A stretch of DNA of 64,000 nt. Source: Zygnema circumcarinatum SAG 698-1b (taxonomy: Eukaryota; Plantae; Zygnematophyceae). Below the pieces are notes generated by a model, which was given only the letters and a program-made list of their open reading frames with translations, made no database searches and had not been told where the DNA came from. Shown here one piece after another: positions 1 through 64,000 of this stretch. Within the stretch, counting starts at the first letter, position 1, and each line of letters starts with the position of its first letter. The translations under genes and the position numbers were made by a program. The DNA lies in the NCBI GenBank assembly GCA_037447605.1, contig CM074804.1:434001-498000 (forward strand). The letters are read 5' to 3'.

Positions 1-611
1 ATTTGGCAGTGATTGGACCCCTGGACGAGTCCTTCATGTATACAGCCGAACCGCCCTCTGTACACGAGGGCAACTGCGATTGTCTTATTCTCGAGCTGAA
101 GATTTGTATGTCCGAAAGTGCTGTTGTATCATAAGGCCAACGAGTTCCAATGACCAGTGACCAGTGACCAATGACTATTATAGACCTAACAGAATTCCAC
201 CTGTACTTTCCCGTCTTGTGTTATTGTTGTCTAAACACTCATTTTTTAGAGAGAGGGAGAGGTGTGTGTGAGGGAGAGAGAGTGGGGGGGAGAGAGAGAG
301 GGGAGAGAGAGAGAGAGGGAGTCACTATCAGTGTATAAACATGGTTTATTTTTCTGTGTTATATCCAATTCAATTGCATTGATTTGAACATCGAAAAGTG
401 GACCTGCAAATTCATATACATAATTTTTTGTTTTGTTTTTTTTAATTTGGTTGCACTAGAGAAACAAGGATCCACAAGAAAGAGCGAATGATTGCCTTCA
501 GGAAAAAGGTAAAAAAATGCGTTTTTAAGCCTTATACAAGTGAAAATTTATCAGGGTTTTTTTTCGTGTGTTATGCAAGCCGTCCGTATCTTTTGTACAA
601 CCCTACACTTT

Positions 612-826
612 CATCCGTACCACGCCATCACACCGTACTCATCCGTACCGTTTCAAAACCCTCTCCTTTCCGTGCAACGCCAGCCCCTCCCAACCGTCCG
701 ATCCTCTCCGACCTCCCCGCATCGCTGTCCGCTACAGAACCCATAAACCCTGACATTCCCCGTTCCGTTCCGTTCCGCGAAACGGCGGCTCCCACCTATA
801 AATAGCCTCCCTGCAGATTAGGGTTC
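612..826 (+). promoter_or_regulatory. RPP0 promoter: three CCGTAC, a CCGTCCGAT motif, TATA box and telo-box-like TTAGGGTT
   Basis: CCGTAC at 615, 633 and 643; CCGTCCGAT at 694-702; TATAAATA at 797-804; TTAGGGTT at 818-825, upstream of the ATG at 1020. Confidence 0.65.
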
Positions 827-1019
827 CTCTTCCCTCCTCCCCTCTCGGGTTAAAGCGGCAGCCATAGACGCTGCCCACCTTGCGCCCCCTCAGGCGGGTG
901 CTTGGCCCCGGGACAGGAGGCTTCAGTTCCTGCATCTCTCACCTCGCATTGGCAGAGTTTTAAGAGAGGTTTAAGAGGGAAAAAGAGAGGTTCAAGGAGG
1001 GTTATAGGAGGAAGTCGAA

Positions 1020-4000
1020 ATGGGGAAGCCTGTGACTAAGGCGGAGAAGAAGGTGGCATATGACAAGCGCGTATGTCTGCTGCTGGCGGAGTACTCCCAG
1101 GCGCTGATCTGCGTGGCGGACAACGTGGGGTCCAAGCAGATGCAGAACATCCGCGCGGGGCTGCGGCCGGACTCCATTGTGCTCATGGGCAAGAACACGC
1201 TGCTCAAGCGAACGATTCGCATGTACTGCGAAAGCACAGGGAACACGGAGCTTTTGTCTCTGCTTCCTCTCCTTCAGGTGTGCTTTGGGGACTACTCGTT
1301 GTACACTCCTCTCTCTTTCTTTCTCTCTCATTCCCAGTCCCTCTCCCTTCCTCTCTCACACTCCCCTCTCTCTCCCGTTCTCCCTCTCCAGCTCGTCCTC
1401 TCTCTCCCTTTCTCTGTCTGTTTCTCTCTCATTCCCCCTCTCTCTCCCTTCCTCTCGCACTCTCACTCCTCCTTTGCTTCCTCTTTCTCTCACCCTCCCT
1501 CTCTTCCTTTCTCACCCCCCCCTTTCTCCCTTCTGTCTCTCACCCCCCCACTCTCCCTCTCTCCCACCCCCACCCCCCGCTCTCCCTTTCTCTCTCTGTC
1601 CCCCTCTTTTTTCCTTCCTCTCTCTGACTCCCCCGCTCGCTTTCATCCTCTCTTTGTCACTTTCTCTCTCTCGCTCTTCTCCTCTCAATACGTAGATGAC
1701 CTGTTTAAATTTTTGGGGAGTACTTACACCTCGAAGTGATTGAATGATCTTGCCTTTGTTTTTGGCCACTAACGGAAGTGTTCATCAAGGAAAATGAAGT
1801 ATTCGTTTGGGTGGGTGGGAAAAAAAATGGGTTTGCAGGGAAATGTGGGGCTTATCTTTACGAAGGGTGACTTGAAGGAGGTTCGGGAGGAGGTTGCCAA
1901 GTACAAGGTCAGTTGAAAGCACTTCTTGTTTTGAAGGGATTGGTGGGTTGGTCGAACTTCAGCTTGATGATGTTATTAATGACGATACTGATGATATGTT
2001 TTGTATTTGACGTGGAATAGTGTTGTCATACTGTGTTTGTATGAACTGTTTTGCCCGTATGTTATTAAGATAATCAGTAAATGATGAACAAATGACCAAC
2101 AAATGACGAGCAGATGACCAATAAATAACCAAGAGATGAAGTAAAGGCAAAGGCAAAGTCACCTAAAATTAGTTCACATTCCTTTTGTACCTTAACATTT
2201 TCCCCATTTTTTGTACCTAATCTTTTGTGTGTGGGAACAGGTCGGGGCTCCAGCTCGTGTGGGTCTTGTCGCGCCTTCGGATGTGGTGGTGCCACCTGGC
2301 AACACAGGATTGGATCCCTCCCAGACCAGTTTCTTCCAGGTGGGTCATTTTCGTACTGTTTGAAATTGCTCTCTGAACTGTTAAACTTGATTACACATTG
2401 AGGTGGATGGCTTCCTAAGAGAACGCGTCAAATGTATTATAAGTATCTTATGCGGCCCGGATGATCATCCACCAGGCATCATTTTCGTATGATTCCTTGT
2501 CTCAATAAGCACTTTCTGCCGTAGAAATCCTTTAAACTGTTTTTTGTTTCATGGACTGATTTCTTGCTGAAACTTCCATGCGTGTAGAGTATTTGAGTCT
2601 GGGGTATACTGGACAAGTGCTTTAAGGAACAACCAGCAAAGTTTCGGTTATGGAAGATGATCTTTGTCAAGCTTTTGGTGGTATTGAACATTAGGTGTTG
2701 AACATTCCCACCAAGATCAACAAGGGTACTGTCGAAATCGTTGCTCCAGTGGAGCTCGTCAAGATGGGCGAGAAAGTGGGCTCATCCGAAGCTGCCCTTC
2801 TTCAAAAGCTGGGAATCCGCCCCTTCTCATATGGGCTTATTGTTCAGCAAGTGAGTTACAGCCGGCTTTCCCCTGTTCTCTTTCTATTGATTTGTTTTGT
2901 TTACCCGGACATTTGGCTCCTAGACTGAAGTTACTACCATTCAGAAGTTATTGTCATAGACTGACTTGCCCTCGTCTATGAAACTATTGGAAGTTCAGAG
3001 GACTTCATGAGCAGTTGAGATGCGAAGTTTGGCTTCCATTATGTTAGGCATGAGTCACCTGCACACTCTCCAATTTTTGTATTATTTTCTCCTTTCCAGA
3101 GGCCAAACAGACGGCTTCTGAACTGCTGGAGTCCGTCAAACGTTCCAACTAACTCACTCACCCATTGCTGAATCTTAACAGGTGTATGACAGTGGATCCA
3201 CTTTCCATCCTTCTGTTTTGGATATGTCGGAGGATGATCTGCTGGCTAAGTTCCAGTCAGGGCTCGCCACTGTCACAGCTCTTTGCCTGGGAGCTGGCTA
3301 TCCGAGTCTGCTCTCTCTGCCTCACATTTTCGTCAACTGCTACAAGAATGTGGTGGCAGTGGCTCTGGAGTTGGAGAACTACTCCTTCCCTCAGGCAGAC
3401 AAGATCAAGGAGATTCTTGCTGTGAGTGCTCTAACAGACTCACCTTCATGAGTTTCATCTTTGAGAAAAAAAATAAAACGAGACCCTTCAAAAGGAAAGA
3501 CTTCTAAAAAAAGCGAAGGGATGCTGTTATTTGTAGACTAGCATTTTGGTTTCATTCTCTTAGAGTAGAGAGAGAACTTATACTTCTTGAATGCACACCT
3601 TTGCTAACTTCAAACAGGAGGCGTCTTTGCAATCGTCTAAAGGAAAAAGCGGGGACGTTCTCTTAGGTCAAGGCCAGGCTACAGCAAAGCAAACACCAGC
3701 CAGTCTTTTTTTCCTGTGGTTACATTTTACAGAAGACATTGATTGAATGCCTTAGGACCTTCCATGACATAACTAAATGTACCTGAGAGACGAGAGACGG
3801 CATTCTTTCAGTCAACATTAAGCTGCTTTTGTTGACATAATTAACCATTCCTTGTCGCCTTGTTGAAATTTCAGGACCCAACCAAGTTCATGGCGTCTGT
3901 GGCGGTGGAAGCGGCGCCGGCTGCAGTGGAGACGACGGCAGAGGCGAAGGAGGAGAAGGTGGAGGAAAAGGAGGAGGAGGAGTCCGACTCTGACGGTGGA

Positions 4001-4027
4001 GGCTTTGGTCTCTTCGACGAGGATTAG
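1020..4027 (+). CDS. RPP0: 60S acidic ribosomal protein P0 (uL10), 6 exons
   Basis: Exons 1020-1277, 1839-1907, 2241-2339, 2695-2850, 3182-3421, 3875-4027; all GT-AG and phase 0; 324 aa. Motifs [70 protein letters not shown] and an acidic tail ending GFGLFDED. Confidence 0.97.
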
Positions 4028-6051
4028 AGCCTTTCCAGCACCTTGTGAAGGTGGGTTCTCCTTCCTTTCAGGACTGTCAGGATTTTTTCTCATGTTCTTT
4101 TATTTGATGGGAATTTATCCTGTTCATTTCTCTAAGATTTATTTTACTTGACTTCCAATGGTAGTTGAGAATATGAGAGGGAGATGCCCTGACAGAGATT
4201 AGGGTTTGCCGGTGGACTGCAGGTGTTTGTCTTCAGAGGGGGTGAGATTTTCAAGTGTTTGAAGGAATGTTTTTAAGGCGGCCTCTAATTGCTTGCATTA
4301 TGTAACACGATTCATGATGTGCAATAAGAGCCCTTTGCCGGAGGAGTTTCCACGCTCTCTCTCTCCCCTCCCACCCTGTCTCCCTCCTTGTCTCTCTCTT
4401 TCTCCGTATTTCCATTGTGCCCGTGATGTGACATCTGGTCGCCTTCTCCGTCAGCATGGTTGTGCCCTTTGCTCGCGTGTCAGCGATCGACTATCACGAA
4501 AGCACATCATCCCGATAATGCATGCATCGTTTTTTTTTAAAGGTGAAGCAGACGACCAACTGTAAAGCAAGCGAACGAAGAGCCCACTGCGTGACCATTT
4601 AAAAACTGCAAATAATGGTCTTGAAATTCGACGTAAAAGCCAAAATATTCTAGGACCCCAAACGTTCGCGATTGGGCGAGCGTCGGCCGGGCAGCTGAAA
4701 TTCTTTCTGGTCCTCCCTCGCCGCGAATATGACCAGGTGAAGCCCCCTTCGTCTCGTCACGACACGTCACGCGCACCTACGCAAGCATTTCCCCACGGCG
4801 ATGGCGCCACGTGTCCATCCGTACGATCCAATGTGTATTGACAAATGAGGTAGGCGCACAGCCCACCGGTTTGGGCCACATCTTATCTCTCTGGGCAGCT
4901 CGCGTCCAAACTTGAGCTGCCCGGATGACGCTCGCCCAATTGCGGACGCTTGCGTCGTGCACACGGCAGCCGAAAACATTTCAGGTGTGCCCGTGGTTCA
5001 CCCTAAGGCCTCGCCCCGCGGCCCGAGGCTTGATTTCTTCTCTCTCTTTCTTATGGTCTCTCTCTCGTGCACGGCGTTGCCAAGGCTGCAGTCGCCTTTT
5101 GCGCCTTCTGCGCCTTCTGGCTGCACGCGATGCAGCTGCTCGCAGCGGCGCTGGGCGGCGTGTTGAAGGCTGCTGCAGCCGCCCGCAGCTTGAAGACCTT
5201 TTCTCGTGGCAAGAGAAGAGAGGAGTGAAGTGAGAAAAGAGAAGAGAGGAGGGAGGAGAGAGGAGAGAGGAGAGCGAAGAGATGAGAGAAGAGAGAAGAG
5301 AGGAGAAAGAAGGGAGAATAGAGAATAGAAAAGAAAGAAGGGAGAAAATGGAAGAGAGACGAGAGAAAAGAGAAAAGAGGAAAGAGGAGAGAGAGGAGAG
5401 AAGAGAGATGGGGATCTTCGATCTTTTCTCTTCTCTTCTCTTTTCGTTTTTCTCTTTTCTCTCTTCTCTCGTCTCTTCCCTTTTTTTTTTTTTTTTTTTN
5501 NNNNNNNNNTTTTTTTTTTTTTTTTTTTGGCTGGCTCCATATCACACGTATACAGTAAATGTACTGTATTCATATACAGTACCATATCACAAAGAGATAG
5601 AATAACAAAACAAGGAATTTGAATTTCAACAGGATACGTTCATGCCGGCGGCAAAAATTTGCACTGAAGGACAGACACATCAGAATTGCTAAACTCGTAG
5701 ACGAAATGCGGGAAGTCCCACCAGCTCAATGTTTGATTACTTAAACTAATTGAAATGTAATGAATAATTACAATTTCCCAAGAACTATCACCACAGACTC
5801 TACTCTCTGAAAGAAGAGGGGGAGGGAGAGAGAGAGCGGGAGAGATAGAGTCGGGAGCAAAAGGGGGCGAGGGGAAAGACGGAGAGAGAGAGAGAGAGAG
5901 AGGAAGAGAGAGAGAGGGACCCTTCTCTCCAAAGTGAGCCTTGATCCCCGTCTTTGCTACCTTATTCTGTCCAGCTCCTATGCCTTCTGTCCTCCCAATG
6001 TCCTCCTCCCTCCGCTCCCACATCCGAAGCCGTTCATCCCAAATTGTATAG

Positions 6052-8695
6052 CTACAGTTTTGAATGGCCGTTGTGATCATTAGGCCCTTGCTCCGTGTCT
6101 GAGCGCTGTCCAGCCTTGCCAAGCACAAAGCAAGTGCAGGACCCTGCTGCGATTAAAGGGCCTTCGCGGCTCCCTACAACATCCTTCACAGAGAAGGGGC
6201 CAGTCATTTGTGTACCGATATGACTGACAGAGAACACATCCTCAGGGTGCAGGTCCTCGAACATCTTCACATCCCATACCTGGGAATGGGATGAAGCCCC
6301 ACAGAAAAAGGGAATCAGTTGCCTGATTATGAAATTTACAAGCGAATGGGTAACAACTCTTCAAAAGATCTCCATCAGCACCATACAGCAAAATCACTCA
6401 AGACTTGCCAATAACCTTTGAGATACCTAAACACCGAACCTCCTCTTGAATTGAACATTGTTCAAGCAGGAAAGCACCTTCATGGTGGAAGGAAGAGTAA
6501 GAAATGGCAAAGAGAGAGGGGGCACACCTGGACTTTCCCTCCAATACGAAGAGGAACAGCCATTGCTATTACAGCAGTCCCAATAGGCGCCCCTCGGAGA
6601 TGCCTGCAAGCCACATCGGCGCCCACGACTTGTGCTCCTCCAGCTGCAAGTTCTGCTCCGATTCCGGCTAAGGCTTCCACTACAAGTGCTGAAACTCCTC
6701 CATGCAGAGCGCGAAACGGCTGTCAACGATCCTCCATAGAAGTTTCAGAAGAGGCTAAGATAGATTTGCGCATGTACTTAACGTCATCGATTTCACAAAG
6801 AAAGAGAACAAACTAGTAGAGAGAGGAGAGAGAACTCGCAAAAGGAGCATGTAACACCTGCATGCTTTGCTCTGTGACAAGCAGGCGGCCGAGGACGAGA
6901 TCTCTTCTAACTAGGATTGGTTGCAGTCCGATGAAATCTTCAATAATAGGACGTCTCATGCCTAGACTGGGATTTGGACGTATCACTGGAGGGGACTTCC
7001 CCTCTCTCGCAATCTCTTTAGCTTCTGCAAAATGCAAGCGGAGAAAGGAGAGCAGAGGAAACGATAATGTTAAGCGAGACAATGCTAGGAGATGAAGAAA
7101 TTTTGCGAAATAATGAATTGAGCATAGCACGTCTACCATGGCCTGCGGATGTGACTATGAATATGTGGACATAGTCATGTATGGTAACAACTCTTGACTT
7201 GAAAAAAGTCACCGCCTGCCCTTTTCAAACCTTACCTTTCCTAGAGCCTTGCTGTGGCTTGTCTAAAATAAAAGCTGTCATTCGCCCAACCGCCAAAAGA
7301 TTACTCCTTGATTTGGGCCGTACAGTGCTCCCCGTTGTGCTGCCAAGAGGATCTACTTCTATTCGAACCTCCCATACCTGTGATCGACAAACAGATAGGG
7401 AAACAGGCATACAACTTGATCGTCAGATCAACTGCTCAGAATGAAGCAATACGAGTTCAGTCAACACCACAAACGGAAAGTTGGCTCTTACTTTCAAATG
7501 AGTGGACTTGGTGATAAAGAAGGCCATAAATGCTTTGTATAATATCTGTATACGGCATGCAAGAGTGCTCACTCGCACTTCGCTTTATGTAATCTTTGAA
7601 TAGACTCTGTGTAGCAAGTTCATGATTCATGATGGGCTAACCACTGGCAGCAGCAAATTAAACTCATTGATGAATTTAAAATGTTTCAAAATTTAGACTT
7701 CTCGCTTATGCAGTACCGCTTAATCACTTCTCTACTCTCGGCATCTCGGCAACTTCAAGCCCACCTACAGTGCTTTAATGTCGGACTTCTGCCAACTAAA
7801 ATGGAAGCCGTCCAGTAACAAAAGTTACAAGCGAGTTACAACTGCCCTCACCTGCAACGTCTTTCCTGTGTGGATGGGCTTTCCGGTAACAATCAGATTT
7901 GTACCCAATGGAGCTCCTTGAAAATGGCTGCATGTGATATCCAGACCCACAGCTGGTTTTGAAGTTGCCATGATTGCACCGGAACTTGCAATTCCTTCCA
8001 CAAGTACTGCGGAAATGCCACCATGAAGAGCGCCATAGAGCTGCGATTGAAGGACATGACTTCTGGTCCGCATGAGAGGGATCAGTAAGCGATTCAGAAA
8101 TGTAGAATTGGTTAAACTCATCATTTCTGAATAGATCTTTCACAAGATAACTTCGACAGAACTTCGTGAAGGACAACATCTATAGTGTGTATACAAGGAA
8201 AAGGCAAGAGAACCGCATGGCGGAGAAGATACTAGCAGCAGCAGGCATTTCATGTTACGATTGTAAGCGAGAGAAGGCTGGGAAGCCCAGACAATAAAAG
8301 GGGCCTCAAATGTACAGCTCATAGGCTCGTAATTAAAAGAGAAAAAGGTTCAAGTGACAAGGCAACACAAAGAGCAGAGCGCCCTTGCAGCTGCTCATGG
8401 TTGCAATTGGCTTCACCCAAAAAGAGGACATCATCCGAAGGCCTCAAAAAAAAAATCAGACGCGTCTTGGATAACCCGCACCTCAAGCCTGCACCTTTGA
8501 TTCATCTCAAAGCTCTCTCTATGAGCTCAAGAGACAAGCTCCTACCTGCGTGCTTCGTTCAGTGACCTGCATCCTCGCCACAATCAGGTCGGCCTCTATG
8601 CGATCAAAGCGCAGTCCTAAAAATTCGTACAGAGGAAGATCGGCTGCAGCACTCAGGCGAGCCTCCTCCTCCTCCATGGCGGAGCGCAGCGCCAT
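6052..8695 (-). CDS. Tandem double hot-dog-fold acyl-CoA thioesterase (DHNA-CoA thioesterase/PaaI-like) with C-terminal PTS1 (SKL), 6 exons
   Basis: Exons 8695-8546, 8040-7852, 7377-7236, 7024-6858, 6719-6528, 6279-6052; GT-AG and phase-consistent; 355 aa. Domain 1 has LYGALHGGISAVLVEGIAS..GKTLQVWEV; domain 2 has PFRALHGGVSALVVEALAG..GGKVQVWDV; the protein ends HSKL*. Confidence 0.9.
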
Positions 8696-9224
8696 GGCTG
8701 CCTTAAGAGAGGGAGAGAGAGGGAGAGAGGAGAGAGAAAATCAGAACGGGCGGTATCGAAAAACTATCGTATCGATATTGGGATAAACGTATCTCGATAT
8801 TATCGGATTTGAATAATAGCGAACTTGAAACTTGGGAGCAAAAATGACATTGTTCTTGAGAAACCATGGACTGCAAACTTGGACTTTCCACAAACATGGG
8901 GAAACCAATGGACTAGGTAAGAAAACATGTTCTAAACTTGAAGAAACCATGAATTTGGGGAAACTTGAAGCAGCCATCAGGTTGGAGCAACATAAACTTT
9001 TCACCAAATAGGCCATGGAGTTAGGGGAAACGAGAAATATGGAATAGAGAGGAGCTATAGCCTTGGAGGAAAAACTGAAGAGACCATGTTTAACAAGAAG
9101 TCCAAATGCCTTCATGCCTCAAGCTCATGCACGTACTATACTCACTAATATTGATGGCAAAGTAGCGACTAGCAGTGACTATATTTTAGTCACAAACTCA
9201 TGAAACGCATGAAAGCATCCCCAA

Positions 9225-9540
9225 CTTCCCGTACTTGGCCCTCCCCTCGCTGTTGTACGGTCCGTCCGCCGCCGCCTTGGACGCCAACCAAACGGGCTCC
9301 TGTCACCCAACAGGACCCTGCTGACCGTACCGTACTCTCTCATACAACAACCTCAAGAAACAATACGAATTCGCTTGTACGGTTCGTACACGCCTTTTAC
9401 CTAACAGGCCTTCTGTACATTTCCTCGCCTTAAATAGGTCTGCAGGGCCCCTTCAGAGCAGGAACGTTGGCGGCGGCGTAGGAGGAGGCGGCTGCAGGGG
9501 GGGGCGGTGGGCGGTCCTGCAGGGAGAAATTAGGGTTGCA
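9225..9540 (+). promoter_or_regulatory. Promoter in the divergent DHNAT/ZNF706 intergenic region: six CGTAC cores, TATA-like box, telo-box-like motif
   Basis: CGTAC or GTACG at about 9229, 9255, 9325, 9330, 9377 and 9384; TTAAATA near 9431; TTAGGGTT at 9530-9537. Confidence 0.6.
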
Positions 9541-9566
9541 GGTGATAGGGTGTGCTGCAGGCGGAC

Positions 9567-9881
9567 ATGACAGGGAAGGCGAAGCCGAAGAAGCACACTG
9601 CCAAGGAGATTCAGGCCAAGGTTGACGCAGCCACTACTAACAGAGGGGGAGGGAAAGCAGGAGTTGCTGACCGGCTGGCACTTGATAAGGGCGGACACGC
9701 CAAGCTAGCCTGTCCTGTTTGCAAGACAGCAGCTCCTGATGTGAAGTCTATGCGCATTCATCACGATTCCAGGCATCCGAAGTTGCCGTTTGATGAGGCG
9801 AATTTGATCGATCAGCACTCGAATGGGCAGCCATCGGAGGATAAAACCAAGCCGGGAATTCGAGGGAGCTTCAAGAAATGA
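9567..9881 (+). CDS. Small C2H2 zinc-finger protein, ZNF706/SERF-like plant family, single exon
   Basis: MTGKAKPKKHTAKEIQAKVDAATTNRGGGKAG...CPVCKTAAPDVKSMRIHHDSRHP...PGIRGSFKK*; 104 aa; CxxC-x12-H-x4-H finger; matches the conserved small plant zinc-finger family as I recall it. Confidence 0.9.
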   Translation: MTGKAKPKKHTAKEIQAKVDAATTNRGGGKAGVADRLALDKGGHAKLACPVCKTAAPDVKSMRIHHDSRHPKLPFDEANLIDQHSNGQPSEDKTKPGIRGSFKK

Positions 9882-10769
9882 GATAGCGTCCTCCGAGATT
9901 ATTAATTTGTCATTTGAGTGGAAGCTTCGTTGTTTCAACGGCCTGTTTGAACTCCGGACGACGAGATTTTAGACAGTAATGGAGAGCTGCCTTCCGCAAC
10001 GAACATGTAAGAGTGAGAAAGCTTCTCTGGCCTGGAGATTTCTCAGCTTTCATGTTGATTCTGTGATTATTTGATGAGAAAGGATGGTATGGTCTCAGTG
10101 TGGCTGCATCAGAAGCGTTCACTCTTTCGATCAGTATTTTCATGAGCATTCCAATGTCTCTGGAACTTATCCTTCGTCACTTGTTACAGTCAAGCACATT
10201 GCGAGGTTGATATTCCATGGTTTCAGGGCACAAGCTGGTTTATTCCTGTTTGCTGCTGTTTGGATGTTTGGCAACGGTCTATAGAGCAACCGTGAATTAT
10301 GTTCCGTCATATCTTTATTCGATGCCTTTCTGAACGAGGTTTCGAGCAGCTCCATGACATTTATATTGATGATGTTCTGCAACTAATTTTCGATTGTCAT
10401 TCGTTGCAGTGCAGGTCCTAGTGATGTACGGTGGCCCTAGCTTAGCCATATGAGATTGTACCTTTGCAATTGCACATAATTGGATACGCCTTAACAAGTA
10501 CCGGAAAGCTTGTTAAATGGAGTTGGTTGAAGTGGTCGGCAGGCTGTCTAAAGTTGACACTTGGAATAGGATTGAGAAGGAGGCAATCACCGGAGTTGCT
10601 TATGCTATTGTGCTGTGAGGACGGTAAGAATACTGTAAGAATGTCTTCAGGGACAAGGCTATGTACATGCCTTTAAAAGCAGAATGACTATGTATGGAAT
10701 CACACTTAAATCCGGGCAGTAGAGTGCTCTGAATTAGTGGTTCGACATACATGGCCGCAATGGTTAATT

Positions 10770-11314
10770 TTAGGATGAAGACAGATGTTGAATGGGGTTC
10801 TTGTTCTGCAGAAGGATGTGTGCTTGAAAGTAGTCGTGGCATATCCCCTGTCTGAGCAACGAGGAAAGAGATAAAGATAGTTCTGAAATGCCATATAGGA
10901 CCTCGTCTGAGCATTCTTCTTTCCTGACATTCCTCAGTTCATCCTCATGCGACTCCAGTTTAACTTCCAACTTCATGTCAGCTTTACGACTTTCGCCAAT
11001 TGAAGCAGCTGAATGTCTTATTCCCTTGTCCGATGTCTTGCTTTGTGTCAGGAATGTTAGTGGTGCTGTTGGCTGTAAGATGGCTCCCGGATTTTCATCA
11101 TGTGGTTTTATTTCTTTTTCGTTTGTGGAGTCACTCTGCATCTCATGCTGCTCGTCGCTGCCTTGTACGAAATGTATGAGAGCAAATGAAATGAAATGTC
11201 TCGATTGTATGAGAGCATAAGTGATTGCCTGCCTGGTGCTTTTTTCGAGTCTAAATGCCAGGCAGGTTAAAGCTTACAGCTTTTCTGCATCTCTGGAAAA
11301 GCTACTGCATCCAT
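10770..11314 (-). CDS. Candidate unknown gene or gene fragment (charged, disordered protein)
   Basis: ATG at 11314; exon 11314-11278 ends at a GTAAGC donor (phase 1) and joins in phase to the acceptor at 11161, giving MDAVAFPEMQKSCSDEQHEMQSDSTNEKEIK...ELRNVRKEECSDE. Downstream structure unresolved; no family recognised. Confidence 0.3.
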
Positions 11315-12114
11315 TACTAGGCGGAAACCCTGAACTGCACACTGCAAACCGTCCTGACGTTTGCCGGCCAACCTGAAGCTGGGCGTCTTAAAAAAATATG
11401 AGGGTGTTTTGGTGTGTGGGTGCTCAGTTCGATTACGAGGGTGAGAGGGGGGGTATTTGGGTGCACATCAGAGCCATTCTGTGTTGTTATGCTTTACAGC
11501 TCACAGATTTTTTTTTTTCTTTCTTGTTGCTTCTTGTTACTTCTTCATGTTGGTTCGTCGTCAGGTCAGGGCTATGTCAGTCTTGGAAATTCTCCCAAAA
11601 GTAGAGTTTGCCCACCCAACGAAATGGAGTGTTGCTTTTGAGAGTGAAGCTCCTGCGATTTTTTCAAGATGGTATGCTCTATTACTGGACAAGACATGGA
11701 CATTCACAATGGTTGACATGTCCATGTCCACGTGGATTGTGTCGCCATCGTGAGGTCAATGCCTACCGATACTCGAGCACTACTATATCGTATCGTATCG
11801 TATCGCGTCACGCGACCGCTATGTGACCTGAAGGCTTCCCGCACACCCGACATTTCACCCTTTTTACCATCGTTAGAAGCACACTGAAATAATAAAATCA
11901 CAGCCATTCGCCCAGGCGCACACCTCAAACAATATTTCGTGACTGCTGGCCTTTGTGCATTGTGGAACTATTCCAATGAGGAACAGCCACGTGCACGTAA
12001 TTGCCTGCGTGGCGAACTGCGATTGGTAGTGGTTGACTAGGAGCTCCGTTCCAAGGGTCGGGGAGAAAGGAAAAGGACGGAGAGGAGCCGAGGACGAGGG
12101 AGGGAGGGAGAGCC

Positions 12115-23591
<11,477 letters not shown>

Positions 23592-24062
23592 ACCTCGTGC
23601 ATTTAGGATTTAGGGGGGAGAGCGCGCGCTCGAGAGAGAGAGAGAGGATTGAGGAGAGAGGAGAGAGGTGGGAGGAGAGAGGGGAGAGAGAGAGAGAGGA
23701 GGCTGAAAGATTATTGTACATTGTTGTAAAGTTTTTTTCGTGAATGTAAAATGTTACTTTTCAAATGTAAGAGTATCATCACTCAGTGCAAGATATTGAG
23801 ATTCCCAGTGTCCAAAATAATTTTTTACTTGTACAATTCTTGTTCGTGAGGTCACAAACCCTTGATAAAGTGGCAGAATAACAGTACAGGTTTGCCGTAA
23901 AGCTTCTTCCGCAACGCTGATACAGGCTGAATGTGTACATGGTGGACGCAAAAATGAGGATTTCTCACGTTTGCATTTTCTGTTCCTTTTTGAAATTCTA
24001 TTGACTACATATTAGTAACTTAAACTTCGTTCGGAAGTTTAAAAACAATCCGAAAGGCTCCT

Positions 24063-25150
24063 TCACCAGGCCTCCACAGGGAAGCCTTGAATTTTGGGCA
24101 CCTTCATCGCCAGCCGCCGGAGCTCCTCCACTTCCTGAGTAGAAAGCGACCAACCGAGCGCCCCTGCAAACTCCTTTGCCTGCACGAAAAAGGAAGGAAA
24201 GTAGAAAAAAATGGCTTTTGCAAGCCTTTAGGAGGGAATGAAGGAAACTACATGGGGGGTATACTATAGGGAGGTTTTACGTCCTGAGTGTTTTGACATT
24301 TAGTAGGGTGTTTCAGACTTCGAACAAGTTTCATCTTTTTGGCATTTGAAAGGAATATACGTGGTCCCACAAATTAAGTAGTGACTATTCTTGTTGAACT
24401 GTGTAAGGAATGTCCGTAGAAGCAACAGGCAATTTCCCCACAAAAAAAAAGTGCCTCGTCCATTGCAAATTTATTTCTTTTACTTTCATTAATACAGTCA
24501 CGAGGCAGGAGCTTACCTGCTCCTTATTTTTCGCTCCAGGAATCGGAATTATGCCTCCTTGCACCACAAGCCAGTTCAAAGCAACCTGCAAACCAACATT
24601 CCATACACCCAGGTGAACTATACGCTTCAACCTTTCCTTCGCGGCTGCTGTTAGGGCTGCGTTGTTGAGCCTGGGTGTTGCTTTCCGCTCCTTGCTTTCT
24701 TCTTTTGTCCTTAAGTCCTTTACGACCAGTTCCTCGTGGTTCTCCATGCTGATTCTGTCTATGTACATTTTGACGGCATCGCCATCGTGAGATCAATGCC
24801 ACATCTCCTTCTTCAAACTTCAACAGCAATTTTGCGAGCACGATGCCTATTACCATTACTATGCATACATTAGTTAGGGATAGACAGATAAGACATTTAA
24901 ATAACAAAAGTGTATTGGGCTGAATTGTTCCCTTCATTCACCTCTCCTCGTCTCTCTCACCTGAATTGGAGTCTTTCCATAGTCTGCTCCAAGTTCCTTC
25001 ATTCGCGTGAGCAGGGGTTGGGCCTGACCCCCACAACCAATTCTCCACATTAAGTTTCTTAAGCGATATATGAAAAGCTTCGTAAAAACAAAGAACATAG
25101 CATTAACCTAACAATATAAGAAGGGAGTCAGACTCGACACCCCTCCCTGT

Positions 25151-25207
<57 letters not shown>

Positions 25208-27028
25208 CTCGCTCTCTCCCTCTCTCTCTTCAGTTCTGTCTGCTACATCACCTTAGTGAGAAATTCCGGAGAATAGGAGTTGGCTCGAGGTCCAGTGGGT
25301 GGATTTTCAGGACTGTACTTTCCGCTCAGCACGCCTGCAGAAAAACAGAATTTGAACCTACAATATTTTTCTTAATAGCGGGTACAAAAAGAAAAAAAAA
25401 ATTCTGCCCAATTAAGACGAACTCATCTCCCGATATCGTGATTAGTTCAAAAGCTTCAACATTCGATCTTTCCTTACAAACCAAATAAAAGTAAATGTAT
25501 ATATTGCATCATCTTTGTATACAACAATTCCTCATATTTGAACCTCTCACCTTGAGCTAAGGGCGAGTAAGCGATGAGGGTTACACCGAGCTCTTCACAT
25601 GCTTTTCTCACTCCGTTCTCTTCCGGAAGTCGATACAAAATGTTGTAATGCACCTACTCCATCATAGAACATATGTTTTGATTTCCCTTTTAATCAGAAT
25701 CACAAAGTGAAGGCTTCTTCAAAAAGGGCCATAGGTAAGCTAAGATAAATGAGTACGAAGCTAAGTTGCAGAGCGAGCTGCACATATCTACGTAGCTCAA
25801 AACGAAGGATCAGGTAAGAGAGGAGACAAGAGGAGGAGAAGGAGGCAAAATTTTTAAATTAGAGCAGCTTCACCAGTGGTTACGGTGGGTATTATTAGTC
25901 ACCTGATTAGTGGCTAAAGGCACACCCCTAGCCGCAAGCTGCGCATGAGCTTCCCTTAGTCTTTTTTCTGCAGAGCACAAAGTCATCAAGTAGTTTGAAA
26001 AAACAGCACAGAAACAACAAAACAATGCGGTGCAACAGTCCGTTTTTTCTTTTTACAAATCTGCGTATAAAACCCTTTTGCAGGCCTTAGCTAAAAAATG
26101 CACCACCTTACACATTCAATAGCTAGAGAATATGATTCCATGTGGTTTTAACAGTAACAGTTATTCTACGTAGTAATTATTATCATTACAAAGAACTTAG
26201 CAGTTTCAGTTGCTGAAGGGTTCTATGGCCTCGTTTCCATGAAAGTTTGCTGCTGTAAAACTGAACTGAACTGATCTGAACTGAACAGAACAGCGAGCAT
26301 GTAGAAGCACACCTGAATAGTTCGATACTCCCACCGCTTTGGTCAGGCCCTGCTCTACGCAGTCAGCAAGCCCATCAATGTAACCTAAAAAAAAAAAAAA
26401 AAAAAAAGCGACCAACCAAACGACTGGAAAGATTTCAGTGGTGCAGTCAAACAAAGCTTTAAAAAACAGTAACAAAACGATTGGCTGAATTCAGTCGGTA
26501 GGACTACGGGGGGGAAGAGGAAACTGAGATTGGAAGAAAGCAAAAAAAAATATTTTTTTCTCTCAAAAAACGAGAGAAAGGACCAATCCCTCACCTTCAT
26601 TTCCCCATATGCCTGGCCTGTTCGGAAAAAAAAAAAAAAAGAAAAAAAAAAAAAAGAAAAGGGATAGGGGAGGGTTCAAAATGAGTGATTCCACAAGCCA
26701 TTCCAAACAAAGTTTGATGATTCTATTTTTTTTTTCCTTAGCAGATATGCATTATTCGCCTTAATTAAACAAAGAAAAAAAAACTTTTTTTTCTACAATC
26801 AGTGAAGATTTTCCGTCCATCCAAGACTGTACCACATTCGATACGGGTAAACGATGAAAACGTTTCATGGGCCCTTCAACAACTGAACACTTCATATTGA
26901 TATTGAGAGAAGTTCATGCTTTTAGCAACATAGAGAGGTGCATTGAACAATCTCAAGGGGCGGGGATGACAACTGACTCAGATTGCTTTAGCAATATCAG
27001 ATGTATTTGAGAGAGTGAGAGAGAGTGG

Positions 27029-27065
<37 letters not shown>

Positions 27066-27576
27066 GACCAATGCAGTTGGTAAAGGTCCACACTTTGCAG
27101 ATTGAGGCGCTGTAGAGATTCCTTGAGAGCTGTTACCACAGTCTTTGGGCCCACTCTCCACGGGAGAGCGGCGAACTTAGTCGCTACCAAGGGCCTCTCA
27201 TTCGCTTTCTTCTCTCTCTCCATTATGAATCTGCAATACGATGATGGCTCAGGGATCAAATGGGGAGTTGAATCTTTGCATGCTTCTATGCGCTTGTTTA
27301 TTCATTTGTTTAAATAGTTTGAATAAAAAACTAATCTTTGTTCTTTTCTTTTTGGAAATTTCAAGCAATTCTTCACTTGGCATCCCAAAGACGGTGATAT
27401 GGTTACAACAGACACAATACTGGTACAGTGCACGCACCTTCCTAGAAGCTTCTCTGAGTCTTCACCTCCAAACTACTCCCAGCCCTCCCTCAGTCACACT
27501 CTTGTCAGGCCTCAGCAGCATATATAATGTTAATTTCCAACTCATCTCTCTCCCTCTCTCACTCTCTCACTCTCTC

Positions 27577-27610
<34 letters not shown>

Positions 27611-29459
27611 GAAGCATTCGCTTTCCCACATGCACCATATAGACCCTCCATTTATTTGAAAATGGAGGCACAGAATAACAACATTTTTTGCTTTATGACG
27701 AGCAAAGAAAGGATTGGGTAAGTGAGCAGCTTGGATTGGCCTCTCACTTGCTTCGTGCCATAGACCTCTGCCAGCCCTCCCACCAATCATCAATAAAACT
27801 ACCAGATGTGAGGAAACGTTTGCTTTAGACCAAGTATCATGAAAAAGAAACTGCTCAACAGAAACTGTATCTAAAACCTCTCCAACAAAGATACCTTGCA
27901 GTATGAATATGAGGCCTCTAAAGCAGGATAGGATTCAAGAACGATGAAATCATCAGTGTACATAGGTAAAAACAATATCTTTTAATGATACAAAGTGCAG
28001 GGTAAGTGTGTGTATGAGTGAAATTTTGAAGTGGAAGTGTTTTGGAAGGCCATACCCGCCGTGTCAAAGAAGCCAAGATCGACATCCATGCTTGTTTCGA
28101 ATGCAAACTTTGCATCCTTGAGCTTCTTATCTGCTCAACAAAACAACACAAAATAACTGATATTTACTTCACTACCAGCGAAAGAAATCGAGCTGCACTT
28201 TCACGATGAAAGCTCGAATGCTAATTCTGAAAGGCTGCGATAGTTATGATTATAATATTTTTACGATCGGTGAACTACTAACAGGCAAGCAGAAAACAGT
28301 CCATCTGCATCCTTTAATCACTATTTCCTTCCGCTCTGCTATATCCTATCTCGTATCTTGGCGCCCTCACATCCTTCCACTTTCAACTTAAGAATTTTTT
28401 CCCCTTTTTTATTTTTTATTTTTAAGCCCACCTGACCATTCTCCATCGTTCCAGTAGAATTTGTCCCCCCAAGACCAGGCTCCAATTCCAATTGGTGGAA
28501 CTTCAACACTGGACTGACCGAGCCTCACTGTTTTTGTCTCTGCAGCAGTTATCGGTTCATCTAGAGTCTCTGCAGCTTTGCAGGAGAGCCTGCTGCTTTT
28601 CGCCTTCTTAATGTTACGACCCTTCAACTGCAATGCTTGCCCAAAGTCATCGCCCTGCACCAGCGATCAAGTTCGAAAGAATTTCAGATTTTGGTAGATA
28701 TGAACATATTATTTATTCAGGATGATTGAGAAGGACAGAGATGGGGGAGATCAGGTCATTGGCGGGAACACAGACAAAAATATCACAATGTCATTTACTA
28801 CTAGGAGAGGAAAGTCTCATGAGTTTTAAAGGCTATACTTGGGCATAACTTTTCCAAACGGGTAACAATTTCTTTACATCAATTTCCGAAATGCTCTTTA
28901 GCTGTCCATTTTCTGTCCTAGTGAAGGAGGAGGTCGTGCAGCTCCATTAGCACTTCACTTAGTCCTCCCCCTCGTCCAAACCGGAAAGTAATTGCCGAGT
29001 ACTTTCCAGATGATTCTCTCTCTCTTCCTCTCCCTCACTCCACTCTCTCTCCCCAACTCTCTCTCTCTTTCTCCCACTCTCTTCCCCTTCCCTCTCTCCC
29101 CTCTCTTTGCCTCCTCTCTCCCCCGCTCTCTCGCTCTCCCCCTCTCACATACAACGTACACTTCGGCTCTCAGCAGTCCCTCTCCCCCCCTCCCCCCCCT
29201 CTCCCTCTTCCCCTCTCTGCATTTCCCCTCGCCAGTCGCCACTTGCTCCTGTCTCAAAATCTCTCTCTCTCTTACCCTAACCCCTGCATTGACTTATATA
29301 CGTCCATTCCGGCAGACTCAGGATACATCCACGCAGTATCTTCAAAATTTATTCAAACTGCTACTGCCTCCTCTCCTCCATTGCAGGCCACAGTTCAAGC
29401 AGCAACAGGAGACGTACCTTGAGCGCGAGCTGGTTGGGCAGGCTCAAGCGCAGCGCCAT
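24063..29459 (-). CDS. Aldo-keto reductase, plastid-targeted At1g06690/pyridoxal-reductase-like type, 14 exons
   Basis: Exons 29459-29418, 28654-28432, 28130-28056, 27767-27748, 27472-27438, 27230-27069, 26617-26595, 26384-26313, 25967-25903, 25653-25551, 25334-25252, 25023-24961, 24585-24517, 24179-24063; all GT-AG and in phase. Motifs [66 protein letters not shown]. Confidence 0.94.
24740..24805 (-). repeat. Dispersed ~65-bp repeat with hairpin core (copy in AKR intron)
   Basis: Minus strand reads GATGTGGCATTGATCTCACGATGGCGATGCCGTCAAAATGTACATAGACAGAATCAGCATGG; homologous copies at 30246-30310, 11718-11763 and 53504-53563. Confidence 0.75.
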
Positions 29460-29649
29460 GTCTACGCCTATTTCTCCTTTCTCTCTCCCCCTTCTCCCTC
29501 TCCCTCTGTCTCTCTCGCTCTCTCCCCCCCCCTCAAACCGAGGCCTTATTGGAAGCAGAAACGTAATTTGCGTCCCTATGCAAATGCAGGCGCCACGTCC
29601 CGCGCATAGCTGCATCACTTTCAGTGATGTTCGGCCAGTCATTGCATCG

Positions 29650-30130
29650 CAGCGTACAGATTCTTACATATTCGTACAATTTCGTACAGTACCTTCCGTA
29701 TAGTATATGATGCTGGCAACACTAACATCACTTGTACGAATGATGTAGCTCAACAAGACGCCACGTGGCAGGAGCTCGCGCCCCTGGAAGGGCGAAAGTC
29801 GGCGTGCCGTACGACCTCCACTTGTACGAACGGCCCCTGCAACAGGACACGTGGCACGTGCTGGCACTTGCAACGTGGCGACAGGATCGACGCCATCTCC
29901 CGGGTGCGCCCACGGCCCAATCGACGGTCTAGATCGGCCGATCGGGCATCGGTTCACATCTGATGGTGGGGATGGCACGTTGGGGCACGCTCGATCGGAC
30001 GGTCCGGATGGGGCCACGCTGTGCATATCCGACGGTCGTCGCGACAGCCCCGAGAGTGCCGATCGGACGGCGCACGTCGGACGATCTTAGATGTTGTATC
30101 CGATGGTTGTACAGATCGGACGGTCCATGT
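29650..30130 (-). promoter_or_regulatory. AKR promoter: CGTAC cluster, G-boxes and ATC(G/C)GACGG repeats
   Basis: Six CGTAC cores at 29652-29829, including TTCGTACAA at 29671-29679; CACGTG near 29762, 29848 and 29855; five ATC(G/C)GACGG-like motifs at 29920-30126. Confidence 0.6.
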
Positions 30131-30245
30131 GGGACTCTAGAGGAGTTGCTCCAAACGAGTACCTCGTCTGCAGGGTTCCTTCTATGAGAAGGCCTATCTG
30201 TGCACATGCTTCATCACTGCTCATGCCTTTCTTTCATCTTCATTG

Positions 30246-30310
30246 TTCCCCATGATGATTCTGTCCATGTACATTTGATGGCATCGCCATCATGAGATCA
30301 ATGCCAAATC
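30246..30310 (-). repeat. Dispersed ~65-bp repeat with hairpin core (copy just 3' of LTV1)
   Basis: Minus strand reads GATTTGGCATTGATCTCATGATGGCGATGCCATCAAATGTACATGGACAGAATCATCATGG, highly similar to the 24740-24805 copy. Confidence 0.75.
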
Positions 30311-30452
30311 ACCTTCCCATTCTCGGCTTACTTCATGAAAGAGACGCATAAAAAGCCACAATTAGGGGCTGGACTGTATGCCTCAAGCCTGCCACAGCTC
30401 ACCACTGCCATTATTCCATTATTCCAAGCAACCCTCGTCCTCTTAAACCCTC

Positions 30453-33400
30453 TTACTGCAAATGCATTCCCTGAGGGGTGATGCGCGCTGCTCCCTGCTG
30501 GGCCTGCACTCCTACTCTGCGGTACATCATCCTCACTTCCTTCTTTACCGCACGTGCCTTCCTCTGCTGCTCCTTTGCGGCCGTCTGCACGACCCCACAG
30601 AGAGTTTGAATCATTCATCCCATACAATTCAATTCAAAGTTCAAACCTGCAACATGAACGTGAAGCACAAACACGAGCATGAACGGAGAGGCACACCTTT
30701 CTTGCTTTCCTCTCCTCTGGAGTCTCGTCTTTACGTCTTGCCAAAATCTCCGGACTCCCATCAGCAACCGCCACTTTGGCCTCTCCCTGCCCTCCCACCC
30801 GTCTGGGTAAGAAGTCCACAGGAAGCTGCTCTCTCCCCGTCAATCGAATCTTATCAACGGGAACTCCTTCTGGAAGCTTCTGCAATGGCTTCCGTTCCGA
30901 TCTCTTCTTCCCCGGATCCCCGATTTTTGCAGGATGGTTGTCAAGATTGGAGTAAGTGGAAACAATGGATTCACAGTCCCACATTTCCCTCTCATCCTCT
31001 TCTGTTTCCGTCAATACTAACTCCTCTTCCTCCTCTGATACCTCGTGGTCTTCAACCCTTTCTTCTCTCCCACCAACTTCCCTCTTGGATTGCGAATCCT
31101 CGCCGATATCCTTTCCTTCTAAGCTACCATCCCTGCCATCTTCACAAGCAATCTGCTGTTCATCCCCCCCTGAAGAAGTAGCCTTTTCAGCATGCACTCC
31201 ATCAGCACTGCTCCTCTCTCCCTCTTCTTTCGTCCCCTTCGCATCTGTGGAGGGCTTCCTTTCTCTCCGACCCAACAAGCCTCTCGCTTCCTCTAATGTA
31301 TGCTCCTTCGACTGTTCCAAAAACTCATCGAGAACTGAATCAAAATGAGAAATATCTGCATGGCCCCGAGCCAACGGATCTCCTTCATCCATTTCTCCGA
31401 TCTCATCATCGTCATACTCGCGCATGGCCAACTGCACACCGCTCAATTTCACAACATGAGTCAACAAGGAACACGAAACTTTCACTCTCATTCCAAGAAA
31501 CAAGATAAGGGCCCTCCACATCAAGGCCTTGCACCAATAGAACATGCAACAACAAGAGCTCCTAAAGTGTACATCAAAGCTTGCACTGCTAAGTTCAATT
31601 TCTTCTTTTACCCACAAAGAATATTAAGAAAGAGCATGACGTTTGGCATCAACAGACTAACCACACTGCAGAGCATCTGAACCCTATCTATCTCCTTTCC
31701 TCAGAAATTGGACTGTGCTCTAATGCATTCTCTACAGCACTCATCCTTCGAACCCCTCTGTTTCAGCAATCATCAATTCCACGCTTTACGCTGCATGACT
31801 TCATACATCGCAACATAGTGATATTTATTTGTTTAAGAACGGCGCTTAAGTGCGAATTCTACATTCCTGAAGCGTTTTGAGTTGCAACCTCACATTTTCA
31901 AATTGTTCATCCAAGAGCCTCAACCGCCGGGCAGACGCTCCATCTTTCAAGGACATTTGGCGCCTCTCCTCCGCTCCCTGATCCTCGTCAGAGTCATCTT
32001 CGTCATCAAACTCCTCCCACTCATCGGACTCTTCACCAGCCTCACTTCTCATTCCTATTTTACCTGCAACAAGCTTATCCCTCTCCGCATGCTCCCGCAG
32101 CAGCTGTCCTCTTCTATCCATCTGCAACTTCCCCTTCCCTCGTCCAATACCTGCTTCTCCCTCACTCTCACCCCTCCCATCCTGCCCACCCAATTTCTCA
32201 TCTCTTTCAAAAGTTTTCCCTGAACCCTCGCCTCCCATTCCGCTGTACGCATTTGCTTGGACCACGAAGTCATCCTCAAGCTCATCTCCTGAGCCCTCCT
32301 CCGACCCCTCACTATTGTCTAGAGCTGCAAGAATGTCCGGGTCGATTCCTTTGAAAGTGTCTCCTGCCACTCGCAGTTCACGTGTCTGTGAGCTCACAGC
32401 AGTTATCACTTTCATATCCGTAATGTTCTCAAGGTCTTCAGGCGCTGACCTCAGTTCCACCATCGAAGCATCATATGCCTGCACAGAAAATGCTGCAGAC
32501 TCAATTCAGTGGAAACAATCAAAGACAGAACAAGGCGTACTTCACATCGCATCAACAAAAAAAAACTGATTAGAATTTGCTTCTCTCCATAGCTCACGTT
32601 CGCTTACAATGAAGCAGCTTCCCATCTTCGTCTTAGCGACAAAATGTCAGTGGCAATAGTCTACTAAGCACCAAAACCATAGTTGCATTTACAACAACTA
32701 AAGCCACAATTTAAAGAGATGAAGCAGGCAGCCGTCTGACGCAAGCATCCGCCCAAACGAGGTCAAGGTTGAGCTCTAACCCCAGAAAACAAAGCGGGCT
32801 GCTTGAAATCTCTACTGAAGTCTTGAACGCTTGAAATAAAGGTGTGGGGAGAATTCCTTGGCAGCTTCTGCTAAGTGTTGCGCTGAACTATTTAGCATCG
32901 TAATAGTATGCTGAACGAGGCAAAAAAACAAACAAAAAAGAACACAAACAAGTAGAATTGGCACACCTTGACATCAGCTCGAAGCGCTCCCACTCGAGTT
33001 TCCGACGGCACAAAAACGCCAAAGCTCCTCTTGATTCCAATTTCCCGGAGATGCTTAGTGTAGTCATATCCATCATCAGGAAGGCCCATCTCAAGAATCT
33101 CTCTCCTCGCATCCTCACTAAGGACTTTCTTCCCACCGCTCACACTCCATGCATCCGCTGACAGCCTGCTCATAGAGTCCGGCGCCCTCCTCCTCGCCCT
33201 CTCCCCCCCTTCTCCAAATCCATCCACTTCTTCCTCTCCTTCCTCCTCCTCCTCATCTTCCGCGTCTCCAAAGACGTCTCCCCCCCCCTCCCCCCTCTGC
33301 GGGTAGTCATCAGAGAAGCCAGGCACGTGATTGGTGCCGCCATCCGTACGCACAAAGATACGCTCTTCAGGCGCGCCCTCGCCGCCATGGCCGCCGCGGA

Positions 33401-33455
33401 AGACGAGCGAGAAGGTGGCCGCCTTGCGCTTGTCAACGAAAGGCTTCTTCCCCAT
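30453..33455 (-). CDS. LTV1: LTV1 homolog (pre-40S ribosome biogenesis factor), 4 exons
   Basis: Exons 33455-32967, 32478-31894, 31431-30697, 30584-30453; phase 0; 646 aa. Motifs MGKKPFVDKRKAATFSLVFR, LPDDGYDYTKHLREI, LEDDFVVQAN, LLDEQFE, REYDDDEIG, WDCESIVSTYSNLDNHPAKI, ETPEERKARK. Telo-box AACCCTAA at 33622-33629. Confidence 0.95.
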
Positions 33456-33498
33456 GGCACCTACCTCCCCCTCTCTCCGTCTCTCTCTCTCCCCACCT

Positions 33499-33554
<56 letters not shown>

Positions 33555-34355
33555 TCTCTCTCTCTCTCCCTCTCTCTTTTCTCTCCTGCCGAGGGAGGCG
33601 GAGGGAGGTAAGGGCGGCTGTAACCCTAATTTGAGCCCTTCTGCTTCATTAGCGAACTACACAGGCGAGCATCGTCCAATAAGCGGGATACTCATTCTTA
33701 GCTTCGGGTTTCGCAGCGGAGTTCATAATCCGTACTTTGTGCTCTTATAGTTCTCCTCTGGTTTGACGTAAGAGCGAGTTCGATTTCAATTCTTATGCTC
33801 GATTGCTCAGAATAAGTTTCACAAATGACGATGCGCCAAGTGGCAAGCGTTGACACGTGACGAGTTCTGATTGCAGCTCGGGAGGGCTTACGTCAATGAA
33901 GAAGTACAGCTCGTCTCATTCCGTACGGTACGAATTTGTAGCGTCCGTATGAAATGTACACGTGGTGAATTCCCATTAAAGGACGCTGCAGTGGCTCAGG
34001 AGGAAGGCCCCAAATGCGGGTGCTGCCGCGCTCGCTTGACGCGGAGAGAGAGGGAGAGGGAGAGAGAGAGAGGGGGAGGGGAGAGGGAGAGAGAGAGAGA
34101 GAGAGGGAGGGAGGGAGGGAGGGAGGGAGGGAGGGAGTACGAGAGAGAGCCGGGGAGAGGGAAACAGTTACAAAGGGAAATAGAGAGGCAGCGAGAGGGG
34201 AGTGAGGAGAGCGAGAAACAGGCAGAGAGAGAGAGAGCGAGGGGGGAGAGGCGTGAGAGAGAAGGAGAGGCAGAGAGAGAGCAGGAAATGAAGGGAGATA
34301 AAAGGAGAGTCAGTTAAAGGCAAGGAGGCTGGTGAAGAGAGAGGAGGAAGGCGCC

Positions 34356-37300
34356 ATGACTGCCGGGAATGAGACATTGTGTGATGCAATTGGCTCCCTT
34401 GTGCAGCACTGCATCGCTTCCAGGACGGCTGAAGGGCACCTCTTAGAGCTCTTCACTCGGCCCCTGAAGGACTCAGACACGTGAGCGCCACGTGGCCTAC
34501 CGAAGGGCCTGCTAGGATGTTGGAAAACGAAGGGGAAGGGCAGTAGGGTTTTCTGGAAGCGCTCTGTTGTAGTCTGCACATAATTAGGGCAAGATATGAG
34601 GAATTGAGTGACTTCTGACGTGTGGAAAGCGTTCGAATTTCGAAGTGGGGGCGATGTATTTCAGTAATGTGCAGCTTACAGCTGTCGTCGCAGGATGGAA
34701 TAACTTACTCTTCTTACTTACTCTTACGTCTTACTTTATGGAATAAGTGATGAATGAAACAGTCGAGGGCCAATTATCTTTGAACAGAAGTACTTTTCGT
34801 TTCATAATTGACGGAAATGTGAAATACCGGCTTAGAGAACTCACAATGTGCGGGTTCAGATCGGGGTCGGAACGCCGAGTGACTGAAAGAACCATAGTTT
34901 CATCGATTAACAGTATCTAAAAGTTTGGAAAGCCCAAACACCGTAATTAAGCAATGAGGATCTTGCTGGTTTCTTTGCTTCCTTGACTGAACCTTACACG
35001 GTACATTACGTATAAGTAGTGTAAGTTCATTTAAATTTCATTTTTTACTTTTTCCTCTATTGTATTGTATTGCAGGTGTGAGAGTTACCTCCTCTTGCCG
35101 GCTGAGAACACATGGAACCAGACCGCGCGAGCAGTACTTTATGGTGCGGGCCTAATTTGGTGCTGCATAGGCCTGGCAGCCATCACAGGAGTCTTCATGA
35201 AGGCGCTTGAAAGCATATCGAGCACCGTGGTGGAGGTGCGTTCCTTTCTAAGCTTTGAACTTTGAACTTTCAAACTCCTATGCTTTGACCTTAGATATTC
35301 TAAGCTTTGAACTTTGAACTTCTAAACTTCGAAACTAAGCTTCTGCTGAAGCTAGGTTTTGATCCCATACCGTACCACCAACGTCTTTAGGACGCTTGAT
35401 GCCATGTATTCTTGAAAATCCAAATTTAAAACGAAAAAGTTCCTCAAAAGCTAATTGTCAGTACGAAAGTCATGTTCGCAAACGTTGTGGTATATAATAT
35501 GTTGCTGGAAATGAACGGAACCCATACAATAGCTAAATCTTCACTACTCGTTGAAGAAGGGGCTTACACACGTTAGGGCACGCGCAGGTGAAGAGACAAA
35601 ATCCGTTGACAGGAGTTGAGCAGCGGTTCTATGAGCGTTACTGGAACGGAACGATCGCCAATTTGACCTTGTTGGCTTTGGGCACATCTGCTCCTGAAGT
35701 TTGTCTCGCTCTCATTGATGGTCTCAAACACCTGGGGAAGCCTCCAGGAGGTATGCCCACAACCCTTCCTATAGAAATACTGCAATTACCTTTTATCTTA
35801 TATTATCTTAAAGGCATTAATGTTCTTCATGTGCCCGGCGAGATGCATAGGCTTATATCCCCCCCTCCTTCTCTCACCTTCGTTCCTTGCATCTCTTCTG
35901 AGTCTTCAGCTAAACTCAGCTACGAAAACACGTCTGTTCTTCTGAGCTGCCTACACATTTCTGCAAGTTCTGCAACGATGACTTGTTTTCACTAATACTC
36001 TCTCTCTCTCTCTTTTTTAATCTTATGTGCGAGCAGAACTCGGGCCAGGAACCATACTGGGCTCAGCCGCATTCAACACGTTGATCATTTTGGCAGTTTG
36101 TGTGGTGGCCCCAAAGCCAGTTCCCGTAGTTCGGAAAATCTCCGATTACGGAACTTTTCTTGTGGAGCTTATTGCATCACTTTGGGCTTACTTGTGGCTA
36201 CTTCTGATCATCAAGGTGACTAAAAACCACGTATTATCCCATCATATCAATCTTCTTTATTTATGTACTCAAGTTAATCCATTCGAACCGGAGAATCCAT
36301 AGTTCTGCTCTTTTTCCATAAAAGTAATGGTAATGGCCCTTCGAATTAACATAGTGAACCAAGATGCAAAAATCATTTTCAAGCCTCTCTGGCTTGCTTT
36401 TATTCCAAACCAGACAAAATTCTGCATTCTTTACGACCCAAACCCAAGTTCGAAATTCGAATCTGAAGAAAGCCATTCCAGAAATTTCATGTAAACTTGA
36501 AATTTGAAGTTAGACTCATATATATACTCAGACTTAGATATATGGATATTTAGGGAAAAAGATGCGTACTTTACCCATCGTTTGCACTAAATACTCGTAT
36601 ATATTTAGCCTCCACCTCCCCCTCCCCCTCCCTCTGCCCCACTTTTCCCCTCCCCCCTTCCCCCCCACACTTTTTCCTCCCCCTATGTGCAGGTGATATC
36701 TCCTGGAAGAGTGAGCATTTGGGAAGCAGCCGCCACCCTCGCTCAGTTTCCTCTCTTTGTGCTTCTCGCATATGGACAAGACCAGAAATGGGCATTTGCA
36801 TGGCTTGGAAGGACCCCTATCAACAACCCTACCACTCTCTCCCACTCTACTTCTAACCTGAGCTTGAGTCAATTGGATCAGCCGGGCAGCCCAGAAGCCG
36901 CCAGTGTACCCACTTCACCCATCATGTAAGCTGCAATTCATATTAATATCGTAACATTATGGATGTCAAAAACAATAATCGATGTTTGTTCAAGATCTCA
37001 TGCATTATTGTATAGAAAGTGCTTCCTACATGCTTTGACTCACAAATCTGCGATTGATGCTACCTGTGATACTGTGTATCTCGTCTCTCTCCTCTCCACC
37101 CACCCACCCCCCCCCCCGGCCCTTCTCCTTGTTCTAATCATTTGATCGTTTTTTTCTTTTAACTATGGCAGTGTTCGCAATTCCCTTCATCAAAATTTGA
37201 AGTTTCGCGCTCGGGCAGTGAAGCTGGTGAGTCTGGTGGGGAGGGCGAGAGCTTCCACAGAGAGAGGCTTCGTAGAGGAAAGCGAAACCAAGCCAAACTT

Positions 37301-37441
37301 TGAGCTGTGTGAGCATCCTACGCCTTACTCAAGTTTTTATTCTGCCTGAACATTTAAATTTGAGTGTGAAGACCTTTGAATCTGCCAACTTGAATCAGCA
37401 ATATGACCAGCAGATTGTCAGAGATCAGGTTCAAGTCATAA

Positions 37442-37480
<39 letters not shown>

Positions 37481-40437
37481 GAGAGGAGGGAGTTTGCTCA
37501 GAGGAACGGGCTGAGCTGATTCCGTAAACGACTTCCGTTTTCAATCATTGAGTCAACTGATATCTAATGAAAAACAGCTTGTTAATGCAACATGTACAAC
37601 TATGATATGTTAACATGTTAATATAACAGCTCTACTTTTGGTTTTCTGCAGCCACATTAGATGCACCAGCTCACTGGTTTATTCGAGCAGAGTACGGAAA
37701 CACGGAACTGGAAGTTGGGCGGGAGCGAGGACCTGAAGATGAATTCGAAGACATTTCCTTCACAATGTAAGGCTTCACATCTCTCACATTCTACTATGGA
37801 AAAGTTCGCATCTATTTCCTCCTTGCCACACTTCCTTCATTATTCAGAGGGATTTTTACTTTAGGAGGTCTTAGAATAGCAGTGTCTTTTTTCTTTCATT
37901 TATCAAACAAACCTTGGAGTTTCAAGAAGTTGCACTAATAAATACATCACCCAATGTTCCTCCTCACTCTTCTTGAGGATTTCTTCACATAGATAGAGAA
38001 ACCACTAGCAATTCAAACACGCAAACACCGTCCGATTTAACCCACTCGCCCTCCCCCATCTTTCCTTTTTCCTTTTTGCACAGGTCTGGGCTGGAGATTC
38101 TCACAGAACCCCTTTTCTTACAGTTTCTCTCTCTGGATAAGTCTACAATTCCTCCCACTGAACACTTTCTTGGGCAGCTCTATGCCGACTTGAGAGGGCT
38201 ACGAGTTGGACAGCGTGAGACAAAGTGGATTGAACTGGAAGAGAAAGATGGGAGCCTTTTGGAAGGAGCCACAGTGAGCATATGTTTAGAGCTCATTGGG
38301 CGAGAGGAGGATGAAGGACCCCCTTTCCAGTTGTGGGTAGAGGTCTCTTCGGGAGCAACAGATGGCTCCAATGGAGGTAATGGAAAGTGTATTGAAAGGA
38401 GGGAAAAAACTTGGATGAATTATTTCACATAGAATTCGTCAGATCTCCCACACTATAGTCGAGGAAATGACGAACTTAACACACATGGGGAGTTGACCTC
38501 CCTTCCTCCCTCCCTCCCTCCCTACTTCCTTCACCCGTCTGCCCCACTCCACCACCCCCATCTTGCTCCCTCGCTCCCTCCTCCTCGCCTCCCGCTCCCA
38601 CCCCCCCTCTCTCCCTCCCACTCCCGCTCCCATTTCCCCTCCCTCTCCCACTCCTCCTCCGGCTCCATTTACTTCTCTTTTTTTAAGTGCACTCGTGTAT
38701 CTGCGATAGCTGTAGTTCTGACCGGCCATAAAAGGAGTGGCTTTCCTTAACTAACGCAGGCGGGTCTGACTGCAGCCTCTCCTTTTGTGGGCTCCTTTCG
38801 AGAACTCGTCCCGAAGAAGAGACCGCAGGTGAAGCGACCGAGGAAATGGGAGCGCTTGAAGCAACAATGGGTCTTACAAGTGTATGATGCAATGACGGTG
38901 GGCTACTCTCTCTCAATCTCTCTCACTCTTTCGCTGCCTCCCTCTCGCTACCTCTTCCCTCGCCCCCACCTCCCCCTCCCCCTTCCCCTCGCCACCCCCC
39001 CTCCCCCCCCCCTCCCCCGCTTCGTCCTGCAAATCTTCAAGAATTTTATAAATTAGGAATCGATTGAGAAGTCGGTTTTCATAAAAATAGTTTGAAATGT
39101 TTAATAAACCCAACATTTTTTTGGAGCTTGGGTTACTGCAGGCGGGTGGGGGAGAGGAGGAGACTAAAAAGGAGCCATCAGCACTCGACCTCGTTCTTCA
39201 CTTTTGCGCCTTTTATTGGAAGCTGCTTTTTGCAGTCATACCTCCTCCTGCTTTCTGGGGAGGCTGGCCTGCTTTCGTAGCCTGTGAGCTCTAAACCTAA
39301 TGTTACCTCTCCACTCTCTCTTTCGCTATGCTTACCTTTTCTTTTGTGACATTCTCAACATCTGCAATTTTAGACGAATGGGGATTGTCTGAAGGGGCTT
39401 TGCAGGTCTGGCAATTATGGGAGGAATCGCAGCCCTTGTAGTAGAATTTGGTCAGCTTTTCGCCTGCGCTTCAGGACTCCCCACTTTTTTCACAGCGATG
39501 ACTTTTGTTGCCGTTGTGGGTCACTCTCCCTCTCCCTCTGATTTCAAGCGTTAACTTCTTCTACGGGTTTTAGAAGCGAGTCCACTGTATTCTCCGTCGC
39601 CTTTTATGACTACCTGCACTCTCACCTCTCAGGCGCATTAAACTTCATCATGCATCCTTCTAGGTACATCATTTATCTTTCCAAATACGTCAAACGATCA
39701 TCATGCATCATTCAAACCACATCAAGCATCACATCACATATTCTAGACTCCATGTCATGTGATGCTTGATGTGTCTGGGACGATGTGGATGGTGTTTTAC
39801 GTGTCTGGAATATGTATGTGAAGTTTGATGTGTCTGGAATCATGCACGATGATGTTTTGATGTGTTTGAGGCAATGTATACTGTGTCTGGAGTGATTCCA
39901 CCACTATATTTGATGTGTCTGAAATGATGTTTGATGAACCCAGTCTCCCACCCCCCTCTCCCTGAACTCATTCCTAATCTGAAGGGATTTCCGAGCATCT
40001 ACTCCAAGAAGAGGGAAATTGACCTAAACATTCTGATTCTTCCCCTGCAGGCCACTTCCCTCCCCGACCTCCTTGCCAGCAGAATTGCGACAGAGCTTTC
40101 TCAGGATGCGGATTCCGCCATAGCCAACATCAACGGCTCCAATAGCGTCAACGTATTTTTGGGCATAGGGCTGCCCTGGCTGATAACTTCTATCTATGAT
40201 CGGACCACAAAAGGAGAGCCGTTCCTCCTCGCGAGCGCGGATATATACGAAGTTAACCTAATAGCCTTCTTCGTTACCTCGGGGCTCTGCATCGGCGTCC
40301 TCGCTCTGAGGAGATATCTAGTGGGAGGGGAGTTGGGGGGTGCTCGAGGCCCCGCTATCGCCACATCGCTGTTTTTTGCCGCTTTATGGGTCGCTTATGT
40401 TGTGTTCTGTGGTTTGAGAGTGTATGGGGTGCTCTAG
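34356..40437 (+). CDS. CaCA-superfamily cation exchanger (NCX/MHX clade) with a C2-like domain in the central cytosolic loop, 12 exons
   Basis: Exons 34356-34480, 35076-35235, 35588-35750, 36037-36215, 36693-36925, 37172-37308, 37652-37766, 38084-38336, 38760-38897, 39142-39283, 39406-39515, 40051-40437; GT-AG and phase-consistent; 713 aa. Alpha-1 repeat NLTLLALGTSAPE...LGPGTILGSAAFN; alpha-2 repeat ATSLPDLLASRIA...ANINGSNSVNVFLGIGLPW; also HFCAFYWKLLFAVIPP. Confidence 0.9.
39640..39930. repeat. Foldback (inverted repeat) built from short subrepeats in an exchanger intron
   Basis: Perfect 17-bp inverted repeat CACATCAAGCATCACAT (39718-39734) / ATGTGATGCTTGATGTG (39757-39773) inside imperfect longer arms; TGATGTGTCTGGA-like units recur on the right arm. 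Confidence 0.75.
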
Positions 40438-41267
40438 CTCTGTGGTTCTTGCACTGATAGCATCAGTTCCAGTTTTAGTTTCAATTTCAATGCCAGTCAC
40501 CTTTCTTTCATGTTGCAGTCCCTGCTTCACCTTGCTCTGTAGGAATTCGTGTGTACATATACTGTAGCGGTGTGGCCAGATGGAGTGCAATTCCCTGGTG
40601 TGGAAATTTGTAATTATTCGAAACCAGGCTTCGGTCGGTCTATTCTTGTGCTCATAATGATATATCATTTTACTTTTGAAGTATAAGTACGCAATTGCTG
40701 TTTGGCCGAAATTGTATGGTGTAGCTGGAGTCGACGGTATTTCTAAAATATAATTAGACACATGAGCATGCATATACATATAAGCCTAGAAACCGTAAAT
40801 CCACACACCGATACGCCCTACTGACACACGATTGGGCGGAAAAACTGGAGGCAGCAGAGGCCACCTTTTTATGGTATTGTATATTGCTCTTTGAGATAGT
40901 TGCATGGAATCCTCCGCAGCGCACTGATTGCTCTCACTAGCGTGGCGCTCCTCTCTCTCAGCTGTGTCTCTCTCTCTCTCCCTCTCCTTTACTCTCTTTC
41001 TCTCTACATCGTACACCTACTTTTCACTTTGCTACCTTTATCTACATCAGCAACTTTGCCAGGTGAACACTGCGTTCAACCTCCTCCATCCTATTGGTAG
41101 TCCACACGCTCCCACTTTGATTACTACTTTTACAAAGAGAGAGGACTAGGAACCCTCTCCCTCTCCTATCAATACCTAAGTCAGCACACCCACTCTCGCC
41201 CCTACACACAGGTGTCATAAATTAGTTTTCCTACACAAAAATCCCCACTCTTCAATGGCTCACCTTG

Positions 41268-44200
41268 TTACAATATGGTCCCCCCGTCCCTCCAATTCCC
41301 GTTTGTTCTTTCCGGGCAGGATCCCACTGACTCCTCAAGTTCACTTCTGTCGTGCCCTTCAGAAACCACAGGTTGAGAAGTGTCCCTTCTTCCCATAGCG
41401 ATGGCAGTCTGCCCGTCCGGCATTATAACAGTCGTGCAAATAACATTCGGGTCCTCAAAGGTCTTCTGACTGCGATCACCAGCAGTCGTCTCTCCCCCCT
41501 CTAAGCCAGCAGAGACTGCATCATAAAGACAAGTGTCATGCAGATAAGTCAGGCGAAGCAGCAGGAAGTAATTTATCACTTTCGCTCTGAGTGCCTACGA
41601 CTTTGGAGCATCCGCAAACCCTTCCCCACTCCCTCTCTCACCTATGACTTTGGAGCATCCGCAAACCCTTCCCCACTCCCTCTCTCACCTATGACTTTGG
41701 AGCAACCTTCTTACTCTCCTTCTTCCTCTCTCTTCTACGACTTTGAGCCTCCTTAACCCTCTTCCTCTCCCTCTCTCACCTACGACTTTGGACCACCCTT
41801 CACCCTCACCCTCGTTCTCCCTCTCTCCTACGAATTTGAAGCATCCTTATCTCCCTCCCCTCTCCATCTCCATCTCTCAGCTACGCGCCTTCGGAGCATT
41901 CTTAACCCTCCCACTTTCTCACTCACCTACGACTATGGAGCATCCTTCATCTCCCTCGTCCTCTCTCTCCCGTACGAATTTCAAGCATCCATAACCCTCT
42001 CCCTCTCTCAAACCCACTCCCTCTCCCACTCTCTTGAACCTACTAATTGCAGGTCCATGGGGCTACAACATTAAACTTATTCCGAGGCTTTTTGAAGTAC
42101 GCACATGCTTGGCCTCCTGCACCAAACTCCCCTCTCTCCACAGCGTTGCGCTCCCTCCCCTTACGCATTCGCAAGTAAAGGATTAGGGCTGAGGCAAGGG
42201 CCAAAGCAAGAGCAAGGCCCCCTCCAGTGGCCCATAGGACCTGCATGAGAACATTGCCATTGCAGCTATGGCCGCTTTCGTGGCACTTGTCAGCAGGGCC
42301 GACCTGCAGCAACATGAGTTCAGCAGACAAAAGATAGAGCTCAGAGACAGAACAGGATAGGGGGAGAGGGAGAGGGAGAGGCGAAGGAGGGCGGAGGGAG
42401 GTGGATGGGTGAGGAGGATGCAGTGAATCGAGGGGTGCGCGAAGGAAAAAAAGACAAAGGAATGCGGGAGGCAAAGGGCGATAAGCGAGCTCAAGAGAAA
42501 AGTCAACTTCTTCAATGCATGGCTGAAGAGAGGTCAAACTTGCAACACTATATCAGCTAGGTTAAGGCTCAGGAAGGGTGAGAGGATCACACACACAGTG
42601 CACGGGATGTCAAGGCTTACCGGAGGTGGATTGTGAGTAAAAATTTGGGGCGAAATCGAATCATTCGCAACAGAAAGTTCCACCAGAGGTTCTATCACAC
42701 TGCGAAGCGCTGTCATCCTGCATTCCACACGTCGAAGAACATGAGCATCAAAGGCAGGATTGTGATTAAATACAGGATAAATTAGCAGCATACCGATAGG
42801 ACATGCTTTCGCCATATTCAATTTCAGAGCCCTGAAATGGGCTAATCTGGTTAAAATGCATCAGAACGGCGCAACCAAAGGGACTATACAACGGACCTGG
42901 CCTCAGGCTGCAAAGAATTCAGGGCCGAAAGCTGCGCAGCCAATTGCGAAGCCGTGTTTTGTCCTGCACTTGAACTTGAAGAGTTTGCCACTGCAGCAAT
43001 CTGAGATGTGGCTCCAAAGAGAAGCCAAAACGCCCATCGGCCATGTTTGGACTCAACTTCATTCGTCCTGTTCAGCACCTGCAATGTCAGAAGATAGCAT
43101 AGACATCTGCTCAGTGGAAATTGCGCAGACTGAATTACCATTTTCCCATCAATGACTCCATTTCTTGGGCACCACCAACTTGACTACTCCTAGGAAATGG
43201 CTTTGCAGGTCACATTTTCGATGTGGTCTGAAGACAGCATGTACTCCGTCGCCTCATCCACGTCCAGATACTCGATGGTGTCAAAAGCCCATAAGAGGAG
43301 GTAAGACCGAGCAGTCCCCATTGTCAGCCCATTCTCCACTGTATCGTTACTCCCTCCCTCCCACAATCCAGAATCAGAAGCGTAAGTGCCGCCCGGGGTC
43401 CCATGGCAAATCTGTGCATCGGCGTCTACTGTCACAGTACAAAGCTTATTTATGTAACTCGTGCCGGGGAATGTGCGATTGATGAGCTCCAAAGTGCCTG
43501 CGGGGGGTAGACAAGGAGAGAGGAAACGGCAGTCATTTTGGTGAAGGTGCGCTTTCATAGAAAGAGGAACTACATAGGATGTGATGCTAGCACAAAACTA
43601 TCAATGAATTCAACGACACAGTAAATGGAATCACTAAACGAGTGAAGGTTGGGCAAATACCTAACAAGACGCAGGCAGCCCCAATAGTGTTTCCTTGCCT
43701 CATCAAATTCTCTGCTTGCTGCTGGGCCTCAATTAGTGCATTTGTTACATTCTGCAAGTGTTTGAAAGTAAATACAGTCAGTACGAGTAATTATCCCCCG
43801 GTCTAAAAGGAAGAATTTCCAGAAAAAAGGGTTTTCGAAACAATGGAATCAAGCAGGACAAGGAATTCGACCATAGCTAAGAGGAGCAACGAATTCAGAG
43901 AGGAGCCATAGGACAAAAACACAAATGAAGACTATTAAGGTTCTTCTTAACATCAAAACAGAGGCCAGTGCAATTAGCCAGGTTAAATCGTACCAATCTC
44001 GAGATTAACGACTAGTATAAGGGCGGGGAACCTCATCTAAAACATTTAAATAATGACTCGGGTGACTTCAAGAGGAGAGATTGCGTCCAAAGCTGGACAT
44101 ATTTGGCCGACAAAGGCGACAATACGTCGAAGTCAGTGCTTAGAGAAAACTTGTGACTGAACTACTAGTTCAATTTTCGAAGTGGTCCATTCAAACTAAG

Positions 44201-44804
44201 GCAGATAAAGAAAAATGCACGTTCGTAATGTCAGCAAGAAATAAGCAAGGACTACTTTCCAGTTCATAGAGGAGCAATAGGACTCAATAGACGCATACTG
44301 ACAGTAAGGCTCAGACAACGAGTAAACCGGTCAAGAGAGGACCCTCTGCAAGAGAGTTTATTAAAAAAGGCTTTGAATAAATTGAATTGAACAGGAAAAA
44401 CAACCATAAACTATTTCAAAAGCCAGCAACTATGTCATGACTCACAAATGAGAGAAGAGAGGAGAACTGATTCGAGGCACACGGACGGAAGAGACACCTG
44501 GCTTAGAGAGAGTCCGATCGTCTAATGGAGATCAGTATTAGGAGCGCTTGTCATCGACAAAAGGCAAATCTCTTAAAGCACTCTGCCAGAACTGACACGC
44601 GTAACCTGCATGCAGAAAGCGCCAACAGAGCCCTAACTGCTGTCCTGCGCGCACCTTCACATTCAAGGTAAGCGCCATCCTGTCAATACATGGCATATTG
44701 CTTCCGGGCTGCTGCTGCTGCTCAAGCCGTCGGGATGCGCATGCGAAATTCCCCAACATAGACACGGCGGAGAGCATAAAAAGCATCAACGAAACGCGCG
44801 CCAT
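41268..44804 (-). CDS. Unknown type I single-pass membrane protein (signal peptide, glycosylated Cys-containing ectodomain, TM helix, cytosolic tail), 7 exons
   Basis: Exons 44804-44655, 43751-43661, 43497-43214, 43078-42897, 42717-42621, 42303-42105, 41515-41268; all GT-AG and in phase; 416 aa. N-terminus MARVSLMLFMLSAVSMLGNFACA; TM segment VLWATGGGLALALALASALILYL followed by RMRK; tail contains TTVIMPDG. Confidence 0.7.
41594..41992. repeat. Degenerate ~47-bp tandem repeat, about 9 copies, in the last intron of the membrane-protein gene
   Basis: CCTA(C/T)GACTTTGGAGCATCC cores at 41594, 41641 and 41688 (period 47), then progressively diverged copies to about 41990. Confidence 0.85.
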
Positions 44805-45084
44805 TGCAGGAACGAGATGTTCCCTCCCTCCCTCCTTACACTACCACCACTTCAGAAATCCAGCCGCCTCTTGTCTTCCAGAACCCTTCCCCTTCCCTCC
44901 CTTCCCCTCTCCTCCCCTCTCCTCCCCTCTCCTCCCCCCTCCCCCTTCCCCCTCTTCCCTCCCCCTCTCCCTCCCGCCCGCCCGCGCCCCCCCGCGGCCG
45001 GAGAGCAGTCCGCCATGGCCTCCCTCCCTTCCTGCACGTCCGCGCCCTACAGGGAGCCCGCCCGCCCGCCTCGCCCTCCTCTAA

Positions 45085-45330
45085 AGCCGTACCGTACGAA
45101 CCACACTTACCGTACTATTTCGTACATTGCAAACTCATGCATGTCCGTATTGACCGTACGTTTATCGTACGGTGAGTTTGTGTCGTACAGTTAATAACGG
45201 TACGGTATCCTTGTCATATGCGGGCACGGTAAGGAAGAGACCGGGGTTTCCGTACGGGCGGCTATTTTGGGGGGGAGGTAGTTCTGGACGGGCGGGGCTG
45301 AGCCGACGGACCGCGGCTGTACGGGAAACG
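45085..45330 (-). promoter_or_regulatory. Dense CGTAC cluster upstream of the membrane-protein gene
   Basis: Ten CGTAC/GTACG sites counted at about 45087, 45092, 45110, 45120, 45154, 45165, 45183, 45200, 45250 and 45319. Confidence 0.6.
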
Positions 45331-45456
45331 GGAAAAAATAAAAAAATTGGGGAAATGGGCCAATGAGTAGCCGACACGTGGTGAAAAGTCGGTCAGGTGC
45401 GGACCAGGCGAGGGCGGGCCGGTAACCGGCGGTTGGCTTACTAGGGCGGCTGTTAG

Positions 45457-45504
45457 GACCGGGCGGGCGACCGGGCGGGCGACCGGGCGGGCGACCGGGC
45501 GGGC
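45457..45504. repeat. 12-bp GC-rich tandem repeat (GACCGGGCGGGC) x4
   Basis: Four perfect units at 45457, 45469, 45481 and 45493. Confidence 0.9.
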
Positions 45505-45817
45505 GGCTTTTATATGGGTACATGGTGGTTATATGGGTATATGTTGGATTGTGATAGAACGCAACCATGAAAAAGTAAGGAGAACTATATACCGCCCCCC
45601 TTTTATGGTTATCCCGCCACTGTTTTTTTGAAATCCGACCCTCCCATTTCGGCTATTCTGCCCCCCTCCCCCATTTTGGATATTTCGGGAGGAGATCGCC
45701 CCCCCGTTTTGAATATTCCTTTCCCGCCCCTCCCGTCCTCTCCCCTCCCCTCCCCTGCCCTCCCCCTCCCCTCNNNNNNNNNNCCCTTCTTCCTCTCGGT
45801 TTGCAATCTCCACACAA

Positions 45818-45985
45818 ATGACCGAGTATAAGACTCGCGATGAGCTTGTACAAGTCTTGACCAAGCACTACAAGAAGGAAGGTTTTCACATCAAGATCGG
45901 CAAGCATAGCGATAGCCGCTGACTCTACCTGCAATGCTTTAGCGGGGGGACTTACGAGGACAGAGGTCTGGAAGAGAGTAGTAAG
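45818..45985 (+). pseudogene. Decayed MULE/FAR1-type transposase N-terminal fragment
   Basis: Translates as MTEYKTRDELVQVLTKHYKKEGFHIKIGKHSDSR*LYLQCFSGGTYEDRGLEESSKKRNIS. This resembles the Mutator N-terminal pattern (S/T)REEL...GF.I.I.RS...YL.C.RGG.Y...RKR.TS; in-frame TGA at 45920. Confidence 0.65.
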
Positions 45986-46299
45986 AAGAGGAATATATCT
46001 CCTCTGCTCTCTCTGCTCTAGTCTTTCTCTCCTCTACTCTCTCTCCTCTGCTCATTCTCTCTCTCTCCTTTGCTCTCTCTTGTGCTCTCTCCTCTAGTCT
46101 CTCTCTCCTTTGCTCTCACTCCTCTACTCACTCTCTTTCTCTCCTTTGCTCTCTCCTCTAGTCTCTCTCTCCTCTACTCTCACTCCTCTGCTCGTTCTCT
46201 CTCCTCTATACTCTCTCTCCTCAGCACTCGCTCATTTGCTCTCTCTCTCTCTCTTCTCTCTCCTTTGCTCTCTCCTGTAGTCTCTCTCCTCTGCTCTCA

Positions 46300-47643
<1,344 letters not shown>

Positions 47644-48290
47644 CTCTCTCTCCTCTAGTTTTTCTCTCCTCTACTCTCTCTCCTTTGCTCTCTCCTGTGC
47701 TCTCTACTCTAGTCTCTCTCTCCTTTGCTCTCACTCCTCTGCTCACTCTCTTTCTCCTTTGCTCTCTCTCTCGAACGTTGCGCTGATGTGTGAGGAGGAG
47801 AAAACGGGGGGGGGGGAATATCCAAAATGGGGGGGGGCGGGATATTTCAAAACAGGGGGCAGAATAGCCGAAATGGGAGGGTCGGATTTCAAAAAAACAG
47901 TGGCGGGATAACCAAAAAAGGGGGGCGGTATATAGTTCTCCAAAAGTAACTGAAGCAACAACTACAACAACCATAATAGCAATGCCTGACAATGTTGTTG
48001 TATAATTTACCAATGCTCCACTCTTTAGTTACCATTTCCCCTTTCGAGGCAAGACACCGTTTTTGATGCTATAAAAATCAACAAACCTCACAAAAACACA
48101 ACACCATGCAATGGCCATAAACAGAGCCATGTTGTGCCATCTTCATGCACATGTTGTACTTGCTCGCATGTGTTGTTCCACATGTCCCAACCATTCGAGA
48201 AGAGGGGCGCCATGGCTGCCCTCCTCAGAAACAGAGCAAAGTGGAGGACCATCCTTCCTCAATCTTCAGCCTTTCCCCTCCATTGCCTTC

Positions 48291-48432
48291 CGTATCGTAT
48301 CGAGCGAATCGTGTTATTTTGTATCGTATCGTATTGCCACGCGACACCAAAATCGTATTGTGCAGCAAGATATTGAAACATGACACATATTCACGTGATA
48401 TGATACGATACGATGCGATACGATACAATACG
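48291..48432. repeat. Short element with (GTATC)n left arm and (GATAC)n right arm (palindromic, MITE-like)
   Basis: CGTATCGTATCG...TGTATCGTATCGTATTG on the left; GATACGATACGATGCGATACGATACAATACG on the right; related TATCG runs at about 8760, 11786-11805 and 58612. Confidence 0.6.
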
Positions 48433-48878
48433 ACCTCCAGGCAGACCAAGCGGCAGAGCGCGAGGAAGGGCAGAGAAGGTCAGCACTGGCATCGTCGCAC
48501 TAGCAGATAAAAGGTACAAAATTTCCTTGCAAGGGATAACATTGCACATATATACACGTCACAGGCGGGGGAGCACGTCACAGGCAGGCAGGCTCGGCTC
48601 CCCTCCATCGCACCATGCTCAGGGAGGGCTAGAAGGTTAGAAGGTTAGAGGCGCCCCAACTTACAGGCAGTTTGTGGTCCCCTCACAAGGAAGTAACCTA
48701 CGGTTCACGGCCCCTAACCGTTTGCTGCTCAGTCGGTCAGTAATCCCGATATCCGTCTTAGTGCATAGGCTGCAACGTTTCCTATAGTCCAAGTGACGCT
48801 GCTACCCCCTCAGCCATCGACGACTTTTTAACGACTGATGCCAAAGAATCTCGCATAATTTCGGTGATAATTTTCTCT

Positions 48879-49855
48879 CTACTCTTCGCGTTTTGATTTC
48901 TTCTCCGCGGCATCCTGTAATGCAGCATGCGCACAAACACAATTGATTTTGATGAGAAAGGACTCACAACAGTACTAAATACTGCCATTAAAGGTATCGA
49001 AATGCTGGCCTGATGATTAATAATGCATGGCAGTCAAAATACAAATTGGACATGCACACCCATTCTGTTATGTCTACATCACGATTTTGGCTGCAGACAA
49101 AATCAGCACGGGGAACCAGTTCCCCATCATCCCCATCAACCGCATCTTTATCCCCATTCACAAAAGGTTTATGGTAGGTATACCTTTGATTCCTTCAACT
49201 CCTCAATAATCTTCGTCAGACGATCGAGATTGTTCTTCAGACGATCGAGATTGTTCTTCAAACGATCGATAATATTTTCCCTTTCGTTCTTAAGGATCCT
49301 CAGACGCTCGAGAACGGACAAATTCTCAGTCGAAGGCGGCGCTGCGGATCGCTCCATTTGCGAAGGGGAGAGGGAGCCCCTTAAATCGCGATACTGCACC
49401 GATAAGACAGGGCACAACCCTGTCGTCAACTTCAGCAAAAATATGGGCCACACAGCAGACTAGCTTTTAAATATGCAGTTTACAAGTCAAAATAACTTTT
49501 GTCTCATAGTGAACACGTAGGATGACAGAATTGAGTTGCACAAAAAGGAATTATAGTTATTCGGGGCGATCTGGCATATGTACGAGAAACTGAAGGGATG
49601 GCTTCCAGTCCAATGATTTTTGGATGGCTTTGATTGAATATTCACTGTCACTCAACAGATCAATCTCCGCTCTTTCATCTCGCAAATGAACTAACGGAAA
49701 TGGAAGAAAACAGCGTGAGCCCTTGCCTCGTCTTCGAGGTCATCGATGCGGTCCAAAACCGGCCGCGATGTTATCTCCGGCTCATACTTTTTCTCGCCGC
49801 CCATACCGGAAACCGCCTCCTTTGCTCGCCGCTTGGCGTTGTCAATAGCCGACAT
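48879..49855 (-). CDS. Small coiled-coil protein of unknown function, 3 exons, first intron GC-AG
   Basis: Exons 49855-49727 (donor AG|GCAAGG), 49393-49184, 48914-48879; all phase 0; 124 aa: MSAIDNAKRRAKEAVSG...DRIDDLEDE YRDLRG...IIDRLKNNLDRLKNNLDRLTKIIEELKESK DAAEKKSKREE*. Confidence 0.55.
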
Positions 49856-51189
49856 TGGGCCCTTGCCTTGCTGAACACTTCCTCTGTGAGACGGAGGTGG
49901 ATGCTGCTGCAAGCGCCAGTTTTGAGATCTACGCTACATATAAGAACTCAAACAGGAATTACAAGCATTTGCAGAAGCTGAAGCAAATAGGGTCAAGCAA
50001 AGATTATGCTCACGAACACAGAACAAACAAATTAAAAATTTCATGAAGGTCATCAAAGATCCTGGATAAAAATTCCCAAATCATCATAAACTAGTCACAC
50101 TGCCACTCGAAAACTTTGCGCAATAAGTTCACTTCCGAATATTCTTAACTGACTACGAACAAAAAAGGACCCCTCTCCCAAGAGATTCCACGACTGCGAT
50201 ATACCAACGTCAAACCAAGTTTGAAAACCTCGCGCGCATACACAGCGAGCTCCGAAGCGCCCCCTCCCCTCCCCTCCCCTCCCCTCCCCTCCCCTCCCCT
50301 CCCTTCTCCTCTCCCCTCCCTTCCCTTCTCCTCTCCCCTCCCTTCTCCTCTCCTCTCCTCTCCTCTCCTCTCCTCTCCTCCCCTCTCTTCTCCGCCCCGC
50401 TATGCGCGCCCTCCCCCCCGTGCCGCCACCTGGCGCGGAGCCGTGGCCGCCGGGAGGAAGCTTGCGGGCATGGCGGCAGGGAAGCCTCCGAACGAAAAAT
50501 ATTTTCCTGCCCGGCGGAGAGCCGGGTCCTTCCTATTGGCTATCACTCCGTTTGGGCAGGTGAAAACGTTTTGCACGAAGGGCAGCTGAAGGGTGGGGTA
50601 AGCCGTACGGAAATATACAAATATGTACGGCATCATCATGGTGGCAGTCAGCCAACCACCGTTGGGTGCCAATGGTTGCGCAGAACATGCGCAGCCTTAA
50701 CATGACGCAGGAGCGTGGTTGACTAATGTTCATCAGGTGAAAGATGGCTAACTTTGACACATTTTCAATTCTGTACAGCAGTGTCTCTTAGCGTTCAGGT
50801 CGGAGAGACGCCGGCCTGCGCAGCAACGGGGCCTGCTTCCACTTGTTGCTAGTTTTGTAAAGAGCAACCCCCATGCAGCGGCTTTCTTCAGGTTTCGCCT
50901 AACTGTGCCCGCTCTGAAACTCCAAAGTCCTGCATAGTCCCATCTAACGACAGAGGCCAGCAATAGGGCAGCAACTTTGTGTCACTGTGCTCACGGAACG
51001 ATGGGAATGGATAAATTGCTACGAAAAATTCACCTCTTGCTTTCTCTGAAGAGAAGGTTGTGTTTTCTCATCTATTGAAACAATAAAAATCCGCCACGTG
51101 TACGTTTCTGTACACGTGGCGAGTACCAATTGGCTGACGCTTCACTATAGGAGCTGGCAAAAGGAGATGCGCTGCTCTTGGCTTCGGCC

Positions 51190-52908
51190 ATGGCTGCCCT
51201 CTCATGGAAGGCCTGCCATGGCGCCGCGCTTCACCTTGCAGAGGCCCTGAGGAGGAGGCCTTCTCGAGTGGTCTGCACGCAGAAGCTGCCACAAAGCCTC
51301 CGCCATGGCCTGCATTCTCAGCACGGCGCGCTTTTTGCACGGAGAACAGTCAACGCGGAGGCAGGCGGAGGCTTGGAGCTCTTTGCAGAGAATATTCCCT
51401 TGTCAGAACGTAAGGCAGAGCATTGTGTTCCTTTGCGGGAGCTTCTGGCATGGCGGCGGTCTGCTATCTTGAGATGCCTGGAAACAGGGGACCGCTTCTT
51501 GCAGGAGGACGGCGGCCCAGGGGCTGAAGAGCTTCTGCAGGAAATAGAGTGGCTTTTGGAGGATGCAGTTGCAGCTATTTCGCAGTCGGACCCTTTTCAG
51601 GAAGGGAAATTCCCCATGGGTGCCTGCTCTTGGAGGGAGCTTTCGTCTGTCTTGCGCAGCAGTGGCTGGATTGGACGAGAAAGAGGGGCACAGGAGAACA
51701 ATGGTGGGAGCTTCCATTTGCAGGGGCCTACGTCCTTGCAAATGGAACACGTTTCTGTGAAGCTTCGCGCCAGTCTAGAAAAAGAAATTGCGGTTTTGTG
51801 GCAGGAGAGGATAGAGAAACGGACGCCTTTCCAGTACCTTGTATCTGCAGCACATTGGCGAGACTTGGTTCTTGCAGTGCGTCCAGGAGTTCTTATTCCA
51901 CGACCGGAGACGGAGCTTCTAATAGACATGGCAGCTTCAGCCTTGACTGATAACCCTGAGCGAGCTAACTATGCCTGGGCGGACTTAGGGACGGGCAGTG
52001 GCGCAATAGCTATTGCTTTGGCGCAGCTGCTTCCCTCTCACACAAAGGTAGTGGCTGTGGATGTCAGTGAAGTAGCGATATCCGTTACGTCTGCAAATGT
52101 TCAGCGATACAAAATGAAGGTAGGCTGCTTCCCGTTTTTTTCTTGCTTTGACTTGTCGGTCGAGTCGTCTATTATTTTATCGATAATGAGAAACTCTTGA
52201 ATATGTCGTATAGTTCAATTAGCTCTGGCGGACCAATGCTTTGGGTGTTCTGTTCTTATTGCAGGATCGCATTGAAATTGCTTTCGGGAGCTGGTTCAAT
52301 CCTCTGAAGAACCTGATGGGCCAGTTGGGAGGCATAATTAGCAATCCTCCATACATTCCTTCGCATAATCTTGGAGGACTTCAGGCTGAAGTTGGGCTGC
52401 ACGAACCATGGCTTGCGCTGGATGGTGGGACAGGAGAAGGAACTGATTCTTTAAGAGAGATTGCTGAAGGAGCCGCGTTGGCTCTAATACCTGGAGGGTA
52501 TCTTGCGTTGGAGGTGGGAATGCATCCTTCCTCGTTTGTTTTGCTTAAAGTGCAATTGCCACTTGTAGGGACTACCTTGGCTTGGTTATCAAGAAGAGAA
52601 GATAAGTAGTAAACGATAGACAGCATGGTGTATGACTATTAAGCTCGTATTTGGAAATACTCAGGGCAGTATAGAGGAAGACTTATAGGTTTGTGGACTT
52701 ATGTACCGGTCGTTATTGCGTTTGGGATTTGCAGACCAATGGTAATGAGCAAGCTGGGAGGGTGGCCGCCTACCTCTCTCTCTTGCCAGGCTGCCCATTT
52801 GAGGACGTACAAATCACCAAGGATTTGGGGGGAATTCCGCGATTTGTCAGTGCTGTACGGAAAGCCTCTCCCACTGCCTCCCCCCACAGTTTACGGTTAC
52901 GTGTTTGA
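51190..52908 (+). CDS. prmC: Release factor glutamine N5-methyltransferase (HemK/PrmC), probably organellar, 3 exons
   Basis: Exons 51190-52119, 52265-52513, 52735-52908; 450 aa. Motifs RTPFQYL, VLIPRPETE, WADLGTGSGAIAIALA, ISNPPYI, EPWLALDGG, LALETNGNEQA; N-terminus resembles a transit peptide. Confidence 0.95.
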
Positions 52909-53588
52909 GGCGGTGGAACTATCTTATGAGCGAGTAAGAGAAACCATCAAGATGGGCGTGCATCAGCTCATGTGGTGAGCAAGACCTTCACACCTTGTGG
53001 CTTTCACTGCTGCCGCCATCTTAAATCACGTATGAGTGTGTTTCCATGCTCATGTTTTTTGGGATTCCCAGCAGTTAGCCCAGGAACAGCATCTGAGAAC
53101 GAACAACTCAGTATGTGTCTGCTCGTCCACAATGTCATCCATACAGGTCGACGGGTTATACATATGTGCTATGACGAGCTTTTGAGGGGAGAGGAGGAGG
53201 CGGTGACGAGGTTGTGTATGGGAACGAGGCAAGCTTTGACGGTTTTTTTTCATCTTATCTGGTGCGAAGTGGACCATGGTAACACGAAACGCAGGCTTCA
53301 ATGTTTAATGCTGTAGTAGACGGGACTCATGTTCCATCCTTGAGGAACATTGAGTTAGAAACAGGATCTGGAGCAAATTATTTATCTTGGCTATTCCCCT
53401 GATATTATTTTGAAAATTTGGGAGCTTGTGAAAAATAAATGACAATGGCTTCCTACTCTCATGACGAACGGGAATGGGTATTACATAGTCTCCAATGGAA
53501 AGGGATGTGGCATTGATTTCACGATAGCTATACATCAAATGTTCGTGCATAATCATCATAGAGATCAAAGGACCAAAGAATAAAAAAC

Positions 53589-54294
53589 GGAAAATAATAC
53601 TCCCCCCCCCTGTCTGGGTTATCCCGCCCCATTTTTTTTGAAATCCCGCCCTCCCATTTTGGCTATTCCCCCCCTTCCCTCCTTCCCTCCCTCCCTCCCA
53701 ACCTCCCTCCTCTCCCCTCCCCTCCCCTCTCCCCCTCCCCCCGCCTCCCTCCATCTGAGGAATGTTCTGGCAGACTGGCTCTAGCGATGTAGATCTGTAC
53801 TCTGGACCCTACGTTAGACGCTTAGGTGTAGCTAGTTTGGCAGCTTGTAGGCTTCAAATGCGCAGATACTTCGTCGAGTTTTTCTATTTTTAGGAACTTT
53901 TAATTCTCTTTTCATTCCTTTCTTTCGGTGGGTGTGAAGCTCTGTGATGATGGAATGGTTGGTTGGTTGGTTGGTTGGTCGGTCTGCTCTCTCTCTCCTC
54001 TGACCTATGCTCTCTCTCTCTGCTCTCTCCTCTTTGTTCTCTCTGCTCTATCTCCCCTGATCTCTCCTCGGCTTCCTCTACTCTCTCCCCTGCTCACTCT
54101 GCTCTTTCTCGGCTCTCTCCACTGCTCTCTCTCCACTAGTCTCTTCTCTAGTCTCTCTCCTCTGCTCTCTCGGTCTCATATTCAAAATGGGGAGGGGTGG
54201 GATATCCAAGACAGGAATGGCCAAAATGAGAGGGCGGGATTTAAAAAAAAACGGGGCAGGATAACCCAAAAAGAAAGGCGAAGTGTCGTTTTCC
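53589..54294. mobile_element. Older, shorter TIR element of the same family as 45579-47941
   Basis: Left end GGAAAATAATACT..GGGTTATCCCGCCCC..TTTGAAATCCCGCCCTCCCATTTTGGCTATTCC; the right end carries the diverged inverted copy ending GTCGTTTTCC. Flanks TAAAAAAC and TAAAACTC form an imperfect TSD; internal CT-rich units are like those of the first element. Confidence 0.7.
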
Positions 54295-54728
54295 TAAAAC
54301 TCAAGCAGACTCCGTTCGCAAAGACCTCGTTTCATGACAGCTATCGACATCAAAACAGAAGTCTGACCTGAAACCCTCGTACTAAAATAACATGGAACGA
54401 ACATGGCCAGACCATAGAAAAGCAAAAAGCCAAGTTTGTCAGAAAATCAGAAATGAATGACATCATACCACAATACAAAAAAAAATATATATAAGTAAAT
54501 GAATAATTAAAAAATATAGGTGTCCAGCAGTATTTGCAAACCCCGGGGTTCCACCCACCAATACTTTCACGCCAGACCCCGTAAACAAGGGACTGCAAAT
54601 GGCAGCAATTTTACACATCCAGGAAGTACACCAGGAAGTATGCTGAAATATGATGCTGCAGTTATTCCTACATCTAAATTATGTGCGGTACTCTACCGAT
54701 TCTGTGTGCTACTCCCCACAACTACCTT

Positions 54729-57573
54729 TCAAACCCCCTCCCCTCCCGCAGGCTTCATTTCAGGAGCAAAGAGCTGACCCTCCCCATCCGCAACATTGTA
54801 AGCAGAGCCTCCATGGCGGGTGGCATCCATTCCAGCGATCTCATCATCAGGAGGAATGCGGAGAAGATTGAACATGTGGAGGAGGTAGAAGAGAGGGGCC
54901 ATAGTAACGGTCACCCATCCAAAAATAACGAGGATTTCAACAATTTGGGCAGCTAGAAGGCGGCCGCCTCCACCGGGATAAAAGAGGCCATAGGGAGTAG
55001 ATGGACCCCTCGCATACGTTTGCATCACATACTCCTGCTTCGCCAGAAGCCCTGAAACCGACGGGGGAAAAAAAAAATCAGCATCGGACAGAGATGCATC
55101 AGCTTGAAGGGTTCACGAAAGGAGAACAAAACAAACCGACCCAACCAGGAGAGGAGGGTAAGGCCTACCGGTGAAGAAGAGGCCAAACGATCCGCAGCCG
55201 AAATGAAGCTGCGTAGCCTCAAGAGGGTCGTCAAACTTAAGATAGGCAGACAAATAATTTCCTCCAATGAGCACCCAGGCAGCAAGGAAGCCGCAAAGGA
55301 CAGCAGCCCATGGCTCAATAACAGAACAGGAGGCTGTCACAGCAGCCAGTCCACCAAGCAGTCCGTTGCAAACGTCGGTCACGTGCCACACACCCTGGAA
55401 AAAAAAGGAAAATTTAAGGTTAGATGGTTGAGCAAGTTCCCATTAAAATGAACGAGATAGGTGGTATGATAACGACAAGGACAAATAAGCCTACGTACAG
55501 TCAGCAAGCGCTTGGCGCCGAGGGTAGTAAGCCCCGCACTGCAAGCCGACAAAGTCGTGCACACAGCGGCTCTGCCAACGAAGGTCCAGTTACCCTGCAC
55601 ACCATACAATTCAGGTTAGCACGAGGCACTGAAAATTGAAAAAACAATGAAAATTGAATCGCTAAGAAGGATAGCAGAGCGGGGCTCACTTGGGTGTCAG
55701 TGAAAGGGGGAGATATCTTCAAGTACGATCCTGGATTGAATCCATACCATCCAAACCTGCACAGATCACAGCAAGTACTTCAGTTCCCTTCCAAAACCGA
55801 CTTTCTTCAAAAGAGCACATCCAGCACAGAGAAGGTACAGGAATAAGGAGAGACAGCTTCCTTACTACTCACCAAAGGAGGAAAGTTCCAAGAACAACGA
55901 GAGTCGCACTGTGTCCCTTCATCGCCATTCCTTTCCCTGACTTGTCAAACCGTCCGAGGCGAGGGCCCTCGATCAAAGCACCCCACATACCTGCACCGGA
56001 CATCACAGTCAGTAAAACAGTTTACAACGAACCAGCCAAGCAGAGTCCCTCATATGCAAAAAGAAGAGCTACAGTTACATTGCTTACCAGCAACACCTCC
56101 CACCATGTGCACCACTCCACTGCCAGCAAAATCAATGGCTCCCGTCTTCACAAAGGGGTCAGAAACGTTGAAAGCGCTGAGCCAGCCTTGCGCGGACCAC
56201 AGCCAGTGAACCACGATGGGGTACACAAAGCCCGTCAAGAAGAAAGAGTACACAAGATATGCAGTGAACTGGGTGCGCTCCGCAATCGAGCCGGAGGTGA
56301 TACCAGCAGTGGCAATGGCGAAAGCCCACTGTAAGACAAAAACAAACGGTTACCAATTGTCCAACTAACTTCTGCCTCTCAAGAATGTTGAGTGCTAAGC
56401 TGAAACTAAAATGGTGGGCGGAAATTCTACCTGATAAAGCCAGAAGCTCCAATCCATGCCGTTACCATAGTCTGGGTAGTGACCAGTCCCGAAGTAGTTA
56501 GAGCCAATGAAACCATTGCTGCAACAGTACCAATGTCATAAAATGAGATACAGCCAATAATTAAGCAAGACATAAAAATGCAGGAGTCGACTAAAAAAAA
56601 CATACAGAATGTTACAGAGCACAAAAAATCAAAACAGGAAATCAACAAGTGAGTCATCATGATGATGAACATAGAGATACCTTGATACAGGAGGTCTCTG
56701 GTTCAAAAAAAACATAAAAGAGTCACAGATCATACTAAAGGAGTTCAAGTATGCGTTCAACACGGTAGGAAGAGCCCAAAACTAAAAACAAAACATCTGT
56801 GGCAGGAACATCCACTAACACTATCACCAAGTGAAAGAAATAAGTCGGAGCTTACTTTGAACCGTCAGAGTTGTAGCCATAAGCGAAGGCGAAACCGAAG
56901 AGGTAGAAGGATATACCACCGCAACACGCGTCCATCACGTTTGTAAGCATGATATTCATCGTGTTCTTGGCACGCACAGTTCCAGCGCACAGCATGGCGA
57001 ATCCAAGCTGCACCATCCGAACACAGGACAAGGTTAATGAACTGAGCATCAACAACGAACGGGAAAAGTCTCCAGTCACCACCGAGCCTATCGCCATTAT
57101 CAGAGAAATCTACAAGCATGCCCGGACAAGGGATCGCAAGATGAAAACGAAAAGTTCCACTCCATAAATAAGACTTTCAAATTCCCACAATCATACACTT
57201 AAACTTTGAAACACAACAATCACCAGGAATATTGATATTAATTTCCACATTTCCCTGCTTACTCTCCACAAGCAGCCTCACCACCTCCGTTCCAGGCCCT
57301 GCACCTCACCTGCATGACGAACACTAGGTAACTGGAGTAAAGCAGGAACGAGTTGTCAACAGCGAGCTGCGTCCACTGCAGCTGCACTCCAAGGTACCCG
57401 AGCTTGCCGCAGATGAAGCTCGTCAAGTACTCCGCCCCGGCCGATGTCAACGAGGCCGTCAAGTTGCCCGTCAAGGATGTCATGTCGTCGGCCGTGCATA
57501 GGAACTGGTAGGTGCTTGCGTAAGCCCCCAGGCTCGGCTCAGTGAACGTCAGGGCGGTGTTTTCCTGCACCAT
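54729..57573 (-). CDS. AMT1: Ammonium transporter, plant AMT1 clade, 9 exons
   Basis: Exons 57573-57310, 57007-56856, 56518-56431, 56328-56088, 55990-55873, 55756-55690, 55594-55499, 55394-55169, 55051-54729; GT-AG and in phase. Motifs [91 protein letters not shown]. Confidence 0.97.
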
Positions 57574-57739
57574 CTTGGCAGCCTCCTGCTTGCAACCCTC
57601 GCAAGGGCGCAGCAAGAGGGAGAGGGAGGGAGAGGGAGAGAGCGGGGAGGAGAGGCCCTTCGAAGACTAGTAAGAGTTGAGGAGCAGACTCCTACATATG
57701 GCGGCCCAGCCTGCAAACCGTCCGGCAGGCAGGGTCGGG

Positions 57740-58700
57740 CCACGATCGACGGCCACGATTCGTCAAGTTGACACGATCGACGGCTCGCAGACAGCGTATC
57801 AATCCGACGGCTATCTAGCCCGGGTCAAAATCGGACGGCTGAGGAAAGGTTCAGGACGGCCACGTGATTCATTTTCTGCGATTTTCGATGTGCGCCGTCA
57901 CGCTGGAGCCATAGCCAATCAAAAGCATCACATGCACGTGCGAATCTCCTTTCGATCATGTCAGCCTCAATCGGACGGCAAGGATCCGCTTGACGTGACC
58001 TGTCCGTACCAGCTTGTACGAAATTGTCTTTTTGTATCCGTTATATGGCAGCGCGCACGTGGCTGCCCAAATCGTACGGTCAGCAGATAGAACTCCCATC
58101 CGTAAGTTGTCTGCTTGCGTACGGACGTATTTCTACAGTACGGCAGCAGTAAGTGGCCCGTCCTTTTGGCGGTGACGCCCTCGTGGTTTCTGCGCCTCCA
58201 CCGACCAGAATCCGCCTGTCGGTCGGAGGGTCCGGGCCCACGTGGCTGTGCGCAAGTGGCCTGTCCTGGTGCTGACCAATCAGAGAGGCCGCTTTCCATC
58301 CAAGCCGCCTGTCAGGGCTGTCGCGCCAACCGAACCGTTGGATCAATTTAATCCGACGGCTGGGATGTGTTCAGGCTGGAGATATGTGCTGACGTGGTTG
58401 CCCCCGGAGCCACAATATCGCAGGGTTTGCCACGTGTCGCACTGCAAGTGGGCGAAAAGGGACTCGGCGAGTCGCCGCGGTAGAGGTGGGACAGGCGTCG
58501 GCTTGTGGAGGCTTTCCGTACATTTTCTACATGTTTATCCGTACATATATACGGACGTCTGCATGTGATGCTTCGCATGTCATTTCTCAGGGCTCGCGCG
58601 GTTCCGTACAGTATCGTATCGTCATGTATCGTATTTCGTGATACGCTACGTTGCTGTGCCTGTGACAGTACAGGACTACCGTATTTAGGTGGGCACAGTA
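57740..58700 (-). promoter_or_regulatory. AMT1 upstream region rich in ATC(C/G)GACGG, CGTAC and G-box motifs
   Basis: GATCGACGGC at 57744 and 57775; ATCCGACGGCT at 57802 and 58351; ATCGGACGGC at 57830 and 57970; CCGTTGGAT at 58335; at least eight CGTAC cores at 58003-58608; several CACGTG. Confidence 0.55.
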
Positions 58701-59344
58701 GAACTGAACACGCTCCTTCCGCATGGATCCTGTGATGACCTCATGCATGACTGAGGGCATGAGGTATGCAGCATGCGTAGTAAATGGCAAGCTGCATTTA
58801 TAGGCATGGCTATGGATGTATGCCACCTCATCTTCCCTCATTCATGCCTAAAGCTTCCTCCTGCTTGATCATTCTGAGCTTACTGTGATGTGCCATCGTC
58901 TATGTGTCCCATGTGTTTGCCCCCATTGTCTCTGTCACGCGTCAATAGGGTCGTGAAGTGAAGGGAAGGGGAGTGAACACGGAAGTGTTCGAACGTGCAT
59001 TGTTTCTAAAGCAGAAGTCGTCAAAAGGTTAGAATTTTTTCAATACACAAGAACGAGCCCTTCACAAAATTTGCGACCATTTCAAGAAAAAAAAAAAAAA
59101 CAACTTGCATATAGCTCTACAACTTCCGTCGCAAAATAGTGACAAATTTTAGAACGCTTCATCACCGACGATTCCTCCATTCGGCCTCTCAGATACATTC
59201 ACAAATACACGGCCATACTATATTGGCGATCACTACAAACAAAAGACTACCCTACAACTATCTATCCACTGTATAGTAAGACACTGCAAATTTCGTATAG
59301 ATGGGACGGAAGAGAGAGGGAGGGAGGGTGATTCTCAGCCTCCC

Positions 59345-62300
59345 TTAAGCCTGTTTCGGCTTCCCCGCCTTCACTCTGGAATAGCCAAAAACTCCGGCAA
59401 GGGCAATTCCAGTACCTGCAAACACCACTCAACACACTCGTACTGAGCACCTGCCGACTGTTTCCATGTTACGGAAAATCCTGACACCTCTAATGACTTC
59501 CTGTGCTGTCAACTGTAGTAAAATGAAAGTGTGATCTCGACACATTTGTGACGGCGCAAGCACATGACTTACAGAGCCACAATACTCTTTCAATCAGCAA
59601 TCAAGTAGTTGTTTCGAGTTTTGTTTCTGTTAGGGGATTCTTAGGGTATCGTGTGCAATCTGGAAGCAGCACAGGGGAAAGGGAGGGAGGGGGGGGGGGT
59701 CAGATGAGAGAGGGAGGGCCTCACCAACGCCGTTAATGAGAGACACGGGGGTTTTGAAGAAAAGTACGGAAGTCACTATGACAATAACACGCTTAACGCA
59801 GTTTCCAACGGAATGTGTAACTGGTGAAACTCTTTGGAGAATCATGTATGACACCTGGCAGACATTCCCACCACCCCACAAACCCTCATGAGAATGCTGC
59901 CAACATGGGTACATGGAATAGTACGAAGTAAACTTCTGCACTCTTCGACCGTGCAAAGTTGAGCTTACTATACACCATTCAAAGACTGAAGCAAGCTACT
60001 CCTGCGAGTTTTTAGGGTTCCGCACCTGCTGGTAAGAGTGGAAGCAGAGCCCTGCAATTAGAGCCCTCACTATGACCTGCTGCACATTAAGCCCCTGCAC
60101 CATAATCCACCGCACTATCGGGTCAGAAAGGTTGCTGAAGGAGCAAATGGGTCTTACATTCTGAGGATAGGTCCATACACAATGCATAACCATATGTAAA
60201 GGCGAAGGAAAAGGAGGAAGGGGAAAACAAAGATGAGAGGAGAAGAGGAGGGGAGAAGGAGGCGAGGAAGGAGAGGTCACCTTGGAGGCCAGGAATGCTG
60301 GGGTGAACTTAACGCCTTCTGTAAGTAGGGTGACGGGAAGAAGGAGGAAGAAGGAGAGAATGGTGATGACAGAGAAGAGATTGATATTGTCGAGAGAGCC
60401 CTGAACGCAGTAGTCCAATGAAAAAAGTAAAAAAACAGATGGCAATGCCCCACATGCAGGGATCAACAAATTCTTGCACATGGAAACACCCAAAGTGTTG
60501 TTATCTATTCTGGGCATTCCATGATCAGTGCGCTTGAACAGGGACGAAAAAAAACATACAAGTTTAGGAATAGAACAGTAAAGGGCGAGATACGAAATGG
60601 AAATCTTCCTCACTTATTGTCATGGCAAGCTGGGTCTGTAAAAGTGACAACATTGCATTCCGCTTGCGCGAGAATAGGTGAACTTACATCTTTCTTCACC
60701 ATGAACTTTTTGCTAAGAACATTACGGGATTGGAAGGTGAGATTGGAGGCCATAGCACTCAGGAAACCGGCCCTGCATGCCGCACATTCTCACCAAACAT
60801 CAAGAAACCACAAAAAAAGAAAAGGGGGGAGAGCAGGCAAGCCCCCCGGAAACAAAGTTTTTGAATGAAACCTTTCCATAGGAAACTCTGAAAAGGCTTT
60901 CCCTTTGGTAATTCTGCCCCACACAGGCTTATACATCCGTAAAGAAAGCACCATGAATAAAGGAACTTTGCAACTTCTTTCACATGGAAATGCTCGATTG
61001 AGGAACAGTGTAAACTGCCTTCAGACTGCCAGTAGTCGACAGTCATCAATCATTAAGGAAGTTCTGAACCTTGACAGCATTGTGTCAGACGTTATTCAAG
61101 TTTAGCTGGTCCTCAAACTTGAGCAAGCTCAAGTTGAAATGACATTGACATGAAGTGCATGGCAGACTGACCAATTGAAGGAGGCCTCAGTGGCCGAGGC
61201 GAGCACCACACCGCCCACAATAGGAAGAAGGGCCAACACAACAGGCAGTGTAGGAGCCTAATGCAAAAGAAGAAATTAAAATGAATCAGAAGTTAAGAGG
61301 TCAGAGAAGGGAATAAAAAATATCATGGACTTTCACACGTACACTATCCGAACTTTCGGTTGAGCCGACTTAAAAGTTAGGGAGAGATTGTTACAGGTTC
61401 AAAAGCTTGTCATTCCCCAAAGTAACGGTAAAGTGATTACATGTGCGTTAAGCCAAAAACAATTCGAGGCATGTATCACTTGCATGTTTAGTTGATTTAT
61501 CCTTATAAGCAGCTTTGCAAGTGCATACCTCTCCAAGCACAAGGGCTGATAGGAGAACAGAGAAGAATGGCTCCAATGCTTTAATGGTGTGAGTGAAGGA
61601 GACTGCCACTTTTCCCAAACTCATATTGGTGAAGAGGTTGCCGAGCGTGTGAACTGCCGCCAGAGGCAGAACCCCCACCAGCTGCTCCTCCACAAAATAC
61701 ATCACACGTTTTGCAATTAGTTTGTTGCGAATAGTCAAGTAGTTCTCAGCCATACACTTAAACAACCAGAACAAAAATCTCTTACAAAGTACCTTTTCCA
61801 CGTTGTCCATTTCCTATTCTCTGCCGAAAATCAAACAAAAGACTCCTCTGGACTAAGATATTATTTCAAGTTTGTTCCACCGAATGAGCAAGAATACAAC
61901 TTGCTCGGCGATGAGCAACTTGTGACCAGGTTGGCCACCATAAAGTTTAAATTTGTCTTCACATTCCTTGCCTTTTGAATTGGTAACAACCTAACAACCA
62001 CTAAAACATATCCTTCCTGCATCCTTGAAATACATTTTTTACAGTATTTGTACCCTTTACAACCACCACCTAGACAGGATAAAAGTCTGGAGTATTCTGG
62101 AGCTCTCCTGCAGAGTGCGTTCAGGGTAAGGAATCCGATAAGAAGGATAAAGGAAGCAAATGTATTCAACAGAGAGAGGATACACTCACTTGGGCTTGAG
62201 TAATCTCCGGCTTCTTGTAGAGCCCCGTGGCCCACATAATAGATACAACGATGGCCCCAACAAGGAACTGGAGGGAGGTGATGGTGATGGGGTATGGGAA

Positions 62301-62977
62301 CACCTTGAGGACCTGGGAAGCGAAAAAAAAATTAAAAACGTCAAAACCATTCTGTATGTGCTCCATTTGCAAGGGGGAACTCAAATGGGTAAAAGTCAGT
62401 GCATTGTTCAATGACATAGAGCAGAGGAGAACACCTGACGCTTCCTGCAAATTTAATATAATGTACCGTAAGAAACCACATTGGTGAATTGAAGCAAGTT
62501 TCTCCTTTCAGAAGTATATTTTCAACTGACCTGCTTATTGTAAATGTTGAAGTAGATGTTGAACAAATACCACAGACCAAACAGGCATCCGAGCTGGATA
62601 GTTTTAGCCAAAGCAGCTTGCTTATCTTCCACTTCTGTTGCATTTCCAGCGTCAAGAGCTGCCGCAGCGTCAGCATCACTAGCTCCGGCTGCTGCTGCAC
62701 TGCAAACAGTGCGGACCGTTCTGCGAGGAGTAATATCATGCCCCCGCAGTGCAATGCTCCGCAGAGGCTCAACGCTTCCACAAAAGCCGCGGACAAGTCT
62801 CAAACTTCCTGACCTCTTCCCCGCATTCAAGCCGCATTGCACGCCGGAACCAAGTCTTGGAGCAGGCAGAAGAGCCCTTGGCGCGCAGGGCGACGCGTAC
62901 TTCACCACAGACGAAGAAACAGATGCAGCAGCAGTGGCTGAGGGGGCGGCGCAGTGGGAGACAGCGACGGCAGCCAT
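59345..62977 (-). CDS. PPT: Plastid phosphoenolpyruvate/phosphate translocator, 9 exons
   Basis: Exons 62977-62531, 62312-62190, 61681-61529, 61257-61172, 60772-60688, 60400-60281, 60094-60026, 59854-59725, 59415-59345; in phase. Transit peptide followed by [83 protein letters not shown]. Confidence 0.96.
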
Positions 62978-63721
62978 CGCGGAGGTAAAGAGGGAGAGGG
63001 AGAGCGCGAGAGAGAGTGGAAGAGGCGGAGCTTAAGGCGAGAGCGTCCTGCAGTCCGTACGGTACGGCATGCCGTACTTCTCTCACATGTGCGACCGACC
63101 GTTCCTGTAACGTTAAAAGCAATATAGATATTTTTGATTGTTTCTTTACAGTTTGGAATACACAAAGGTCCATCTATGTAGCCGATCTATGCTGTTGAGC
63201 GTAGATGAGGTCTAAGGTGAAGGTACGAATTGAGCTTGAATTTGAATATTTTGCGTGGAAACTTTCGGTTTGATGACATCATCAAGTTGCGAAAAGAGCG
63301 CGGAAGTATGTATGGCGTTCCCCATCGAACTCGAGGGACTCCCGCGTTGGTTAGAGGGGAGGAAAAAGTTGCTGACGCCACAAACTACGCAGAAAAGAAT
63401 CCGGAGAGATGACCAATTTAATTACTCGAGATGATTTCGAGCCAAGCTGAAGGTCAGCTGCATGTGTCCCGTGAAATCACAGTGTGCCACGTCAGAGACA
63501 TGACACGTGGCCGATCATCATTGGCTCCGGCGAGAGAAGTGTAAAAACGGTCACTGAGTCACTCAAATTACTCTGTGTTAACTGACGCATAGCCAAGGTC
63601 GAACTTCATGAGAGCTCAGCTATGGCGTCGCTCAACCCTAATTCTCAACCTGAAGACCTGCAACCCTAATCCTGCCTCCTGTTTACCCCAACCCTGATCG
63701 CAGAGCAGCAGAAGCAGCAGC

Positions 63722-63960
63722 ATGCGGGGCAGAGGAGGAGGTGGGGGAAGGGGCAGAGGCCGGGGGGGAGGGGGGAGAGGAGGAGGGAGAGGGGGGAGAG
63801 GAGGGAGAGGAGGGAGAGGAAGGGGAGGAGGGAGAGGGGGCAGAGGGGGGAGTGGAGGCAGAGGGGGAAGGGACCAACCTCACAAGCGTCAGCGCTCGGA
63901 CTTGGGAGGAGCGGATGGCGAAAGGGCTACCGGAGCGTCAGGAGCACTTTCAGCTGCAGG
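63722..63960 (+). CDS. First exon of an RGG/GAR-rich protein (partial; gene continues beyond the window)
   Basis: ATG at 63722 gives [34 protein letters not shown]...SGGRGGRDQPHKRQRSDLGGADGERATGASGALSAA, then a G|GTGCAA donor at 63960/61. Two AACCCTAA telo-boxes at 63634 and 63662. Confidence 0.6.
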
Positions 63961-64000
63961 TGCAAGTTGTTTTCATCTTTGCTGCTGTATCACATCCTTC

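Follow-up and report, generated by a model that had tools for sequence, protein, structure and literature searches.

A Zygnema NCX-type exchanger gene whose central loop has no detectable Calx-beta domain and carries an acidic, probably folded module

Within the 64-kb stretch of Zygnema circumcarinatum SAG 698-1b DNA that was analyzed (the window), positions 34356-40437 of the + strand hold the coding sequence of a 12-exon gene with a product of 721 amino acids. Exons 1 to 6 lie at 34356-34480, 35076-35235, 35588-35750, 36037-36215, 36693-36925 and 37172-37308, and exons 7 to 12 at 37652-37766, 38084-38376, 38776-38897, 39142-39283, 39406-39515 and 40051-40437. A single open frame runs throughout the 12 exons, and all junctions are of the GT..AG type and are present in spliced RNA contigs. 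For the exons that encode the large loop of the protein, these contigs derive from four runs (X1, X2, X3 and X6) belonging to three studies.

The loop exons 6 to 8 are expressed and constitutively spliced. RNA depth over them is 80-240, as against 0-16 in introns, and no joint that skips them was reported among the contigs of the four runs. The initial annotation, which placed three in-phase loop exons in the mature mRNA and joined them at 37308/37652 and 37766/38084, is therefore borne out to this point. Its next junction, 38336/38760, is wrong: in all four runs, 38376 is joined to 38776. The correction moves the end of exon 8 by 40 nt in the 3' direction and leaves the reading frame as before. 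Exon 8 now ends ...FQLWVEVSSGATDGSNG, exon 9 starts ...SPFVGSF, and an Ala codon is split by the junction. The loop translation given in the initial annotation holds as far as ...PPFQLW, after which it departs from the transcript, since exon 9 does not read AGLTAASPF. As a result of the corrected joint, exon 8 gains one predicted strand and a Gly/Ser linker.

The membrane core identifies the product as a member of the NCX family in the CaCA superfamily. The Pfam family Na_Ca_ex matches both membrane halves, in exons 3, 4 and 12, and human NCX1 aligns with these halves at E values of 1e-6 to 7e-24, with the motifs GTSAPE and ATSLPD included. Exons 3 and 4 (35588..36215, + strand) encode the alpha-1 repeat region, with GTSAPE and GSAAFN, and TM2 to TM5; they match Na_Ca_ex and residues 125-222 of human NCX1. 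Exons 10 to 12 (39142..40437, + strand) encode TM6 to TM10 and the alpha-2 repeat, with ATSLPD and GSNSVNVFLGIG. This region matches Na_Ca_ex at E 1.8e-12 and human NCX1, the best solved relative, at E 7.4e-24. In the alignment, the Glu of human GSSAPE is kept in the algal GTSAPE, and the Gln that replaces this alpha-1 residue (NCX1 Glu-113) in MHX proteins is absent. The earlier "NCX/MHX-type" label is supported, and because the alpha-1 Glu is retained, the exchanger is of the NCX type rather than the MHX type. The Zygnema gene thus encodes an NCX-type CaCA exchanger with NCX-type ion-site residues. About 140 NCX relatives were collected by profile searches, with exon 12 and then with exons 3, 4 and 12 aligned to the protist protein P0063; the matches listed in these homology searches were protist and animal NCX only. 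The listing covers the best 120 relatives, down to 547 bits; the algal protein itself, expected at 537 bits, falls slightly below this limit, and its absence from the list is uninformative. Exact look-ups of the exon products, and searches of metagenome contigs with an exon-junction 24-mer and with the exon 12 protein, did not recover it either.

Between TM5 and TM6 lies a large loop of about 285 residues (about amino acids 240-525). It begins with a linker rich in Ser, Thr, Pro and Asn, encoded by the 3' part of exon 5 (36783..36925, + strand; about amino acids 240-287), which has no Pfam match; P, S, T, G, N and Q make up 29 of the 54 residues in amino acids 240-293. Exon 6 (37172..37308, + strand; amino acids 287-333), bounded by the RNA junctions 36925/37172 and 37308/37652, starts what we call the loop module, with a stretch of beta-type, amphipathic hydrophobic periodicity (NLKFRARAVKLVSLV) followed by an acidic stretch. 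Exon 7 (37652..37766, + strand; amino acids 333-371) encodes a predicted beta-hairpin and then another acidic segment, and exon 8 (38084..38376, + strand; amino acids 371-469) encodes the core of the module. Exon 9 (38776..38897, + strand; amino acids 469-509) translates to a basic cluster (KKRPQVKRPRKWERLK) and then to a conserved helix that precedes TM6. This pre-TM6 helix, with its W..Q motif, is the only loop segment that phmmer aligns with the 140 NCX relatives.

The flanks of the loop module are of low complexity, but the module itself is different in character. Hydrophobic residues account for 54 of its 167 positions (32%), Asp and Glu together number 32 compared with 18 Lys and Arg, and composition and repeat analysis found neither repeats nor low complexity within it. 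Hydrophobic-moment analysis of the loop gave mixed results. The window contains no paralogous copy of the module.

When the loop exons were scanned separately against Pfam at E<=10, no family was matched. To search specifically for the CBD1/CBD2 domains of animal exchangers, a custom Calx-beta HMM was built from 149 domains in 130 NCX relatives. The spliced domain scored below at least 2304 of 3000 shuffled sequences with this model, and with two Calx-beta profiles in HMMER most shuffles scored, whereas the real module received no reportable score. Comparison of the spliced domain with Calx-beta by hhalign gave P=0.33 over 34 columns. The claim that the loop is without detectable Calx-beta therefore stands, on Pfam scans of each exon (PF03160 included) and on the custom profile and hhalign for the spliced loop.

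The module might nonetheless be a strongly diverged remnant of an ancestral Calx-beta domain that acquired a helix-loop-helix insertion, with no new fold involved. Parsimony would favor this history above the others. The protist exchangers P0063, P0075 (from Prorocentrum) and P0066, which are the best full-length relatives found, carry a single Calx-beta at the same position, and whole-protein BLAST against P0063 is collinear, with ...ELEEKDG...FQLWVEV facing the last Calx-beta strands; hhalign chooses the same 34 columns. These proteins resemble the algal one in being collinear over ~690 residues at 30% identity, and in having one loop domain in a chain of 746-776 residues. However, their loop domain is a recognizable PF03160 and the algal module is not. 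Given this, the insignificant hhalign match, the behavior of the HMMER profiles, and the restriction of phmmer alignments to the pre-TM6 helix, we consider a degenerate Calx-beta improbable.

The initial annotation had instead placed a C2 fold in the loop, on the basis of a residue pattern. That pattern was taken from the Zygnema sequence itself and is recognized by no profile method (Pfam, or phmmer against PDB sequences). Moreover, the same residues can be fitted by eye to consensus motifs of C2, PAS and Calx-beta, so the pattern is no evidence alone. The candidate Asp-set residues (DKS and TEH) were likewise placed by eye, and their placement depends on the unproven C2 alignment.

The more specific form of this proposal is that exons 6 to 8 form an eight-stranded beta-sandwich of the C2 type, which would probably act independently of Ca2+ and anchor the loop to a membrane lipid or a partner protein. 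A feature search of the ESM Atlas with exon 8 points in this direction: C2 (PF00168) is the family carried by 82 of the 100 nearest clusters, with a top score of 0.91, and the other named clusters are the C2-like families RPGR1_C, DUF1005 and C2-C2_1. The values obtained, however (recognition 2290, below 2300; shared features 141, below 170), fall in the range that the tool regards as weak, chance-like or distant, and the same search with exon 7 alone returned nothing informative. The match by eye to C2 strand motifs is collinear over exons 6, 7 and 8, and EHFLGQLYADLRG shows beta-type hydrophobic periodicity (0.53 versus 0.33). On the other side, separate scans of the three exons with the C2 profile PF00168 were silent at E<=10, phmmer yielded no C2 among PDB sequences, and no C2 occurs in the best 120 NCX relatives listed or in the earlier matches. 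AlphaFold2 (AF2) predicts helices where C2 strands 5 and 6 belong, and the corrected end of exon 8 brings an extra strand (FQLWVEVS) that is superfluous to an eight-strand scheme. The C2 assignment is accordingly not established, and we regard the eight-stranded sandwich as doubtful.

The AF2 models suggest a different fold. They were made from single sequences of partial constructs (exon 8 alone and exon 7 alone) and are of moderate confidence. Exon 8, which is part of the domain only, is modeled as beta-alpha-alpha-beta-beta-beta at pLDDT 70; three of the strands reach ~80, and the two-helix stretch is of low confidence (58-77). By shape, this model matches PAS/LOV domains, with the hERG and ELK PAS domains among the structural matches. 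Exon 7 is modeled as a hairpin with strands at residues 6-12 and 19-25 and pLDDT up to 88. Exons 7 and 8 (about amino acids 338-460, core 365-460) might form a PAS-like alpha/beta sensor, with an antiparallel sheet of five strands flanked by helices, whose role would be the binding of either a small ligand or a partner, as in KCNH PAS domains. No PAS family was found in the Pfam scans of separate exons. The fold indicators for exon 8 thus contradict each other, as ESM features lead to C2 and the AF2 shape leads to PAS/LOV. For the fold as such, we hold PAS-like alpha/beta and a C2-like beta-sandwich each as a tentative possibility, and another fold or partial disorder as unlikely.

Sequence searches with the module revealed no relatives. 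phmmer of exon 8 found no match among PDB sequences, and neither phmmer against 1.84e9 cluster representatives nor homology search recovered a true homologue. The only three phmmer matches among the representatives were repeat proteins (TPR and FMN_bind repeats). These matches, including that to P0001 (E 1e-9, FMN_bind repeats), are each composed of four to seven weak hits to individual repeats and were dismissed because their scores accumulate over repeats. Judged by these searches, the module is apparently restricted to its lineage. Since no homologue was found, conservation gives no sign of selection on the module as a domain.

The lack of homologues and family matches, together with the low complexity of the adjoining loop parts, might mean that exons 6 to 8 encode no discrete domain but a spacer that evolves fast and is largely unstructured. 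Against this are the globular-like composition of the module, the AF2 strands at pLDDT ~80-88 even without an alignment, and the constitutive inclusion of the exons. We therefore think a spacer very unlikely. The explanation that we favor, with reasonable though not strong confidence, is that this streptophyte-algal NCX-type exchanger has a loop without Calx-beta and with a lineage-restricted, acidic and probably folded module that is, from its position, most likely regulatory.

Under this explanation, exons 6 to 8 would encode a non-repetitive, hydrophobically patterned module of about 125-170 residues, connected to TM5 by the Ser/Thr/Pro-rich linker and to the conserved pre-TM6 helix by the Gly/Ser linker and the strongly basic stretch. 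The module presumably faces the cytosol, where it would detect a cytosolic signal and influence transport via the pre-TM6 helix, like CBD1/CBD2 in NCX1. By this analogy of position, allosteric regulation is its most likely role. Appended cytosolic sensor folds also regulate other transport proteins, such as KCNH (EAG/hERG) channels, whose sensor is a PAS domain, and membrane proteins regulated by C2, but these have no sequence relationship to the algal module and serve as an analogy only.

Regulation of NCX is known almost wholly from the Calx-beta CBD1/CBD2 pair. Like animal NCX1-3 (SLC8A1-3; human NCX1, PDB 8sgi/8jp0), the algal protein has a CaCA core of ten TM segments that includes both alpha repeats, the ion-site residues of the four motifs named above, and a large TM5-TM6 loop with a conserved helix before TM6. 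It differs in having an orphan module in place of CBD1/CBD2, in the length of the loop (about 285 residues versus about 500), and in lacking a basic XIP directly after TM5, the basic cluster being located just before the pre-TM6 helix instead.

Land-plant MHX proteins (the AtMHX Mg2+/H+ exchanger family) are green-lineage relatives of NCX that have a central loop without Calx-beta motifs (PMC3355786, PMC3679957), as does the alga, and activation of MHX by cytosolic Ca2+ has been reported even though CBD1/CBD2 are lacking (PMC3679957). In MHX, NCX1 Glu-113 is replaced by Gln, and Phe-844 is also changed (PMC3355786). The alga keeps the equivalents of both residues and has a longer loop with an extra module, whereas the counterpart of NCX1 Asp-825 is Ser (as counted along the NCX1 alignment) and is substituted in MHX too. 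Our literature searches found no description of an NCX+C2 or NCX+PAS architecture. A bolder interpretation, which we stop just short of favoring, is that the exchanger keeps the Ca2+-site Glu that MHX of land plants has lost and has swapped its Calx-beta sensors for an orphan PAS-like or C2-like sensor fold without a counterpart in any other sequenced protein. The CaCA superfamily would then include a regulatory architecture that is new, and the exchanger might be intermediate between algal NCX and the MHX of land plants.

If the module were no more than a spacer or a Calx-beta in decay, the locus would exemplify ordinary lineage-specific divergence of the loop. Otherwise, the module would offer a compact domain for studies of Ca2+, lipid or ligand binding, and an algal exchanger that combines NCX ion sites with a different module in place of the sensors could reveal the course of loop remodeling toward MHX.

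The gene at 34356-40437 (+) encodes an expressed exchanger of the NCX type. Its TM5-TM6 loop, where animal NCX proteins keep the sensors CBD1 and CBD2, carries an acidic, non-Calx-beta module instead. The 12 exons of the gene (34356-34480, 35076-35235, 35588-35750, 36037-36215, 36693-36925, 37172-37308, 37652-37766, 38084-38376, 38776-38897, 39142-39283, 39406-39515 and 40051-40437, all +) form one 721-codon open frame, with GT..AG at every junction. Four public RNA runs of this organism, from three studies, supplied contigs that were mapped to 34320-40300. High-depth spliced contigs cross all junctions (word depth, 79-240), and introns are present only in contigs of depth 0-16. Exons 6, 7 and 8 (aa 287-333, 333-371 and 371-469), from which the initial annotation had read a C2-like domain, are covered by spliced contigs from the four runs and thus belong to the mature mRNA. 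No joint skipping them is reported among these contigs, and so they are constitutive in the sampled RNA. The RNA confirms junctions 37308/37652 and 37766/38084 to the nucleotide as first proposed, whereas the third, placed at 38336/38760, is replaced in all four runs by a join of 38376 to 38776. This correction keeps the frame, adds 40 nt to exon 8 (which ends ...FQLWVEVSSGATDGSNG) and shortens the 5' end of exon 9 by 16 nt. In one run, a minor alternative donor at 39661 in intron 11 is joined to the exon 12 acceptor (40051), at a depth of 33, compared with 222 at the main junction. Introns 5, 8 and 9 (36600-36690, 38500-38680 and 38900-39030) hold C-rich low-complexity arrays of the CCCTCC type, with periods of 31-36, some directly upstream of acceptor sites.

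Several features surround the gene. A 1.8-kb (TC)n repeat at 45998-47772, with about 884 copies, accounts for the extreme GC and AT skew at 46-48 kb. Shorter CT/GA microsatellites (33471-33585 and 34044-34281) flank the exchanger 5' end, and a tandem array of 47-nt units (41594-41965; core CCTACGACTTTGGAGCATCC..., about 4-8 copies, with periods of 91-101 also seen) lies 1.1 kb 3' of its stop codon. Divergent to the exchanger is an ORF at 32892-33455 (-), without a Pfam match at E<=1e-3, whose start (MGKKPFVDKRKAATF...) may be similar to the N-terminal end of ribosome-biogenesis proteins of the LTV1 type. Another ORF, at 51178-52197 (+), shows a weak signature of class I methyltransferases (PrmA/MTS, E about 6e-7) and probably represents a single exon of such a gene.

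Assignment to the NCX family is based on Pfam Na_Ca_ex matches to exons 3, 4 and 12 and on human NCX1 structures, which are the best solved relatives, exon 12 matching at E 7.4e-24 and exons 3 and 4 at 1e-6 to 8e-8. In the NCX1 alignments, alpha-1 reads GTSAPE, with the Glu matching NCX1 Glu-113, and GSAAFN, ATSLPD and GSNSVNVFLGIG are also present. [quoted passage not shown] The exchanger retains Glu-113 and Phe-844, but resembles MHX in its altered Asp-825 position, which is Ser by count along the exon 12 alignment. Judged by these residues, the predicted ion sites are NCX-type and not typical of MHX, which narrows the original designation "NCX/MHX-type" to its first half.

The loop comprises about 285 residues. 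A linker rich in Ser, Thr and Pro (aa 240-293) is followed by 167 aa without repeats (aa 294-460; 32% hydrophobic, with 32 acidic versus 18 basic residues). Next come a Gly/Ser linker, a cluster of basic residues (KKRPQVKRPRKWERLK) and a conserved helix before TM6, the sole loop segment that matches other NCX proteins. The MHX loop is shorter and lacks CBD motifs (PMC3355786), and AtMHX is activated by Ca2+ from the cytosolic side (PMC3679957). NCX relatives were gathered by two alignment-based searches. Those listed, down to a cut of 547 bits (the exchanger itself would score 537), come mainly from dinoflagellates, other protists and animals. Calx-beta is present in nearly all of them, C2 and PAS in none. 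Some dinoflagellate relatives (P0126, P0146) have TPR repeats or PDZ domains in addition to Calx-beta, and therefore loop or terminal domain accretion occurs elsewhere in the family.

The module could be a decayed Calx-beta remnant, since BLAST aligns the whole exchanger collinearly with P0063, a protist relative with a single Calx-beta (30% identity), and sets the module opposite that domain. However, conserved flanks drive this placement. No loop exon, scanned singly at E<=10, matches PF03160 or any other Pfam family. Calx-beta HMMs were built from 105, then 149 loop domains of NCX relatives; against the latter, the spliced module is outscored by at least 2304 of 3000 shuffled versions of itself. 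In hhalign, the last strands match over 34 columns at P=0.33. A remnant is therefore improbable, and the initial statement that Calx-beta is missing from this loop agrees with all three methods.

Homologues of the module were sought by using phmmer with the first 84 aa of exon 8 (to its originally proposed end) against 1.84 billion cluster representatives. The three matches, one FMN_bind-repeat and two TPR proteins, are all repeat proteins and were rejected because each score adds up weak matches to four to seven repeats; no homologue was found among short proteins. Because orthologues below about 35% identity would escape a library of this size, the module is either lineage-restricted or fast-evolving. 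As the initial annotation had supposed, the literature searched contains no description of a C2 domain, nor of a PAS domain, in any NCX or MHX.

The fold originally proposed, C2-like, is tentative. It is favored by an ESM-Atlas feature search, in which 82 of the 100 nearest clusters of exon 8 are C2 and the other named ones are C2-like families (top score, 0.91), but the recognition value of 2290 (threshold, 2300) and 141 shared features are in the tool's chance-or-distant range, true family members usually sharing 170 or more. Moreover, exon 7 alone returns nothing in this search, Pfam C2 matches none of exons 6, 7 and 8 (scanned singly, E<=10) and exon 8 has no phmmer match among PDB sequences. 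Structure prediction was performed on single exons, with no alignment. The best model of exon 8 (97 aa) has pLDDT 70 and pTM 0.54 (the other four, pLDDT 52-56) and the order strand, helix, helix, strand, strand, strand, with pLDDT about 80 in the three C-terminal strands. Its helices, EPLFLQFLSL and HFLGQLYADLRG (pLDDT 58-77), are exactly the segments that C2 requires as strands 5 and 6; by hydrophobic periodicity, the first is helix-like and the second strand-like. Three independent shape searches of this model point to PAS/LOV/GAF-type domains, including all top 50 Foldseek matches in PDB (E from 2.4e-3) and ESM Atlas matches at TM 0.58-0.65, values that are middling by the tools' notes. A PAS-like fold is about as plausible as a C2-like one, each being less likely than not, and neither is favored by the predicted beta-hairpin of exon 7 (pLDDT up to 88), which is compatible with both. 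By-eye motif fits carry no weight, because the same residues fit C2, PAS and Calx-beta consensus motifs alike. The remaining possibility is another fold, or disorder.

The module is probably folded. By homology with NCX1 topology, it would face the cytosol, where it may serve as an allosteric regulator acting through the pre-TM6 helix, perhaps jointly with the adjacent basic stretch.
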